DNA from: Escherichia coli
GTDB taxonomy: Bacteria > Pseudomonadota > Gammaproteobacteria > Enterobacterales > Enterobacteriaceae
Assembly: GCF_003991155.1 (NCBI RefSeq)
Contig: NZ_CP031293.1
Direction: 5' to 3' (one strand)
DNA: 64,000 nt
This document shows positions 1 to 64,000 of the stretch, piece after piece (positions within the stretch are counted from its first letter, which is position 1; each line of letters starts with the position of its first letter). The position numbers were made by a program, and so were the translations under genes. The notes beneath the pieces are model-generated. The model did not search any database. It had not been told where the DNA came from and saw only the letters and a list, made by a program, of their open reading frames with translations.

Positions 1-1062
1 TGTCCTCATTTTGGCGTATGCGGCGGCTGTCAGCAACAACACGCCAGTGTGGATTTACAGCAGCGAAGCAAAAGTGCGGCACTCGCCCGATTAATGAAAC
101 ACGAAGTCTCTGAAGTGATCGCCGATGTTCCCTGGGGCTATCGCCGTCGCGCGCGTTTAAGTCTGAACTACTTACCGAAAACACAGCAACTTCAGATGGG
201 GTTTCGCAAAGCGGGCTCCAGTGACATTGTCGACGTTAAACAATGCCCCATTTTAGTGCCCCAACTTGAAGCATTGCTGCCCAAAGTCAGGGCATGCCTG
301 GGCAGCTTACAAGCTATGCGCCATCTTGGTCATGTTGAACTGGTACAGGCAACCAGCGGCACGCTAATGATTTTGCGCCATACCGCACCGCTAAGTTCGG
401 CAGATCGCGAAAAACTGGAATGCTTTTCGCATTCTGAAGGCCTGGATCTGTATCTCGCCCCCGATAGTGAGATACTCGAAACCGTCTCTGGTGAGATGCC
501 CTGGTATGACTCAAATGGGTTGCGCTTAACTTTTAGCCCGCGCGATTTTATTCAGGTCAATGCGGGTGTGAACCAAAAAATGGTAGCGCGTGCGTTGGAA
601 TGGCTGGATGTGCAACCTGAAGATCGCGTACTGGATCTGTTCTGCGGTATGGGCAACTTTACACTGCCATTGGCGACACAAGCTGCCAGTGTGGTGGGTG
701 TAGAAGGTGTTCCGGCGCTGGTGGAAAAAGGCCAGCAGAATGCGCGTCTTAATGGCTTACACAATGTGACGTTTTATCACGAAAATCTTGAAGAAGATGT
801 CACAAAGCAGCCGTGGGCGAAAAACGGCTTCGATAAAGTGTTGCTGGACCCGGCGCGAGCAGGTGCCGCAGGTGTTATGCAGCAAATTATAAAACTGGAA
901 CCTATTCGTATAGTTTATGTATCCTGTAACCCTGCAACGCTGGCTCGGGATAGCGAAGCGTTATTAAAAGCAGGATATACCATTGCGCGACTGGCGATGC
1001 TGGATATGTTCCCACACACGGGACATCTGGAATCGATGGTACTTTTCTCGCGCGTTAAATAG
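1..1062 (+). CDS. rlmD: 23S rRNA (uracil-1939) methyltransferase RlmD/RumA, 5' partial (window starts inside the gene)
   Basis: ORF runs from window edge to stop at 1062; N-terminal Cys cluster ([14 protein letters not shown]) and SAM-methyltransferase motifs ([15 protein letters not shown]); located immediately upstream of relA. Confidence 0.9.
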
Positions 1063-1109
1063 TTGCGATTTGCCGATTTCGGCAGGTCTGGTCCCTAAAG
1101 GAGAGGACG

Positions 1110-3344
1110 ATGGTTGCGGTAAGAAGTGCACATATCAATAAGGCTGGTGAATTTGATCCGGAAAAATGGATCGCAAGTCTGGGTATTACCAGCCAGAAGT
1201 CGTGTGAGTGCTTAGCCGAAACCTGGGCGTATTGTCTGCAACAGACGCAGGGGCATCCGGATGCCAGTTTGTTATTGTGGCGTGGTGTTGAGATGGTGGA
1301 GATCCTCTCGACATTAAGTATGGACATTGACACGCTGCGGGCGGCGCTGCTGTTCCCTCTGGCTGATGCCAACGTAGTCAGCGAAGATGTGCTGCGTGAG
1401 AGCGTCGGTAAGTCGGTCGTTAACCTTATTCACGGCGTGCGTGATATGGCGGCGATCCGCCAGCTGAAAGCGACGCACACTGATTCTGTTTCCTCCGAAC
1501 AGGTCGATAACGTTCGCCGGATGTTATTGGCGATGGTCGATGATTTTCGCTGCGTGGTCATCAAACTGGCGGAGCGTATTGCTCACCTGCGCGAAGTAAA
1601 AGATGCGCCGGAAGATGAACGCGTACTGGCGGCAAAAGAGTGCACCAATATCTACGCGCCGTTGGCGAACCGTCTTGGGATTGGGCAACTGAAATGGGAG
1701 CTGGAAGATTACTGCTTCCGTTATCTGCACCCGACCGAATACAAACGCATCGCAAAACTGCTGCATGAACGCCGTCTCGACCGCGAACACTATATCGAAG
1801 AGTTTGTCGGCCATCTGCGCGCTGAGATGAAAGCTGAAGGCGTTAAAGCTGAAGTGTATGGTCGTCCGAAACACATCTACAGCATCTGGCGCAAAATGCA
1901 GAAAAAGAACCTCGCCTTCGATGAGCTGTTTGATGTGCGTGCGGTACGTATTGTCGCCGAGCGTTTACAGGATTGTTATGCCGCACTGGGGATAGTGCAC
2001 ACTCACTATCGCCACCTGCCGGATGAGTTCGACGATTACGTTGCTAACCCGAAACCAAACGGTTATCAGTCTATTCATACCGTGGTTCTGGGGCCGGGTG
2101 GAAAAACCGTTGAGATCCAAATCCGCACCAAACAGATGCATGAAGATGCAGAGCTGGGTGTTGCTGCGCACTGGAAATATAAAGAGGGCGCGGCTGCTGG
2201 CGGCGCACGTTCGGGACATGAAGACCGGATTGCCTGGCTGCGTAAACTGATTGCGTGGCAGGAAGAGATGGCTGATTCCGGCGAAATGCTCGACGAAGTA
2301 CGTAGCCAGGTCTTTGACGACCGGGTGTACGTCTTTACGCCGAAAGGTGATGTCGTTGATTTGCCTGCGGGATCAACACCGCTGGACTTCGCTTACCACA
2401 TCCACAGTGATGTCGGACACCGCTGCATCGGGGCAAAAATTGGCGGGCGCATTGTGCCGTTCACCTACCAGCTGCAGATGGGCGACCAGATTGAAATTAT
2501 CACCCAGAAACAGCCGAACCCCAGCCGTGACTGGTTAAACCCAAATCTCGGTTACGTCACAACCAGTCGTGGGCGCTCGAAAATTCACGCCTGGTTCCGT
2601 AAACAGGATCGTGACAAAAACATTCTGGCTGGACGGCAAATCCTTGATGACGAGCTGGAACATCTGGGGATCAGCCTGAAAGAAGCAGAAAAACACCTGC
2701 TGCCGCGTTACAACTTCAATGATGTCGACGAGTTGCTGGCGGCGATTGGTGGCGGGGATATCCGTCTCAATCAGATGGTGAACTTCCTGCAATCGCAATT
2801 TAATAAGCCGAGTGCCGAAGAGCAGGATGCCGCCGCGCTGAAACAGCTTCAGCAAAAAAGCTACACGCCGCAAAACCGCAGTAAAGATAACGGTCGTGTG
2901 GTGGTAGAAGGTGTCGGTAACCTGATGCACCACATCGCGCGCTGCTGCCAGCCGATTCCTGGAGATGAGATTGTCGGCTTCATTACCCAGGGACGCGGTA
3001 TTTCAGTACACCGCGCCGATTGCGAACAACTGGCGGAACTGCGCTCCCATGCGCCAGAACGCATTGTTGACGCGGTATGGGGCGAGAGCTACTCCGCCGG
3101 ATATTCGCTGGTGGTCCGCGTGGTGGCTAATGATCGTAGTGGGTTGTTACGTGATATCACGACCATTCTCGCCAACGAGAAGGTGAACGTACTTGGCGTT
3201 GCCAGCCGTAGCGACACCAAACAGCAACTGGCAACCATCGACATGACTATTGAGATTTATAACCTGCAGGTGTTGGGGCGCGTGCTGGGTAAACTCAACC
3301 AGGTGCCGGATGTTATCGATGCACGTCGGTTGCACGGGAGTTAG
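1110..3344 (+). CDS. relA: GTP pyrophosphokinase, (p)ppGpp synthetase I
   Basis: 744 aa ORF; HD-like and RelA/SpoT synthetase, TGS and ACT regions recognisable; RBS GGAGAGGA upstream. Confidence 0.96.
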   Translation: MVAVRSAHINKAGEFDPEKWIASLGITSQKSCECLAETWAYCLQQTQGHPDASLLLWRGVEMVEILSTLSMDIDTLRAALLFPLADANVVSEDVLRESVGKSVVNLIHGVRDMAAIRQLKATHTDSVSSEQVDNVRRMLLAMVDDFRCVVIKLAERIAHLREVKDAPEDERVLAAKECTNIYAPLANRLGIGQLKWELEDYCFRYLHPTEYKRIAKLLHERRLDREHYIEEFVGHLRAEMKAEGVKAEVYGRPKHIYSIWRKMQKKNLAFDELFDVRAVRIVAERLQDCYAALGIVHTHYRHLPDEFDDYVANPKPNGYQSIHTVVLGPGGKTVEIQIRTKQMHEDAELGVAAHWKYKEGAAAGGARSGHEDRIAWLRKLIAWQEEMADSGEMLDEVRSQVFDDRVYVFTPKGDVVDLPAGSTPLDFAYHIHSDVGHRCIGAKIGGRIVPFTYQLQMGDQIEIITQKQPNPSRDWLNPNLGYVTTSRGRSKIHAWFRKQDRDKNILAGRQILDDELEHLGISLKEAEKHLLPRYNFNDVDELLAAIGGGDIRLNQMVNFLQSQFNKPSAEEQDAAALKQLQQKSYTPQNRSKDNGRVVVEGVGNLMHHIARCCQPIPGDEIVGFITQGRGISVHRADCEQLAELRSHAPERIVDAVWGESYSAGYSLVVRVVANDRSGLLRDITTILANEKVNVLGVASRSDTKQQLATIDMTIEIYNLQVLGRVLGKLNQVPDVIDARRLHGS

Positions 3345-3360
3345 GCCGAAATTTGCTCGT

Positions 3361-3395
3361 ATCTACAATGTAGATTGATATATACTGTATCTACA
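3361..3395. promoter_or_regulatory. mazEF promoter/operator with overlapping (alternating) palindromes
   Basis: TCTACAATGTAGA palindrome at 3362-3374 and TGTAGAT/ATCTACA arms at 3369-3375 and 3389-3395 directly upstream of mazE. Confidence 0.6.
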
Positions 3396-3421
3396 TATGA
3401 TAGCGGTTTGAGGAAAGGGTT

Positions 3422-3670
3422 ATGATCCACAGTAGCGTAAAGCGTTGGGGAAATTCTCCTGCAGTGCGGATCCCAGCTACGTTAATGCAGGCGCTCAATC
3501 TGAATATTGATGATGAAGTGAAGATTGGCCTGGTGGATGGCAAATTAATTATTGAGCCAGTACGTAAAGAGCCCGTATTTACGCTTGCTGAACTGGTCAG
3601 CGACATCACGCCGGAAAACCTCCACGAGAATATCGACTGGGGGGAGCCGAAAGATAAGGAAGTCTGGTAA
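3422..3670 (+). CDS. mazE: antitoxin MazE
   Basis: 82 aa; AbrB/SpoVT-like fold sequence [23 protein letters not shown]; overlaps mazF start by 1 nt. Confidence 0.95.
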
Positions 3671-4005
3671 TGGTAAGCCGATACGTACCCGATATGGGCG
3701 ATCTGATTTGGGTTGATTTTGACCCGACAAAAGGTAGCGAGCAAGCCGGACATCGTCCGGCTGTTGTCCTCAGTCCGTTCATGTACAACAACAAAACAGG
3801 TATGTGTCTGTGTGTTCCTTGTACAACGCAATCAAAAGGATATCCGTTTGAAGTTGTTCTATCCGGTCAGGAACGTGATGGCGTAGCGTTAGCTGATCAG
3901 GTAAAAAGTATCGCCTGGCGGGCAAGAGGAGCAACGAAGAAAGGAACAGTTGCCCCAGAGGAATTACAACTCATTAAAGCCAAAATTAACGTGCTGATTG
4001 GGTAG
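3670..4005 (+). CDS. mazF: endoribonuclease toxin MazF
   Basis: 111 aa PemK/MazF family; start overlaps mazE stop (TAATG). Confidence 0.95.
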   Translation: MVSRYVPDMGDLIWVDFDPTKGSEQAGHRPAVVLSPFMYNNKTGMCLCVPCTTQSKGYPFEVVLSGQERDGVALADQVKSIAWRARGATKKGTVAPEELQLIKAKINVLIG

Positions 4006-4076
4006 GTGTTACTAACTCACTTCTATTCTGGTCACAGGTTTCCACCTGACGGACCCGCAATTTTCAGGACAATTCA

Positions 4077-4868
4077 ATGAATCAAATCGACCGTTTGCTC
4101 ACCATCATGCAGCGCCTGCGCGACCCGGAAAACGGCTGCCCGTGGGATAAAGAGCAGACATTTGCCACCATTGCGCCTTACACCCTTGAAGAAACCTACG
4201 AGGTGCTGGACGCCATCGCCCGTGAAGATTTTGACGATCTGCGCGGTGAACTGGGCGATCTGCTGTTCCAGGTGGTGTTTTACGCGCAAATGGCTCAGGA
4301 AGAAGGGCGCTTTGACTTTAATGATATTTGCGCCGCGATTAGCGATAAATTAGAGCGTCGCCATCCGCATGTTTTTGCTGACAGTTCTGCCGAAAACAGT
4401 AGTGAAGTGCTCGCCCGTTGGGAGCAAATCAAAACCGAAGAACGCGCGCAGAAAGCACAGCATTCGGCGCTGGATGATATTCCTCGTAGTTTACCGGCTT
4501 TAATGCGTGCGCAAAAAATCCAGAAACGTTGCGCCAACGTTGGCTTCGACTGGACGACGCTTGGTCCGGTAGTCGATAAAGTCTACGAAGAGATCGACGA
4601 GGTGATGTACGAGGCGCAGCAGGCTGTTGTCGACCAGGCTAAACTGGAGGAGGAAATGGGTGACCTGCTGTTTGCCACGGTCAATCTGGCTCGTCATTTA
4701 GGGACAAAAGCGGAAATCGCATTGCAAAAAGCGAACGAAAAATTCGAGCGTCGTTTTCGCGAAGTGGAGCGTATTGTTGCCGCGCGTGGACTGGAAATGA
4801 CAGGTGTTGACCTCGAAACAATGGAAGAAGTCTGGCAACAGGTAAAACGGCAGGAAATTGATCTCTAA
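4077..4868 (+). CDS. mazG: nucleoside triphosphate pyrophosphohydrolase MazG
   Basis: 263 aa, two MazG-type EExxE-containing repeats. Confidence 0.93.
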   Translation: MNQIDRLLTIMQRLRDPENGCPWDKEQTFATIAPYTLEETYEVLDAIAREDFDDLRGELGDLLFQVVFYAQMAQEEGRFDFNDICAAISDKLERRHPHVFADSSAENSSEVLARWEQIKTEERAQKAQHSALDDIPRSLPALMRAQKIQKRCANVGFDWTTLGPVVDKVYEEIDEVMYEAQQAVVDQAKLEEEMGDLLFATVNLARHLGTKAEIALQKANEKFERRFREVERIVAARGLEMTGVDLETMEEVWQQVKRQEIDL

Positions 4869-5080
4869 GGGAATTACGCGGTCAAGCGCCATTTGTGTCA
4901 TTTTTTAAATGACAAGCGCTTGATTTGCGTCAAAAACATTTACCCCAAAGGGGCTATTTTCTCACTCCTGATTTCAATAGTGCGCTGGCGAAGAGGAGGG
5001 ATAATGAAAGTTTGTGGCACAGGTCATGTTCGGGTATACTGCTTTCCCGTCCTGGTTATTCCATCGTCTTTTCAACCTAA

Positions 5081-6733
<1,653 letters not shown>

Positions 6734-6751
6734 GAAAAAAGTTAGAACGGC

Positions 6752-6780
6752 AACGCGTACCCTGGGTACGCGTTGTTTGT
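6752..6780 (+). terminator. hairpin between pyrG and eno (partial terminator / processing site)
   Basis: AACGCGTAC-cctgg-GTACGCGTT perfect 9-bp stem followed by GTTTGT. Confidence 0.45.
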
Positions 6781-6804
6781 CTGGAGTTTCAGTTTAACTA
6801 GTGA

Positions 6805-8118
<1,314 letters not shown>

Positions 8119-8137
8119 GTCTGACTTTATCTGATTT

Positions 8138-8169
8138 AAAAATGCCAGCCTTCGGGCTGGCATTTTTTA
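8138..8169. terminator. bidirectional intrinsic terminator shared by eno (+) and the convergent TPM gene (-)
   Basis: AAAAA TGCCAGCC ttcg GGCTGGCA TTTTTT; A-run on one side and T-run on the other. Confidence 0.8.
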
Positions 8170-8177
8170 TGGTTGAG

Positions 8178-9050
8178 TTACCAGCGACCGGACGCGCCGC
8201 CACCGCCAGAAGAACCGCCCCCGCCGCTAAATCCGCCGCCACTTGAGCCGCCACCGGAACCGCTGTTGTCTGAATGATAACTTCTACCAGATGCTTTTTT
8301 CTGAAGTACACATAAACAGGTAAAGACCATAATGGTGGTGAAAGTAAAAAAGAAGAAAAATACAGCAATGGAAAAAGTTTTATCGGAGAACAGGAATAAA
8401 TCTAAAAGATAGATTGCTGAAATACAGACACTGCTTTTACATGCGCGACAAAAATTACTGCCTTGATGAAAAAACCAGAAAGGGAAGAACATCACTGCAA
8501 ATACCCAAAAAATAGCAAAGTAATAATGATCACTGGAAGACGCTGATTCAATTTCTGAAGGATTAGCCGGATATTGGTGTTGTGAAGTGAGTTGGTTATT
8601 CAAAGCGTTTATAGCTAGCTCTAATCCCTGAGCTAATTTTTGTTGTTTAAATGCGGGTATCATGTTGCTACGGATGATATCTCCAGCCAGAGCATCGGTT
8701 ACCTTTTCTTCCAGCCCATAACCTACCTGGATGCGGACAGTGCGGTCCGACCAGGCAACAATGATCAGTATCCCATCATTGCGTTTGGCATCTCCTAAAC
8801 GCCAATTGTTAAAAACCCTTGTAGCATATTGTTCAATAGAATCGTCTCCGGTGGATGGCACTATTAATACAGCGACCTGTGCCCGTGTTTTTTGTGTAAT
8901 ATCCTGCAGCTGTTGTGTTAGTGATTGTTGTTCAGACGTGCTTAAGGTACCAGTAATATCGGTCACCTGTTGGCGCAGCTCCGGCACTGCAATTTGCTGG
9001 GTAAGCCCAGGAAGGCACCATAAAGTAAGTAGAAAAAAGATTAAGCGCAT
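8178..9050 (-). CDS. TPM-domain (YgcG-like) membrane protein, paralog C; ATG start at 9050 chosen over GTG at 9059
   Basis: Signal peptide, TPM/DUF477-like domain ([29 protein letters not shown]...), hydrophobic segment, C-terminal [25 protein letters not shown]. Confidence 0.8.
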
Positions 9051-9055
9051 AATGA

Positions 9056-10204
9056 TCACCAGCGTCCGGATGAACCGCCGCCTCCTGAAGAACCGCCACC
9101 ACCGCGGAAAGAATTTCTCGACGAAGAGCGAGAATGAGCATTACGATTCCCCGTTTTCCTGTTGCTTTTTTCTCCTGACCCCAGTTTAAGATTGCCAGTA
9201 AATTTGGCCACAATGATCAGCAGAACGATGCCAGCAATGGTTATTGGGCCGATAAAATGATCAATTAACCCAATAATTGTTGAGATGAATGCAATATCTT
9301 TATTACTGGCGAACACCAGGCACCATCCCACAACAATTATCAGCATCACGACAAACAATGAATTTCGTCCTGATTCAGGAAATTGCTGGGTCTTCTTTTG
9401 TTTTTTCACTTTAGTGTTTTTATTTTTGGGGGCCAGCATCATAGGAAATGCGCGGCACATATTAAAAACTACCGCGAGACGCTGCCAGCAGGTTGTTGCT
9501 AACAATAAACTAAAACAAACGATCGACACCCGCCGAATGATGACATCATCCTGAAAGAAGAAAAACCAGACCATAGGGGTAATCATCGATATCATCCATA
9601 TGCCAGGCCCAGGACGGCTGGTAAATCGCCAGAGGACAACGATGGCAACGATCATCAGCAGTGTCCAGGCAAGACATGGCAGCGAACGTTGTGGATTAGC
9701 AAACAGATGATTGGCTAAAGCATCCAAAGGGCTAAGGTTCGCTTTGATATGGGTAAACTGTGCGATGCTTTCAATTCCGCCCGTTAATCCAGCAAAGAGA
9801 TTGCTTTTTTCGAATTCTGGCTGCATATGGTAACGAACAATTTGCGCAGCTTGTTCTGGCGGCAACATCTGTTCCAGTCCATGTCCAATCTTCATTGACG
9901 CCAGCCCTTCCGGCCATACGACGAGAATTAAGATACCTTCGCCATATCGCTTCTCTCCAACGGGTTTCCAGTGATATAACCCGTATCTCTGCGAGGCTGC
10001 AAGTTTAATGTTTTTGCCCCCTGTAGTCGGCGTAACCAACACGGCCACCTGGAAGTGGTTTTGCTGCTCGAGAGTCTGTAATTGTTGATTTAAAGCAGTT
10101 TGTTCTTCTGTCGTTAATGTCCCGGTTAAGTCAGTTACTGAAGGCAATTGTTCAGCGAATACCTGAAAACCGCATAGCATCAGAAGTAAGAGAAAAATAC
10201 GCAT
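9056..10204 (-). CDS. TPM-domain membrane protein, paralog B, with extended polytopic membrane region
   Basis: 382 aa; signal peptide, TPM domain ([23 protein letters not shown]...), about 200 aa hydrophobic region, C-terminal [15 protein letters not shown]; RBS AAGGAA. Confidence 0.8.
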
Positions 10205-10218
10205 ATCAATTCCTTTTG

Positions 10219-11112
10219 TTACCAGCGTCCGGAAGCGCCACCGCCACCAGATGAACCGCCACCACCGCGGAAATTGTCATTGTCGAATGAAGAGGATGAC
10301 GATGACGAATAGTGGGAGGAAGAATTACTTCTTGTATGGCGTGATGGCTGGTTGGTATTACGCATCGAATCCCGAACCTTTTTGCCGAAGGGAGTAAAAG
10401 CGATGGCGACAGCCAGGAACGGTGTGGCGAAGCAGAGTAATGTTGCGAGCACTCCCCAGCTTCCGCTGAAACCTGCTATAGGTAAAACAAAGGCCAGTAC
10501 AATAGCTGCGAAGCAAATCAGTCCCAGCGTTTTGATATATCCTCTGGCAGAAATAAACGTCAGTATTATCGCCCAGACTAACAAAGCCCACCAACCGCTA
10601 AAGGGCAAAGGGTGATCGGTCGGTGTTATCGTTGCTGAATTATTCCCCGTCAGGCGACTTTCAATATCGTTGATCCCCTTTTGTAAACCACCAGCCAGGT
10701 CGCCTTTTTTAAATGCCGGAATAATACTGTTGCGAATAATTTTCCCGGACTGTGCATCCGTAATAATACCTTCCAGTCCGTAACCGATTTCAATACGCAC
10801 GGTATGATCCTGCCAGGCGACTAACAGTAGAACGCCATCATCGCGGTCTTTATCACCCGGTTTCCAGCTATCGAATACCCGCGTTGCGTACTGCTCGATG
10901 GTTTCATCGCCTGTTGTATCAACCACTAACACGACCAACTGTGCGTGGTTTTTTTGCGTCAGGGCTTTAATCTGGTTGGTCAGGGTGTTTACTTCGCTGT
11001 TTGTTAATGTGCCGGTTAAGTCATTCACATACTTGGGGGATTCAGGTACTGGAATTTGTGTGGCAAACACAGATGAACAGAAGAAAGCCATAAGGAAGAT
11101 AAAATTTCGCAT
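10219..11112 (-). CDS. TPM-domain membrane protein, paralog A; start at internal ATG (MRNFIFLMAFF signal peptide)
   Basis: TPM domain ([29 protein letters not shown]...), TM segments, Ser-rich linker, C-terminal [15 protein letters not shown]; 13 bp downstream of lemA stop. Confidence 0.8.
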   Translation of the reverse strand: MRNFIFLMAFFCSSVFATQIPVPESPKYVNDLTGTLTNSEVNTLTNQIKALTQKNHAQLVVLVVDTTGDETIEQYATRVFDSWKPGDKDRDDGVLLLVAWQDHTVRIEIGYGLEGIITDAQSGKIIRNSIIPAFKKGDLAGGLQKGINDIESRLTGNNSATITPTDHPLPFSGWWALLVWAIILTFISARGYIKTLGLICFAAIVLAFVLPIAGFSGSWGVLATLLCFATPFLAVAIAFTPFGKKVRDSMRNTNQPSRHTRSNSSSHYSSSSSSSFDNDNFRGGGGSSGGGGASGRW

Positions 11113-11125
11113 AGAACTTCCCCGC

Positions 11126-11728
11126 TTAATGCGCATTAGCATTCTGGCTAAAATCTATTGTTGGGGCTTTACTTACTGCGGTGACATCATCCGGCAAATA
11201 ATTTTTCTTTGGTGTGTAATCCATGACCTTTGCGGTTAATACAGCGGGGAATTTGCGGATAGTGACATTATATTGTTCAATGGCTTTAATATATCTTCCT
11301 CGCGCAACGGCAATTCTATTTTCACTTCCTTCGAGCTGTACCATTAAGTTTTGATAGAGTTCCTGAGCTTTTAACTCAGGGTAACGTTCACTAATTATCG
11401 TTAACTGACCGAGAGTGCGAGACACCTGCGCCTGGGCTTGTTGCCAGGCTTGTAATTTTTGCGCATCTCCCGGAGCTTGCTGAAGATCGCTACTGGCGCG
11501 ATTAGCCTGGCTACGTGCCAATGTTACGGCTTCCAGTACCTCTTGTTCATGGCTGGAATAACCTTTAATACTGGCGACAAGATTAGGAATAAGATCGGCG
11601 CGACGTTGATATTGATTCAATACCTCAGACCAGGAGGCGTTAACCTGCTCATCATAGGTTTGAATATCGTTATATCCACAGCCTGATAAATTGACAATAA
11701 ATATAATTACGATGAATATCCTGAGCAT
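11126..11728 (-). CDS. lemA: LemA-family lipoprotein/membrane protein
   Basis: 200 aa; N-terminal lipobox-like NLSGC; LemA-family sequence pattern; first gene of the lemA-TPM operon. Confidence 0.8.
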   Translation of the reverse strand: MLRIFIVIIFIVNLSGCGYNDIQTYDEQVNASWSEVLNQYQRRADLIPNLVASIKGYSSHEQEVLEAVTLARSQANRASSDLQQAPGDAQKLQAWQQAQAQVSRTLGQLTIISERYPELKAQELYQNLMVQLEGSENRIAVARGRYIKAIEQYNVTIRKFPAVLTAKVMDYTPKKNYLPDDVTAVSKAPTIDFSQNANAH

Positions 11729-11900
11729 GTCTATGTCCCTTTTAATTAATTCCTTAAAACATAATACGCCGCTTCATTTTATTCTTTATGATCTCATCCA
11801 CTTTTTGCCTTAAACCTGCCTGTAACAGAATGTTAATAAGACATGATTGTTGTGGCAGGATCTGCAATAATTAACAATTATCCACTTCACAGAGAATGCT

Positions 11901-12572
11901 ATGCAGTACCCGATTAACGAGATGTTCCAGACCCTGCAAGGTGAGGGTTACTTTACCGGCGTCCCCGCCATTTTTATTCGTTTACAGGGATGCCCGGTTG
12001 GCTGTGCCTGGTGCGACACCAAACACACCTGGGAAAAGCTTGAGGATCGGGAAGTTTCCCTTTTCAGCATTCTGGCGAAGACCAAAGAGAGTGATAAGTG
12101 GGGGGCTGCGAGCAGTGAAGATTTGCTGGCTGTCATTGGTCGCCAGGGATACACCGCGCGGCATGTGGTGATTACGGGTGGTGAGCCTTGCATTCATGAT
12201 TTGCTGCCACTGACTGACCTGCTCGAAAAGAACGGTTTTAGCTGCCAGATCGAAACCAGTGGTACTCATGAAGTACGCTGCACACCGAATACCTGGGTTA
12301 CCGTATCGCCAAAGCTGAATATGCGCGGCGGCTATGAAGTGTTGTCACAGGCACTGGAGCGAGCCAACGAAATCAAGCATCCAGTGGGACGCGTACGTGA
12401 TATCGAAGCACTGGATGAATTGCTTGCGACGCTGACCGATGATAAACCGCGAGTCATTGCACTTCAGCCAATTAGCCAGAAGGAAGATGCTACGCGTTTA
12501 TGTATCGATACCTGCATAGCGCGCAACTGGCGTTTGTCGATGCAGACACATAAATATTTGAATATTGCCTGA
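11901..12572 (+). CDS. queE: 7-carboxy-7-deazaguanine synthase (radical SAM)
   Basis: 223 aa; Cys motif CPVGCAWCDT; divergent from lemA operon. Confidence 0.93.
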   Translation: MQYPINEMFQTLQGEGYFTGVPAIFIRLQGCPVGCAWCDTKHTWEKLEDREVSLFSILAKTKESDKWGAASSEDLLAVIGRQGYTARHVVITGGEPCIHDLLPLTDLLEKNGFSCQIETSGTHEVRCTPNTWVTVSPKLNMRGGYEVLSQALERANEIKHPVGRVRDIEALDELLATLTDDKPRVIALQPISQKEDATRLCIDTCIARNWRLSMQTHKYLNIA

Positions 12573-12610
12573 TTTGATTATTCATCATTAATATTTAACG
12601 TTCAGAATGA

Positions 12611-12640
12611 AAATAATCGCCCCGTTTTACAGGGGCGATG
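12611..12640 (-). terminator. intrinsic terminator for scrR (hairpin also downstream of queE)
   Basis: ATCGCCCC-gttttaca-GGGGCGAT with T-run on the minus strand. Confidence 0.65.
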
Positions 12641-12656
12641 CAAGATAGTGACGGGA

Positions 12657-13664
12657 TTATCGGTAGCGTTTTTGTAGACTGGCTGGAAGATAACGCTGTA
12701 ATGGGGATGGCGTTTCACCTTCAATCAGTTGCGAAATAAGCTCAAAGCAGTGAAAAGCAAGTTGGCGATTATCCTGTTGTATTGTGTCGATTCTTACCGA
12801 AAGTGAATCATACAAGTAATGATCATCAAAACTCGCCAGGTGGATTTTACTGTCGAGTAAATTATATTGGCTCATATAGCGCAGAACGCCTTCCAGTAAT
12901 CCACAAGCGGCAGTGAATAAGGCTTTAGGGGGACGTCCTAAACGAGCGCATAGCGCGGCAAACATTTCATAGCCTGAGCTCGGATGATAATTACCGTGAA
13001 TAATCCATTCAGGTTGTAGCGTTACTCCGGCTTGCTGCAAGCCTTGTGTAAATCCTTCCAGTCGATCGCGAGTCGGTGACAAACGGGGTTGTCCCCCCAG
13101 AAAATAGAATTCATCCGGGTGACTCCGTGCAATATCTGCCACCAGAGCGGTGGTGGGAGAAACAGAGTCAGTAATGACCAATGGCAATGTGCTGCCGTTC
13201 ATGTGGCGATCGAACAACACAACAGGTAATTGCTCGCTAAGTTTTTGATAGTCATTATCATGCAGCATACTGGATGCGACGATTAACCCATCAACCTGGC
13301 GGGCAATCATATTGTTCACCACCATTGTTTCCTGTGAAGGATTTTCATCAGTACAGGATATGAGGAGTTGGACGCCCGCTTCCCGACACAATGTTTCCAG
13401 TTCATGGGAAAATACTGCAAATCCGTAGTTAGTGATTTCAGGAACGACGAGACCAATGGTATGACTGCGGTTGTCCCGTAATGAGCGGGCATGAATGCTG
13501 GGCTGATAATGCTGCTGTTGGGCAATACTCAGCACACGCTCACGCGTTTCCTGCGCAACACGTAACTCTTTGCCACGACCATTGAGAACCAGACTGGCGG
13601 TTGCTTTCGACACTCCCGCCAGTTCAGCAATGTCTTTAATAGTAACGCGTTTGGTTTTTCTCAC
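12657..13664 (-). CDS. scrR: LacI-family sucrose operon repressor
   Basis: 335 aa; N-terminal HTH ([23 protein letters not shown]); position at end of scr operon. Confidence 0.88.
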
Positions 13665-13689
13665 GACGAGGATCCGTAATTCAAAACCC

Positions 13690-15099
13690 TCATTCTACCA
13701 TGCAGGCGCGTAGCGACCAGTAGCGTAACGTGACGTCAGACTCACCCTGTAATATCAGCGAAGCTGGATGATGGGGAAAATAACGATTACTCATTACACC
13801 TTCACCATTATTGATGAATATCTCTACGCTGGAACTGTCACAGAGAATCTTCAGTGACGTTACGCTTCCTCGCCAGTAACGAGTTAGTTTCTCTTGCCCT
13901 GCAAGGCTTCTCCTCTGTAGTTGAATACCATCGTCATTAAGATGCAGTGCCAGCGCATTGCCAAAATTCAGATACAGCTCACCCGACGGAATGATGTCCA
14001 TTTCCAGGCGTTCAATTTCGACATGCGGCGCATGATCTGCTTTTCCTTGCCAGAAGTGTTCAGCTTCACGCAGTTGCGCGAGTTCCCTGATTGGCATCTG
14101 AAACAATTTTCCCTTCTGGAATGAGAGTTCGCGAAAACAGGTCATTTGATGCTGCCAATGATGCTTTCTGGTTGGTTGCAACATCTCTTCGCCATCAGGA
14201 ACCCCCATCCAGCCGACCAGCAATCGTCGCCCGTCCGGGGCTTCCATCGTCTGTGGTGCATAGAATTCAAATCCCGCATCCAGCTCTGAGAAAGCGCCAT
14301 GCGTAAATTTGCCTGTCTCGTAATCAAACTGTCCATGTAGCCAGGCGCAGGGATAAGTATTCAGATAGCGCTCATGTTCGCGCACCATTCCCTGGGGGCA
14401 ACAGAGGAGAATGTATTCACCATCAAGGGCGAAAAAATCAGGACATTCCCACATGTATCCTGCGTTATCTATTTCATTCAGACCGTTACCAGCAATTTCT
14501 CCATGAAAAGACCAGGTATAGAGATCGACAGAGGAATACAGCAGCACTTTCCCCCGTTTCTCTTTATCTTGCGCGCCAAGCACCATGTACCATTGGCTGT
14601 TGTGCTTCCAGACTTTTGGATCACGAACATGTCCGGTGTAACCATCAGGTAACGGTATGACAGGGCCTAGTTTATCAAACCCGCCCTGGTTATTTTCGGT
14701 GGCCAGGCATTGCCATGCCGTTCTGCTGCCATCATCAAACTTAACATTACCGGTATAGCAAAGTGTGAGAACGCCCTGATTATTAACCGCGCTTCCTGAG
14801 TAACAACCATTACGGTCGTACTCTTTATCGGGCATTAGCGCTAATGGTTCATGCTGCCAGTGCAATAAATCCGTCGAACTCCAGTGCCCCCAACATTTGT
14901 ACTTATGATCACAAGCCAGTGGATTCCACTGATAAAACAGATGATAGCGGCCTCCAGACCAGCAAAAGCCATTTGGATCGTTCATTAGTCCAGTGACGGG
15001 AGCGAGATGCCAACAAGGATAGTGGGCATCTGCCAGTACTTTGGACTGACCTTTCATCACTGCCTGTAAAATCGCGGGCATTTGTGAAGGCATCGACAT
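13690..15099 (-). CDS. scrB: sucrose-6-phosphate hydrolase (GH32 invertase)
   Basis: 469 aa; GH32 motif MNDPNGF, WECPD; start overlaps scrA stop. Confidence 0.92.
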
Positions 15100-16469
15100 T
15101 ACTCCTCGTCCGTTTTGTATTTGAGTAATAAAGAGAGGCTAAAAGCGACAGCGAAAGCAATCACCATTCCAATAATATAATTAACCAACGATGTTGGCTG
15201 AACGATTGCCATGCCGGGTATTGCGGTCAGACCAACGGCAGTCATATAAACGTGAACAGAGACAACCCAGGCACCGCCGGCAGCGCCACCAATTAAGGCC
15301 GCAATAAAAGGTTTAACAAAACGAAGGTTGATACCAAAAATAGCGGCTTCAGTAATCCCTAACATTGCGGAAAAGGCCGAGGGTAGGGTGATTGCTTTAA
15401 TTTTTGTATCTTTGGTTTTAAACCATACCGCCAGACATGCACCGCCTTGCGCAACGTTTGCCATTGCCCAAATAGGCAGCAGGAAATTAACACCGATTGC
15501 AGGGTTACCTAAAAGTCCTGCTTCAATTGCGTGGAAGCTATGATGAATACCCGTAATAACAATCGCTGAATATAGTCCGCCGAATAACAACCCTGCTAAC
15601 CAGCCTGCGTGTGCAATCAGCGTGCTGAGAACGAAAGAGATACCGTCACCTAACGCTCGTCCTGCCGGACCAATAATCAAAAGAGCGATAAAGCCAGAAA
15701 TGACGACAGTCAGAAATGGCGTCAGAATGAGATCCAGAGCATCAGGGATAAACCTGCGTAACTGTTTTTCCACTATGCTCATAAACCATACTGCCAGAAG
15801 TACGGGGAAAACCGTTCCCTGATAGCCAATCATGGCGATTTCAAAACCGAAGAAGTTCATTGTCTGAAATCCCGCAGCAACGCCCCAGGCATTTGTGAGT
15901 GCCGGGTGAGTCAGAATCCCTCCTAATGTCGCGCCAAGATAAGGATTTCCACCAAATTCACGAGCAGCAGTAAAGCCAATAAGGATGGGGAGAATAATAA
16001 ATGCGGCTGAACTGCACATATCCAGCAGGATATAAATCGCATTATCGGCATTCACCCAGCCATATATTTTCACCATTCCCAGAAGCCCCATTAATAAACC
16101 AGAAGCAACAATGGCTGGAATGATGGGGACAAAAATATTAGAAAGTAGCCGTGCTATTCGCTGAAAAGGATTGAGTTTTTGAGCGGCGAGTCGAGCGGTA
16201 TCTGCTTTACTGGATTCGCTAATACCTGCAACCTGAATAAAGGCAGCATAGACTTTATTAACCACGCCGGTGCCAAAGATGATTTGCATTTGCCCTGAAT
16301 TACGAAAACAACCTTTCACTCCATCAATCTGGCCAATGGCATGTTGATCGGCAAGTGTGTCGTCAACCAGTACCAGCCGTAGGCGAGTGGCGCAATGTGC
16401 TGCACTGGTGATGTTCTCCTTACCACCTAATAAAGGAAGCAACGATTGGGCGATTTTATCGAAATCCAT
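15099..16469 (-). CDS. scrA: PTS sucrose-specific EIIBC component
   Basis: 456 aa; EIIB Cys motif (AAHCATRLRL) followed by EIIC membrane domain. Confidence 0.92.
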   Translation of the reverse strand: MDFDKIAQSLLPLLGGKENITSAAHCATRLRLVLVDDTLADQHAIGQIDGVKGCFRNSGQMQIIFGTGVVNKVYAAFIQVAGISESSKADTARLAAQKLNPFQRIARLLSNIFVPIIPAIVASGLLMGLLGMVKIYGWVNADNAIYILLDMCSSAAFIILPILIGFTAAREFGGNPYLGATLGGILTHPALTNAWGVAAGFQTMNFFGFEIAMIGYQGTVFPVLLAVWFMSIVEKQLRRFIPDALDLILTPFLTVVISGFIALLIIGPAGRALGDGISFVLSTLIAHAGWLAGLLFGGLYSAIVITGIHHSFHAIEAGLLGNPAIGVNFLLPIWAMANVAQGGACLAVWFKTKDTKIKAITLPSAFSAMLGITEAAIFGINLRFVKPFIAALIGGAAGGAWVVSVHVYMTAVGLTAIPGMAIVQPTSLVNYIIGMVIAFAVAFSLSLLLKYKTDEE

Positions 16470-16529
16470 ATAACCCTCTAATTCATTGTTATTTCAGTAA
16501 AAGCCTCACATCCGTGAGGCTGTCTGGTA

Positions 16530-18071
<1,542 letters not shown>

Positions 18072-18091
18072 TTATAAAAATTGCTAAAATG

Positions 18092-18105
18092 CTAAACCGG
18101 TTTAG
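18092..18105. promoter_or_regulatory. candidate ScrR operator (perfect palindrome CTAAACCGGTTTAG) upstream of scrY
   Basis: 14-bp perfect palindrome in scrK-scrY intergenic region. Confidence 0.6.
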
Positions 18106-18150
18106 GTGTTGATAATAAAGCTGACTTTTTAGCCAGAGCAATTATTTTCG

Positions 18151-18164
18151 CTAAACCGATTTAG
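18151..18164. promoter_or_regulatory. candidate second ScrR operator (CTAAACCGATTTAG)
   Basis: near-perfect copy of the palindrome 59 bp from the first. Confidence 0.55.
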
Positions 18165-18217
18165 TAAATGTGACAGGCACGACAAATCGGGTTACAGATA
18201 CAACAGCAGGATCACTA

Positions 18218-19135
18218 TTATGAAGGGAGATCGTGTTGTCGGGGTAAGGCGGTCATCGCGCCTTTAGCCGTGGTCGCCAGAGCACCACAAATCTGAGCTT
18301 GTGCAATGATTCGTTCAAGCTGTCTGGTATTTGTTGGTATTCCAGAATCAGCCAGACCTGCAAGTAATCCAGCGACAAAAGCATCTCCTGCCCCGGTCGT
18401 ATCGACGACAGAAACAGGTTTGGCGGGATAGTGGATAAACTGCCCCTGAAAATACACAAGTACGCCATTTTTTCCTTGTGTAATAAGCAATAAAGTCAAC
18501 GAATAACGTTGTACTAATGAATATGCGCCTTGCTGAACCTGGCTTTCGCCACTGATGAATAGCAACTCTTCTTCGGACAATTTAGCGATATTCGCCAGCG
18601 AAAGTGCGCGATCAAGGTATTTCCTTAATAGCGCTTCACTCTGCCAGAGATCGCTGCGGATATTGGGATCAAAACTGATGTTTCCGCCAGCCTGACGTAT
18701 TTTCTCCATAGCCAGAAATGCGGTACTTCGGGAAGGTTCTGCACTGAGCGCAATGGAACAAAGATGGAGCCATTCACCCGGCCCAAATGCAGGAAGGTCA
18801 CCAGGTTGTAAAAAAAGATCGGCACTTGGGCGTACCATAAAGGTAAAGTTTCTTTCTCCTTGCTCATCAAGTCCTACAGCCACAATTGAGGTGCGTTGTT
18901 GAGGATCAAGAGACATATAACGTGTATCAACATTTTCTGTACTCAGTGTCTGATACATAAAGCGACCGAAAGGATCATCGCCAACTTTGCCAATAAAGGC
19001 ACTTTTCCCCCCCAGCCTTGCGATACCGACTGCAACATTAGCAGGCGCCCCGCCAGGACACTGTAGTAGTCTCCCCTGGCTTTCGGGTAATAAATCAACA
19101 ACCGCATCACCGAGTACCCATACTCTTGCGCTCAT
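18218..19135 (-). CDS. scrK: fructokinase (PfkB family)
   Basis: 305 aa; PfkB/ribokinase motifs (DTTGAGDAF); first gene of scr cluster; RBS GGAG. Confidence 0.9.
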   Translation of the reverse strand: MSARVWVLGDAVVDLLPESQGRLLQCPGGAPANVAVGIARLGGKSAFIGKVGDDPFGRFMYQTLSTENVDTRYMSLDPQQRTSIVAVGLDEQGERNFTFMVRPSADLFLQPGDLPAFGPGEWLHLCSIALSAEPSRSTAFLAMEKIRQAGGNISFDPNIRSDLWQSEALLRKYLDRALSLANIAKLSEEELLFISGESQVQQGAYSLVQRYSLTLLLITQGKNGVLVYFQGQFIHYPAKPVSVVDTTGAGDAFVAGLLAGLADSGIPTNTRQLERIIAQAQICGALATTAKGAMTALPRQHDLPS

Positions 19136-19166
19136 AAAGGCTCCAATATACTAATTGCTAAACTAA

Positions 19167-19180
19167 TTAAATCGGTTTAG
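19167..19180. promoter_or_regulatory. candidate ScrR operator upstream of scrK (TTAAATCGGTTTAG)
   Basis: third copy of the same half-site pattern in the scrK promoter region. Confidence 0.5.
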
Positions 19181-19299
19181 CAATTAAAGCATAAACGCTG
19201 CTCAGGAGAGAACAATATTCAGCAGTGGTTACCCGGTATTTTGTGGTGGAAACGTGAATATGCCGGGATTAATCATCTACCCGGCACTGTTTATCTCAC

Positions 19300-20778
19300 T
19301 TACGCATTCGACCAGCTCTGGATCGAATCTTCATTCCCCAGCTCACCATGCATCACTTCATACGATTTTTTCAGGATCACATCAGTGTGCTTGGTTAGGT
19401 CTTTGAAAATGCCTTTATTCATCGCGTCGTAGCGTTTGGCATTGCTCTCAATCGGTATGAAGATATCTTTCACGCGAACCATTTTATCGACAGCCGTTGC
19501 GTAATCCGGGTATAGCCCCAGACCTACCGCCGTATTGATCGCTGCCCCCAGACTTGCACAACCATTAATGGCGTTACGGCGTGCCGGAAGGTTGAACACG
19601 TCGGCAAAAATCTGCATAAACAGATCGCTGTTCGAACCGCCGCCAGTAATGATCACATGCTTTGCAAAGTGATTCATTTCATTACACATATTGTCGTAAT
19701 TGTTCTTCAGCGTCAGCGCCACGCTTTCCAGTATCGAACGATATATCCATGCGTAATCCATGCTGGAATCAAAGCCGATCATAATCCCGCGTTTGTATGG
19801 TTCCCACGGATTGGTCAGCCAGTCCAGCACCGTCATCAGACCATTACAGCCAGGCGGCACACAAGACGCTTTTTTGTTGAGCAAATCTTCCGGTGAAAGA
19901 TCCTGTGCTTTGGCATCCTGAATTAACGACTCGCCTAGCATGTCGCGTAGCCAGCTCACCGTCCACATGCCTTTGCGAATACCGTAACCTTCATACAGCA
20001 AGGTTTGCGGAATAGAAGACATAATCGGCCAGTACGCTACCGGATCTTTCGGCAGTGCTTTACCGTTCATCATCAGCGCGATGTAGGTGCCAAGAGAAAT
20101 CACCGCCGTTTCATCATCCAGTAATCCGGCTCCCAGAGCTTCTACCGGTTTATCACTGGTGGTACAAACAACCGGCAGCCCAGCCGGGAAATGTGTCGCC
20201 AGCGCGGCTTGACGAGTGATATGCCCAAGAACAGTGCCCGGCATTTGCACATCAAAAAGCATCTGTCGGGGAATATTAAACTTCTCCATTACCGCGGTAT
20301 CTTCGCTCCATGCCCAGGTCTTATAATCCACCGGCCACTGACCAAAATAGTTGGCGATATTGTCTTTAAACTCGCCGGTTAAGCGATGCGTCAGATAACC
20401 TGAAAAAGAGGTGACATATGCCACGTCAGGATTCGTATGTTCGTAAGGGCGTGTAACGCGTGCATCCTGCCAGCTAATCAACGGCGCAGCTGGCGTGCCA
20501 TCGGCTTTCAATAACGCACGGCAGCAACGGATGGATCCCAGACCAATACCGACAATATCTTCTTTATTTCCGGCAAACTGACTCATCAAATCGTGACCGG
20601 CAAAACATAATGATGCCCATAAATCGTCGTCAGGATGTTCTGCGGTATCGGCATCTGGCGTGTGCATCGGCTGCAATAAGCCTTTGCCTTCGCAAACCAC
20701 ATTACCTTCCAGATCGTACATCACCACTTTTGTGCTCTGACTTCCGCCATCAATCCCTATGATGTATTTTTTCGACAT
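19300..20778 (-). CDS. ygcE: FGGY-family carbohydrate kinase
   Basis: 492 aa; FGGY N-terminal motif (IGIDGGSQSTKVV) and C-terminal domain. Confidence 0.88.
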   Translation of the reverse strand: MSKKYIIGIDGGSQSTKVVMYDLEGNVVCEGKGLLQPMHTPDADTAEHPDDDLWASLCFAGHDLMSQFAGNKEDIVGIGLGSIRCCRALLKADGTPAAPLISWQDARVTRPYEHTNPDVAYVTSFSGYLTHRLTGEFKDNIANYFGQWPVDYKTWAWSEDTAVMEKFNIPRQMLFDVQMPGTVLGHITRQAALATHFPAGLPVVCTTSDKPVEALGAGLLDDETAVISLGTYIALMMNGKALPKDPVAYWPIMSSIPQTLLYEGYGIRKGMWTVSWLRDMLGESLIQDAKAQDLSPEDLLNKKASCVPPGCNGLMTVLDWLTNPWEPYKRGIMIGFDSSMDYAWIYRSILESVALTLKNNYDNMCNEMNHFAKHVIITGGGSNSDLFMQIFADVFNLPARRNAINGCASLGAAINTAVGLGLYPDYATAVDKMVRVKDIFIPIESNAKRYDAMNKGIFKDLTKHTDVILKKSYEVMHGELGNEDSIQSWSNA

Positions 20779-20804
20779 GATTTTTCTCCTGTAATTTTCC
20801 TGGC

Positions 20805-22082
20805 TTACTTGCTGCTAGCCATTGCGGGGGCGCTATCAGCAGTACGAATTTTTTGGAACAGCAAAAAGGTAAAGATGATCACCATGGCAAGCGCCGCCAT
20901 GCCCATTAGCCACATGTTGCGGTAGGCTTCTGCAGCGGGCAGGGTGTCTTGCCAGTGGCCGATAATCGGGTAAACGAAGACATCCGGCAGGAATCCAATC
21001 ACCGAACAAATACCTACCGTGGTGCCCATAATGTAAGACGGTGTTCTCGCTTCGCCGGGGCAGGCCCAGTACAGTCCACGTGAGGCGTAGCAGGTGAATC
21101 CCAGTAGTAAAATCAGGCCAATCCCCATAGCGACCGATTGCGGGTTAGAGTTGGTAACAAGCAGGGCAGTCAGTGCCAGCAGGCCGATGATGGAAAGGAT
21201 TTGAATTACGCGGGTAGGGGATTTCACTTTACTGTAGGTGGTGATAATGCCGCCAAGTGGACCACACAGCGCGCGGAATATTTTGTTGATCACAATCCCC
21301 ATGTAGCTCGCCGCCACCAGCGACATGCCGTACATTTCGGTGAGATAGTTGGTGGAGTAACTCAGAATGGCGTAGATGGTGAAGACGCCAAAAATCACCA
21401 TGCTGCAATACCAGGTGGTGCTGATGCGCAAAACGGCCAGGATGTCGCTAAGCTGGAATGATTGTTTTTCTTCGTTATTGGCACTGCGCAGGTTGTTGTT
21501 ATCGCTAACAAAAAACCAGCACAGAATCCCCAACAAGATGTAAACCACACTATAGATGATAATGACCGTTTTCAGGCTGGCGCTGTCATCCGGTGCAAAG
21601 CGAGAAAAGACCCACATGGTAAACACCGCCAGCGACATTACACCGACGCCGCGCAGCCCTTCCATCCAGCCCATAATTTTCCCTTGCTCGCTATGATCGC
21701 CCAGCAACGATGCGGCTTTAATCGACACCGACCACAGCATTAAAATCGTCGTTATCGCAAAGGCAACCTGAATACAGAGCATTACCCACAGCGGTGGATA
21801 AGTTGCCATTAACAGACCCAGTAATCCGGTAATGATCATCGCGGAAGTAATCATTTTGCGATGTGAGAATTTATCGGCAATAACGCCACTGGGCGCATAA
21901 AGAATAATAGCTGCAATACCAAAGGTACTCATTATTAAACCTATCTCGGTATTGCTGAATCCCATAAATTTCGCCATGGGAATTTGATAAATATAACGTA
22001 AATAAGCCAGGTCGAAACTAACGCCGCCGCTAAAACTAATTATCGCGAGGGTTATCCAACGGCGATATGAGTTGTGTTGCAT
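20805..22082 (-). CDS. yqcE: MFS transporter
   Basis: 425 aa, 12 predicted TM segments. Confidence 0.85.
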   Translation of the reverse strand: MQHNSYRRWITLAIISFSGGVSFDLAYLRYIYQIPMAKFMGFSNTEIGLIMSTFGIAAIILYAPSGVIADKFSHRKMITSAMIITGLLGLLMATYPPLWVMLCIQVAFAITTILMLWSVSIKAASLLGDHSEQGKIMGWMEGLRGVGVMSLAVFTMWVFSRFAPDDSASLKTVIIIYSVVYILLGILCWFFVSDNNNLRSANNEEKQSFQLSDILAVLRISTTWYCSMVIFGVFTIYAILSYSTNYLTEMYGMSLVAASYMGIVINKIFRALCGPLGGIITTYSKVKSPTRVIQILSIIGLLALTALLVTNSNPQSVAMGIGLILLLGFTCYASRGLYWACPGEARTPSYIMGTTVGICSVIGFLPDVFVYPIIGHWQDTLPAAEAYRNMWLMGMAALAMVIIFTFLLFQKIRTADSAPAMASSK

Positions 22083-22104
22083 ATCGTATTCCCATTTGTA
22101 ATAG

Positions 22105-22153
22105 ACAAAAAAAGAGAAAAGTAAGCCGCCCTTTCAGGTGGATTACTTTTCTC
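22105..22153 (-). terminator. leader intrinsic terminator/attenuator about 23 nt upstream of yqcE start
   Basis: 11-bp stem GAGAAAAGTAA/TTACTTTTCTC with 18-nt loop, followed on the minus strand by a 7-T run. Confidence 0.6.
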
Positions 22154-22259
22154 AGGTCTCTAGTAATTGCAATAAGAAATAACATGGAAAGCAGTGGTGT
22201 TGTGTGAGAGTAGTCACGCTTCTGCTTTTTAAAATTATTTGATAATACGAATATCACAC

Positions 22260-22275
22260 TGTGATTACGATCACA
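22260..22275. promoter_or_regulatory. CRP binding site (TGTGA-N6-TCACA) in yqcE/ygcW divergent region
   Basis: TGTGATTACGATCACA is a perfect match to both consensus half-sites. Confidence 0.7.
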
Positions 22276-22327
22276 TTAGCGCTTATGCCCTTATGCTAAA
22301 AATTATATCCAGTTACCAGAGATAATG

Positions 22328-22375
22328 AGAAAGGTAACTTCCCTCTCGCGGGGGAAGTTACCTTTCTTTTTTTTT
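22328..22375 (+). terminator. leader intrinsic terminator/attenuator about 24 nt upstream of ygcW start
   Basis: 16-bp perfect stem (GAAAGGTAACTTCCCC / GGGGAAGTTACCTTTC), 7-nt loop, followed by a 9-T run. Confidence 0.75.
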
Positions 22376-22399
22376 GCTTTACGGAAATTGGAGCTAACT

Positions 22400-23185
22400 A
22401 TGTCAATCGAATCTCTCAATGCGTTCTCAATGGATTTTTTCTCCCTGAAAGGTAAAACATCAATTGTTACCGGCGGGAATAGTGGATTAGGCCAGGCATT
22501 TGCCATGGCGCTGGCCAAGGCTGGCGCAAATGTCTTTATTCCAAGTTTCGTCAAAGATAACGGCGAAACAAAGGAAATGATTGAAAAACAGGGTGTTGAA
22601 GTGGACTTCATGCAGGTGGATATCACCGCAGAAGGCGCACCACAGAAGATTATCGCTGCCTGCTGTGAGCGTTTCGGTACCGTCGATATTCTGGTTAACA
22701 ATGCCGGTATATGTAAGCTGAATAAGGTGCTGGACTTCGGGCGTGCCGACTGGGATCCGATGATTGACGTGAACCTTACCGCCGCATTCGAGTTAAGCTA
22801 TGAAGCTGCAAAAATTATGATCCCGCAGAAAAGCGGTAAAATCATTAATATCTGTTCATTATTCTCTTACTTAGGTGGACAATGGTCACCTGCATATTCT
22901 GCCACTAAACATGCTCTTGCCGGATTCACCAAAGCTTATTGTGATGAACTAGGTCAATATAATATTCAGGTAAATGGTATTGCCCCTGGATATTACGCTA
23001 CCGATATCACCCTGGCGACACGCAGTAATCCAGAAACCAATCAGCGCGTTCTTGATCATATTCCAGCAAACCGTTGGGGCGATACTCAGGATTTAATGGG
23101 CGCAGCCGTCTTCCTCGCAAGTCCGGCTTCAAATTATGTTAACGGGCATTTATTAGTGGTCGATGGCGGTTATTTAGTGCGCTAA
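22400..23185 (+). CDS. ygcW: short-chain dehydrogenase/reductase (KduD-like)
   Basis: 261 aa from internal ATG with RBS GGAG; TGGNSGLG Rossmann motif and YxxxK active site. Confidence 0.85.
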   Translation: MSIESLNAFSMDFFSLKGKTSIVTGGNSGLGQAFAMALAKAGANVFIPSFVKDNGETKEMIEKQGVEVDFMQVDITAEGAPQKIIAACCERFGTVDILVNNAGICKLNKVLDFGRADWDPMIDVNLTAAFELSYEAAKIMIPQKSGKIINICSLFSYLGGQWSPAYSATKHALAGFTKAYCDELGQYNIQVNGIAPGYYATDITLATRSNPETNQRVLDHIPANRWGDTQDLMGAAVFLASPASNYVNGHLLVVDGGYLVR

Positions 23186-23254
23186 TCCATAACGGTGGTT
23201 TCTGTTTTCTCTTATTAATGATTATTCTATTTTTATTATCAGGAAGGAATTACT

Positions 23255-24709
23255 ATGTCTTTATCTCGCGCAGCGATTGTCGACCAGCTAAAGGAAATTG
23301 TTGGTGCAGATCGCGTAATTACCGATGAAACAGTATTAAAGAAAAACAGTATTGACCGTTTTCGCAAATTTCCGGATATTCATGGCATTTATACTTTGCC
23401 GATTCCGGCAGCGGTCGTAAAACTCGGTTCCACAGAACAAGTATCCCGTGTGCTGAATTTTATGAATGCGCACAAAATTAACGGTGTGCCGCGTACCGGT
23501 GCTTCCGCTACCGAAGGTGGACTGGAAACCGTTGTGGAAAACTCGGTGGTGCTCGACGGCTCCGCCATGAATCAAATCATTAATATTGATATTGAGAATA
23601 TGCAGGCCACGGCGCAATGTGGCGTTCCGCTGGAAGTGCTGGAAAACGCGTTGCGTGAAAAAGGTTACACCACGGGGCACTCTCCGCAGTCAAAACCGTT
23701 GGCGCAGATGGGTGGACTGGTGGCGACCCGTAGTATCGGGCAGTTCTCCACACTCTACGGCGCAATCGAGGATATGGTCGTTGGTCTGGAAGCAGTATTG
23801 GCTGATGGCACCGTCACACGTATTAAAAACGTGCCACGCCGCGCGGCTGGCCCGGACATTCGTCACATTATCATCGGCAACGAAGGTGCATTGTGCTATA
23901 TCACTGAAGTAACAGTGAAAATCTTTAAGTTCACCCCGGAAAACAACCTCTTCTACGGCTATATCCTGGAAGACATGAAAACCGGCTTCAACATCCTGCG
24001 TGAAATCATGGTGGAAGGGTATCGTCCGTCGATCGCTCGTTTGTATGACGCTGAAGATGGCACCCAACACTTCACCCATTTTGCCGATGGTAAATGTGTG
24101 CTGATCTTTATGGCTGAAGGTAACCCTCGCATTGCGAAGGCGACGGGCGAAGGGATTGCTGAAATCGTGGCACGTTACCCGCAATGCCAGCGCGTGGACA
24201 GTAAGCTGATCGAAACCTGGTTTAATCACCTGAACTGGGGGCCGGATAAAGTGGCTGCCGAACGTGTGCAGATCCTCAAAACCGGCAACATGGGCTTTAC
24301 CACCGAAGTGTCCGGCTGCTGGAGCTGCATCCACGAAATCTACGAAAGCGTTATTAACCGTATTCGTACCGAGTTCGCGCACGCCGACGACATCACCATG
24401 CTGGGCGGTCACTCCTCTCATAGCTATCAGAACGGCACCAACATGTACTTCGTCTACGACTACAACGTCGTTGACTGTAAGCCGGAAGAGGAAATCGACA
24501 AGTACCACAATCCGCTCAACAAAATCATCTGCGAAGAAACCATTCGTCTCGGCGGTTCGATGGTGCACCACCACGGTATCGGTAAACATCGCGTTCACTG
24601 GAGCAAACTGGAACACGGCAGCGCGTGGGCGTTGCTGGAAGGGCTGAAAAAGCAGTTCGATCCTAATGGCATTATGAACACGGGTACTATCTATCCGATT
24701 GAAAAATAA
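23255..24709 (+). CDS. ygcU: FAD-linked oxidase (alkyl-DHAP synthase / D-lactate dehydrogenase-like)
   Basis: 484 aa; FAD-binding PCMH-type domain. Confidence 0.85.
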   Translation: MSLSRAAIVDQLKEIVGADRVITDETVLKKNSIDRFRKFPDIHGIYTLPIPAAVVKLGSTEQVSRVLNFMNAHKINGVPRTGASATEGGLETVVENSVVLDGSAMNQIINIDIENMQATAQCGVPLEVLENALREKGYTTGHSPQSKPLAQMGGLVATRSIGQFSTLYGAIEDMVVGLEAVLADGTVTRIKNVPRRAAGPDIRHIIIGNEGALCYITEVTVKIFKFTPENNLFYGYILEDMKTGFNILREIMVEGYRPSIARLYDAEDGTQHFTHFADGKCVLIFMAEGNPRIAKATGEGIAEIVARYPQCQRVDSKLIETWFNHLNWGPDKVAAERVQILKTGNMGFTTEVSGCWSCIHEIYESVINRIRTEFAHADDITMLGGHSSHSYQNGTNMYFVYDYNVVDCKPEEEIDKYHNPLNKIICEETIRLGGSMVHHHGIGKHRVHWSKLEHGSAWALLEGLKKQFDPNGIMNTGTIYPIEK

Positions 24710-24802
24710 TGTGTCAGGCAGCGTTCCGCGATGACGGTGCGTTGCCTTTTCGGCTTCTCAGGCGAGAAGCCGTTCTTATTACCGGACAATGAAGGGGTAA
24801 AG

Positions 24803-26140
24803 ATGAACACTTCACCGGTGCGAATGGATGATTTACCGCTTAACCGTTTTCACTGTCGAATTGCTGCGCTCACTTTCGGTGCACACCTGACCGACGGTTA
24901 TGTTCTCGGCGTCATTGGTTACGCCATTATTCAGCTTACGCCCGCCATGCAACTGACGCCGTTTATGGCGGGAATGATCGGCGGCTCGGCGTTACTTGGT
25001 TTGTTTCTTGGCAGCCTGGTTTTGGGGTGGATCTCCGACCATATCGGGCGGCAAAAAATCTTCACCTTCAGTTTTATGCTGATTACGCTCGCTTCGTTCT
25101 TGCAATTTTTTGCCACCACGCCAGAGCATCTTATTGGATTGCGCATTTTGATCGGCATTGGTCTGGGAGGCGATTACTCAGTCGGTCACACCTTGCTGGC
25201 TGAATTTTCCCCGCGCCGCCATCGCGGTATTTTGCTGGGCGCATTCAGTGTGGTGTGGACCGTAGGCTATGTGCTGGCAAGTATTGCCGGACATCACTTT
25301 ATTACCGAAAGCCCGGAGGCCTGGCGCTGGCTGCTGGCATCAGCAGCGTTACCAGCCTTGCTGATTACGCTGCTACGTTGGGGCACGCCGGAATCGCCAC
25401 GCTGGCTACTGCGCCAGGGGCGTTTTGCTGAAGCTCACGCTATCGTGCATCGCTACTTTGGTCCCCATGTTTTACTGGGCGATGAAGTGGCAACGGCGAC
25501 CCATAAACACATCAAAACCTTGTTCTCTTCGCGCTACTGGCGGCGCACAGCGTTTAACAGCGTCTTCTTTGTCTGCCTCGTAATCCCATGGTTTGTGATT
25601 TATACCTGGCTGCCAACTATCGCCCAGACTATTGGACTGGAAGATGCGCTGACTGCCAGCCTGATGCTTAATGCGTTGTTAATTGTTGGCGCGCTGCTGG
25701 GATTAGTTCTGACGCACCTGCTGGCACATCGCAAGTTTTTGCTGGGAAGTTTTTTGCTGCTGGCGGCAACGCTGGTAGTGATGGCCTGTTTGCCTTCCGG
25801 CAGTTCATTAACGCTGCTGCTTTTTGTTCTCTTCAGCACCACCATTTCGGCAGTCAGTAATCTGGTGGGCATTTTGCCTGCGGAAAGTTTTCCTACTGAC
25901 ATTCGCTCGCTGGGCGTCGGTTTTGCCACCGCCATGAGTCGGCTCGGCGCGGCGGTAAGCACTGGTCTGCTGCCGTGGATTCTGGCGCAGTGGGGGATGC
26001 CGGTCACTTTATTGCTTCTGGCGGCAGTGTTGTTGGTTGGTTTTGTTGTGACCTGGTTATGGGCGCCAGAAACCAAAGCTCTCCCGCTGGTGGCGGCGGG
26101 AAATGTAGGAGGTGCGAATGAACATTCTGTTAGCGTTTAA
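24803..26140 (+). CDS. ygcS: MFS transporter
   Basis: 445 aa from internal ATG (RBS GAAGGGG); multiple TM segments. Confidence 0.83.
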   Translation: MNTSPVRMDDLPLNRFHCRIAALTFGAHLTDGYVLGVIGYAIIQLTPAMQLTPFMAGMIGGSALLGLFLGSLVLGWISDHIGRQKIFTFSFMLITLASFLQFFATTPEHLIGLRILIGIGLGGDYSVGHTLLAEFSPRRHRGILLGAFSVVWTVGYVLASIAGHHFITESPEAWRWLLASAALPALLITLLRWGTPESPRWLLRQGRFAEAHAIVHRYFGPHVLLGDEVATATHKHIKTLFSSRYWRRTAFNSVFFVCLVIPWFVIYTWLPTIAQTIGLEDALTASLMLNALLIVGALLGLVLTHLLAHRKFLLGSFLLLAATLVVMACLPSGSSLTLLLFVLFSTTISAVSNLVGILPAESFPTDIRSLGVGFATAMSRLGAAVSTGLLPWILAQWGMPVTLLLLAAVLLVGFVVTWLWAPETKALPLVAAGNVGGANEHSVSV

Positions 26141-26897
26141 AGCCGAACCGGATGCCGGAATGCTGGCGGAAAAAGAGTGGCAGGCGGCGGCTCAGGGTAA
26201 TATTGGACCAGATGTTTCGCTACTGCGAAGTTTACTCGGTGCTGATGAACAGGCTGCCGCCGCGCTGCTGTTGGCGCAGAGAAAAAACGGTACGCCGATG
26301 TCTTTAACCGCGTTGAGCATGGGGGATGAACGGGCGTTGCACTGGCTGCGCTATCTCATGGCTCTTGGGTTTGAGGACGCTGTATTGCTGGAGACGGTGG
26401 CAGATCTGCGCTTTGCGCCGGAATTTGTCGCTCGCCATATTGCCGAATGGCAGCGTCAGAATCCGCTGGATCTGATAATTACCGGCTGCCAAAGCAGCGA
26501 AGGGCAGAATGGGCAAACGCCATTTTTGCTGGCGGAAATGCTGGGCTGGCCCTGCTTCACCCAGGTGGAGCGTTTTACTCTCGACGCGCCGTTTATCACC
26601 CTTGAACAGCGTACTGAACATGGGCTGCGCTGTTACCGGGTTCGCTTGCCTGCGGTGATTGCCGTGCGCCAGTGTGGTGAAGTGGCCTTGCCAGTACCGG
26701 GAATGCGCCAGCGAATGGCTGCGGGGAAAGCAGAAATTATCCGTAAAACTGTTGCTGTCGAATTGCCAGCGATGCAGTGTCTGCAACTGGCAAGAGCAGA
26801 GCAACGACGCGGAGCGACGCTGATTGATGGGCAAACGGTAGCAGAAAAAGCGCAAAAGCTATGGCAGGACTATTTACGCCAAAGGATGCAGCCATGA
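26118..26897 (+). CDS. ygcR: electron transfer flavoprotein beta-subunit-like protein
   Basis: about 259 aa; ETF-beta-like; RBS AGGAGG 6 nt upstream of ATG at 26118. Confidence 0.8.
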   Translation: MNILLAFKAEPDAGMLAEKEWQAAAQGNIGPDVSLLRSLLGADEQAAAALLLAQRKNGTPMSLTALSMGDERALHWLRYLMALGFEDAVLLETVADLRFAPEFVARHIAEWQRQNPLDLIITGCQSSEGQNGQTPFLLAEMLGWPCFTQVERFTLDAPFITLEQRTEHGLRCYRVRLPAVIAVRQCGEVALPVPGMRQRMAAGKAEIIRKTVAVELPAMQCLQLARAEQRRGATLIDGQTVAEKAQKLWQDYLRQRMQP

Positions 26898-27754
26898 ATA
26901 TCGCCATTGTGACAATAAATCAGGAGAATGCCGCAATAGCGAGCTGGCTGGCGGCACAGGATTTCAGCGGTTGTACCCTGGCGCACTGGCAGATTGAACC
27001 TCAGCCCGTAGTGGCGGAACAGGTGCTGGATGCGTTGGTGGAACAGTGGCAGCGAACGCCAGCGGACGTTGTTCTCTTTCCGCCGGGAACGTTTGGTGAT
27101 GAACTGTCGACACGGCTGGCCTGGCGTTTACATGGTGCAAGCATCTGCCAGGTGACTTCATTAGATATTCCAACCGTAAACGTACGCAAATCCCACTGGG
27201 GAAATGCGCTAACGGCGACGCTGCAAACAGAAAAACGCCCGCTATGCCTTTCCCTTGCCCGCCAGGCGGGAGCAGTGAAAAACGCCACATTGCCCTCTGG
27301 TATGCAGCAACTGAACATTGTCCCCGGCGCGCTTCCCGACTGGCTGGTTAGCACAGAGGATCTGAAAAATGTTACCCGTGACCCATTAGCTGAGGCCAGA
27401 CGGGTGCTGGTGGTGGGGCAGGGCGGAGAGGCAGATAACCAGGAAATCGCTATGCTGGCAGAAAAGCTGGGAGCCGAAGTGGGCTACAGTCGGGCGCGAG
27501 TAATGAACGGTGGCGTTGATGCCGAAAAAGTGATTGGTATTTCCGGACATCTGCTGGCACCTGAGGTGTGTATTGTTGTTGGCGCTTCTGGCGCAGCAGC
27601 GTTAATGGCAGGCGTATGCAATAGCAAGTTTGTGGTGGCGATTAATCATGACGCCAGCGCAGCGATATTTTTACAGGCAGATGTTGGCGTGGTTGATGAC
27701 TGGAAAGCGGTGCTGGAGGCACTGGTGACAAACATTCACGCAGATTGCCAATAA
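26894..27754 (+). CDS. ygcQ: electron transfer flavoprotein alpha-subunit-like protein
   Basis: 286 aa; ETF-alpha C-terminal FAD-binding region; start overlaps ygcR stop. Confidence 0.8.
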   Translation: MNIAIVTINQENAAIASWLAAQDFSGCTLAHWQIEPQPVVAEQVLDALVEQWQRTPADVVLFPPGTFGDELSTRLAWRLHGASICQVTSLDIPTVNVRKSHWGNALTATLQTEKRPLCLSLARQAGAVKNATLPSGMQQLNIVPGALPDWLVSTEDLKNVTRDPLAEARRVLVVGQGGEADNQEIAMLAEKLGAEVGYSRARVMNGGVDAEKVIGISGHLLAPEVCIVVGASGAAALMAGVCNSKFVVAINHDASAAIFLQADVGVVDDWKAVLEALVTNIHADCQ

Positions 27755-27756
27755 CG

Positions 27757-27867
27757 TGTTGCCGGATGATCCTGCCTACGGTTCTGGCCTGGGGACTTGT
27801 AAGCCTGATAAGACGCGTCAAGCGTCGCATCAGGCGCTGAATGTCGGATGTGGCGTGCAGCCTACAA
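27757..27867. repeat. REP/BIME repetitive extragenic palindromes
   Basis: GCCGGATG...CCTAC and GCCTGATAAGACGCG...GCGTCGCATCAGGC motifs between convergent ygcQ and ygcP. Confidence 0.75.
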
Positions 27868-27900
27868 ATCACACAAATTCAATTCGTTACGAATATCCCG

Positions 27901-28476
27901 TCAAAGCAATTTTTTCGCTAATGTCCAGACCCCGGTATTCGTGGTGGAAAGCGCCACGACACCTGCGTTAATCGCATTACGCGCATCTTCTTCATCGCAC
28001 ACCAGCCCGCCAGCAATCAGCGGTTGGCGGATTTTCTCCGTCACCCAGCCCAGCACTTTGGGCATACAGCCAGGCAGGATCTCAATACAATCCGGATTCG
28101 ATTGCGCAACTTGCTTATCAATGTTGTGAAACGAAATCGAATCAACAATAAACAGGCGATGAATACAGAAAAAACCTTCCGCTCTTGCTGCTTTCAGCAT
28201 CGATGCTTTCGTGCTGATAATGCCGTCCGCCTCGGTCACCAGTTTCAGAAACTGAATCACCACTTCTTTGTTCGATGCGCCTTCCAGCAAATCGACATGA
28301 ATAAATGCATATTTCCCGGCACTTTTAATCTTTTTGACGATATGACTGATGGTGCAGATATTGCCGTACAACACGGAAATAAACTGGCATTCAGAGTCGA
28401 TTGCCAGTTGCAGGCTGGCATTATCTTTAACGGCAGCAATCACCGGATTCTGGCGGAGCAGGTGTAAGAGGGGCAT
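27901..28476 (-). CDS. ygcP: GlpP-family (glycerol-3-phosphate-responsive type) RNA-binding antiterminator
   Basis: 191 aa with GlpP-like sequence. Confidence 0.8.
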   Translation of the reverse strand: MPLLHLLRQNPVIAAVKDNASLQLAIDSECQFISVLYGNICTISHIVKKIKSAGKYAFIHVDLLEGASNKEVVIQFLKLVTEADGIISTKASMLKAARAEGFFCIHRLFIVDSISFHNIDKQVAQSNPDCIEILPGCMPKVLGWVTEKIRQPLIAGGLVCDEEDARNAINAGVVALSTTNTGVWTLAKKLL

Positions 28477-28492
28477 AAATTATCCTTATTAT

Positions 28493-28753
28493 TTATCCAA
28501 AACGGTAGGTGATGCCGAATCCGGAAGGCGGATAGCGCCACTGTTGTAGTGTTGATTCGTCGCACAGCAAACGGCAGGTGCCACACTCCAGGCAGCCGCG
28601 ATAATCAACGCGTAAGTCACCTTCCGGTGTGAGCGAAAAAAGACCAGCCGGACAAGCGTTAATCAACCGTTGTACCGTCTGGCGCTCAACGGAGTCAGCC
28701 GGAACAATGTGCGGCGCATCGGCAACGCGCCAGAGATTACGGGCTACAGACAT
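28493..28753 (-). CDS. ygcO: ferredoxin-like protein (FixX-like)
   Basis: 86 aa from internal ATG; Cys-rich CPAGLF...CLECGTCRLLC. Confidence 0.8.
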   Translation of the reverse strand: MSVARNLWRVADAPHIVPADSVERQTVQRLINACPAGLFSLTPEGDLRVDYRGCLECGTCRLLCDESTLQQWRYPPSGFGITYRFG

Positions 28754-30015
28754 CGCAGACTCCTGATAACATCGCCCGCCAGATGCCACAGGCCGTGACG
28801 ACGTAAATGACGCCAGAATAACTGGCGCAGCGGTGGAACAGGTTTATCACCCTGATCCCATAAATCGCGGGAAATATCCTGCATTAACGCAGGCCACGCC
28901 CGATACCAGCCAGGGCGTTGCAAAAGCGCCGGAACATGCTGATAACGTTGTAGAACATCCCATAGCAGGCTGCGCTCTACGTTGTGATGATAAAGCGCAA
29001 ACAGATTTTGCGGCTCGCGGTGCTGGCAGGCGCTTATCAGCGTTTGTGCCGCCGCCTGCGCGCCAGTTAGCGCCATATCCATGCCGCGCACGGAAATTCC
29101 GGTATTGACGCAACTGCGCAACGCATCGCCCAGCAGCAGCCAGCCGTTACCGGCGTATTGCACCGGCATACTGTGCAAGCCACCTTCTGGCACCAGATGC
29201 GCACCATACTCCAGTGATTCTGTGTTTTTGATAAGCGGGCGCACTGCCGGATGCGTTTTAAAGCGAGCCAGCAGCTCGCTTGCCGGAACACGACTTTGCG
29301 TAAGGGAAGAGAGCGGGCAAACAATCCCTAACGAGAGCGTTTGTTGATTAGTATAAAGAAATGCGCCGCCGGGTAAGTCATCACAGATCCCGCCGCTGAA
29401 CAGCAACGCTGCGCCTTCGTTATTCTCCAGATGAAAACGTTCTTCAATAGCGGATGTTTCCAGCGACAGCACTTCTTTGATCCCCAACGCCATCGCTTCG
29501 CCAGCAGGACGAGTCACTAACCCGTGACGCTCAGCCAGGACGCTGTTGGCACCTTCTGCCAGCACCACATAACGGGCGCGGAGAATATCGTCACCACAAA
29601 TGACACCACACACCCTGCCGTTTTCTTCATACAGCGCATCCACCGTCGCACCGGGGATGCATTCGACACCTTCTTTTTCGGCTTCGGCAACCAGCCACGG
29701 ATCGAACCGTGCACGTAATACACTCCAGGATTCACCGCCGGGCTGTAAGCTGGAAAACGTCGTTGCGCCATCCGGCGTTAACAGGGAAAGGCTTTCGTGA
29801 GTGATGCGTCGTTCAAGAGGCGCGGTCAGATGAAATTGTGGGAGGAGTTCCGCGAGCGCCTGGGTATATAAACGCCCGCCGGAAAGGTTTTTACTGCCGG
29901 GGATTTCAGCGCGTTCCAGTAACAAAACGGATAAACCCGCTCGCGCGCAGCGTAACGCGCAAGCGGTGCCTGCAATACCGGCACCAATAATAATAATGTC
30001 GCAGTCGTCTTCCAT
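28744..30015 (-). CDS. ygcN: FAD-dependent oxidoreductase (FixC / ETF-quinone oxidoreductase-like)
   Basis: 423 aa from internal ATG; N-terminal GAGIAG dinucleotide-binding motif. Confidence 0.83.
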   Translation of the reverse strand: MEDDCDIIIIGAGIAGTACALRCARAGLSVLLLERAEIPGSKNLSGGRLYTQALAELLPQFHLTAPLERRITHESLSLLTPDGATTFSSLQPGGESWSVLRARFDPWLVAEAEKEGVECIPGATVDALYEENGRVCGVICGDDILRARYVVLAEGANSVLAERHGLVTRPAGEAMALGIKEVLSLETSAIEERFHLENNEGAALLFSGGICDDLPGGAFLYTNQQTLSLGIVCPLSSLTQSRVPASELLARFKTHPAVRPLIKNTESLEYGAHLVPEGGLHSMPVQYAGNGWLLLGDALRSCVNTGISVRGMDMALTGAQAAAQTLISACQHREPQNLFALYHHNVERSLLWDVLQRYQHVPALLQRPGWYRAWPALMQDISRDLWDQGDKPVPPLRQLFWRHLRRHGLWHLAGDVIRSLRCL

Positions 30016-30092
30016 GTCATGCCCCAGATATCCAGAACACAACACCCTAACATAGCGTTACTTAAGGGAAATTGACCGCCGACACACTCTTA

Positions 30093-30458
30093 TCATTCGC
30101 CGCGATAGATACAACCTGCGGTGCAGGTTTCTTTTACCATCACCGCACTTAACAGCGGCACAACGGGTTTAACCTGATCCCAAATCCATTTTGCTAAAAC
30201 TTCGCTGGTTGGGTTTTCCAGACCTGGAATATCATTGAGATAATGGTGATCGAGGCGCTCATAAGTTGGCTTAAACGCCGCTTTCAGTTCAGCGAAATCG
30301 ATAATCCAGCCCGTATGCGGATCGACTTCCCCGGTAATTTCCAGTCGCACCATAAAGGAATGCCCGTGCAGGCGACCACATTTATGTCCTTCCGGGACGT
30401 GTGGTAAGCGGTGAGCGGCTTCGAAGGTGAAATCTTTAAATAACGTGGTGGACATCAT
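30093..30458 (-). CDS. queD: 6-carboxy-5,6,7,8-tetrahydropterin synthase
   Basis: 121 aa from [10 protein letters not shown]; His/Cys zinc motif (CGRLHGHSF). Confidence 0.9.
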
Positions 30459-30773
30459 AATTTCTCTACAGGACGATAAAACCGCCGTAGAGTACCGGAA
30501 AGCCTGTTTTTTCGCATTATCTAAAACGACTTTGTTGCGCAAAATCGCTGATTTATCTTGATGATGGGAAATATTCATTTATTTTTCATTGGGTTGGTTA
30601 ATCTGTTTTGTTGTTAAAGACTATTGCTAAAACAGGTTAGTCGATTTGGTTATTAGTTATCGCTATCCCGTCTTTAATCCACACCGTTCGCCCCGTTAAC
30701 CTTACCTTCTCTTCTGTTTTATGGGCGCTGACAGGGCGCAGAAACAGCTTTGCTTACTGGAACATAACGACGC

Positions 30774-32573
30774 ATGACGACACAGGCCCCACCTTCCGCG
30801 TTGCTTCCGTTGAACCCGGAGCAACTGGCACGCCTTCAGGCGGCCACGACCGATTTAACTCCCACCCAGCTTGCCTGGGTTTCTGGCTATTTCTGGGGCG
30901 TGCTCAACCAGCAGCCTGCTGCGCTTGCAGCGACGCCAGCGCCCGCCGCAGAAATGCCGGGTATAACTATTATCTCCGCCTCGCAAACCGGCAATGCGCG
31001 CCGGGTTGCTGAAGCATTACGCGATGATTTATTGGCAGCAAAACTGAACGTTAAGCTGGTGAACGCGGGCGACTATAAATTCAAACAAATCGCCAGCGAA
31101 AAACTGCTTATCGTGGTGACGTCAACGCAAGGAGAAGGGGAACCGCCGGAAGAAGCCGTCGCGCTGCATAAGTTCCTGTTCTCCAAAAAAGCGCCGAAGC
31201 TGGAAAACACCGCATTTGCCGTGTTTAGCCTCGGCGATAGCTCTTATGAATTTTTCTGCCAGTCCGGGAAAGATTTTGACAGCAAGCTGGCGGAACTGGG
31301 CGGTGAACGCCTGCTCGACCGTGTCGATGCCGATGTTGAATATCAGGCCGCTGCCAGCGAGTGGCGCGCCCGCGTGGTTGATGCGCTTAAATCGCGTGCG
31401 CCTGTCGCGGCACCTTCGCAATCCGTCGCTACTGGCGCGGTAAATGAAATCCACACCAGCCCGTACAGCAAAGACGCGCCGCTGGTGGCGAGCCTCTCTG
31501 TTAACCAGAAAATTACCGGGCGTAACTCTGAAAAAGACGTTCGCCATATCGAAATTGACTTAGGTGACTCGGGCCTGCGTTACCAGCCGGGTGACGCGCT
31601 GGGTGTCTGGTATCAGAACGATCCGGCACTGGTGAAAGAACTTGTCGAACTGCTGTGGCTGAAAGGCGATGAACCTGTCACCGTCGAGGGCAAAACGTTG
31701 CCTCTGAACGAAGCGCTACAGTGGCACTTCGAACTGACCGTCAACACCGCCAACATTGTTGAGAACTATGCCACGCTTACCCGCAGCGAAACGCTGCTGC
31801 CGCTGGTGGGCGATAAAGCGAAGTTACAGCATTACGCCGCGACCACGCCGATTGTCGACATGGTGCGTTTCTCTCCGGCGCAACTGGATGCCGAAGCGCT
31901 GATTAATCTGCTGCGCCCGCTGACCCCGCGCCTGTATTCCATCGCCTCCTCGCAGGCGGAAGTCGAGAACGAAGTACACGTCACCGTTGGCGTGGTGCGT
32001 TACGACGTGGAAGGCCGCGCCCGTGCCGGTGGTGCCTCCAGCTTCCTCGCGGACCGCGTGGAAGAAGAGGGCGAAGTCCGCGTATTTATCGAACATAACG
32101 ACAACTTCCGCCTGCCAGCCAACCCAGAAACCCCGGTGATTATGATTGGCCCAGGCACCGGCATCGCGCCGTTCCGCGCCTTTATGCAGCAGCGCGCCGC
32201 TGACGAAGCGCCGGGTAAAAACTGGTTGTTCTTTGGCAACCCGCACTTTACGGAAGATTTCCTCTACCAGGTGGAGTGGCAGCGCTACGTCAAAGAGGGC
32301 GTGCTGACGCGTATCGATCTTGCCTGGTCGCGCGATCAAAAAGAAAAAATTTACGTACAAGACAAACTGCGCGAACAGGGCGCAGAGCTGTGGCGCTGGA
32401 TCAATGACGGTGCCCACATTTATGTCTGCGGCGACGCTAATCGCATGGCGAAAGACGTTGAGCAGGCACTTCTGGAAGTGATTGCCGAATTTGGTGGCAT
32501 GGACACCGAAGCGGCGGATGAATTTTTAAGTGAGCTGCGCGTAGAGCGCCGTTATCAGCGAGATGTCTACTAA
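30774..32573 (+). CDS. cysJ: sulfite reductase [NADPH] flavoprotein alpha component
   Basis: 599 aa; flavodoxin-like and FAD/NADPH-binding domains. Confidence 0.96.
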
Positions 32574-34285
32574 TGAGCGAAAAACATCCAGGGCCTTTAG
32601 TGGTCGAAGGAAAACTGACAGACGCCGAGCGCATGAAGCTTGAAAGCAACTACCTGCGCGGCACCATTGCGGAAGATTTAAACGACGGCCTGACCGGCGG
32701 CTTTAAGGGCGATAACTTCCTGCTGATCCGCTTCCACGGCATGTATCAGCAGGATGACCGCGACATCCGCGCCGAACGTGCTGAACAGAAGCTGGAGCCG
32801 CGCCACGCGATGCTGTTGCGCTGCCGTCTGCCGGGTGGCGTGATCACCACCAAACAGTGGCAGGCGATAGACAAATTTGCCGGTGAAAACACCATCTATG
32901 GCAGCATTCGCCTGACCAACCGCCAGACGTTTCAGTTCCACGGCATTCTGAAAAAGAACGTCAAACCGGTGCACCAGATGCTGCACTCGGTCGGTCTTGA
33001 TGCGCTGGCGACCGCCAACGACATGAACCGTAACGTACTCTGCACCTCGAACCCTTACGAGTCGCAGCTGCACGCGGAAGCCTATGAATGGGCGAAGAAA
33101 ATTTCTGAACATCTGCTGCCTCGTACCCGCGCGTATGCGGAGATCTGGCTCGATCAGGAAAAAGTCGCCACTACTGATGAAGAGCCGATCCTTGGTCAGA
33201 CCTACCTGCCGCGTAAGTTCAAAACCACGGTAGTGATCCCGCCGCAGAACGATATCGATCTGCACGCCAACGACATGAACTTCGTGGCGATCGCCGAAAA
33301 CGGCAAGCTGGTGGGCTTTAACCTGCTGGTGGGCGGTGGGCTTTCCATCGAACATGGCAACAAGAAAACCTACGCCCGCACGGCGAGTGAGTTTGGCTAT
33401 CTGCCGCTGGAGCATACGCTGGCGGTGGCGGAAGCCGTCGTGACAACTCAGCGTGACTGGGGTAACCGAACCGATCGTAAAAATGCCAAAACCAAATACA
33501 CGCTGGAGCGCGTAGGGGTTGAGACGTTTAAAGCGGAAGTGGAGCGTCGCGCGGGGATCAAATTCGAGCCGATTCGCCCGTATGAGTTTACCGGACGTGG
33601 CGATCGTATTGGCTGGGTTAAGGGCATTGATGATAACTGGCACCTGACGCTGTTTATCGAAAATGGTCGCATCCTTGATTATCCGGGGCGTCCGCTGAAA
33701 ACCGGCTTGCTGGAGATCGCGAAGATCCACAAAGGTGATTTCCGCATTACGGCGAACCAGAATCTGATCATCGCCGGCGTGCCGGAAAGCGAGAAAGCGA
33801 AGATCGAGAAGATCGCCAAAGAAAGCGGGTTAATGAATGCCGTCACGCCGCAGCGTGAAAACTCAATGGCCTGCGTGTCATTCCCGACTTGCCCGCTGGC
33901 GATGGCCGAAGCCGAGCGTTTCCTGCCGTCTTTTATCGACAACATCGATAATTTAATGGCGAAACATGGTGTCAGCGATGAGCATATCGTGATGCGTGTA
34001 ACAGGCTGCCCGAACGGTTGTGGTCGCGCGATGCTGGCGGAAGTGGGCCTGGTGGGTAAAGCGCCGGGTCGCTACAACCTGCATCTTGGCGGCAACCGCA
34101 TTGGGACACGTATCCCACGGATGTATAAAGAAAACATCACCGAACCGGAAATCCTGGCGTCGCTTGATGAACTGATAGGGCGCTGGGCGAAAGAGCGCGA
34201 AGCGGGTGAAGGCTTCGGCGACTTTACGGTGCGTGCGGGCATCATTCGCCCGGTGCTCGATCCGGCGCGCGATTTGTGGGATTAA
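32573..34285 (+). CDS. cysI: sulfite reductase [NADPH] hemoprotein beta component
   Basis: 570 aa; sirohaem/4Fe-4S Cys motif (CPNGC). Confidence 0.96.
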
Positions 34286-34298
34286 CCATCAGCCCGGT

Positions 34299-34338
34299 CT
34301 TGTAGGCCTGATAAGACGCGTGAGCGTCGCATCAGGCA
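34299..34338. repeat. REP element
   Basis: GTAGGCCTGATAAGACGCGTGAGCGTCGCATCAGGC between cysI and cysH. Confidence 0.8.
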
Positions 34339-34358
34339 AGGCAAACAGTGAGGAATCT

Positions 34359-35093
34359 ATGTCCAAACTCGATCTAAACGCCCTGAACGAACTGCCGAAG
34401 GTAGATCGCATTCTGGCGCTGGCGGAAACTAACGCCGAACTGGAAAAACTGGACGCTGAAGGCCGCGTTGCCTGGGCGCTGGATAATCTGCCTGGTGAAT
34501 ATGTACTTTCTTCCAGCTTTGGCATTCAGGCGGCGGTGAGCCTGCATCTGGTGAATCAGATTCGCCCGGATATTCCAGTGATCCTCACCGATACGGGTTA
34601 CTTGTTCCCGGAAACCTACCGCTTTATTGACGAGTTAACGGACAAACTCAAACTCAACCTGAAAGTGTACCGCGCTACCGAAAGCGCCGCCTGGCAGGAA
34701 GCACGTTACGGAAAACTATGGGAGCAGGGCGTTGAAGGCATTGAAAAGTACAATGACATCAACAAAGTCGAACCGATGAACCGGGCGCTGAAAGAACTAA
34801 ACGCGCAAACGTGGTTTGCTGGCCTGCGCCGTGAACAATCCGGCAGCCGCGCCAATTTACCGGTGCTGGCAATTCAGCGTGGCGTATTTAAAGTGCTGCC
34901 GATTATCGACTGGAATAACCGAACGATATATCAGTACCTGCAAAAACATGGCCTGAAATATCACCCATTATGGGACGAAGGATATTTATCGGTCGGTGAT
35001 ACCCATACAACCCGTAAATGGGAACCCGGCATGGCGGAAGAAGAAACGCGTTTCTTTGGCTTGAAAAGGGAATGTGGATTACACGAAGGGTAA
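34359..35093 (+). CDS. cysH: phosphoadenosine phosphosulfate reductase
   Basis: 244 aa from internal ATG with RBS GAGGAA; C-terminal ECGLH motif. Confidence 0.95.
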
Positions 35094-35112
35094 ATATTGC
35101 TGCTTAAATTAA

Positions 35113-35150
35113 ACGCCTCTGTCTGAAAAGATGGGGGCGTTTTTATTTTG
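35113..35150 (+). terminator. probable cysH terminator
   Basis: AACGCC...GGCGTT stem followed by TTTTTATTTT. Confidence 0.5.
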
Positions 35151-35357
35151 CGAGCAGGATTCCTGATTTTAAACGTGAACGCCGCAGGAAGAATCAACAG
35201 GCATAGAATGGCGTTGGGTGCTTGAGGCTGTCTGGCGTTAAGCATTCGCGAGGTTCCAGATGGACAAAAGCCCCAGGCGATATTTCTATCAACCTGAGGC
35301 CAGCGTTCGAACCTAAGCAATTCGGATGTTAGTCTCTTCTTTGCAGGGAGGCAAGAC

Positions 35358-35510
35358 ATGCTGACAAAATATGCCCTTGTGGCAATCATCGTACTGTGTT
35401 GTACAGTACTGGGATTCACGTTGATGGTAGGCGACTCGTTGTGTGAGTTGAGTATCAGAGAACGTGGTATGGAGTTTAAGGCAGTTCTCGCTTACGAATC
35501 GAAGAAGTAG
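35358..35510 (+). CDS. hokX: Hok/Gef-family type I toxin (small membrane peptide), 50 aa
   Basis: [50 protein letters not shown]: N-terminal TM helix, conserved LCE and AYES motifs of Hok; RBS GGGAGG; not in ORF track (below size cutoff); symbol by position next to cysH, from memory. Confidence 0.8.
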
Positions 35511-35515
35511 CCACC

Positions 35516-35580
35516 ACGCGGGGTAAAACCCCGCGTACTGAATTGTGATTGTTTGGCCTCCTGCACCCCTTTTTTATACT
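35516..35580 (+). promoter_or_regulatory. hok mRNA 3' fold-back element and terminator
   Basis: CGCGGGGTAAAACCCCGCG hairpin; GCCTCCTGC (35556-35564) near-complementary to the hok SD region GCAGGGAGGC (35343-35352); followed by T-run. Confidence 0.6.
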
Positions 35581-35635
35581 CTGTTTCTGGTGGCATTGAT
35601 TTCCTGCAGGCAAGGGAGTAATCATTTCAAACCCA

Positions 35636-36673
35636 TTAAGATGCCTTCGCCAGCTCCTTCACCAACGGTAGCATTATCCGCATAACATCACGGCAGCGAC
35701 GTTCTATTCTTCCTGGAAGTGCCTTATCAATATGCTGTTGATTATCCAGTCTTACGTCATGCCAGCTATTTCCTGCAGGGAATGCGGCTGTTTTTGCGCG
35801 TTGCTGATAACCATCCTTATTCCCAAGATTCCAGTTTGTCGCTTCCACCGAAAGTACAGCAATGCCCGCTTTGTCGAATATTTCTGCGTCATTACAACAC
35901 CCAGTGCCTTTCGGATAGTTTTTATTCAAACCTGGATTTGTGGTGGCGGCAATTCCATGACTGCGGGCAATTGCCAGCGCCCGGTCGCGCGTTAATTTCC
36001 TTACTGCTTCAGGTGTTTTTACGCCACTGTTGAAATACAGCTTATCGCCAACAATCAGATTATCGAGATTAATCACCAATAAAGTATTTTTCTTTTCGGT
36101 ATCACTCATGCGCTTGAGTAAATTCTCAGCGCCTAATTTCCCTTCTTCTTCACCACTGGTTGCCACAAAACGAATGCCATATTCGGTTGGCGTATTTTTC
36201 AGGCGTTCAGCCAGCTCCAGCATGACACCTAAACCTGCGGCGTTATCATCCATTCCTTGTAACGTCAGCCCGCCGAGATTGGCATCGGCGTCAGCATCGC
36301 TCAGCGGGGCGTAAGTATCCAGATGCGCCATAATGATGATCTGCTGCGGCGCTTTGCCTTCATGAGCGGCAATCACCGTACTTCCCGTCACGTTATGCCA
36401 GCTCTTGCGATTATCGCGGGCGGTATAAATATACCGACTATTAAATGTCCGAATATCACTGCGATAACCCATTTGCTGAAACTGTTGGCGAATATAATCG
36501 GCAGATAACATTTCTGCAGGAGTTCCGGTCATGCGTCCCGGAAAGAAAGTAGCAATATGTCGTGCCTGGGTATTAGCAAAATCGCCAGGTTTAGGTGACG
36601 AGGCGTGTACGGGGAGAATAAAGCATACGCCGAGCGCCAGGGCAGCGGTACGGTGGCGCAATGCGGAAAACAT
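35636..36673 (-). CDS. iap: alkaline phosphatase isozyme conversion aminopeptidase
   Basis: 345 aa; signal peptide, M28-family peptidase sequence. Confidence 0.9.
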   Translation of the reverse strand: MFSALRHRTAALALGVCFILPVHASSPKPGDFANTQARHIATFFPGRMTGTPAEMLSADYIRQQFQQMGYRSDIRTFNSRYIYTARDNRKSWHNVTGSTVIAAHEGKAPQQIIIMAHLDTYAPLSDADADANLGGLTLQGMDDNAAGLGVMLELAERLKNTPTEYGIRFVATSGEEEGKLGAENLLKRMSDTEKKNTLLVINLDNLIVGDKLYFNSGVKTPEAVRKLTRDRALAIARSHGIAATTNPGLNKNYPKGTGCCNDAEIFDKAGIAVLSVEATNWNLGNKDGYQQRAKTAAFPAGNSWHDVRLDNQQHIDKALPGRIERRCRDVMRIMLPLVKELAKAS

Positions 36674-36924
36674 AGTGAGTCCTTAAATACCATGCAAATT
36701 TTTTTACCGCCATAGTATGAAACTGCCGCTGCGCTAAAACAATTTCAAATCTTCCTAAACGCCCGAAATCCGGTGCCTTAAGCACTTTTTGATATTAGCT
36801 TTGCCAAATCGTTATTCCGTTAAGGAACTACTCATTCTAATTGGTAATTTCATTCGTTCTCTTACGCTCCCTATAGTCGAAACATCTGATGGCAAGAAAA
36901 TAGCGGTATTGCAAAGGAACGGTT

Positions 36925-37833
36925 ATGGATCAAAAACGACTTACCCACCTGCGGCAACTGGAGGCGGAAAGCATCCACATTATTCGCGAGGTGGCTGCAG
37001 AATTCTCAAATCCGGTGATGCTCTACTCTATCGGTAAAGATTCCAGCGTCATGCTGCATCTGGCGCGCAAGGCGTTTTATCCAGGTACGCTGCCTTTCCC
37101 GTTGCTGCATGTCGATACCGGCTGGAAATTCCGCGAGATGTATGAGTTCCGCGATCGTACGGCGAAAGCCTACGGCTGCGAGCTGCTGGTGCATAAAAAC
37201 CCGGAAGGCGTGGCGATGGGGATTAATCCATTCGTACACGGCAGCGCGAAACATACCGATATTATGAAAACTGAAGGCCTGAAACAGGCGCTGAACAAAT
37301 ACGGTTTTGATGCCGCCTTCGGTGGTGCGCGCCGTGACGAAGAGAAATCCCGCGCTAAAGAGCGAATCTACTCTTTCCGTGACCGCTTCCATCGCTGGGA
37401 TCCGAAAAATCAGCGCCCGGAGCTGTGGCACAACTACAACGGGCAAATTAACAAAGGCGAAAGCATCCGCGTCTTCCCGCTCTCTAACTGGACCGAGCAG
37501 GATATCTGGCAATACATCTGGCTGGAAAATATCGACATTGTGCCGCTGTATCTCGCTGCGGAACGTCCGGTTCTGGAACGCGACGGTATGTTGATGATGA
37601 TTGATGACAACCGTATCGACCTGCAACCGGGCGAAGTGATTAAAAAACGGATGGTGCGTTTCCGTACGCTGGGCTGCTGGCCGCTGACCGGTGCGGTGGA
37701 GTCAAATGCACAAACACTGCCGGAGATCATCGAAGAGATGCTGGTTTCCACCACCAGTGAACGTCAGGGCCGCGTGATTGACCGCGACCAGGCGGGGTCT
37801 ATGGAGCTGAAAAAACGTCAGGGGTATTTTTAA
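36925..37833 (+). CDS. cysD: sulfate adenylyltransferase subunit 2
   Basis: 302 aa PAPS-reductase-like fold. Confidence 0.96.
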
Positions 37834-37834
37834 G

Positions 37835-39262
37835 ATGAACACCGCACTTGCACAACAAATCGCCAATGAAGGCGGCGTCGAAGCCTGGATGATTGCGCAA
37901 CAACATAAAAGCCTGCTGCGTTTTCTGACCTGTGGTAGCGTCGATGACGGCAAAAGTACCCTGATTGGTCGCCTGCTGCACGATACCCGCCAAATCTACG
38001 AAGATCAGCTCTCATCGCTGCATAACGACAGTAAGCGTCACGGCACCCAGGGCGAAAAGCTGGATCTGGCGCTTCTGGTGGATGGTCTGCAAGCCGAGCG
38101 TGAACAGGGCATTACTATTGATGTGGCCTACCGCTATTTCTCTACCGAGAAGCGTAAATTTATTATCGCCGACACACCTGGGCACGAGCAGTACACCCGC
38201 AATATGGCGACCGGCGCATCGACATGCGAACTGGCGATCTTACTGATCGACGCCCGTAAAGGCGTGCTCGATCAAACCCGTCGTCACAGTTTTATCTCCA
38301 CACTGTTGGGGATCAAACATCTGGTCGTGGCGATCAACAAAATGGATCTGGTGGATTACAGTGAAGAGACGTTCACCCGTATTCGTGAAGATTATCTGAC
38401 TTTTGCCGGGCAGCTGCCGGGTAATCTGGATATCCGCTTTGTGCCGCTCTCTGCACTGGAAGGCGACAACGTGGCTTCGCAAAGTGAAAGTATGCCGTGG
38501 TACAGCGGTCCGACACTGCTCGAAGTGCTGGAAACCGTGGAGATCCAGCGAGTGGTGGATGCCCAGCCAATGCGCTTCCCGGTGCAGTACGTTAATCGCC
38601 CGAATCTCGATTTTCGTGGCTACGCCGGAACGCTGGCATCCGGTCGCGTGGAAGTCGGGCAACGTGTCAAAGTGCTGCCCTCTGGTGTGGAATCAAACGT
38701 CGCGCGGATCGTGACCTTTGATGGCGATCGCGAAGAAGCCTTTGCCGGAGAAGCGATCACCCTGGTGCTGACGGATGAAATCGACATTAGCCGTGGCGAT
38801 CTGCTGCTGGCGGCAGACGAAGCGTTACCGGCTGTGCAGAGCGCGTCGGTGGATGTGGTATGGATGGCGGAACAGCCGCTTTCCCCGGGCCAGAGTTATG
38901 ACATCAAAATTGCCGGTAAGAAGACGCGTGCTCGTGTTGATGGCATTCGTTATCAGGTTGATATTAATAACCTTACCCAACGCGAGGTTGAAAACCTGCC
39001 GCTGAACGGCATCGGCCTGGTGGATCTCACTTTTGACGAGCCACTGGTGTTAGATCGTTATCAGCAAAATCCGGTGACCGGTGGGCTGATTTTTATCGAT
39101 CGCCTGAGCAATGTGACCGTGGGTGCCGGTATGGTGCACGAGCCAGTTAGCCAGGCAACTGCTGCGCCATCTCAATTCAGTGTATTCGAACTTGAATTGA
39201 ATGCTCTGGTTCGCCGCCACTTTCCGCACTGGGGCGCGCGCGATTTGCTGGGAGATAAATAA
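37835..39262 (+). CDS. cysN: sulfate adenylyltransferase subunit 1 (GTPase)
   Basis: 475 aa; GTP-binding motifs ([18 protein letters not shown]). Confidence 0.96.
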
Positions 39263-39867
39263 TGGCGCTGCATGACGAAAACGTCGTCTGGCATAGCCAT
39301 CCAGTCACTGTGCAACAACGCGAGCTACACCACGGTCATCGTGGTGTAGTGCTGTGGTTTACCGGCCTCTCCGGGTCCGGTAAATCAACGGTCGCCGGGG
39401 CGCTGGAGGAGGCGTTACATAAACTCGGCGTCAGTACGTATCTGCTGGATGGCGACAATGTTCGCCACGGATTATGCAGCGATCTCGGTTTTAGCGATGC
39501 CGATCGTAAAGAGAATATCCGTCGCGTCGGTGAAGTGGCGAATTTGATGGTTGAAGCCGGACTGGTGGTGCTGACCGCATTTATCTCGCCACACCGCGCC
39601 GAACGCCAGATGGTTCGTGAACGCGTAGGAGAAGGGCGCTTTATCGAAGTGTTTGTCGATACACCGCTGGCGATTTGCGAAGCCCGCGATCCAAAAGGCT
39701 TATATAAGAAAGCGCGTGCCGGTGAACTGCGTAACTTTACGGGAATAGATTCTGTTTACGAAGCGCCTGAATCGGCAGAAATTCATCTCAATGGTGAACA
39801 ATTAGTAACAAATTTGGTACAGCAATTATTAGATCTGTTGAGACAGAACGATATTATCAGATCCTGA
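39262..39867 (+). CDS. cysC: adenylylsulfate kinase
   Basis: 201 aa; P-loop GLSGSGKST. Confidence 0.96.
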
Positions 39868-39916
39868 GACACCACCGGGTTTCCATGCCCGGTTCGTCAA
39901 AGTAACAGGATCAAAT

Positions 39917-40240
39917 ATGCGTAATAGCCATAACATTACACTAACAAATAACGACAGCCTTACTGAGGATGAAGAAACCACATGGTCACTGCCTGGTGCC
40001 GTGGTCGGTTTTATCTCCTGGTTATTTGCGCTGGCGATGCCGATGTTGATTTATGGCTCTAACACGCTGTTCTTCTTTATCTACACCTGGCCTTTCTTTC
40101 TGGCACTGATGCCTGTCGCGGTAGTGGTGGGGATTGCGCTGCATTCATTGATGGACGGAAAGCTACGCTACAGTATTGTTTTCACCCTGATGACAGTAGG
40201 CATTATGTTTGGCGCACTGTTTATGTGGCTACTGGGCTAA
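39917..40240 (+). CDS. ygbE: inner membrane protein (DUF3561)
   Basis: 107 aa, hydrophobic; position between cysC and ftsB. Confidence 0.8.
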   Translation: MRNSHNITLTNNDSLTEDEETTWSLPGAVVGFISWLFALAMPMLIYGSNTLFFFIYTWPFFLALMPVAVVVGIALHSLMDGKLRYSIVFTLMTVGIMFGALFMWLLG

Positions 40241-40433
40241 TTTGTACTTTCTTGTCTCCTCTGTTCATAATTCAAACCGTAACTAATAATGAGATTATGT
40301 TCTGCACGCCCTGGGTATACGTAACAATGGACAAATGTGGTACATTTGCCCGCGTTGTCGCGGTATCCCCAACAGAGGATGTAGAGTCGTCTTCGGATGC
40401 ATGGGATGATGATGCCGTTTTTCAGGGGGCAGG

Positions 40434-40745
40434 ATGGGTAAACTAACGCTGCTGTTGCTGGCTATTCTGGTCTGGCTACAGTATTCGCTGTGGTTCGGTA
40501 AGAACGGTATACATGACTATACCCGCGTCAATGATGATGTGGCGGCACAGCAAGCTACAAACGCGAAACTTAAAGCGCGAAACGATCAACTTTTTGCCGA
40601 AATTGACGATCTCAATGGCGGCCAGGAGGCGCTCGAAGAGCGTGCGCGTAATGAACTCAGCATGACCAGGCCGGGCGAAACTTTTTATCGTCTGGTGCCT
40701 GACGCGTCGAAGCGCGCACAGTCTGCGGGGCAAAACAATCGATAA
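40434..40745 (+). CDS. ftsB: cell division protein FtsB
   Basis: 103 aa; N-terminal TM segment and coiled coil. Confidence 0.93.
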
Positions 40746-40763
40746 ATCAGCCCAGGAATTAAC

Positions 40764-41474
40764 ATGGCAACCACTCATTTGGATGTTTGCGCCGTGGTTC
40801 CGGCGGCCGGATTTGGCCGTCGAATGCAAACGGAATGTCCTAAGCAATATCTCTCAATCGGTAATCAAACCATTCTTGAACACTCGGTGCATGCGCTGCT
40901 GGCGCATCCCCGGGTGACACGTGTCGTCATTGCCATAAGTCCTGGCGATAGCCGTTTTGCAAAACTTCCTCTGGCGAATCATCCGCAAATCACCGTTGTA
41001 GATGGCGGTGATGAGCGTGCCGATTCCGTGCTGGCAGGTTTGAAAGCCGCTGGCGACGCGCAGTGGGTATTGGTGCATGATGCCGCTCGTCCTTGTCTGC
41101 ATCAGGATGACCTCGCGCGATTGTTGGCGTTGAGCGAAACCAGCCGCACGGGAGGGATCCTCGCCGCACCAGTGCGCGATACGATGAAACGTGCCGAACC
41201 GGGCAAAAATGCCATTGCTCATACCGTTGATCGCAACGGCTTATGGCACGCGCTGACGCCGCAATTTTTCCCTCGTGAGCTGTTACATGACTGTCTGACG
41301 CGCGCTCTAAATGAAGGCGCGACTATTACTGACGAAGCCTCGGCGCTGGAATATTGCGGATTTCATCCGCAGTTGGTCGAAGGCCGCGCGGATAACATTA
41401 AAGTCACGCGCCCGGAGGATTTGGCGCTGGCCGAATTTTACCTCACCCGAACCATCCATCAGGAGAATACATAA
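40764..41474 (+). CDS. ispD: 2-C-methyl-D-erythritol 4-phosphate cytidylyltransferase
   Basis: 236 aa; [10 protein letters not shown] motif. Confidence 0.95.
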
Positions 41475-41953
41475 TGCGAATTGGACACGGTTTTGACGTA
41501 CACGCCTTTGGCGGTGAAGGCCCAATTATCATTGGTGGCGTGCGCATTCCTTACGAAAAAGGGCTGCTGGCGCATTCTGATGGCGACGTGGCGCTCCATG
41601 CGTTGACCGATGCATTGCTTGGCGCGGCGGCGCTGGGGGATATCGGCAAACTGTTCCCGGATACCGATCCGGCATTTAAAGGTGCCGACAGCCGCGAGCT
41701 GTTGCGCGAAGCCTGGCGTCGTATTCAGGCGAAAGGTTATGCCCTCGGCAACGTCGATGTCACTATCATCGCTCAGGCACCGAAGATGTTGCCGCACATT
41801 CCACAAATGCGCGTGTTTATTGCCGAAGATCTCGGCTGCCATATGGATGATGTTAACGTGAAAGCCACTACTACGGAAAAACTGGGATTTACCGGACGTG
41901 GGGAAGGGATTGCCTGTGAAGCGGTGGCGCTACTCATTAAGGCAACGAAATGA
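41474..41953 (+). CDS. ispF: 2-C-methyl-D-erythritol 2,4-cyclodiphosphate synthase
   Basis: 159 aa; [12 protein letters not shown] motif. Confidence 0.96.
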
Positions 41954-42979
41954 TTGAGTTCGATAATCTCACTTACCTCCACGGCAAACCGCAAGGCACC
42001 GGGCTGCTGAAAGCGAATCCGGAAGACTTTGTGGTGGTGGAAGATTTGGGCTTTGAGCCTGATGGTGAAGGTGAGCATATTCTGGTTAGAATCCTCAAAA
42101 ACGGCTGCAATACCCGTTTTGTGGCGGATGCACTGGCGAAATTCCTGAAAATTCATGCCCGTGAAGTCAGCTTCGCTGGGCAAAAAGATAAACATGCTGT
42201 TACGGAACAGTGGTTTTGTGCACGAGTGCCAGGTAAAGAGATGCCGGACCTCAGTGCTTTTCAACTGGAAGGTTGTCAGGTGCTGGAGTATGCGCGACAC
42301 AAGCGTAAGTTGCGTTTAGGTGCACTAAAAGGTAATGCTTTCACTCTGGTGCTGCGCGATGTAAGCAACCGTGACGATGTTGAACAACGTCTCATCGATA
42401 TTTGCGTAAAAGGCGTGCCTAATTATTTTGGTGCTCAGCGTTTTGGTATTGGCGGTAGCAACTTGCAGGGTGCGCTGCGCTGGGCGCAAACCAATACTCC
42501 GGTGCGCGATCGCAATAAACGGAGTTTTTGGTTGTCGGCAGCCCGCAGTGCGTTGTTTAATCAGATTGTTGCTGAGCGCCTCAAAAAAGCAGACGTTAAT
42601 CAAGTTGTTGACGGCGATGCGCTACAATTAGCCGGACGTGGTAGCTGGTTTGTTGCAACCACCGAAGAACTGGCGGAATTACAGCGTCGCGTCAACGATA
42701 AAGAGCTAATGATAACCGCCGCATTGCCGGGCAGTGGCGAATGGGGAACTCAGTGTGAAGCGCTGGCATTCGAACAAGCAGCTGTCGCCGCAGAAACTGA
42801 ATTACAAGCCTTACTGGTGCGCGAAAAAGTTGAAGCCGCGCGCAGAGCGATGCTGCTGTATCCGCAACAATTAAGCTGGAACTGGTGGGATGACGTCACC
42901 GTAGAAATCCGTTTCTGGCTTCCGGCGGGAAGTTTTGCAACCAGCGTTGTCAGGGAACTTATCAACACAACAGGTGATT

Positions 42980-42999
<20 letters not shown>
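41950..42999 (+). CDS. truD: tRNA pseudouridine(13) synthase
   Basis: 349 aa; overlaps ispF stop. Confidence 0.93.
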
Positions 43000-44361
<1,362 letters not shown>

Positions 44362-44500
44362 AACGTGAGGAAATACCTGGATTTTTCCTGGTTATTTTGC
44401 CGCAGGTCAGCGTATCGTGAACATCTTTTCCAGTGTTCAGTATGGTGCCTTGCACGGTAATTATGTCACTGGTTATTAACCAATTTTTCCTGGGGGATAA

Positions 44501-45640
44501 ATGAGCGCGGGAAGCCCAAAATTCACCGTTCGCCGCATTGCGGCTTTGTCACTGGTTTCGCTATGGCTGGCAGGCTGTTCTGACACTTCAAATCCACCGG
44601 CCCCGGTCAGCTCCGTTAATGGCAATGCGCCTGCAAATACCAATTCTGGTATGTTGATTACGCCGCCGCCGAAAATGGGGACGACGTCTACAGCTCAGCA
44701 ACCGCAAATTCAGCCGGTACAGCAGCCACAAATTCAGGCCACTCAACAACCGCAAATCCAGCCGGTGCAGCCAGTAGCTCAGCAGCCGGTACAGATGGAA
44801 AACGGACGCATCGTCTATAACCGTCAGTATGGGAACATTCCGAAAGGCAGTTATAGCGGCAGTACCTATACAGTGAAAAAAGGCGACACACTTTTCTATA
44901 TCGCCTGGATTACTGGCAACGATTTCCGTGACCTTGCTCAGCGCAACAATATTCAGGCACCATACGCGCTGAACGTCGGTCAGACCTTACAGGTGGGGAA
45001 TGCTTCCGGTACGCCAATCACTGGCGGAAATGCCATTACCCAGGCCGACGCAGCAGAGCAAGGAGTTGTGATCAAGCCTGCACAAAATTCCACCGTTGCT
45101 GTTGCTTCGCAACCGACAATTACGTATTCTGAGTCTTCGGGTGAACAGAGTGCTAACAAAATGTTGCCGAACAACAAGCCAACTGCGACCACGGTCACAG
45201 CGCCTGTAACGGTACCAACAGCAAGCACAACCGAGCCGACTGTCAGCAGTACATCAACCAGTACGCCTATCTCCACCTGGCGCTGGCCGACTGAGGGCAA
45301 AGTGATCGAAACCTTTGGCGCTTCTGAGGGGGGCAACAAGGGGATTGATATCGCAGGCAGCAAAGGACAGGCAATTATCGCGACTGCAGATGGACGCGTT
45401 GTTTATGCCGGTAACGCGCTGCGCGGCTACGGTAATCTGATTATCATCAAACATAATGATGATTACCTGAGTGCCTACGCCCATAACGACACAATGCTGG
45501 TCCGGGAACAACAAGAAGTGAAGGCGGGGCAAAAAATAGCAACCATGGGTAGCACCGGAACCAGTTCAACACGCTTGCATTTTGAAATTCGTTACAAGGG
45601 GAAATCCGTAAACCCGCTGCGTTATTTGCCGCAGCGATAA
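44501..45640 (+). CDS. nlpD: murein hydrolase activator lipoprotein NlpD
   Basis: 379 aa; lipobox LAGCS, LysM domain, Q/P-rich repeats, C-terminal M23 (LytM) domain. Confidence 0.94.
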
Positions 45641-45702
45641 ATCGGCGGAACCAGGCTTTTGCTTGAATGTTCCGTCAAGGGATCACGGGTAGGAGCCACC
45701 TT

Positions 45703-46695
45703 ATGAGTCAGAATACGCTGAAAGTTCATGATTTAAATGAAGATGCGGAATTTGATGAGAACGGAGTTGAGGTTTTTGACGAAAAGGCCTTAGTAGAAGA
45801 GGAACCCAGTGATAACGATTTGGCCGAAGAGGAACTGTTATCGCAGGGAGCCACACAGCGTGTGCTGGACGCGACTCAGCTTTACCTTGGTGAGATTGGT
45901 TATTCACCACTGTTAACGGCCGAAGAAGAAGTTTATTTTGCGCGTCGCGCACTGCGTGGAGATGTTGCCTCTCGCCGCCGGATGATCGAGAGTAACTTGC
46001 GTCTGGTGGTAAAAATTGCCCGCCGTTATGGCAATCGTGGTCTGGCGTTGCTGGATCTTATCGAAGAGGGCAACCTGGGGCTGATCCGCGCGGTAGAGAA
46101 GTTTGACCCGGAACGTGGTTTCCGCTTCTCAACATACGCAACCTGGTGGATTCGCCAGACGATCGAACGGGCGATTATGAACCAAACCCGTACTATTCGT
46201 TTGCCGATTCACATCGTAAAGGAGCTGAACGTTTACCTGCGAACCGCACGTGAGTTGTCCCATAAGCTGGACCACGAACCAAGTGCGGAAGAGATCGCAG
46301 AGCAACTGGATAAGCCAGTTGATGACGTCAGCCGTATGCTTCGTCTTAACGAGCGCATTACCTCGGTAGACACCCCGCTGGGTGGTGATTCCGAAAAAGC
46401 GTTGCTGGACATCCTGGCCGATGAAAAAGAGAATGGTCCGGAAGATACCACGCAAGATGACGATATGAAGCAGAGCATCGTCAAATGGCTGTTCGAGCTG
46501 AACGCCAAACAGCGTGAAGTACTGGCACGTCGATTCGGTTTGCTGGGGTACGAAGCGGCAACACTGGAAGATGTAGGTCGTGAAATTGGCCTCACCCGTG
46601 AACGTGTTCGCCAGATTCAGGTTGAAGGCCTGCGCCGTTTGCGCGAAATCCTGCAAACGCAGGGGCTGAATATCGAAGCGCTGTTCCGCGAGTAA
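45703..46695 (+). CDS. rpoS: RNA polymerase sigma factor RpoS (sigma-38), full length
   Basis: 330 aa from [11 protein letters not shown]; RBS AGGAG; sigma-70 family regions 2-4; no premature stop. Confidence 0.96.
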
Positions 46696-46709
46696 GTAAG
46701 CATCTGTCA

Positions 46710-46746
46710 GAAAGGCCAGTCTCTTATGAGGCTGGCCTTTTTCTTT
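46710..46746 (+). terminator. rpoS intrinsic terminator
   Basis: AAAGGCCAG...CTGGCCTTT stem followed by TTTTTCTTTT. Confidence 0.8.
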
Positions 46747-46771
46747 TGTATGGGGAGTTGGTGTGTTTCGT

Positions 46772-46806
46772 CGCCTGGATAAGACACGTCAGCGTCCCAT
46801 CCGGCA
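46772..46806. repeat. REP-like element
   Basis: CGCCTGGATAAGACACGTCAGCGTCCCATCCGGCA resembles REP consensus. Confidence 0.6.
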
Positions 46807-46815
46807 ATCAACATC

Positions 46816-47223
46816 CTATTTGCTCATCATCTTGCGCACCAGCTGCATAAACAGCTCCTGCTCTTCTGCACTCAAACGCCCCAAAAATTCCTCATCCACA
46901 CTGTCACCAATCGGTATCGCCGCAGCAAGTACCTTTTCTCCTTCGGCAGTCAGCCAGACAAAGCGTCGCCGCTTATCAGCAGAGTCATGTTCTCGTCTGA
47001 CTAAGCCACGATTTTCCATTCGTGCCAACATTTCTGCCAGCGTTGCTTTGGTGCTGACGGCTGCTTCTATCAGTGCCACCTGTTCGATACCAGGTTTATC
47101 AGCAATGGCGCGCATCACCGCGTACTGTGGTTTGGTCAGATCAGGTAACTCGTGCTGCCAGCGAGCCGTGTGCTGCTGAAAAAGCTGTCGTAACTGATGG
47201 AACGCTTTATTTCGTAACGCCAT
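46816..47223 (-). CDS. MarR-family transcriptional regulator; start at internal ATG (MALRNK...)
   Basis: winged-helix MarR sequence; RBS GGAG 7 nt upstream of ATG at 47223; divergent from decarboxylase operon. Confidence 0.8.
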   Translation of the reverse strand: MALRNKAFHQLRQLFQQHTARWQHELPDLTKPQYAVMRAIADKPGIEQVALIEAAVSTKATLAEMLARMENRGLVRREHDSADKRRRFVWLTAEGEKVLAAAIPIGDSVDEEFLGRLSAEEQELFMQLVRKMMSK

Positions 47224-47246
47224 GTAAACTCCGGGCAAACTATCTG

Positions 47247-47261
47247 CCGCTATCATAGCGG
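47247..47261. promoter_or_regulatory. palindrome CCGCTA-tca-TAGCGG in the MarR/decarboxylase divergent promoter region (candidate operator)
   Basis: 6-bp inverted repeat arms directly upstream of the MarR-family gene. Confidence 0.4.
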
Positions 47262-47369
47262 TTTTTCAGTGACGCAGGGGATGTTGTTACTTTTCAGTGC
47301 TTGCCGCGATGAGAACAGAGGCGTATTTTAATAATAACGTTCGTGTACGAACAATTAAGAGAATTAACA

Positions 47370-47963
47370 ATGAGACTGATCGTCGGGATGACAGGGGCCA
47401 CCGGAGCGCCTCTTGGTGTGGCATTACTGCAAGCGCTGCGGGAGATGCCGAATGTCGAGACTCATCTGGTGATGTCGAAGTGGGCGAAAACCACCATTGA
47501 ACTGGAAACGCCTTACAACGCCCGCGATGTTGCTGCCCTCGCAGACTTCTGCCATAACCCGGCGGATCAGGCCGCAACCATCTCCTCAGGTTCCTTTCGT
47601 ACCGACGGCATGATCGTTATTCCGTGCAGTATGAAAACGCTCGCCGGTATCCGTGCCGGTTACGCCGATGGCCTGGTGGGGCGCGCGGCGGACGTCGTGC
47701 TCAAAGAAGGCCGCAAACTGGTGCTGGTGCCGCGTGAAATGCCGCTTAGCACAATCCATCTCGAAAATATGCTCGCACTTTCGCGCATGGGCGTGGCGAT
47801 GGTGCCGCCGATGCCTGCCTTTTATAACCATCCCGAAACGGTAGATGACATTGTCCACCACGTGGTAGCCCGCGTGCTGGATCAATTTGGCCTCGAACAT
47901 CCTCACGCCAGGCGCTGGCAAGGATTGCCGCAGGCCCGGAATTTTTCTCAGGAGAATGAATAA
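47370..47963 (+). CDS. ecdB: UbiX-family flavin prenyltransferase (decarboxylase B subunit)
   Basis: 197 aa from MRLIVGMTGATGA; UbiX/Pad1 family; symbol by analogy with the E. coli O157 locus, from memory. Confidence 0.85.
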   Translation: MRLIVGMTGATGAPLGVALLQALREMPNVETHLVMSKWAKTTIELETPYNARDVAALADFCHNPADQAATISSGSFRTDGMIVIPCSMKTLAGIRAGYADGLVGRAADVVLKEGRKLVLVPREMPLSTIHLENMLALSRMGVAMVPPMPAFYNHPETVDDIVHHVVARVLDQFGLEHPHARRWQGLPQARNFSQENE

Positions 47964-49390
47964 TGGCATTTGATGATTTACGCAGCTTTTTACAGGCGCT
48001 CGACGACCATGGGCAATTGCTGAAAATCAGCGAAGAGGTGAACGCGGAACCGGATCTGGCAGCAGCAGCTAACGCCACCGGGCGTATCGGCGACGGCGCG
48101 CCCGCGCTGTGGTTTGATAATATTCGCGGCTTTACCGATGCCCGCGTGGCAATGAACACCATCGGTTCCTGGCAGAACCACGCGATTTCCCTCGGCCTGC
48201 CGCCAAATACCCCGGTTAAAAAACAGATTGATGAGTTTATCCGCCGCTGGGATAACTTCCCGATTGCCCCGGAGCGCCGCGCCAATCCGGCCTGGGCGCA
48301 GAACACCGTTGATGGCGACGAGATCAACCTGTTCGATATCCTGCCGCTGTTTCGTTTAAACGATGGCGATGGCGGTTTCTATCTCGACAAAGCGTGCGTG
48401 GTTTCCCGCGATCCGCTTGATCCGGATAACTTCGGCAAGCAGAACGTCGGCATCTACCGTATGGAAGTGAAGGGTAAGCGTAAGCTCGGTCTGCAACCGG
48501 TGCCGATGCACGATATCGCCCTGCATCTGCATAAAGCGGAAGAGCGCGGTGAAGATCTGCCGATTGCCATCACCCTGGGTAACGACCCGATCATCACCCT
48601 GATGGGGGCCACGCCGCTGAAATACGATCAGTCCGAGTACGAAATGGCGGGCGCGCTGCGCGAAAGTCCGTACCCGATCGCCACCGCTCCGCTGACCGGT
48701 TTTGATGTGCCGTGGGGCTCGGAGGTGATCCTCGAAGGAGTCATCGAAAGCCGCAAACGCGAGATTGAAGGGCCATTCGGTGAGTTTACCGGCCACTACT
48801 CCGGCGGGCGCAATATGACCGTCGTGCGCATTGATAAAGTCTCTTATCGCAGCAAACCCATTTTTGAATCGCTCTATCTCGGGATGCCGTGGACGGAAAT
48901 CGACTACCTGATGGGGCCAGCCACCTGTGTGCCGCTGTATCAACAACTGAAAGCTGAGTTCCCGGAAGTGCAGGCGGTAAACGCCATGTACACCCACGGC
49001 CTGCTGGCGATTATCTCCACCAAAAAACGCTACGGTGGCTTTGCCCGCGCGGTGGGCCTCCGTGCGATGACCACGCCGCACGGTCTGGGCTACGTGAAGA
49101 TGGTGATTATGGTCGATGAAGACGTTGATCCGTTCAACCTGCCGCAGGTGATGTGGGCGCTCTCTTCGAAAGTGAACCCGGCAGGGGATTTGGTGCAGTT
49201 GCCGAATATGTCCGTGCTGGAACTCGACCCTGGCTCAAGTCCGGCGGGGATCACCGACAAGCTGATTATCGACGCCACCACGCCTGTCGCCCCGGACAAC
49301 CGTGGTCACTACAGTCAGCCGGTGGTGGATTTACCGGAAACCAAAGCCTGGGCTGAAAAACTGACCGCTATGCTGGCCGCACGTCAATAA
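47963..49390 (+). CDS. ecdC: UbiD-family reversible hydroxyarylic acid decarboxylase, C subunit
   Basis: 475 aa; UbiD-family sequence; translationally coupled to upstream gene. Confidence 0.85.
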   Translation: MAFDDLRSFLQALDDHGQLLKISEEVNAEPDLAAAANATGRIGDGAPALWFDNIRGFTDARVAMNTIGSWQNHAISLGLPPNTPVKKQIDEFIRRWDNFPIAPERRANPAWAQNTVDGDEINLFDILPLFRLNDGDGGFYLDKACVVSRDPLDPDNFGKQNVGIYRMEVKGKRKLGLQPVPMHDIALHLHKAEERGEDLPIAITLGNDPIITLMGATPLKYDQSEYEMAGALRESPYPIATAPLTGFDVPWGSEVILEGVIESRKREIEGPFGEFTGHYSGGRNMTVVRIDKVSYRSKPIFESLYLGMPWTEIDYLMGPATCVPLYQQLKAEFPEVQAVNAMYTHGLLAIISTKKRYGGFARAVGLRAMTTPHGLGYVKMVIMVDEDVDPFNLPQVMWALSSKVNPAGDLVQLPNMSVLELDPGSSPAGITDKLIIDATTPVAPDNRGHYSQPVVDLPETKAWAEKLTAMLAARQ

Positions 49391-49400
49391 GGAGAACAAG

Positions 49401-49637
49401 ATGATTTGTCCACGTTGTGCCGATGAACAGATTGAAGTGATGGCGAAATCGCCGGTAAAAGATGTCTGGACGGTATATCAGTGCCAGCATTGCCTTTATA
49501 CCTGGCGCGATACCGAACCGCTGCGCCGCACCAGCCGCGAACATTATCCCGAAGCGTTCCGCATGACGCAGAAAGATATTGATGACGCGCCGATGGTGCC
49601 GAGCATCCCGCCGCTGCTGGCGGAAGGTAAGTGTTAA
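49401..49637 (+). CDS. ecdD: decarboxylase small subunit D (zinc-ribbon like)
   Basis: 78 aa; CPRC...CQHC Cys pairs; position after the UbiD-like gene. Confidence 0.75.
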   Translation: MICPRCADEQIEVMAKSPVKDVWTVYQCQHCLYTWRDTEPLRRTSREHYPEAFRMTQKDIDDAPMVPSIPPLLAEGKC

Positions 49638-49639
49638 TA

Positions 49640-49676
49640 AAAAAGTGCCGGGTAGAGGCTTTGCTTTACCCGGCCA
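49640..49676. terminator. bidirectional terminator between decarboxylase operon and pphB
   Basis: AAAAA GCCGGGTA 12-nt loop TACCCGGC; T-run on the minus strand. Confidence 0.65.
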
Positions 49677-49678
49677 CG

Positions 49679-50335
49679 TTATTTAATTTTATAAAACGAT
49701 AACCGTCTGCTTTCCGGCGAGCCGGTATCAATATAAACCTGATTGGCAAATGTCTGGATATTTATAAACATCATATGTCCAAAGATAAAACAGTCGGCAC
49801 CGTTTATTTCTTTTAACTCTCCCTTGAATGATTTCTGCACGCGATCAACAGGCCAGAGTAATTCGCTTTCTGCTATTTCTTTACCAAACTGATATTCATC
49901 ACCCGGATAATCTGCATGTGCGATGACATATTTTATGTTGTCGTTAGTGATTTCAATAATATGTGGAAGGTGATGGAATTTCAGCAACAGATCTATTGCC
50001 TCTTGTTGCTCTGAATCATTTAAATTGAAAAACCAGTCACCACCGCTGGCAAGCCACATATTTCCATCGCCAGTTTCGAATGCCTCAAGCGCCATCGCTT
50101 CGTGGTTGCCTTTAGCCGATGTAAACCAGGGCTGGTTTAGCAGGCGCAGCACGTTAAGACTCTCCGGCCCACGATCAATATTATCGCCGACAGAAATAAG
50201 TAAGTCGGTTTCAGGGCAAAAAGAGAGTTGATGTAAGCGGGATTGTAATAATTGATAGTCACCATGAATATCACCAACGGCCCATATATGGCGATAGTGA
50301 TGGGCATTGATTTTTTGATAGCGTGTAGATGGCAT
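49679..50335 (-). CDS. pphB: serine/threonine protein phosphatase 2
   Basis: 218 aa; metallophosphatase motifs GDIHG, GDNIDRG, GNHE. Confidence 0.9.
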   Translation of the reverse strand: MPSTRYQKINAHHYRHIWAVGDIHGDYQLLQSRLHQLSFCPETDLLISVGDNIDRGPESLNVLRLLNQPWFTSAKGNHEAMALEAFETGDGNMWLASGGDWFFNLNDSEQQEAIDLLLKFHHLPHIIEITNDNIKYVIAHADYPGDEYQFGKEIAESELLWPVDRVQKSFKGELKEINGADCFIFGHMMFINIQTFANQVYIDTGSPESRRLSFYKIK

Positions 50336-50440
50336 GGTTTTACCCTGTAAAATAAGATTTCCTATTATACAGGGTATTTTTATTTGATTCGTCAGTTGTC
50401 GTTAATATTCCCGATAGCAAAAGACTATCGGGAATTGTTA

Positions 50441-53002
50441 TTACACCAGACTCTTCAAGCGATAAATCCACTCCAGCGCCTGACGCGGAGTCAGTGAATC
50501 CGGGTCGAGGTTTTCCAGTGCCTCGACCGCAGGCGAAGTTTCTTCCGGTAGGGACAGCAAAGACATTTGTGTACCATCCACTTGCGTAGCAGCGGCGTTC
50601 GGCGAAATGCTTTCCAGCTCACGCAGTTTTTGCCGTGCGCGCTTAATAACCTCTTTTGGCACGCCCGCCAGAGCAGCAACCGCCAGGCCGTAGCTTTTGC
50701 TCGCCGCGCCATCCTGCACGCTGTGCATAAAGGCAATGGTGTCGCCGTGCTCCAGCGCATCGAGATGCACGTTGGCGACGCCTTCCATTTTCTCCGGCAG
50801 TTGGGTCAGCTCGAAATAGTGGGTAGCAAACAGCGTCAACGCTTTGATCTTATTTGCCAGATTTTCCGCGCATGCCCACGCCAGCGACAGACCATCGTAA
50901 GTGGAAGTTCCGCGCCCAATCTCATCCATCAGCACCAGACTGTACTCGGTGGCGTTATGTAAAATATTGGCGGTTTCGGTCATCTCCACCATAAAGGTTG
51001 AACGCCCGGATGCCAGATCGTCTGCCGCGCCTACGCGGGTAAAGATACGGTCGATCGGGCCAATCTCGACTTTTTGCGCCGGTACGTAGCTGCCGATATA
51101 CGCCATCAGCGCAATCAACGCGGTCTGGCGCATATAGGTACTTTTACCGCCCATGTTCGGACCGGTAATGATCAACATGCGGCGCTGCGGCGACAGGTTC
51201 AGCGGGTTAGCGATAAACGGCTCATTCAGTACTTGTTCAACTACCGGATGGCGACCTTCGGTAATGCGAATACCCGGTTTATCAATAAAGGTCGGGCAGG
51301 TGTAGTTCAGGGTATAGGCCCGTTCCGCCAGGTTCACCAGCACGTCGAGTTCCGCCAGCGCGCTCGCGCTCTGTTGCAACGCTTCCAGATGCGGCAACAG
51401 CAGGTCGAACAGCTCTTCATAAAGTTGTTTTTCCAGAGCCAGTGCTTTGCCTTTTGAGGTGAGAACTTTATCTTCGTACTCTTTCAGCTCCGGAATAATG
51501 TAACGCTCGGCGTTTTTCAGCGTCTGGCGGCGCATGTAGTTAATCGGTGCCAGATGGCTTTGCCCACGGCTGATCTGAATGTAGTAGCCGTGCACTGCAT
51601 TAAAGCCAACTTTCAGCGTGTCCAGGCCGGTACGTTCACGCTCGCGGACCTCCAGACGCTCCAGATAATCGGTCGCACCGTCAGCCAGCGCGCGCCACTC
51701 ATCCAGCTCTTCGTTATAGCCCGATGCGATAACACCACCGTCGCGTACCAGCACCGGTGGTGTGTCGATGATTGCTCGCTCCAGCAGATCGCGCAGCTCG
51801 GCAAACTCGCCCATCTTCTCACGCAGCGCTTGTACCGGTGCACTATCGACATTTTCTAACTGCGCACGCAACTCCGGCAGTTGCTGGAAAGCGTGGCGCA
51901 TACGGGCCAGATCGCGCGGGCGAGCAGTACGTAACGCCAGACGCGCCAGAATACGTTCCAGGTCGCCCACCTGACGCAGCACAGGCTGTATCTCGGCGGT
52001 GAAATCCTGCAATGCGCCAATAGTTTGCTGGCGCTCAAGCAACACGCGGGTATCGCGCACTGGCATATGCAGCCAGCGTTTCAGCATACGACTACCCATC
52101 GGCGTTACAGTGCAGTCGAGCACTGAAGCCAGCGTGTTTTCCGCACCGCCCGCCAGGTTCTGAGTAATTTCCAGGTTACGACGCGTCGCGGCATCCATAA
52201 TGATGCTGTCCTGCTCACGTTCCATGGTGATAGAACGAATATGCGGCAGGGTCGTGCGTTGGGTATCTTTCGCATACTGCAACAGACAACCGGCAGCACA
52301 AAGTCCGCGCGGCGCGTTCTCGACGCCAAAACCGACCAGATCGCGGGTGCCAAATTGCAGATTCAACTGCTGGCGCGCAGTGTCGATTTCAAACTCCCAC
52401 AGCGGACGACGACGCAGGCCGCGACGACCTTCAATCAGCGACATCTCGGCGAAATCTTCTGCATACAACAGCTCTGCCGGGTTGGTACGTTGCAGCTCTG
52501 CAGCCATCGTTTCGCGGTCCGCCGGTTCGCTAAGGCGAAAACGCCCGGAGCTGATATCCAACGTCGCGTAGCCGAACCCTTTGCTGTCCTGCCAGATAGC
52601 TGCCAGCAGGTTATCCTGACGCTCCTGCAACAGCGCTTCATCGCTGATGGTGCCCGGCGTAACGATACGGACAACTTTGCGCTCGACCGGCCCTTTGCTG
52701 GTCGCCGGATCGCCAATTTGTTCGCAGATGGCAACGGACTCGCCCTGATTCACCAGTTTGGCGAGATAGTTTTCCACCGCATGGTAGGGGATCCCCGCCA
52801 TCGGGATCGGCTCTCCCGCGGAAGCACCGCGTTTGGTCAGTGAAATATCCAGCAGCTGCGAGGCGCGTTTCGCGTCGTCATAAAACAGTTCGTAAAAGTC
52901 ACCCATCCGATAGAACAGCAGGATCTCGGGATGCTGGGCTTTCAGCTTGAGATACTGCTGCATCATTGGCGTATGGGCATCAAAATTTTCTATTGCACTC
53001 AT
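50441..53002 (-). CDS. mutS: DNA mismatch repair protein MutS
   Basis: 853 aa; Walker [10 protein letters not shown]; canonical MutS sequence. Confidence 0.97.
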
Positions 53003-53248
53003 GGAGTTATGTCCGGTTCCCTGATATTAAATGGGGTGTGATGGTTTTTATTTTCGTTGTAATCACATAAGGCGCACATGATACCGGAGTTAATCATTTC
53101 AGGGGAAGAAGCGAACGGCGAGTTCTTGATGGTGATTCCGGGAAAGATGCTGTTTTGCAGCTTTTGCGTGATGCTTATGAAGCAAGTACGCAAAATTGCG
53201 TCGGTTGAATAAACCTCCTCCTTCAGAGCCATAGTCCCCTTTCAAATT

Positions 53249-53271
53249 AAGTTGTAATATAAATACACCTT
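53249..53271. promoter_or_regulatory. candidate NsrR operator in ygbA promoter
   Basis: AAGTTGTAATATAAATACACCTT resembles the AT-rich inverted-repeat NsrR motif as I recall it; ygbA is a reported NsrR target. Confidence 0.35.
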
Positions 53272-53288
53272 AAGAGTATGGAGGCAGC

Positions 53289-53633
53289 ATGTCCGGCAAG
53301 CGTATCTCTCGTGAAAAACTGACGATTAAAAAAATGATCGATCTTTATCAAGCGAAATGCCCGCAGGCGTCAGCGGAGCCGGAGCATTACGACGCGCTGT
53401 TTGCCTACGCGCAAAAGCGGCTGGATAAATGTGTGTTCGGCGAAGAGAAACCAGCCTGTAAGCAGTGTCCGGTGCACTGTTACCAGCCAGCAAAGCGTGA
53501 AGAGATGAAACAGATTATGCGTTGGGCCGGGCCGCGAATGCTGTGGCGTCATCCGATCTTAACCGTGCGTCATCTCATCGATGACAAGCGTCCGGTGCCG
53601 GAGTTGCCAGAAAAATATCGTCCAAAGAAATAA
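53289..53633 (+). CDS. ygbA: nitrous-oxide-stimulated promoter family protein YgbA
   Basis: 114 aa; Cys-rich (CPQ...CKQCPVHC). Confidence 0.85.
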   Translation: MSGKRISREKLTIKKMIDLYQAKCPQASAEPEHYDALFAYAQKRLDKCVFGEEKPACKQCPVHCYQPAKREEMKQIMRWAGPRMLWRHPILTVRHLIDDKRPVPELPEKYRPKK

Positions 53634-53671
53634 ATCTGCCGGAGAGCCATACTCTCCGGCAAATAAGGCGT

Positions 53672-54100
53672 TTACGCTTTGGTGGCAATCAGGATGGCTG
53701 ATGCTTTGATCAATGCAATAACGCGCGAGCCAGTGGTGAGTTTCATTTCATCCTGACTTTCATTTGTTACCACTGCCACAATTTCAAAACCCGCATCCGT
53801 TTTGATATGGACAGTGGCGTTCACTGCGCCTTCGGTGATTGTCGACACGCTGCCAGCAAACTGGTTGCGAGCAGAGAATTTCAGTCCACAGTCTTCCGTT
53901 GCCAGTGTTACCCACGGGGCTTTAATCAGGGCAATCGCTTCTTTCCCTTTTGCCAGACCAAGAGCCTGCTGGCTGCTGTGTGTAACAATTGCCACCAGCT
54001 TTGCACCACCTGCCAGCGTCAGTTCTACTTCATCATTCACAGCGCCCATTGCTACTGCGCTAACTGTTCCGGTTAATTGATTTCTTGCTGAAACTGCCAT
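53672..54100 (-). CDS. molybdenum-pterin-binding (Mop, di-TOBE) protein
   Basis: 142 aa from MAVSARNQLTG with RBS AGGAGG; two tandem TOBE repeats each beginning SARNQ(L/F)(T/A)G(T/S)VS. Confidence 0.75.
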   Translation of the reverse strand: MAVSARNQLTGTVSAVAMGAVNDEVELTLAGGAKLVAIVTHSSQQALGLAKGKEAIALIKAPWVTLATEDCGLKFSARNQFAGSVSTITEGAVNATVHIKTDAGFEIVAVVTNESQDEMKLTTGSRVIALIKASAILIATKA

Positions 54101-54144
54101 ACTGCCTCCTTTCATTGAATGTTGATCGAGTATAACCACATCTG

Positions 54145-56223
54145 TTAAATCAATGCCGATTTATCAATTCCCAGTCGCTTCATCCGTGACAGCAGGGTCG
54201 TGCGTTTCAGCCCCAGACGTTGCGCAGCGCCTTTAGGTCCGGCAACCACGCCGTTAGTTTCTTTCAGCACGCGAACAATCAACTGATATTCATCTTCGCC
54301 CTCCTGAGCGACAACCGTTGCGGCAGGCGGCGTTTCAGGTTCTGGTAAAGCAATATCTGGCAATGACAGCTGCAGCACGTTGCCGCGTGTTAGCAATACC
54401 GCGCGCTCAATGACGTTTTCCAGCTCACGCACGTTGCCCGGCCATTCCATGTTGCTCAGGATGCGCAGCGTCTCGGCAGGAATGCTGTCGATATTGCGCC
54501 CCAGACGACGGGCAATTTTGAAGGTAAAGGCTTTCGCCAGCAGCGGAATATCTTCCGGACGCTCGCGTAGTGGCGGCAGGTGGATCGGGAATACGTTCAG
54601 GCGGTAATAGAGATCGCTACGGAACTCTCGGTCGGCGACCATTTTTTTCAGATCGCGGTTAGTCGCGGCAATTAAACGTACGTCCGTCTGAATGATTTTG
54701 TTGCTGCCAAGACGTTCAAACTCCTGTTCCTGTAATACACGCAGCAACTTCGGCTGTAACTCCAGCGGCATATCGCCCACTTCATCGAGGAATAGTGAGC
54801 TTTTATCCGCCAGTTCAAAACGACCAATGCGCTGAGCGCTGGCACCGGTAAAAGCCCCACGCTCATGACCAAATAGATCGCTTTCCAGCAATCCGGCAGG
54901 CATCGCCGCGCAGTTCATTTTGACCATGCGGCGATTATTACGCCCACTGAGATTATGGATCGCGCGGGCAATCAGCTCTTTACCTGTACCAGTTTCACCG
55001 AGGATCAGCACGGTACTGTCACTTTGCGCCACCATTTCAACTTGTTTAAGTACGCTGTACATGGCTTCGCTGCGGCCAATAATCTCGCCAAATTCACTAT
55101 CAACATTGTTGAGCTGCTCGGTCAGGGCGAGGTTTTCATCAACCAGCCGTTCTTTCAGACGATGAATTTCCTGATAGGCGAGGGCGTTATCGACAGCGAT
55201 TGCCACACGTTCGGCAATCTGGCGCAGTAAGCTCAGATTGGTAGTGGTAAATACTTTCTCTTCGCATTGCGCCAGTTTCAGCACGCCCAGCATGGTGTCG
55301 CCAGACATCAGCGGTAACAGGCACAAGGTTTGAATCTGGTTGCCCCAGGTGTCGAACAACATGCGTTCATAGGGGGCTAAATCGTCCCGCTCGTGGAGAT
55401 TAATCAACAGCATCTCTTTACTTTTGAAGACGCGTTCGGTGAGGGTTCCGGCTTCATCGACTTCGCTCTGTTCGTGGGCGGGATGCTGTTTATCAAGATA
55501 GTGAGTGGAGTAGATGTTGAGTTTGTTTTTACGGTGGCTGCGTAAGACAATGCTGATATCGTCAATGTCGAAATAGTAATGGATTTCTTTGGCGACTTCG
55601 CTGACCAGTTCGTCCATATCCAGGCGGGAAAGCACCGCGTTGGTGATGGCGACCAGGATGCGGAAGTTATCGCGTTCCCGGCATAACAACTCATAGTCGA
55701 CATTGTTAACGACGCGGCTCTGGATTTGTTCGGTGACGACAGAAACGATCTGCGTAAATGTTTGCAGGCGATTGAACTCTTTTTCACTCCACGGGCGATC
55801 GTCATAACGAATAAATTCACAGCCACCAAAAATATGCCCTTCCGCCGCCAGTGGCATCAGGCAATAGTGACCAAATTTGGGGTATAGCCCACCTGCGGCC
55901 AGCTGCGGCCAGGTTTCACAAAATTCTTCGTAACTGCAATGCAGCGTATCAGGGCGCGACAAAATGCTGCGTACCGGACCGTGTGCCAGAACAGTTTCGT
56001 CTTCATATTTAATGGGGGTGTCTTTTTCACGCGACGCGTAATAAGACGCACGTTGAGTCTGCGCTTGCCACAACACAATAGCCGCGTTGTCGGCGAGCGC
56101 AGAACGCTTTACCAGTTGCGAAAGAGCCTCACACAGCGAGGCCAGATCGGGCTGCTGCAATAGTGTCCGAGTGATGTCGAACAACCCTTGTTGTCCGAGA
56201 TCACTCATCGGTGTATATGACAT
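54145..56223 (-). CDS. fhlA: formate hydrogenlyase transcriptional activator (sigma-54 dependent)
   Basis: 692 aa from MSYTPMSDLG; GAF domains, AAA+ sigma-54 activator (GETGTGKE, GAFTGA), C-terminal HTH. Confidence 0.95.
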   Translation of the reverse strand: MSYTPMSDLGQQGLFDITRTLLQQPDLASLCEALSQLVKRSALADNAAIVLWQAQTQRASYYASREKDTPIKYEDETVLAHGPVRSILSRPDTLHCSYEEFCETWPQLAAGGLYPKFGHYCLMPLAAEGHIFGGCEFIRYDDRPWSEKEFNRLQTFTQIVSVVTEQIQSRVVNNVDYELLCRERDNFRILVAITNAVLSRLDMDELVSEVAKEIHYYFDIDDISIVLRSHRKNKLNIYSTHYLDKQHPAHEQSEVDEAGTLTERVFKSKEMLLINLHERDDLAPYERMLFDTWGNQIQTLCLLPLMSGDTMLGVLKLAQCEEKVFTTTNLSLLRQIAERVAIAVDNALAYQEIHRLKERLVDENLALTEQLNNVDSEFGEIIGRSEAMYSVLKQVEMVAQSDSTVLILGETGTGKELIARAIHNLSGRNNRRMVKMNCAAMPAGLLESDLFGHERGAFTGASAQRIGRFELADKSSLFLDEVGDMPLELQPKLLRVLQEQEFERLGSNKIIQTDVRLIAATNRDLKKMVADREFRSDLYYRLNVFPIHLPPLRERPEDIPLLAKAFTFKIARRLGRNIDSIPAETLRILSNMEWPGNVRELENVIERAVLLTRGNVLQLSLPDIALPEPETPPAATVVAQEGEDEYQLIVRVLKETNGVVAGPKGAAQRLGLKRTTLLSRMKRLGIDKSALI

Positions 56224-56296
56224 TTTGTTCTTCCAGGAAAGCACCGCAAAGCGGTGCAAAAGGTCATTGACTAACTATAGGAGATTTAGAATTTTA

Positions 56297-57307
56297 TTAG
56301 CATATACGCGGAAGCGGTTCGGCGTGTGGTAAATCGAGGGTTCGTTTCACGCCATACAGACCGGCAAGACGAACACCTTTACGTTCCACCACTTCACCAA
56401 TCAGCGCCGCGTCTTTCCCCAGTGGATGGGAATGTAACGCTGCCAGCACTTGCTCTGCCGCGTTGCGTTCAACGGCGATCACCAGTTTGCCTTCGTTGGC
56501 AAAGTTAAGGGCGTCCAGTCCCAGCAGCTCGCAAACGCCACGCACAGCAGGTTTAACCGGCAGTGCCGCTTCTGAAAGTTCAATACCACAACCGCAGGCT
56601 GCCGCGAACTCATGTACCACCGCGTTTACACCACCACGGGTGGCATCACGCAGCGCTTTCACGCCGGGAATGTCACGCAGCGTCTGAATAAGCGGCGTTA
56701 GTACGGCACAGTCGCTGACCAGTTCGCCATCCAGCCCCAGCTGCTCACGCAGGTTAAGGATAGTCGCCCCGTGGTCGCCGAGTGTACCGCTAACCAGCAA
56801 TACATCGCCTGCGGTTAGCGTCTGTGCGCCCCAGTGAATATTCGCCGGAATTGCGCCCATACCAGCGGTGTTGATAAACAGTTTATCTGCCGCGCCGCGC
56901 TGCACCACTTTAGTGTCGCCAGTAACGATGGCAATGCCTGCCGCGCGGGCGGTTTCTGCCATGCTGGTCACAACGGCTTTCAGCGTCTCCATCGGTAATC
57001 CTTCTTCAAGGATAAAGCCACAGGAGAGATAACGCGGAATAGCGCCACTGACCGCTACGTCGTTCGCGGTGCCGCAAATCGCCAGCTTGCCGATATTGCC
57101 ACCAGGAAAGAACAGCGGGTCGATGACGTAGCTGTCGGTGGTGAACGCCAGACGGTCGCCTTCCGCTACCAGCTGCGCCAGATCAAGACGTGCCTGATCT
57201 TCCTGCTCTGCCAGCCACGGGTTGGCAAAGGCTTCCATAAACAGGCTGTTGATTAATTGCTGCATCGCCTGGCCGCCGCTACCGTGGGCGAGTTGGATAT
57301 TATTCAC
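56297..57307 (-). CDS. hypE: hydrogenase maturation carbamoyl dehydratase HypE
   Basis: 336 aa; AIR-synthase-like; C-terminal PRIC motif. Confidence 0.95.
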   Translation of the reverse strand: MNNIQLAHGSGGQAMQQLINSLFMEAFANPWLAEQEDQARLDLAQLVAEGDRLAFTTDSYVIDPLFFPGGNIGKLAICGTANDVAVSGAIPRYLSCGFILEEGLPMETLKAVVTSMAETARAAGIAIVTGDTKVVQRGAADKLFINTAGMGAIPANIHWGAQTLTAGDVLLVSGTLGDHGATILNLREQLGLDGELVSDCAVLTPLIQTLRDIPGVKALRDATRGGVNAVVHEFAAACGCGIELSEAALPVKPAVRGVCELLGLDALNFANEGKLVIAVERNAAEQVLAALHSHPLGKDAALIGEVVERKGVRLAGLYGVKRTLDLPHAEPLPRIC

Positions 57308-58425
57308 GCTTCACTCTCCTGCTGACGATACTGATACCACGCGGCGCACGCTCCTTCGGAGGAAACCATCAGCGCACCAAACGCGGTTTGAGGATTACAG
57401 GTGTTACCAAACAGCGGGCATTGATGCGGCTTACATTTGCCCGTTAATACTTCTCCACAACATGCGCGCGGGTCATCGCAGACCTGCTGCGGTGCCGGGC
57501 GGAAATGCGCTTCGGCATCGAATCGTTGATAATCCGGCGTCAGGTGTACACCAGAAGATTCAATCACGCCTAAGCCGCGCCATTCGCTGTCGCCGTTGAC
57601 ACAGAACACATCGGCAATCGCCTGTTGCGCCAGCAGGTTACCGGCATCCGGCACCACCCGACGATACTGATTCTCTACCTTGCTGTGGGCCGCTATTTTC
57701 TGCTCCACCAGCATGACCACGCCTTGTAGTAGATCAAGCGGTTCGAATCCAGCAACCACCAGCGGACGATGAAAATCGCTGGCGATAAAATTATAGGCGT
57801 CGGTGCCGATAACCATACTGACGTGGCCGGGCGCGAGGAACGCGTCGATACCGTTATCCGGCTGTTCCAGCAAACTGCGCAGTGTTGGGATGAGCGTAAT
57901 GTGCTGGCAGAAGAAGTAAAAATTCTGCACATCGCGGGCTTTTGCCTGTTGCAGAGTGATGGCGGTGGTCGGCATGGTGGTTTCAAAACCTAAGCCGAAG
58001 AACACCACTTTGCGGGTTGGATTCTCCTGCGCCAGTTTCAACGCATCCATCGGCGAGTAAACGATGCGCACATCGGCACCGCGCGCTTTTGCCTGTAACA
58101 GCGAACCCTGTTTCCCTGGTACGCGCATGGCGTCGCCAAAGGTACAGAAGATGACTTCCGGATGGCTGGCAATCTCCACGCAGGTGTCGATTCTACCCAT
58201 CGGCAGTACACACACCGGGCAACCGGGACCGTGGATAAACTCAACGTTTTCCGGCAGCAACTGGTCGAGGCCGAATTTAAAAATGGCGTGGGTATGACCG
58301 CCACACACTTCCATAATCCGCAGAGGGCGTTCGGCGGTGTAAGAGAGATGTGAAGCTCGTTCGCGCAGATGCTCAATTAACTGCATCACCTGTTCCGGCG
58401 CGCGATATTCATCAACAAAACGCAT
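57304..58425 (-). CDS. hypD: hydrogenase maturation factor HypD
   Basis: 373 aa; CGxH and GPGCPVC motifs. Confidence 0.95.
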   Translation of the reverse strand: MRFVDEYRAPEQVMQLIEHLRERASHLSYTAERPLRIMEVCGGHTHAIFKFGLDQLLPENVEFIHGPGCPVCVLPMGRIDTCVEIASHPEVIFCTFGDAMRVPGKQGSLLQAKARGADVRIVYSPMDALKLAQENPTRKVVFFGLGFETTMPTTAITLQQAKARDVQNFYFFCQHITLIPTLRSLLEQPDNGIDAFLAPGHVSMVIGTDAYNFIASDFHRPLVVAGFEPLDLLQGVVMLVEQKIAAHSKVENQYRRVVPDAGNLLAQQAIADVFCVNGDSEWRGLGVIESSGVHLTPDYQRFDAEAHFRPAPQQVCDDPRACCGEVLTGKCKPHQCPLFGNTCNPQTAFGALMVSSEGACAAWYQYRQQESEA

Positions 58426-58697
58426 TATTTTTCCTCGCCATACAACAGCGCACCGACATCCGGCTCAACGTCAAACATGTTTTGTAAGGCGTCGAGAGTG
58501 TCGCGCGCTTCGGCTTCATTAATTACGCTCATGGCAAAGCCAACGTGAACCAGTACCCACTGGCCCACGCGTGGCTGACCGTTTTCATCGCAGCTGCCGA
58601 CTAACGATAAATCGACATCGCGCTGAATGCCGCAGACGTCGACTTTCGCCTGGTTGCCGTCAATGGTGCGGATCTGGCCGGGAACGCCTATGCACAT
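58425..58697 (-). CDS. hypC: hydrogenase maturation chaperone HypC
   Basis: 90 aa from MCIGVPGQ. Confidence 0.93.
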
Positions 58698-59560
58698 CGC
58701 TGTGTCTCCAGCCAGTTCAGCCACTGGTCCATCCCTTCGCCGCTGGTGGCGGAAATAAGGATGATTTCAATTTCTGGATTGACTTCGCGGGCGCAGGCGA
58801 TGCACTTCTCAACGTCAAAGTTGAGATACGGCAGCAGGTCAACTTTGTTGAGCAGCATCAGTGAGGCGGCGGCAAACATATGTGGATATTTCAGCGGTTT
58901 GTCTTCACCTTCGGTAACGGAAAGCACCGCCACTTTGTGTTTTTCACCGAGATCGAAGCTCGCCGGACATACGAGGTTGCCAACGTTTTCGATAAACAGA
59001 ATACCGTTATCGTCCAGTGGCAGGCGCGGCGCGGCGTCGGCGATCATCTGTGCGTCAAGATGGCAACCTTTACCGGTATTCACCTGAATCGCTGGCGTGC
59101 CGGTAGCGCGAATGCGCGCGGCATCGTTCACGGTTTGCTGGTCGCCTTCAATCACCGCACACGGAACGCTATCTTTCAGGCGCATTAAGGTTTCCGTCAG
59201 CAGGGTGGTTTTACCGGAACCAGGGCTGGAAACCAGGTTGAGCACCAGTTGCTTGCGGGCAGCAAAGCGCGCGCGGTTGCGTTCAGCCAGACGGTTATTT
59301 TTGTCCAGCACGTCAATTTCGACTTCCAGCATCCGACGCTGGCTCATGCCCGGCGCGTGAGTGCCCGCTTCGCCATGACCGTAATGCAGGTCGCCTTCTT
59401 CAGTCTGGCTGGGGGTAAATTCAGGCGTTTTAATGCCGGTGATTTTCATCTTCGGGCGTGCCGCCGGGGCAAATGGCGCGCTACGAAACGCGGAATGAGG
59501 GTTATGTTCATCACCCTCGATATACAGGTTGCCTTCACCGCAACCGCATGTTGTACACAT
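58688..59560 (-). CDS. hypB: hydrogenase nickel incorporation GTPase HypB
   Basis: 290 aa; N-terminal [10 protein letters not shown] metal site, His-rich stretch, P-loop GSGKTT. Confidence 0.95.
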
Positions 59561-59563
59561 CGC

Positions 59564-59914
59564 TCACTCCTGGTCTATTTCTATCCGCCGAATCTGTAAA
59601 CCGTCGTCTGCCACAATCTGTAGCATATCACCATGACACTGTGGACAGCGGCGGACGCGCTGGGTCAGTAGCGTCACATACTGTTGGCATGTTTCACACC
59701 AGCATTCGGCCTCTTGTTCTTCGAGGTGCAGTTTACAACCTTCCGCCACGCTGCCGCGGCAAACCAGATCAAAACAAAAGGCAAGAGAGCTGGTTTCGAC
59801 ACAAGAAAATGCGCCAATTTTGAGCCAGACCCCAGTTACGCGTTTTGCGCCGTGTTTTGCGGCCTGCTGTTCGATCAATTCCAGTGCCCGTTGGCAGAGG
59901 GTTATTTCGTGCAT
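59564..59914 (-). CDS. hypA: hydrogenase nickel insertion protein HypA
   Basis: 116 aa from MHEITLCQ; CxxC...CxxC zinc site; RBS GGGAGG. Confidence 0.93.
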   Translation of the reverse strand: MHEITLCQRALELIEQQAAKHGAKRVTGVWLKIGAFSCVETSSLAFCFDLVCRGSVAEGCKLHLEEQEAECWCETCQQYVTLLTQRVRRCPQCHGDMLQIVADDGLQIRRIEIDQE

Positions 59915-59943
59915 ATCGCCTCCCATTAACTATCGCCAGCTAC

Positions 59944-59961
59944 AAGCAATAATTGTGCCAG
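59944..59961 (-). promoter_or_regulatory. sigma-54 promoter for hyp operon
   Basis: minus-strand reading CTGGCAC-AATTA-TTGCT matches the -24 GG / -12 GC consensus with correct spacing. Confidence 0.7.
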
Positions 59962-60072
59962 TGTTGATTATCCCTGCGGTGAATAATGTCGATGATGTCG
60001 AAATGACACGTCGACACGGCGACGAAATTCATCTTTAGCTTAAAAATCTCTTTAATAACAATAAATTAAAAG

Positions 60073-60089
60073 TTGGCACAGAAAATGCT
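60073..60089 (+). promoter_or_regulatory. sigma-54 promoter for hyc operon
   Basis: TTGGCAC-AGAAA-ATGCT, GG and GC elements 12 nt apart. Confidence 0.7.
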
Positions 60090-60125
60090 TAAAGCTGGCA
60101 TCTCTGTTAAACGGGTAACCTGACA

Positions 60126-60587
60126 ATGACTATTTGGGAAATAAGCGAGAAAGCCGATTACATCGCACAGCGGCATCGTCGCCTACAGGACCAGTGGCAC
60201 ATCTACTGCAATTCGCTGGTTCAGGGGATCACGTTATCGAAAGCGCGCCTGCATCACGCCATGAGTTGCGCGCCGGACAAAGAACTCTGTTTCGTCCTTT
60301 TTGAACATTTTCGTATTTATGTCACCCTGGCGGATGGCTTTAACAGCCACACCATCGAGTATTACGTCGAAACAAAAGATGGTGAAGACAAACAGCGGAT
60401 TGCGCAGGCGCAACTGAGCATTGACGGCATGATTGATGGCAAGGTCAACATCCGCGATCGCGAACAAGTTCTGGAACACTATCTCGAAAAAATCGCTGGC
60501 GTTTACGACAGCTTATATACCGCCATTGAAAACAATGTGCCGGTGAATTTAAGCCAACTGGTAAAGGGACAAAGCCCGGCAGCATGA
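60126..60587 (+). CDS. hycA: formate hydrogenlyase regulatory protein HycA
   Basis: 153 aa; first gene of hyc operon, divergent from hypA. Confidence 0.92.
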   Translation: MTIWEISEKADYIAQRHRRLQDQWHIYCNSLVQGITLSKARLHHAMSCAPDKELCFVLFEHFRIYVTLADGFNSHTIEYYVETKDGEDKQRIAQAQLSIDGMIDGKVNIRDREQVLEHYLEKIAGVYDSLYTAIENNVPVNLSQLVKGQSPAA

Positions 60588-60711
60588 GCTGAGGCTTTGC
60601 CCGTTTTGCAGGCGTTACGCCTGTTTGGGGATGGGCGTGTCGATGAGTGTCGAAAATGACATTTCATCGGCATGTTTTCGTCAAAAATGACAATCACCTG
60701 AGGAATGACTG

Positions 60712-61323
60712 GTGAATCGTTTTGTAATTGCTGACTCCACGCTCTGTATCGGCTGTCACACCTGTGAGGCCGCCTGTTCAGAGACGCATCGCCAGCATGG
60801 GCTGCAATCTATGCCGCGCCTGCGAGTGATGTTGAATGAAAAAGAATCTGCGCCACAACTTTGCCACCACTGTGAAGATGCACCCTGCGCAACGGTCTGC
60901 CCGGTTAACGCCATCACCCGCGTTGATGGGGCTGTGCAGCTAAATGAAAGTCTGTGCGTAAGCTGCAAACTGTGCGGCATCGCCTGCCCGTTTGGCGCAA
61001 TTGAATTTTCCGGCAGCCGTCCGCTGGATATTCCGGCAAACGCCAATACTCCGAAAGCGCCACCGGCACCGCCTGCTCCGGCGCGTGTCAGTACGCTGCT
61101 TGACTGGGTGCCAGGTATTCGCGCGATCGCCGTCAAATGTGACCTTTGCAGTTTTGATGAACAAGGTCCGGCCTGCGTGCGGATGTGCCCGACTAAAGCC
61201 CTGCATCTGGTGGATAACACCGATATCGCCCGCGTCAGCAAACGTAAGCGTGAGCTGACTTTTAACACGGACTTTGGCGATCTCACCTTGTTTCAGCAGG
61301 CTCAAAGTGGAGAGGCTAAATGA
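60712..61323 (+). CDS. hycB: formate hydrogenlyase Fe-S subunit HycB (GTG start)
   Basis: 203 aa; multiple CxxCxxCxxxCP ferredoxin motifs. Confidence 0.93.
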   Translation: MNRFVIADSTLCIGCHTCEAACSETHRQHGLQSMPRLRVMLNEKESAPQLCHHCEDAPCATVCPVNAITRVDGAVQLNESLCVSCKLCGIACPFGAIEFSGSRPLDIPANANTPKAPPAPPAPARVSTLLDWVPGIRAIAVKCDLCSFDEQGPACVRMCPTKALHLVDNTDIARVSKRKRELTFNTDFGDLTLFQQAQSGEAK

Positions 61324-63146
61324 GCGCAATTTCCCTGATCAATAGCGGCGTGGCGTGGTTTGTCGCCGCCGCTGTTCTGGCATTTCTCTTTTCTTTTCAA
61401 AAGGCGCTAAGCGGCTGGATAGCCGGAATTGGCGGCGCGGTGGGTAGTCTGTATACGGCAGCCGCGGGCTTCACTGTACTGACTGGCGCGGTTGGCGTGA
61501 GCGGTGCGCTGTCGCTGGTAAGCTACGATGTGCAAATCTCTCCGCTTAACGCGATTTGGCTGATTACGCTCGGTCTGTGCGGTCTGTTTGTCAGCCTCTA
61601 CAACATTGACTGGCATCGCCACGCGCAGGTGAAGTGCAACGGCTTGCAGATCAATATGTTGATGGCTGCCGCCGTCTGCGCCGTCATTGCCAGCAACCTC
61701 GGCATGTTCGTGGTAATGGCCGAAGTCATGGCCTTGTGTGCGGTGTTCCTCACCAGCAACAGCAAAGAGGGCAAACTGTGGTTTGCGCTGGGGCGTCTTG
61801 GCACTCTGCTGCTGGCGATTGCTTGCTGGCTGCTGTGGCAGCGTTACGGCACGCTGGATCTGCGCCTGCTGGATATGCGCATGCAACAGCTGCCGCTTGG
61901 TTCCGATATCTGGCTGCTCGGTGTGATTGGTTTTGGCCTGCTGGCCGGGATTATCCCGCTGCACGGCTGGGTGCCACAGGCTCATGCTAACGCCTCTGCG
62001 CCAGCTGCCGCGCTGTTTTCCACGGTGGTGATGAAAATTGGCCTGCTGGGTATTTTAACTCTGTCACTGCTGGGCGGTAACGCACCGCTGTGGTGGGGGA
62101 TCGCGCTGCTGGTGCTCGGTATGATCACCGCGTTCGTCGGTGGTCTGTATGCGCTGATGGAGCATAATATCCAACGCCTGCTGGCTTACCACACCCTGGA
62201 AAATATCGGCATTATCCTGCTGGGGCTGGGCGCTGGCGTAACGGGTATCGCGCTCGAACAACCGGCGCTGATTGCCCTTGGTCTGGTCGGTGGTCTGTAC
62301 CATCTGCTTAACCATAGCCTGTTCAAGAGCGTACTGTTCCTTGGTGCGGGGAGCGTCTGGTTCCGTACCGGTCATCGCGATATCGAAAAACTCGGTGGTA
62401 TTGGCAAGAAAATGCCGGTTATCTCCATCGCCATGTTAGTCGGGCTGATGGCAATGGCTGCGCTGCCGCCGCTGAACGGTTTTGCCGGGGAATGGGTTAT
62501 CTATCAATCCTTCTTCAAACTGAGCAATAGTGGCGCGTTTGTTGCCCGTCTTCTCGGGCCGCTGCTCGCCGTGGGGCTGGCAATTACCGGTGCGCTGGCG
62601 GTGATGTGTATGGCGAAAGTCTATGGCGTTACTTTCCTCGGCGCGCCGCGTACCAAAGAAGCCGAAAACGCCACCTGTGCGCCGCTCCTGATGAGCGTAA
62701 GCGTAGTGGCACTGGCGATTTGCTGCGTAATTGGCGGTGTTGCTGCGCCGTGGCTGCTGCCGATGCTCTCTGCTGCTGTACCTCTGCCGCTGGAGCCTGC
62801 TAACACCACCGTTTCTCAACCAATGATCACGTTGCTGCTGATTGCCTGCCCGCTGCTGCCATTCATCATTATGGCGATTTGCAAAGGCGATCGTTTGCCG
62901 TCGCGTTTCCGCGGCGCGGCCTGGGTGTGCGGCTACGACCATGAAAAATCAATGGTGATTACTGCTCACGGTTTTGCCATGCCGGTGAAACAGGCGTTTG
63001 CGCCGGTGCTGAAACTGCGCAAATGGCTGAATCCGGTGTCGCTGGTACCGGGCTGGCAGTGCGAGGGGAGTGCGTTGCTGTTCCGCCGGATGGCGCTGGT
63101 TGAACTGGCGGTGCTGGTGGTGATTATTGTTTCACGAGGAGCCTGA
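61320..63146 (+). CDS. hycC: formate hydrogenlyase membrane subunit HycC (NuoL/MnhA-like)
   Basis: 608 aa polytopic membrane protein. Confidence 0.93.
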   Translation: MSAISLINSGVAWFVAAAVLAFLFSFQKALSGWIAGIGGAVGSLYTAAAGFTVLTGAVGVSGALSLVSYDVQISPLNAIWLITLGLCGLFVSLYNIDWHRHAQVKCNGLQINMLMAAAVCAVIASNLGMFVVMAEVMALCAVFLTSNSKEGKLWFALGRLGTLLLAIACWLLWQRYGTLDLRLLDMRMQQLPLGSDIWLLGVIGFGLLAGIIPLHGWVPQAHANASAPAAALFSTVVMKIGLLGILTLSLLGGNAPLWWGIALLVLGMITAFVGGLYALMEHNIQRLLAYHTLENIGIILLGLGAGVTGIALEQPALIALGLVGGLYHLLNHSLFKSVLFLGAGSVWFRTGHRDIEKLGGIGKKMPVISIAMLVGLMAMAALPPLNGFAGEWVIYQSFFKLSNSGAFVARLLGPLLAVGLAITGALAVMCMAKVYGVTFLGAPRTKEAENATCAPLLMSVSVVALAICCVIGGVAAPWLLPMLSAAVPLPLEPANTTVSQPMITLLLIACPLLPFIIMAICKGDRLPSRFRGAAWVCGYDHEKSMVITAHGFAMPVKQAFAPVLKLRKWLNPVSLVPGWQCEGSALLFRRMALVELAVLVVIIVSRGA

Positions 63147-63148
63147 GA

Positions 63149-64000
63149 ATGAGTGTTTTATATCCGTTAATTCAGGCGCTGGTGCTATTTGCCGTTGCGC
63201 CGCTGCTCTCCGGTATTACCCGCGTAGCGCGCGCCCGTCTGCATAACCGTCGTGGGCCGGGTGTGTTGCAGGAGTATCGCGACATTATCAAACTGCTGGG
63301 GCGTCAGAGCGTTGGCCCGGATGCCTCCGGCTGGGTGTTCCGCCTGACGCCGTATGTGATGGTGGGCGTCATGCTGACTATCGCCACTGCGCTGCCGGTG
63401 GTGACCGTCGGTTCTCCGCTGCCGCAACTGGGCGATTTGATCACCTTACTGTATCTCTTCGCCATCGCGCGTTTCTTCTTTGCCATTTCTGGTCTGGATA
63501 CCGGTAGCCCGTTTACCGCTATCGGCGCGAGCCGTGAAGCGATGCTTGGCGTGTTGGTTGAACCGATGCTGCTGCTTGGTCTGTGGGTCGCCGCACAGGT
63601 TGCCGGTTCCACCAACATCAGCAACATCACCGACACCGTTTATCACTGGCCACTGAGCCAGAGCATCCCGCTGGTGCTGGCGCTTTGTGCCTGTGCGTTC
63701 GCCACTTTTATCGAAATGGGCAAACTGCCGTTCGACCTGGCGGAAGCCGAGCAGGAGTTGCAGGAAGGTCCGCTCTCTGAGTATAGCGGCAGCGGTTTTG
63801 GCGTCATGAAATGGGGCATCAGCCTGAAACAGTTGGTGGTGTTGCAGATGTTCGTCGGGGTGTTTATTCCGTGGGGACAAATGGAAACCTTCACCGTCGG
63901 TGGGCTGCTGCTGGCGCTGGTGATTGCCATCGTCAAACTGGTGGTTGGCGTCCTGGTTATCGCGCTGTTCGAAAACAGCATGGCCCGTCTGCGTCTTGAT
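63149..64000 (+). CDS. hycD: formate hydrogenlyase membrane subunit HycD (NuoH-like), 3' partial at window edge
   Basis: ATG at 63149 with RBS GAGGAG; open frame to window end (MSVLYPLIQALVLFAV...); not in ORF track because no stop in window. Confidence 0.88.
   Translation, partial: MSVLYPLIQALVLFAVAPLLSGITRVARARLHNRRGPGVLQEYRDIIKLLGRQSVGPDASGWVFRLTPYVMVGVMLTIATALPVVTVGSPLPQLGDLITLLYLFAIARFFFAISGLDTGSPFTAIGASREAMLGVLVEPMLLLGLWVAAQVAGSTNISNITDTVYHWPLSQSIPLVLALCACAFATFIEMGKLPFDLAEAEQELQEGPLSEYSGSGFGVMKWGISLKQLVVLQMFVGVFIPWGQMETFTVGGLLLALVIAIVKLVVGVLVIALFENSMARLRLD

Follow-up and report, generated by a model that had tools for sequence, protein, structure and literature searches.

Two palindromes in the divergent hosA-decarboxylase gap of Escherichia coli: one almost certainly the published HosA operator, the other very probably not a HosA site

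Between a MarR-family regulator gene and a divergent decarboxylase operon, an Escherichia coli chromosome carries a short intergenic gap with one palindrome near each gene start. The question this locus raises is whether both palindromes are operators of the neighboring regulator, as an initial annotation of the DNA had proposed, or whether they serve different purposes. We addressed it within a window of 64,000 nucleotides, the whole stretch of DNA analyzed, which comes from the polymorphic rpoS-mutS region of the chromosome. The answer that we consider likely is that this gap of 146 bp serves as control region for the known hosA/decarboxylase pair, in which the palindrome beside the operon (palindrome 2) is the HosA operator and the core of the palindrome beside the regulator gene (palindrome 1) is the ancestral −10 element of hosA.

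Positions 46700-49700 are 100% identical to several complete E. coli genomes, and RefSeq annotation of an identical strain gives the gene order rpoS, MarR-family regulator, decarboxylase subunits B, C and D, pphB, mutS. Positions 47224-47369 are exactly the divergent intergenic gap, from the hosA start at 47223 (minus strand) to the start of subunit B at 47370. The genes and their ribosome-binding sites are as follows.

46816..47223, minus strand: hosA, MarR/SlyA-family repressor HosA, 135 aa (Pfam MarR, 4.9e-12; RefSeq CDS with the same start)
47229..47232, minus strand: hosA ribosome-binding site, GGAG, 5 nt before the ATG (read from the sequence)
47357..47361, plus strand: subunit B ribosome-binding site, AAGAG, which is GAGG in most genera (sequence and cross-genus comparison)
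47370..47963, plus strand: decarboxylase subunit B, UbiX-type flavin prenyltransferase (NCBIfam VdcB, 312.9 bits, cut-off 290)
47963..49390, plus strand: decarboxylase subunit C, UbiD family (NCBIfam VdcC, 790 bits, cut-off 650)
49401..49637, plus strand: decarboxylase subunit D (NCBIfam VdcD, 121.2 bits, cut-off 30)

The regulator matches the PDB entries titled 'Transcriptional regulator HosA' (8AGA, 8PQ4 and others) at 132 of 134 residues, and a homologue search with it returned a Klebsiella orthologue that carries the name 'HosA'. It is encoded divergently beside palindrome 2, where the regulator of a HosA operator has to lie. With VdcB, VdcC and VdcD all above their cut-offs and the RefSeq names in agreement, the divergent operon encodes subunits B, C and D of a non-oxidative hydroxyarylic acid decarboxylase; subunit B is also identified by a Pfam Flavoprotein match and its RefSeq product name, and subunit C by matches to Pfam UbiD, UbiD_N and UbiD_C. 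An in-frame ATG at 47256, inside palindrome 1, would extend hosA to a 146-aa reading frame. We rejected it as the start because RefSeq, the PDB HosA and all orthologues begin M-(A/E)-L-R-N, and because the codon is absent wherever the central base of palindrome 1 is the other S. The CTCC of the hosA ribosome-binding site is 80-90% conserved across 69 non-Escherichia species.

The hosA-decarboxylase module (46700-49700) is carried by only 2,418 of 5,426 complete E. coli genomes, and its alleles there fall into identity bands of 90-95%, 95-99% and at least 99%. These bands and the patchy presence of the module are consistent with the known mosaic character of the rpoS-mutS region. The annotation of E. 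coli 2021CK-00607 gives subunit B (L009, 521-902) as a pseudogene with a frameshift. Two hosA loci occur in a single metagenome-assembled genome labelled 'Citrobacter sp.': a typical Citrobacter copy, 77% identical to that of E. coli (L027), and one on a 6-kb contig that is 99% identical (L010), on which the match to subunit B begins only at residue 15. This contig is probably a mis-binned E. coli contig. On the far side of hosA, the rpoS terminator lies at 46709-46742 (−25.1 kcal/mol, z = −7.3), and between it and the hosA stop codon we find GCCTGGATAAGACACGTCAGCGTCCCATCCGGCA at 46764-46806, which we take to resemble an E. coli REP (repetitive extragenic palindrome) element.

Both palindromes were recovered by our repeat search.

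47247..47261, no strand assigned: palindrome 1, CCGCTAT-C-ATAGCGG, arms 47247-47253 and 47255-47261 (repeat search)
47339..47352, no strand assigned: palindrome 2, almost certainly the HosA operator, GTTCGTGTACGAAC, consensus GTTCG-YRYR-CGAAC (probe match, conservation and matrix score)

The arms of palindrome 1 are 7 nt long, 100% complementary and 1 nt apart, one pair more than in the form in which the initial annotation had correctly placed it, CCGCTA-tca-TAGCGG. It occupies the interval 24-38 nt upstream of the hosA ATG, so that 23 nt separate its end from that codon, and is followed directly by TTTTT (47262-47266). Palindrome 2, GTTCGT-GT-ACGAAC, has arms of 6 nt each (47339-47344 and 47347-47352) with 2 nt between them, and ends 17 nt before the subunit B ATG; it is the same object that had been described as GTTCG-tgta-CGAAC at about 47340-47353, coordinates that were one base off. 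The placement of the pair, upstream of the regulator start and of the decarboxylase operon, and the T-run after palindrome 1 are as originally described.

If palindromes are counted whose arms measure 6 nt or more and whose spacer is 0-6 nt long, dinucleotide shuffles of the gap contain 0.23 of them per 146 nt, with a probability of 0.20 for at least one and 0.024 for at least two; the density over the whole window is 0.26 per 146 nt. A single palindrome is thus unremarkable and the pair mildly unusual, and chance does not argue strongly either way. The real evidence on both palindromes is conservation and literature, not chance statistics. Two further repeats lie in the same gap. An exact 9-nt direct repeat, TTTTCAGTG, occurs between the palindromes at 47263-47271 and 47291-47299 (28 bp start to start); it is probably due to chance, since its second copy is altered, reading TTTTCAATC, in the alleles of E. 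coli O121, 103605, M3 and 2021CK-00607. AACGTT, a perfect 6-bp palindrome at 47336-47341, overlaps the left edge of palindrome 2, and is not conserved: across 73 species, C and T are about equally frequent immediately before the box.

Palindrome 2 is almost certainly the operator of HosA, and in this respect the original idea was right, although the site was already published. As paraphrased in later papers, Roy & Ranjan (2016, Biochemistry 55:1120) describe HosA of the uropathogenic E. coli UMN026 as repressing both the decarboxylase operon and itself, place its palindromic site downstream of the operon's transcription start, and state that 4-hydroxybenzoate releases HosA, leading to derepression. 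The expectation that the regulator would respond to a phenolic acid is thereby borne out for HosA, with 4-hydroxybenzoate as the ligand. A biosensor paper showed by gel shift that UMN026 HosA binds a palindromic '14-bp TFBS' from which 4-hydroxybenzoate releases it, and measured HosA-4-hydroxybenzoate binding at 4.74 uM by calorimetry; the operator system has been reused in 4-hydroxybenzoate biosensors (PMC6261655, PMC6694116).

Table S1 of the biosensor paper gives the UMN026 probe as CAGAGGCGTATTTTAATAATAAC, the box, then AATTAAGAGAATAAACA..TGAG, and its T_H oligonucleotide contains GTTCGTATACGAAC. The box printed in the supplement, GTTTCGTATACGAAC, has 15 letters in both the forward and the reverse oligonucleotide. 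We took the extra T to be a typesetting or conversion error and rejected this form, because the insertion is impossible on both complementary strands, the text says 14 bp, and the other oligonucleotide has GTTCGTATACGAAC. In an alignment of nine E. coli alleles, two strains, 266917_2 and MLI106K2, carry exactly the UMN026 probe string. The window's site matches the published probe and differs from it only at 47345 (A to G, in the center of the box) and 47365; that is, 13 of 14 box positions are identical to GTTCGTATACGAAC, and the flanks match except for the polymorphism at 47365. Binding, ligand release and repression have been published for the UMN026 allele, and this comparison indicates that the window's site is the same operator.

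Conservation points the same way. Our sample of 80 orthologous loci took one locus from each species and ranged from Escherichia to Rahnella, with HosA identities of 60-99% to the window's protein; in 73 of them subunit B is divergent within 400 nt of hosA, and the other 7 were checked separately. GTTCG-YRYR-CGAAC is found in all 80 species, comprising 73 of 73 divergent loci and the 7 others. In most species 15-24 nt separate it from the subunit B ATG downstream, and in Rahnella about 35 nt. Across the 73 species, box positions 2-5 and 10-14 are invariant and the four central bases vary only as Y-R-Y-R, which makes the window's TGTA a common natural variant. On a matrix built from the 73 sites (maximum 35.0 bits), palindrome 2 scores 31.4 bits, and the next best site in the 64 kb scores −0.4. 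Some loci in the sample depart from the usual layout. In a Superficieibacter sp. (L070, 1366-2793), the divergent operon begins with subunit C and has no subunit B, and both the HosA box and the TATGAT block discussed below are kept; four loci (L061, L076, L080, L087) have no subunit B within the 3-kb flank and keep the box; and at L078, 568 nt separate the box from hosA.

How HosA would act from this site depends on where the operon promoter lies, and its predicted elements are the following.

47301..47306, plus strand: predicted operon promoter −35, TTGCCG (TTGYCN-17-TAnnTT is the top plus-strand promoter in most species)
47324..47329, plus strand: predicted operon promoter −10, TATTTT (conservation; start predicted at ~47336-47337)

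This position was deduced from conservation. The consensus promoter scan of the tool returned no promoter in the gap at its threshold of 9 of 12 positions; the conserved operon promoter matches 8 of 12. Because the threshold missed it, we used a sigma-70 scoring matrix, which is our own approximation, together with cross-species position. CTTG at the −35 is 70-90% conserved, and 53 of 74 species have a distance of 9-10 nt from the end of the −10 to the HosA box. By the predicted start, the box would cover ~+3 to +16, beginning ~2-4 nt after the first transcribed base, which fits the roadblock model implied by the published location 'downstream of the start site'. A HosA dimer would bind GTTCG-N4-CGAAC just downstream of the operon start (promoter TTGCCG-17-TATTTT, start at ~47336) and block RNA polymerase; 4-hydroxybenzoate, on binding HosA, would cause it to leave the DNA and the decarboxylase operon to be switched on.

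Palindrome 1 presents a different picture, and it is very probably not a HosA operator. The case for a second operator that serves hosA autorepression, as the initial annotation had it, starts from position and shape: palindrome 1 is a perfect 7+1+7 repeat that overlaps a −10-like hexamer near hosA, the classic place for autoregulation by a MarR protein, and autorepression of hosA is reported in the papers that paraphrase Roy & Ranjan (2016). Yet the half-sites are unrelated (CCGCTAT in palindrome 1 vs GTTCGTA in the HosA box), and all 20-nt windows across palindrome 1 score between −44 and −93 on the HosA matrix, around the mean of −64 for all window positions. The 7-bp arms are also confined to Escherichia: the left-arm base G47249 is 0% conserved in 69 non-Escherichia species, and even within the genus, Escherichia sp. 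E1V33 has a broken arm (CCGATA), and one pair is weakened to T-G by a C to T change in E. coli O121, 103605, M3 and 2021CK-00607. What is conserved outside Escherichia is an asymmetric C-T-A-T-S-A-T-A-G-C-S-G (47250-47261), whose central base flips between C and G, and such strong conservation on one side only is unlike a dimeric operator. Moreover, the biosensor literature gives a single 14-bp site, and those genera that do have a second HosA site carry a recognizable GATCGTRTRCGAAC elsewhere, 56-57 bp from the first box. On this evidence a second HosA operator at palindrome 1 is highly improbable. The conserved core CTAT-S-ATAG could instead be the site of another, putative dimeric regulator controlling hosA, given that the short palindrome C-TAT-S-ATA-G is 73-100% conserved across genera. 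However, a TATNAT hexamer is self-complementary by nature, and the other conserved bases (A-18, C-16, G-14, and TTAAAA as the −35 at a constant 17 nt) lie on one side only and fit RNA polymerase contacts. To our knowledge, no known enterobacterial motif matches this core, and we regard this reading, too, as very unlikely.

Of 74 species, 35 have the second HosA-like box in the gap upstream of hosA. It lies upstream of the first box at a fixed distance of 56-57 bp and stops 4 nt short of the operon −35. The genera include Klebsiella, Enterobacter, Kluyvera, Leclercia, Lelliottia, Pseudocitrobacter, Phytobacter and Pluralibacter, and the loci are:

second-box loci: L015, L017, L023, L025, L028, L030, L033, L034, L036, L040, L042, L044, L046, L047, L049-L060, L062, L063, L065-L069, L074, L077

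The box is absent from Escherichia, from all sampled Citrobacter loci, and from Salmonella and Kosakonia. The best match to a second HosA box in the window's gap has 6 mismatches. We also considered a degenerate copy at ~47283-47296, the position that the box takes in the other genera, and rejected it, as only ~3 of 14 positions match.

The reading of palindrome 1 that we favor, if only somewhat beyond an even chance, is that its core is the −10 element of hosA.

47252..47257, minus strand: TATGAT, predicted −10 hexamer of the ancestral hosA promoter, preceded by C-16, G-14 and C-13 at 47258-47261 (conservation)

Of 67 species outside Escherichia, 66 have TAT(G/C)AT 27-32 nt upstream of the hosA ATG. 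In 55 of 74 species the hexamer is the −10 of the top-scoring promoter in the hosA direction; it then ends 28-31 nt ahead of the ATG, and most of these promoters read TTAAAA-17-TAT(G/C)AT. The block conserved on the hosA strand is C-S-G-C-TAT-S-AT-A-G, which on this reading would be an extended −10. When the 67 non-Escherichia sequences are aligned on the hexamer, G-14 is 98%, C-13 85%, C-16 82% and A-18 92% conserved, the −35 to −30 TTAAAA is conserved at 92, 83, 79, 62, 77 and 82% for T, T, A, A, A and A, and the spacer between TTAAAA and the hexamer is fixed at 17 nt. One-sided conserved bases with a fixed 17-nt spacer form the pattern of RNA polymerase contacts, which favors a promoter over an operator. 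The argument rests on this consistency of position across species and not on the promoter score, since the matrix is approximate and 6% of shuffled gaps reach 10.5 bits on it.

In Escherichia itself, the hexamer and CCGC are kept, and an A-rich block, CTGAAAAA, stands 4 nt from the hexamer instead of 17. The window retains TATGAT, with a best −35 of only 3.6 bits, below the mean best of 7.0 in shuffles. The Escherichia gap is ~25 nt shorter than that of other genera (145-146 nt vs 157-174 nt; 47258-47300 compared with L016-L031). A deletion of ~13 nt in Escherichia would have moved the old −35, the TTAAAA-like CTGAAAAA, to 4 nt from the −10, and the same deletion would have put the T-run after palindrome 1, giving it the look of a terminator. 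The outer three pairs of the 7-bp arms are probably a coincidence: AGCGG, the discriminator that only Escherichia has downstream of the hexamer, mirrors the conserved CCGCT upstream. Since the −35 is displaced, the role of palindrome 1 as a hosA promoter in Escherichia is uncertain, and it may be a relic.

hosA in this strain could therefore be transcribed weakly from the −10 alone, or else from a second, distal promoter.

47325..47354, minus strand: candidate distal hosA promoter, TTGTTC-18-TAAAAT (8.8 bits, the best hosA-direction score in the window)

The −35 of this candidate (47349-47354) falls partly within the HosA box and partly next to it; the two −10 elements, its own (47325-47330) and the operon's, lie back to back. 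Its 8.8 bits compare with a mean best of 7.0 in shuffles, of which 24% reach 8.5, and its use in Escherichia is in our estimation a doubtful possibility. Were it used, one HosA dimer would block both divergent promoters, and a −35 overlapping the HosA box would account for the autorepression attributed to HosA with no need of a second operator. It is tempting to speculate that Escherichia rewired hosA autoregulation in this way: deletions of ~13 and ~12 nt would have cost it the second box along with the −35 spacing, the distal promoter would have been adopted so that one dimer gates both units, and palindrome 1 would be left as a fossil −10; as a whole, this chain of events seems to us rather unlikely. 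Within such a rewired arrangement, the fossil −10 could possibly be a sigma-S-type extended −10 beside rpoS.

Two explanations that treat palindrome 1 as an RNA hairpin also have to be weighed. If hosA were read from the distal promoter, palindrome 1 would form a hairpin in a leader of ~95 nt, perhaps affecting the stability or translation of the mRNA. In its favor are the distal promoter's standing as the best one in the hosA direction, the loss of the −35 of the proximal promoter, and a minus-strand hairpin of −7.7 kcal/mol (z = −2.4) that ends 11 nt before the ribosome-binding site; but the promoter's score is within shuffle range, as noted above, the hairpin is not conserved, and it has no covariation, so that we judge a leader hairpin unlikely. 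On the plus strand, palindrome 1 and the T-run could be a weak intrinsic terminator. A consensus scan calls the sequence terminator-like (7 pairs, 4 of them G-C, a loop of 3, then TTTTTC), the RNA hairpin has a predicted energy of −9.1 kcal/mol, and rpoS is co-oriented upstream; the structure might then shield the decarboxylase operon from readthrough past the rpoS terminator and across antisense hosA. However, its z of −1.7, with 14 of 200 shuffles folding as well, contrasts with the −25.1 kcal/mol and z = −7.3 of the rpoS terminator. The plus strand has no gene end in the vicinity, only Escherichia has both hairpin and T-run, apparently as a by-product of deletion, and there are no compensatory changes: one variant, C to T, still allows a G-U pair and another breaks a pair. 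Palindrome 1 thus does not combine the stable G+C-rich hairpin, the U-run and the end of a co-oriented unit that define an intrinsic terminator. Both the terminator and the shielding role are very improbable. The initial annotation was reasonable in setting a terminator aside, given the weak and unconserved hairpin, and it probably went astray in turning to an operator instead. RNA structure as the primary explanation of either palindrome was rejected, as the fold energies are within shuffle range.

The finding is largely ordinary, in that regulator, operator, ligand and target operon have all been published already; the only new details are the second HosA box in 35 of 74 species, Escherichia not among them, and the disrupted hosA promoter. 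Its main value lies in annotation: the label of HosA box belongs to palindrome 2, and palindrome 1 should carry no operator label. In addition, the 80-species consensus GTTCG-YRYR-CGAAC reveals which operator bases tolerate change, which can be used in biosensor design, and the presence of a second box in Klebsiella, Enterobacter, Kluyvera and relatives, and not in Escherichia, Salmonella or Citrobacter, points to genus-specific regulatory logic.

How does this gap compare with known systems? Sigma-S-type extended −10 elements reportedly have C at −13, G or T at −14 and a weak −35. The hosA block resembles them in its G-14 (98%) and C-13 (85%) and in the position of the gene next to rpoS. It departs from them at −9 and −8, where it has S and A unlike the sigma-S consensus TATACT, and most genera have a usable TTAAAA −35. 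The closest counterpart is the UMN026 hosA/decarboxylase pair (Roy & Ranjan 2016), which shares the locus, the gene order, the regulator and a box between the operon −10 and the subunit B start. The UMN026 operator has A at 47345 (TATA) and is a perfect 14-mer, whereas the window has G (TGTA) and a palindrome of 6+2+6; other Escherichia species and several genera normally have this G. The published UMN026 operator does not include the window's palindrome 1. The next closest solved relative of HosA is PcaV of Streptomyces coelicolor (PDB 4FHT/4G9Y, E = 2e-16), a protocatechuate-responsive MarR repressor. There, too, a hydroxybenzoate-type ligand frees a MarR repressor from a palindromic operator. 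PcaV is nonetheless a distant homologue that controls another operon (pca catabolism), and its operator sequence is unrelated to the HosA box. Unlike generic MarR-family autoregulation, the window allele has one recognizable operator, and the palindrome beside the regulator gene is not its copy. With MarR, SlyA, HucR and OhrR, the HosA system shares the divergent arrangement of regulator and target, a short palindromic operator over promoter or start elements, and release by a small molecule.

Follow-up and report, generated by a model that had tools for sequence, protein, structure and literature searches.

A predicted NsrR operator overlapping the likely promoter of ygbA in Escherichia coli

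The ygbA locus

Is the AT-rich inverted repeat that lies just in front of ygbA the operator through which NsrR controls this gene, and how would it do so? NsrR, an iron-sulfur protein of the Rrf2 family, is a repressor that senses NO. The question was addressed in a stretch of 64,000 nucleotides, hereafter the window, which is a part of the E. coli chromosome carrying rlmD-relA-mazEF, cys, rpoS-mutS-ygbA-fhlA, hyp and hyc genes. nsrR is absent from the window and NsrR is encoded elsewhere in the genome.

ygbA (53289..53633, plus strand) codes for a protein of 114 amino acids and was identified by its open reading frame, RefSeq annotation and Pfam search. Its product matches PF11756 (YgbA_NO) with 140.1 bits against a gathering cut-off of 25 (E = 4e-41, profile positions 1-104 of 106). 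This region occurs with 100% identity in E. coli 2016C-3878 (NZ_CP029747.1), whose annotation includes mutS (minus strand), a 44-aa hypothetical ORF, ygbA (plus strand), a TOBE-domain gene and fhlA (both on the minus strand). The hypothetical ORF (53078..53212) is located between mutS and ygbA on the ygbA strand and codes for a putative protein, WP_000611937.1 in RefSeq, which gave no match in a Pfam search; the operator discussed below lies 37 nt past its stop codon. An Rfam scan of positions 52900..54200 (E <= 1) returned no RNA family, therefore this region offers no riboswitch or sRNA explanation.

The 3' end of ygbA lies within a variable segment. A 513-bp stretch (53631..54143) includes the ygbA stop codon, a terminator-like hairpin and a gene of 142-155 codons whose product has two TOBE domains of the molybdate-binding type. 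The G+C-rich hairpin (53634..53664, assigned to neither strand) has a 14-pair stem, separates the convergent ygbA and TOBE-domain genes and has its T-run called on the minus strand. In K-12 the whole segment is replaced by 47 unrelated bp, so that no TOBE-domain gene is found downstream of ygbA; the long form is present in about 1,888 of 5,426 complete E. coli genomes. Since the segment carries the stop codon of ygbA, YgbA ends with PKK (114 aa) here and with PKKPHE (117 aa) in K-12.

A high scoring predicted NsrR site in front of ygbA

A possible NsrR operator had been proposed upstream of ygbA in a sequence-only reading of this DNA. Direct re-reading of the window gave AAGTTGTAATATAAATACACCTT at 53249..53271, exactly the sequence and coordinates proposed. 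The distance to the ygbA start, put at about 17 nt in that reading, is exactly 17 nt (53272..53288), with the ATG at 53289. The AT-rich inverted repeat that it described is an imperfect 11-1-11 dyad, AAGTTGTAATA-T-AAATACACCTT, with 8 of 11 symmetric positions. Its left half-site AAGTTGTAATA (53249..53259, plus strand) matches the NsrR half-site consensus AAGATGCATTT in 7 of 11 positions, and the right one (53261..53271), which reads AAGGTGTATTT on the minus strand, in 9 of 11. The symmetry of the 23-mer is uninformative when taken alone, because 89 dyads of the 11-1-11 type with at least 8 symmetric positions were observed in the window against 76 expected. We therefore rejected it as evidence for an operator.

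Scanning of the window was performed with a symmetrised NsrR position weight matrix (PWM) constructed from 25 sites of the 11-1-11 type published for E. coli CFT073 (Mehta et al., 2015, Table 4, PMC5320621). The ygbA entry was excluded, and the table supplying the training sites was itself PWM-selected. With this curated motif the ygbA 23-mer scored 20.45 bits and was the top match among about 64,000 positions of the window, its score being as high as those of ChIP-seq-bound sites. It also ranked first with a matrix derived only from ChIP-seq-positive sites (20.75 bits) and when the hycB site was additionally removed from that matrix (21.45 bits). In a leave-one-out ranking it would take about the seventh place among the 25 training sites, above 18 of them. 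A score of 20.45 bits has p = 5e-8 per position under an iid model, corresponding to 0.003 expected matches per window, and was reached anywhere in 6 of 300 simulated first-order-Markov sequences of 64 kb. The 23-mer falls within the 286-bp intergenic region between mutS and ygbA, upstream of a known NsrR target; a match this strong in such a location is not a chance event.

The second-best match (60654..60676, AAATGACATTTCATCGGCATGTT, 16.5 bits) lies between hycA and hycB, some 36 nt upstream of the latter, and has the same sequence as the hycB site corresponding to one of the strongest NsrR ChIP-seq peaks in CFT073, with a fold enrichment of 16.2 (PMC5320621). As this sequence is one of the training sites, its score and second place are circular and do not constitute an independent match. 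The other matches were judged to be due to chance: one at 18908..18930 (14.0 bits) is inside a kinase gene, another at 3371..3393 (12.5 bits) was regarded as an unrelated palindrome resembling the motif by accident, and all the remaining ones score 11.5 bits or less. The sequence at 3371..3393, TAGATTGATATATACTGTATCTA, is a near-perfect palindrome located between mazE and relA, in the mazEF promoter region.

Published evidence for NsrR control of ygbA

The sequence-only reading had also described ygbA as a reported NsrR target, and the literature agrees. As early as 2005, Rodionov et al. listed hmp, ytfE and ygbA as genes repressed by E. coli NsrR, quoting a personal communication. NsrR regulation of ygbA (Bodenmiller and Spiro, 2006) and occupancy of the K-12 ygbA promoter by NsrR in ChIP-chip (Partridge et al., 2009) were reported later, both as cited in PMC5320621. 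In a Salmonella Typhimurium nsrR mutant, ygbA mRNA is increased 31.8-fold (PMC2884951). In CFT073, ygbA is among the genes most induced by growth with nitrate, which generates NO, and this response was attributed to NO-mediated relief of repression by NsrR (PMC5320621). No NsrR ChIP-seq peak was found at ygbA in CFT073; its authors consider this a probable false negative (PMC5320621). NsrR-dependent repression (K-12 and Salmonella) and promoter occupancy (K-12) were described for orthologues of the gene studied here.

The same study lists the ygbA NsrR site of CFT073 as AAGGTGCATTTATATTACAACTT (Mehta et al., 2015, Table 4, PMC5320621). Its reverse complement, AAGTTGTAATATAAATGCACCTT, differs from the 23-mer of the window in a single base, G instead of A at site position 17. 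The comparison supports the identification of the 23-mer with an NsrR operator that has already been published; as such, the finding is an ordinary one with nothing new in the feature itself.

Conservation of the site in Enterobacterales

To follow the site in other species, we searched one genome per species for the YgbA motif CKQCPVHCYQ, written as degenerate codons, and obtained 120 loci, 115 of them with ygbA and enough upstream DNA. The best PWM match within 200 nt upstream of ygbA scores 15 bits or more in 96 of the 115 loci, and 77 loci reach at least 18 bits. Matches of at least 11 bits were found in 106 loci, and in 97 of these the distance to the ygbA ATG is 12-24 nt. Elsewhere, sites scoring 18 bits or more are rare: about 1 Mb of ygbA loci contains 84 of them, including the 77 in front of ygbA. 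The mean information content is 1.37 bits per column within the 23-mer, while its flanks are unconserved (0.14 bits per column over the 70 nt upstream); the former value is inflated because the alignment was anchored on the best PWM match. This anchoring bias does not affect the constancy of the ATG distance or the background site count, which offset the inflation only partly. Along with the top PWM rank and the single-base difference from the CFT073 site, this conservation across Enterobacterales bears out the original proposal of an NsrR operator; match, rank, position and conservation are all direct results of this analysis.

The cross-genus consensus of the ygbA operator is AAnnTGTATTATnAATGCAnCTT (about 100 Enterobacterales species). 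Near-invariant bases are A1, A2, G6, C18, T22 and T23, plus ATGCA at positions 15-19. The left half departs from the NsrR consensus in a way that is itself kept across genera, with T7 in all 106 loci and A11 in 101 of 106, whereas position 17, the mirror of one of them, retains the consensus G.

Morganella loci (L056, L069, L118, L015) have no NsrR-like site directly upstream of ygbA. In two of these, L056 and L069, a site of 20-22 bits, AAGATGTAATTATTATGCATCTT, is located about 720-740 nt upstream of the gene. Such a position suggests that Morganella ygbA may be the second gene of an NsrR-controlled operon.

A putative promoter overlapping the operator

The conserved departures of the left half point to a second function. 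Operator positions 7 and 8 are T and A in all 106 loci, and position 12 is T in 105 of them. Of 91 hexamers at positions 7-12, 89 conform to TAnnAT and 65 read TATTAT, while Escherichia has TAATAT. This putative -10 hexamer (53255..53260, plus strand), placed inside the left half of the operator on the basis of conservation, matches TATAAT in four of six positions, including the key T, A and T. The only conserved bases further upstream form a weakly conserved yTG 17 nt before the hexamer, its third position being G in 76 of 91 loci. The 17-nt offset also gives the highest mean match to TTGACA in the 91 loci, 2.7 against 0.8-2.0 at other offsets. In the window the corresponding putative weak -35 hexamer, TAGTCC (53232..53237, plus strand), matches TTGACA in three of six positions and is separated from the -10 by a 17-nt spacer. 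Downstream of the operator, a Shine-Dalgarno sequence GGAGG (53280..53284, plus strand) lies 4 nt before the ATG within a conserved G-rich block.

A strict sigma-70 consensus scan of positions 52950..53750 found no promoter, and a search of the literature yielded no transcription start site for ygbA; the promoter model is therefore built on conservation. From it we infer a sigma-70 promoter with the -35 at 53232..53237, the -10 at 53255..53260 and a start near 53267, which would place the operator at about -19 to +5. The left half-site apparently stays fixed as TGTATTA(T) across genera because it doubles as the -10 hexamer.

The main alternative concerns the promoter-occlusion step only. NsrR might bind the site as proposed while the promoter is located further upstream, in which case the operator would lie in the leader of the mRNA and serve as a roadblock to RNA polymerase. 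The negative sigma-70 scan, the lack of a reported start site and the weak -35 with its three matches out of six are all compatible with such an arrangement. However, the 70 nt upstream show almost no conservation (0.14 bits per column) except for the yTG at exactly 17-nt spacing from TAnnnT, and no other conserved promoter elements are seen upstream of the site in the cross-species alignment. We regard the roadblock as unlikely.

Another possibility is that the block is nothing but the AT-rich core promoter of ygbA, conserved for promoter function alone, with the palindrome and the NsrR likeness being coincidental. The invariant TAnnnT inside the block and the chance frequency of dyads with 8 of 11 symmetric positions (89 against 76 expected) could be read in this way. 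This is nevertheless very improbable because the conserved bases are arranged symmetrically and span positions 15-23 too, far beyond any -10, where promoters are normally unconstrained; besides, the PWM was derived from independent ChIP-seq-bound sites and published genetics has shown ygbA expression to be NsrR-dependent.

The NarL heptamer consensus is TACYYMT. Least probable of all is that the palindrome serves another regulator, such as the Rrf2 protein IscR, or NarL/NarP acting via TACACCT: the latter agrees with the NarL heptamer in six of seven positions and ygbA does respond to growth with nitrate, but this response is ascribed to NO-mediated NsrR derepression, and most genera read TGCATCT or TGCAACT instead, keeping the NsrR dyad and losing the NarL-like heptamer, which led us to reject the NarL reading of TACACCT.

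Comparison with other NsrR operators

The 23-mer, read as an NsrR operator, can be compared with those of ytfE, hcp and hmp, which follow the consensus AAGATGCATTT-N-AAATGCATCTT. It shares with them the 23-bp dyad, AA/TT ends, ATG/CAT cores and location near the start of a gene related to NO stress. Scored by the same matrix, its 20.45 bits are close to the hmp operator (20.6), whereas hcp scores 25.8 and the near-perfect palindrome of ytfE reaches 30.8. The difference is in the left half, which reads TGTAATA in ygbA and TGCATTT in the canonical operators.

The structure of enterobacterial NsrR is described as unsolved (PMC10783083). Cluster-dependent DNA binding and the NO response are structurally established for Streptomyces NsrR: S. 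coelicolor [4Fe-4S]-NsrR on the hmpA1 operator serves as the structural model for an Rrf2 dimer on a 23-bp inverted repeat, the binding being cluster-dependent and NO-sensitive (PMC9338935, PMC5411485), in another organism and on an operator of other sequence than the ygbA site.

Operator alleles in E. coli

The ygbA site is polymorphic within E. coli. The K-12 MG1655 allele (NC_000913.3), AAGATGTAATATAAATACATCTT, is also located 17 nt before the same ATG, differs from that of the window in the symmetric pair of positions 4 and 20 and scores 22.0 bits. The CFT073 and K-12 sites share the locus, the distance to the ygbA start and the 11-1-11 architecture with the window, and are identical to its 23-mer in 22 and 21 of 23 positions, respectively. 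The window has T4, A17 and C20, CFT073 has T4, G17 and C20, and K-12 has A4, A17 and T20. The A at position 17 in the right half-site of the window thus stands against the G of CFT073 and most genera, and of the three alleles that of the window scores lowest with the PWM. It is predicted to be bound by NsrR as well.

Among the six E. coli strains compared, only positions 4, 9, 17 and 20 vary, position 9 in a single strain. This strain, F9792, carries A9G, which turns the putative -10 TAATAT into TAGTAT and leaves the other operator bases unchanged. Citrobacter species have TAGAAT at the same place.

A 51-mer around the site of the window is found unchanged in 1,293 of 5,426 complete E. coli genomes, so this is a common allele; the K-12 51-mer is found in 2,108. 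We may speculate that alleles differing at positions 4, 17 and 20 or by A9G differ between lineages in NsrR occupancy and basal ygbA expression, which could explain why K-12 ygbA was ChIP-positive and CFT073 gave no ChIP-seq peak, although we consider this rather doubtful. As a by-product, the comparison provides a small catalogue of natural E. coli ygbA operator alleles which can be compared for NsrR affinity.

A model of ygbA control

Overall, the 23-mer is very probably the operator via which NsrR represses ygbA, most likely by promoter occlusion. In the proposed mechanism, a dimer of holo-NsrR would occupy the 11-1-11 inverted repeat. As the operator (about -19 to +5) overlaps the likely -10 in its left half, bound NsrR would keep RNA polymerase off the promoter. 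NO would nitrosylate the Fe-S cluster, causing NsrR to leave the DNA, and ygbA could then be transcribed as a short-leader mRNA.

The cross-genus consensus with the -10 signature embedded in it is mildly new, its left half-site being seemingly under a double constraint, as an NsrR half-site and as a -10 hexamer; the same holds for the small set of natural operator alleles. The finding is otherwise of annotation value: the site places ygbA of this strain in the NO-responsive NsrR regulon, like its orthologues in K-12, CFT073 and Salmonella.

Follow-up and report, generated by a model that had tools for sequence, protein, structure and literature searches.

The ygbA-mop-fhlA locus

The window, meaning the whole stretch of 64,000 nucleotides of Escherichia coli DNA that was analysed (RefSeq assembly GCF_003991155.1, contig NZ_CP031293.1), carries a small gene between fhlA and ygbA, here called mop, whose product is built from two tandem Mop (TOBE) domains. 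Apart from one mismatch, the window equals positions 3297434-3361433 of strain 2016C-3878 (NZ_CP029747.1) read as the reverse complement; this sole base difference, at window position 60599, falls in the hycA-hycB intergenic region. In 2016C-3878 the counterpart of mop is annotated by RefSeq as 'TOBE domain-containing protein' (WP_000301062.1). The genes and signals of the locus are as follows.

53289..53633, plus strand: ygbA (NO-stimulated promoter family protein), convergent with mop; PF11756 at E 4e-41, NF007713
53634..53664, minus strand: intrinsic terminator hairpin directly after the mop stop codon, shared with the convergent ygbA (bidirectional); 14-pair stem followed by a T-run
53672..54100, minus strand: mop (modG-like) coding sequence, 142 amino acids plus stop; two tandem Mop (TOBE) domains, at about residues 1-70 and 73-142; from the open reading frame listing and profile matches
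53672..54144, no strand: 473-bp segment absent from K-12-type E. coli, comprising the mop coding sequence and the spacer; from alignment with MG1655
54101..54144, minus strand: fhlA-mop spacer of 44 nt, putative read-through route from hyp-fhlA
54105..54110, minus strand: Shine-Dalgarno sequence AGGAGG, 4 nt 5' of the mop ATG; read from the sequence
54129..54134, minus strand: -10-like hexamer TATACT, 34 nt 5' of the ATG; candidate element of a promoter of mop itself
54145..56223, minus strand: fhlA (formate hydrogenlyase transcriptional activator), directly upstream on the same strand; from the RefSeq annotation of the near-identical strain 2016C-3878 and the open reading frame

The original prediction, of a 142-residue protein with two TOBE repeats and a strong AGGAGG ribosome-binding site lying between ygbA and fhlA, is borne out by the sequence. 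The open reading frame runs from an ATG at 54100 to a stop codon at 53674..53672 on the minus strand of the window, its repeats open with SARNQLTGTVS (residues 4-14) and SARNQFAGSVS (residues 76-86), the AGGAGG is read at 54110..54105, and the gene is enclosed by ygbA on the plus strand and, on the minus strand, by the end of fhlA at 54145, the mop start lying 44 nt downstream of the fhlA stop codon (54145-54147). A GGAG core stands 5' of the mop ATG in all listed loci, and in most of them it is GGAGG. An alternative GTG start at 54139, which would give 155 residues and is found in a few GenBank records (for example P0128), is disfavoured by the ribosome-binding site, by the N-termini of the orthologs, all of which begin M(A/S/T)(V/I)SARNQ and are 142 residues long, and by the alignment with the ModG protein of Azotobacter vinelandii, which starts from the same residue. 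The RefSeq pipeline (PGAP) calls the formate hydrogenlyase activator gene of these genomes (window 54145-56223, minus strand) 'flhA', a name swapped with that of a flagellar gene; the correct name is fhlA.

Several further features of the window may be recorded in passing. A hok/sok module lies at 35216-35510 on the plus strand between iap and cysH (Rfam sok RF01794 at 110 bits, with a Hok/Gef coding sequence at about 35358-35510); in K-12 this interval is the site of the type I-E CRISPR-Cas locus, and no cas genes are annotated in it in the window. Between ygcE and queE, at about 12657-19135, is a sucrose utilisation cluster (kinase, carbohydrate porin, sucrose PTS IIBC, sucrose-6-phosphate hydrolase and LacI-type regulator) that we take to be accessory relative to K-12. 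The mutS-rpoS region, a known strain polymorphism, holds at about 46816-49637 genes for hydroxyarylic acid decarboxylase subunits B, C and D and a MarR-family regulator, in place of ygbI-N of K-12.

Domain content, predicted fold and relatives of the mop product

The Pfam search for TOBE domains that had been suggested with the original prediction finds PF03459 twice in the mop product (E 8.8e-35, 119.2 bits against a cutoff of 22.3), and the NCBIfam Mop profile TIGR00638 likewise matches twice (E 4.1e-42, 142 bits against a cutoff of 55). TOBE-type profiles alone pass their curated cutoffs, which leaves a protein of about 140 residues consisting of two tandem Mop domains only; profile search of the product found no DNA-binding, ATPase or signalling domain. 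The ModE equivalog NF007957 is matched over profile positions 124-261 only, at 88 bits against a cutoff of 369, and the N-terminal winged helix of ModE is absent. The second repeat also weakly matches the C-terminal regulatory region, with its TOBE domain, of the ModC/WtpC ABC-transporter ATPases, from which the mop product differs in having no ATPase domain (47 bits against a cutoff of 285).

Among solved structures the nearest is ModG, entry 1H9J, in which residues 4-143 of the chain align with residues 1-140 of the query (E 5e-33). The next-best PDB matches are the di-Mop domain of E. coli ModE (E 1e-15) and then the single-domain molbindins Tub, Mop II and 1FR3, the last of which we take to be the Mop of Sporomusa ovata. 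An AlphaFold2 model, a predicted monomer made from a 21-sequence alignment, has a mean pLDDT of 96.5, and Foldseek places it closest in the PDB to 1H9J, 1H9K and 1H9M (TM 0.94-0.95, rmsd 1.3-1.4 A, 48% identity), with the ModE di-Mop structures ranking after ModG at TM of about 0.89.

The likeness to A. vinelandii ModG extends over the full length of a protein of about 140 residues that has only two tandem Mop domains (48% identity, TM 0.95, rmsd 1.3 A), and the SARNQ, GAVN, T and KA ligand motifs are found in both repeats. The setting differs: Azotobacter modG is tied to the mod genes and to the supply of nitrogenase cofactor, whereas here the host is a non-diazotroph and mop comes after fhlA and the genes for hydrogenase maturation. 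A. vinelandii ModG is known from three structures (1H9J, 1H9K and 1H9M; Delarbre et al., 2001, as cited in PMC11980592), and its gene is reported, to judge from the title of a reference cited in PMC11980592, to be regulated by ModE; unlike that gene, mop has no ModE operator detectable upstream. With the C-terminal di-Mop region of E. coli ModE (PDB 1O7L, 1H9S and 1H9R) the mop product has in common the fold (TM 0.89), 34-36% identity and, in its first repeat, SARNQ and the equivalents of T163, S166 and K183-A184. It differs from ModE in lacking the N-terminal DNA-binding domain and in having two intact repeats, whereas the first Mop domain of ModE has SARNQ and the second is degenerate, with ADNQ in its place.

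Each repeat further resembles the single-domain molbindins of about 70 residues, namely Mop II of Clostridium pasteurianum (1GUG), 1FR3 and Tub of Eubacterium limosum (9BEB; PMC11980592), with E values of 1e-9 to 3e-4, 30-41% identity and rmsd of 1.0-1.4 A. These proteins are hexamers, and the mop product, as a fused tandem, would by analogy be expected to form a trimer. In Tub, the type-2 oxyanion site is made up of Ser4, Arg6, Ser40, Lys60 and Ala61, the type-1 site is formed by the backbone of Ala20-Val21-Asn22, and both are said to resemble the sites of Mop, ModE and ModG (PMC11980592). If the roles of these residues are transferred from that study, the ligand positions of repeat 1 of the mop product are present under numbering identical to that of Tub (S4, R6, A20-V21-N22, T40 and K60-A61), and those of repeat 2 follow at an offset of 72 (S76, R78, A92-V93-N94, T112 and K132-A133). 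Most of them are invariant across the 21-sequence alignment, which includes ModG and homologs that are 40-49% identical.

Because both repeats are intact and the second domain of ModE is degenerate at the motif, the mop product is, by every sequence- and fold-level feature considered, a di-Mop protein of the ModG type and not of the ModE type. The identification as a molybdate-binding di-TOBE protein, made in the original prediction, holds for the domains, the predicted fold and the ligand residues; binding of molybdate or tungstate is a prediction from homology and is, given these same features, very likely. Tub binds both molybdate and tungstate (PMC11980592), and the selectivity of the mop product between the two is not readable from its sequence. 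The two-TOBE architecture, termed 'TudG/ModG', is recognised as widespread in gut genomes (PMC11980592). Full-text literature searches found no paper studying the enterobacterial mop gene or its loss from K-12. What is already known, then, is the ModG/di-Mop kind of protein and a generic RefSeq annotation; what is new is an ancestral enterobacterial member and its loss from K-12.

Conservation at fhlA, the K-12 deletion allele and mobile copies

A scan of one genome per species (GTDB), with neighbouring genes located by tblastn using HypE, FhlA, YgbA and MutS of the window, yielded 49 related loci, in most of which mop follows fhlA on the same strand, an order that holds in at least 10 genera. 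The arrangement hypE-fhlA-mop on one strand is found in Escherichia albertii, another Escherichia sp., eight Citrobacter, Pseudocitrobacter, Raoultella, Klebsiella (species other than K. pneumoniae), Kluyvera, Pluralibacter, several Enterobacter, Yokenella, Lelliottia and Kosakonia. The convergent ygbA lies directly 3' of mop in Escherichia, Citrobacter and several other genera, and elsewhere it is a few kb away or was undetected. All intact copies from the Enterobacterales encode exactly 142 residues, and a length of 429 nt is shared by the coding sequence of the window and 47 of the 49 obtained from the related loci. With dN/dS relative to the window at 0.03-0.09, comparison of the coding sequences places mop under strong purifying selection. 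One exception is Enterobacter sp. EA-1 (L045, 6001-6342), where a frameshift leaves mop with 113 residues and fhlA and hypE give partial matches only; the locus seems to be in decay.

At synonymous sites, mop and its neighbours show divergence of the same order. In E. albertii dS is 0.34 for mop against 0.62 for fhlA, 0.57 for hypE and 0.35 for ygbA; in the other Escherichia sp. the corresponding values are 0.24 against 0.21, 0.19 and 0.35; and in Citrobacter mop stands at 1.07-1.13 against 1.07-2.0 for the neighbours. Since mop has diverged to the same order as fhlA, hypE and ygbA, these sequence comparisons indicate vertical inheritance at the fhlA locus, and on the same ground a recent horizontal gain in E. 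coli is rejected.

The original prediction had stated that ygbA and fhlA are adjacent in K-12 and that mop is missing there, and the alignment it called for agrees: in MG1655 the 473-bp segment is lacking and nothing stands between the two genes. To our knowledge, E. coli K-12 has no stand-alone Mop protein elsewhere either. The fhlA stop codon of K-12 occupies the position of the mop stop codon, beside a related terminator hairpin. Comparison of the two alleles at the 3' end of ygbA and the hairpin (window 53560-53670 against positions 1810-1930 of the K-12 locus, L001) shows an 8-nt indel and a differing end of ygbA, the YgbA protein having 117 residues in K-12 (a coding sequence of 354 nt) and 114 here. 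The hairpins differ by paired changes that keep the stem, which reads GCCGGAGAG/CTCTCCGGC in the window and GCCGGACAG/CTGTCCGGC in K-12.

Among 5,426 complete E. coli genomes searched by megablast, the whole ygbA-mop-fhlA interval is present in 1,889, and the rest, K-12 MG1655 among them, align with it as two separate segments (55% coverage). The 473-bp mop segment occurs once, and always on the chromosome, in 1,892 genomes (about 35%), none of those searched having a second near-identical copy. The K-12-type junction, detected with a probe of 101 nt spanning the K-12 ygbA/fhlA boundary, is complete in 3,505 (about 65%). Together the two alleles account for 5,394 of the 5,426 genomes, and the deletion allele has a single junction. 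Genomes with mop include those of EC958, S88 and FDA Seattle 1946, which we take to be B2 strains, and those with the deletion allele include HS and Xuzhou21, presumably of phylogroup A and serotype O157:H7, respectively.

Allele counts and synteny indicate that the K-12-type state is the derived one, mop predating E. coli and having been lost once through a 473-bp deletion in an ancestor of the K-12-type strains. The original prediction implied that mop was an addition to the K-12 layout; conserved synteny, neighbour-like dS and the single deletion junction reverse that reading. The loss of mop from two thirds of E. coli also shows that its function is dispensable in many niches.

Copies of mop also occur in settings suggestive of mobility. 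Six Salmonella enterica loci (L055-L060, with mop at 7001-7429 in each) hold copies that are 89-90% identical, in island-like surroundings and not beside fhlA, with IS3/IS21 transposases, a type I restriction-modification system (hsdRSM), an EVE-domain gene, a fimbrial usher, CaiF/GrlA and a DprA-like gene as neighbours. Two different Salmonella contexts share only about 700 bp around mop, and CP022015.1 carries two copies. A stretch of about 20 nt upstream of the island copies that by eye resembled a remnant of fhlA gave no blastn or tblastn match to it. Stand-alone di-TOBE genes of 58-85% identity are found on large IncF plasmids of Klebsiella and Enterobacter and on a megaplasmid of Pantoea sp. 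At-9b (L061, L062 and hits H33-H50); the unrelated accessory genes that neighbour the copies on the Klebsiella IncF plasmids give no clue to function. The plasmids carrying these genes are conjugative. Two PLSDB 'plasmid' records, NZ_CP134663.1 and NZ_CP141089.1 (4.9 Mb), are evidently E. coli chromosomes.

Expression, proposed function and alternative readings

As RNA, the hairpin after mop folds at -28.5 kcal/mol (z = -5.4), and none of 200 shuffled sequences folds as well. At 53664..53634 it is the only terminator-like site in the fhlA-mop-ygbA region, none having been found in the 44-nt spacer between fhlA and mop, and in K-12 its equivalent lies directly after fhlA. Because the sole terminator lies 3' of mop and the spacer has none, the simplest reading of terminator placement is that mop would be the last cistron of the hyp-fhlA transcript or transcripts, expressed by read-through. 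A weak promoter of its own may contribute. The hexamer TATA(C/A)N stands exactly at -34 in Escherichia, Citrobacter, Pseudocitrobacter, Pluralibacter and an Enterobacteriaceae isolate (L028), and an identical GGCTATACT is kept in the Salmonella island copies, which have no fhlA upstream and in which the upstream DNA is otherwise unrelated. A consensus scan of the window and of one Salmonella locus (L055) found no usable -35 element or sigma-70 promoter for mop, and the sole TATAA present in Klebsiella, Raoultella and similar genera is that of the fhlA stop codon. The Salmonella-island and plasmid copies must use another promoter, because they have no fhlA upstream.

Control by ModE was also considered. 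Scored against the operator consensus CGnTATAT-N7-TACATAnCG, the K-12 modA (CGTTATATTGTCGCCTACATAACG) and moaA (CGCTATATACATGATTACATAGCG) operators both reach 17/17. The spacer sequence GGTTATACTCGATCAACATTC, which by eye resembles the modA operator, was rejected as a candidate: in 23 loci the best-scoring site of the 70 nt preceding mop reaches 9-12/17, shuffled sequences averaging about 10, and no ModE operator that would place mop in the ModE regulon was found upstream of the gene in these loci. An Rfam scan at gathering thresholds of the window and of two Salmonella loci likewise detected no riboswitch or other RNA element near mop.

The reading that we consider probable is that mop encodes a ModG-type cytoplasmic molbindin that buffers or stores molybdate or tungstate, that it is ancestral at fhlA and lost from K-12, and that it is likely expressed by read-through. 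To domain content, predicted fold, ligand conservation, synteny, selection and population frequency, which are established directly for mop, this reading adds an oligomeric state, ligand binding, a storage role and co-transcription that we infer. By analogy with A. vinelandii ModG the product would assemble as a trimer, with six Mop domains in all, and two kinds of site between domains would take up as many as eight molybdate or tungstate oxyanions per trimer; the bound oxyanion would be buffered or stored for the synthesis of molybdenum cofactor. As the last gene on the hypABCDE-fhlA strand, mop would be expressed by read-through under anaerobic conditions in the presence of formate.

The original prediction went further in linking the gene to the formate hydrogenlyase (FHL) regulon; on that view the protein would be dedicated to supplying formate dehydrogenase H and the FhlA regulon with molybdate, or to sensing it on their behalf. 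A lead towards such a link comes from the order of fhlA and mop, on one strand in at least 10 genera, and from the want of a terminator between the two genes, and expression of fdhF and hyc is partly dependent on molybdate and ModE (PMC3149613). An FHL-specific role is weakened by the copies that persist where fhlA does not. Raoultella sp. BIGb0138 (L014) and Enterobacter sp. BIGb0383 (L030) have no hyc, hyp or fhlA genes and retain an intact mop of 142 codons together with ygbA, ascF-ascB lying directly upstream of mop (about 2500-7900 in both loci); in the former just the last 45 nt or so of fhlA are left. In Phytobacter and one Kosakonia fhlA is missing from between hypE and mop, mop in Serratia, Cedecea and Edwardsiella stands among unrelated genes (dapA-gcvR-bcp-mop-lrp in Serratia), and the Salmonella and plasmid copies are unlinked to fhlA. 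K-12, moreover, has a working FHL system, and strains of its type are known to run it without mop. As for sensing, that part of the proposal finds no footing in the protein, which has no DNA-binding or signalling domain. A role dedicated to FHL is on this evidence possible though unlikely, and general buffering or storage of molybdate or tungstate, with expression usually coupled to hyp-fhlA and not necessarily so, is favoured over it because mop is kept without fhlA, in unrelated contexts and in mobile copies. In the Raoultella locus, genes for a sitABCD-like metal-uptake transporter, recognised by eye from their translations, lie between mop and ygbA.

It is conceivable that the molbindin acts as a regulatory partner, modulating ModE or FhlA through protein contact or through competition for molybdate. 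In Rhodobacter capsulatus an interaction between Mop and MopB has been reported, which supplies the analogy; mop adjoins the gene of a transcriptional activator, and the di-Mop fold that it has in common with the C-terminal domain of ModE (TM 0.89) makes hetero-oligomers imaginable. The upstream region nonetheless scores at the shuffle level for a ModE operator, where modA and moaA match in full, and mop is retained in genomes without fhlA, so that a partnership of this kind appears very improbable. That mop might be a non-functional remnant or a mis-called reading frame could be argued from its absence from 65% of E. coli and from the frameshifted copy in Enterobacter sp. EA-1. The low dN/dS, the constant length of 142 residues, the invariant ligand motifs, the conserved ribosome-binding site and the high-confidence predicted fold stand against this, and as far as sequence and modelling can decide, the idea is effectively refuted.

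At its most routine, the finding refines an annotation, from 'TOBE domain-containing protein' to 'ModG-like molbindin'. At its most far-reaching, mop would be a lineage-defining modifier of the molybdenum and tungsten economy of E. coli, strains with the gene hoarding molybdate or sequestering tungstate whenever hyp-fhlA is switched on; we regard this as decidedly unlikely. If it were true, strains such as EC958, S88 and the ATCC 25922-like Seattle 1946 would have sturdier formate dehydrogenase H, FHL and respiratory molybdoenzyme activity than K-12-type strains under molybdenum scarcity or exposure to tungstate, and selection for the trait would explain why Salmonella islands and Klebsiella plasmids have repeatedly captured the gene. 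What is known of molybdenum homeostasis and the FHL regulon in E. coli comes nearly all from K-12, and this reference strain is, for an ancestral and strongly conserved molbindin that about one third of complete E. coli genomes, several well-known B2 strains among them, and many other Enterobacteriaceae have kept, a deletion mutant. The mop and mop-deletion alleles offer a system of natural variation for the role of a molbindin outside the nitrogen fixers, and if mop does buffer molybdate or tungstate, its presence could alter how these bacteria cope with molybdenum limitation or with tungstate.

Follow-up and report, generated by a model that had tools for sequence, protein, structure and literature searches.

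Divergent sigma-54 promoters and putative FhlA enhancers in the hypA-hycA spacer of Escherichia coli

The interval 59915-60125 of the window, the 64-kb stretch of Escherichia coli DNA that we analysed, is exactly the 211-bp spacer between the start of hypA (minus strand) and the start of hycA (plus strand). It raises two questions: do the sigma-54-like motifs on its two strands mark genuine promoters, and which FhlA enhancer would serve which of them? Our analysis indicates that the region is very probably the canonical regulatory spacer of the E. coli formate regulon, in which divergent sigma-54 promoters are combined with FhlA enhancers. A divergent hyc/hyp control region of this kind is already known, with descriptions of its architecture going back to 1990-2000.

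Gene content and conservation of the spacer

Many complete E. coli genomes match the region 59500-60700 at 100% identity and have hypB, hypA and hycA annotated there. The identities of hypA and hycA are backed by the RefSeq annotation of these genomes and of E. coli K-12, whose gene order is the same as that of the window. In the annotation of one genome with 100% identity, the neighbourhood consists of mutS, ygbA, fhlA and hypEDCBA (minus strand), followed by hycABCDEFGHI (plus strand). The gene for the cognate activator, which an FhlA upstream activating sequence (UAS) requires, is present within the window itself. The coordinates of all features are collected in Table 1.

Table 1. Genes, promoters and putative regulatory sites at the hyp-hyc locus, in window coordinates.
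Feature	Position	Strand	Sequence and basis
fhlA, activator gene, last of the hyp transcription unit, downstream of hypE	54145..56223	-	Position taken over from an annotated genome of 100% identity
hypA coding sequence	59564..59914	-	ORF and RefSeq annotation; ATG 59914-59912, protein begins MHEITL
hypA Shine-Dalgarno sequence	~59920-59924	-	GGAGG; column identity averages 0.90
hyp sigma-54 promoter	59945..59961	-	CTGGCACAATTATTGCT = CTGGCAC-AATTA-TTGCT; GG 59959-59958, GC 59947-59946
Putative FhlA UAS1	59986..60029	.	TGTCGA/TGACA repeats ATGTCGATGATGTCGAAATGACACGTCGACA and distal GCGACGAAAT half-site; matrix, footprint
IHF-like site	60056..60068	+	TAACAATAAATTA, one mismatch to WATCAANNNNTTR; inside A/T-rich 60030-60072, between UAS1 and the hyc promoter
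hyc sigma-54 promoter	60073..60089	+	TTGGCACAGAAAATGCT = TTGGCAC-AGAAA-ATGCT; GG 60075-60076, GC 60087-60088
hycA, hyc operon gene 1, encodes FhlA antagonist	60126..60587	+	ORF and annotation
Putative FhlA-type UAS2, hycA-hycB spacer	60637..60692	.	GTGTCGATGAGTGTCGAAAATGACA ... TTTCGTCAAAAATGACA; outside the originally predicted interval

For comparison across the Enterobacteriaceae, a scan with HycA yielded 80 loci from Escherichia, Salmonella, Citrobacter, Enterobacter, Klebsiella, Raoultella, Kluyvera, Kosakonia, Lelliottia and other genera, giving a set of 81 sequences including the window. In all 80 related loci hypA is divergent from hycA, the MHEITL start of hypA is kept and the spacer measures 188-223 bp.

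The closest known system is the hycA/hypA promoter pair of E. coli K-12 (EcoCyc hycAp and hypAp; Lutz et al. 1990), which represents the same locus with the same gene order and the same motifs, equally placed with respect to the start codons. Between K-12 MG1655 and the window, the spacer differs by two SNPs only. At 59934, the predicted hyp transcription start, the window has C and K-12 has T (A to G on the transcribed strand). The second SNP (60081; G in the window, A in K-12) is found in the non-conserved N5 spacer of the hyc -24/-12 element, and its G variant is also seen in E. albertii and other Escherichia. Both SNPs leave the GG/GC cores and the UAS repeats untouched.

The orthologous, likewise divergent hycA/hypA promoters of Salmonella Typhimurium, TGGCATGGAAAATGCTTA and TGGCATAAATATTGCTTT (PMC3844500), have TGGCAT where the window has TGGCAC, and their spacer is 3 bp shorter. 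S. enterica carries the same UAS1 core as the window.

Two divergent sigma-54 promoters

The original prediction had placed a hyc promoter, TTGGCAC-N5-ATGCT, at 60073-60089 on the plus strand, which is exactly where this motif lies. For hyp it had named CTGGCAC-N5-TTGCT on the minus strand; the motif is present, and only its claimed boundary at 59944 has to be corrected by one base, the 17-mer spanning 59945-59961. Relative to the consensus TGGCACN5TTGCW, the hyp motif has no mismatch and the hyc motif has one. In both motifs GG and GC lie one helical turn apart, as expected of sigma-54 promoters. Transcription of hyp is predicted to start at ~59934, 20 nt ahead of the hypA ATG, and that of hyc at ~60100, 26 nt ahead of the hycA ATG.

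How unusual are such motifs? When at most one mismatch to the consensus is allowed, four sites are found in the window versus 3.6 expected. Counting consensus matches proves nothing for sigma-54 on its own, and matrix ranking and conservation were used instead. The RpoN weight matrix, which represents 186 promoters and was applied as printed in PMC7658346, scores the hyp motif at 18.8 and the hyc motif at 15.5, the top two values among ~128,000 positions on both strands of the 64 kb. First-order Markov simulations produce 0.04 matches per 64 kb with a score of at least 18.8, and 0.86 matches with a score of at least 15.4. The hyp motif is exceptional on score alone. The score of the hyc motif alone is not beyond chance, a match of its grade being expected about once per 64 kb; it is convincing because of its placement, on the correct strand, with GC 36 nt from the ATG and within a 211-bp divergent spacer, and because of its conservation in 81 of 81 sequences.

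In each of these 81 spacers the hyc motif is found at -50 to -53 from the ATG with a score of at least 13.4, and the hyp motif with a score of at least 15.1. Measured in 77 spacers, the distance from GC to ATG is almost always 36-39 nt for hycA and 30-36 nt for hypA. Moreover, the mean identity to the window over the 81 genomes reaches 0.87-0.90 in the four promoter half-elements.

Published data on sigma-54 occupancy point to the same two sites. Bonocora et al. (PMC4591121) report K-12 sigma-54 ChIP-seq peaks for hycA (OS27, FAT 91) and hypA (OS28, FAT 201), both marked 'C', that is experimentally confirmed in EcoCyc, with predicted start-to-gene distances of 26 nt for hycA and 20 nt for hypA. 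The hyp motif of the window is identical to the motif of OS28, and the hyc motif equals that of OS27 (TTGGCACAAAAAATGCT) except for the spacer SNP at 60081. An RpoN-holoenzyme gSELEX peak has also been mapped to the hycA/hypA spacer (Shimada et al., PMC8743547). In Salmonella, the orthologous promoter motifs are bound by sigma-54 in ChIP-chip and sigma-54-dependent in arrays, and the hyc, hyp, hydN and fdhF operons depend on sigma-54, FhlA having been assigned as their activator (PMC3844500). The suggestion that the known FhlA and sigma-54 dependence of these operons can serve as a check on the annotation is borne out, the ChIP-seq, EcoCyc, gSELEX and Salmonella data being in agreement and RefSeq confirming the genes. 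The positions of the motifs, their rank, their conservation and their agreement with the published K-12 occupancy are direct observations of this analysis.

Could the -24/-12 matches nevertheless be fortuitous, and the operons be driven by other promoters, for example by sigma-70? Such a reading would be compatible with a consensus count that does not exceed expectation and with the frequency of hyc-grade matches. It is almost certainly wrong, however. Both motifs lie under strong K-12 sigma-54 ChIP-seq peaks, their distance from the start codons is fixed in 81/81 genomes, and the sole sigma-70-like match in the region is weak (9/12), with one such match found versus 1.8 expected. This match, at 59926-59953, was rejected as a promoter, being weak and within chance expectation. 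A search of 59564-59914 for an FNR site that would belong to the reported internal hypA promoter gave no match with up to two mismatches.

A third sigma-54-like motif, TGGCACATCTACTGCA, is found at 60195-60210 on the plus strand inside hycA. With a score of 15.0 it is the third-best RpoN matrix match of the window and is oriented like the operon; since E. coli has many intragenic sigma-54 sites (PMC4591121), it might be an internal promoter for hycB and the genes downstream. We consider this very improbable. The motif is missing from the 135 ChIP-seq sites of PMC4591121, which contain no intragenic b2725 entry; it spells the conserved peptide W-H/R-x-Y-C-N; and in many genera a synonymous change of TGC to TGT destroys the GC of the -12 element and lowers the scores to 4-9. 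The motif is probably a coding by-product, because its conservation is explained by the protein. In hycC, a further match on the plus strand (GTGGCGCGTTTGTTGCC, 62530-62546) scores 11.1 with the RpoN matrix and is the counterpart of IS31, a weak intragenic ChIP-seq site for sigma-54 (FAT 1; PMC4591121).

The two promoter regions are also linked by a 26-nt inverted repeat with 77% complementarity (59935-59960 and 60074-60099), in which the similarity continues beyond the -12 elements into GCTGGC. As a functional element of its own this repeat was rejected, its extension past the cores being confined to Escherichia.

FhlA-type repeats and an IHF-like site between the promoters

The original prediction had further proposed that repeated GTCGA/CGACA motifs between the promoters are plausible FhlA upstream activating sequences. 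Four lines of evidence bear this out: a repeat string, an FhlA matrix match, half-sites of a published consensus and a phylogenetic footprint. The repeat string, TGTCGATGATGTCGAAATGACACGTCGACACGGCGACGAAA, occupies 59987-60027, and its 41 nt contain four GTCGA/TCGAC motifs versus 0.09 expected. The FhlA matrix, a 14-nt pattern of the form TGWC-N6-GWCA derived from 13 characterised sites (PMC7658346), gives 16.1 at 59987-60000, the second-best match of the window, a value that is partly circular in that the E. coli source sites very probably include UAS1 and UAS2 themselves. A 16-nt FhlA consensus, CATTTCGTACGAAATG (Leonhartsberger et al. 2000), is given in PMC4987338 for hyc, hyp, hydN and fdhF, and UAS1 contains two direct CGAAAT half-sites of it, at 59999 and 60023.

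The FhlA matrix transfers poorly to other genera, where the median best score is 10-11, and footprints in the alignment were used instead. Across the 81 genomes, the UAS1 core (59986-60013) has a mean identity to the window of 0.83 versus 0.36-0.44 in the in-between stretches, and the alignment defines a conserved core of ATG(T/A)CGAyGATG(A/T)CGAAATGACAyGTCG. UAS1 is a strong phylogenetic footprint, which supports it as a plausible FhlA UAS. Relative to the predicted transcription starts, its centre is at about -99 for hyc and about -67 for hyp. A terminator-like match at 60024-60009 was rejected as such; it consists of the palindromic UAS repeats and is upstream of both starts.

UAS1 also resembles the repeats upstream of other FhlA-dependent operons. 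In fdhF, hydN-hypF and hyf, as in hyc, a sigma-54 -24/-12 element is combined with TGTCGATGA- or CGTCAAAAxTGAC-type repeats ~100 bp upstream; in K-12 these repeats are TTTCGTCACGTCAAAACTGACGACA for fdhF and GTGTCGATGACATCG for hydN, each ~100 bp upstream of the sigma-54 promoter. Unlike the divergent hyc/hyp pair, fdhF, hydN-hypF and hyf have single promoters, and they are without a second enhancer inside a neighbouring operon.

The A/T-rich DNA between UAS1 and the hyc promoter contains a candidate binding site for IHF. Matches to the IHF pattern number 59 in the window versus 53 expected, so that a match is not significant alone. In most genera, a 13-mer that fits the relaxed IHF pattern begins exactly 19 nt upstream of the hyc GG, and in many of them a perfect AATCAAnnnnTTA is found at this position. 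Transcription of hyc in vitro reportedly depends on IHF (Hopper et al. 1994).

K-12 hydN has a block, TAAATAACAGTAAATTAAAAACTGGCA, that comprises an IHF-like site and a -24 element and is nearly identical to the hyc block TTAATAACAATAAATTAAAAGTTGGCA (60052-60079). This near-identity suggests that IHF-like site and -24 element form a module common to two FhlA-dependent promoters.

A second FhlA-type enhancer and the pairing of enhancers with promoters

The best FhlA matrix match of the whole window is found outside the divergent spacer, between hycA and hycB. There, TGTCGAAAATGACA at 60648-60661 scores 17.3 of a possible 17.4, and a further match, CGTCAAAAATGACA at 60679-60692, scores 12.0. The layout of this putative UAS2, TGTCGATGA(G)TGTCGAAA(A)TGACA, is the same as that of UAS1, which it resembles in sequence. 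UAS2 is nearly invariant in the 81 genomes and better conserved than UAS1, and the remainder of the hycA-hycB spacer varies between 67 and 146 nt. It ends ~20 nt ahead of the hycB start codon, within the hyc transcription unit, and lies ~700-760 bp upstream of the predicted hyp start. Between UAS2 and hycB no sigma-54 motif was found.

Just past the hycA stop codon, the same spacer contains a perfect hairpin, CAGGCG-TTA-CGCCTG, followed by TTTGGGG (60609-60623), which may serve as a weak attenuator or affect RNA stability. Hairpin-forming inserts differ among Escherichia, Salmonella and Citrobacter (spacer of 124-146 nt), and the other genera are without them (67-97 nt).

Which enhancer would serve which promoter? 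The spacing between the elements of the divergent spacer may bear on this question. Across genera, the distance from GG to GG falls into classes of 94, 104-105 or 114-118 bp without intermediates, that from UAS1 to the hyc GG into 51-52, 62-65 or 73-74, and that from UAS1 to the hyp GG into 41-43, 52-54 or 65, a quantisation in steps of ~10-11 bp that rests on a handful of independent indel events. These classes suggest that helical phasing has been kept among the two promoters and UAS1. Since the spacing of UAS1 and of the IHF-like site to both promoters is nearly integral in helical turns, UAS1 may not be exclusive to hyc. It is conceivable, if rather unlikely, that the promoters, UAS1 and the IHF-like site constitute one nucleoprotein unit locked to a face of the helix, in which UAS1 would also aid hyp or couple both promoters. 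If true, such a phase-locked unit would depart from the textbook assignment of UAS1 to hyc alone.

Another arrangement is a single shared enhancer, with UAS1 activating both Phyc and Phyp and UAS2 being auxiliary or having another purpose. UAS1 lies upstream of both promoters, and the distance steps of ~10-11 bp would keep its helical face towards each of them. We nevertheless regard this arrangement as distinctly improbable. Looping would have to span just ~67 bp between the centre of UAS1 and the predicted hyp start, a short distance that contains no bend site, and the quantised spacing goes back to few independent indels. Moreover, it is UAS2 that is the best FhlA-type sequence of the window and almost invariant in 81 genomes, and there is no sigma-54 promoter downstream of UAS2 that could use it. 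Finally, Schlensog et al. 1994 reportedly assigned the hycA-hycB site to the activation of hyp from ~0.7 kb off.

The original prediction of a plausible enhancer between the promoters is supported, and its implied sole service to both promoters has to be qualified by the second FhlA-type enhancer in the hycA-hycB spacer. Our text search of the literature, which took in papers other than the primary footprint papers, returned no statement of FhlA footprint positions or of the enhancer serving hyp.

In the reading that we prefer, with separate enhancers for the two operons, sigma-54 RNA polymerase would be held in closed complexes on the two divergent -24/-12 promoters, Phyp, directing transcription of hypABCDE-fhlA, and Phyc, directing transcription of hycABCDEFGHI. 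The enhancer-binding protein FhlA, once activated by formate, would bind to the repeated TGTCGA/CGAAATG-type sites. UAS1, ~100 bp upstream of the hyc start, would act as the enhancer for Phyc, and an IHF-induced bend at the A/T-rich DNA between them would allow FhlA to contact the polymerase by DNA looping, upon which ATP hydrolysis by FhlA would open the promoter, the standard mode of action of a bacterial enhancer. UAS2, ~0.7 kb upstream of Phyp, would be the enhancer for hyp in line with its reported assignment. Finally, HycA antagonises FhlA, and expression of fhlA from Phyp provides a positive feedback. No result of the analysis speaks against this scheme. The binding of FhlA and IHF, the formate dependence and the choice of enhancer for each promoter enter this scheme from the literature or by inference.

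The main use of the finding is that of a positive control, which identifies the window as the E. coli hyp-hyc locus and illustrates that a reading of raw sequence can recover genuine sigma-54 promoters together with an enhancer. The region governs the formate-dependent synthesis of hydrogenase 3 and of its maturation machinery, and is of relevance for fermentative pH homeostasis and for the engineering of hydrogen production.
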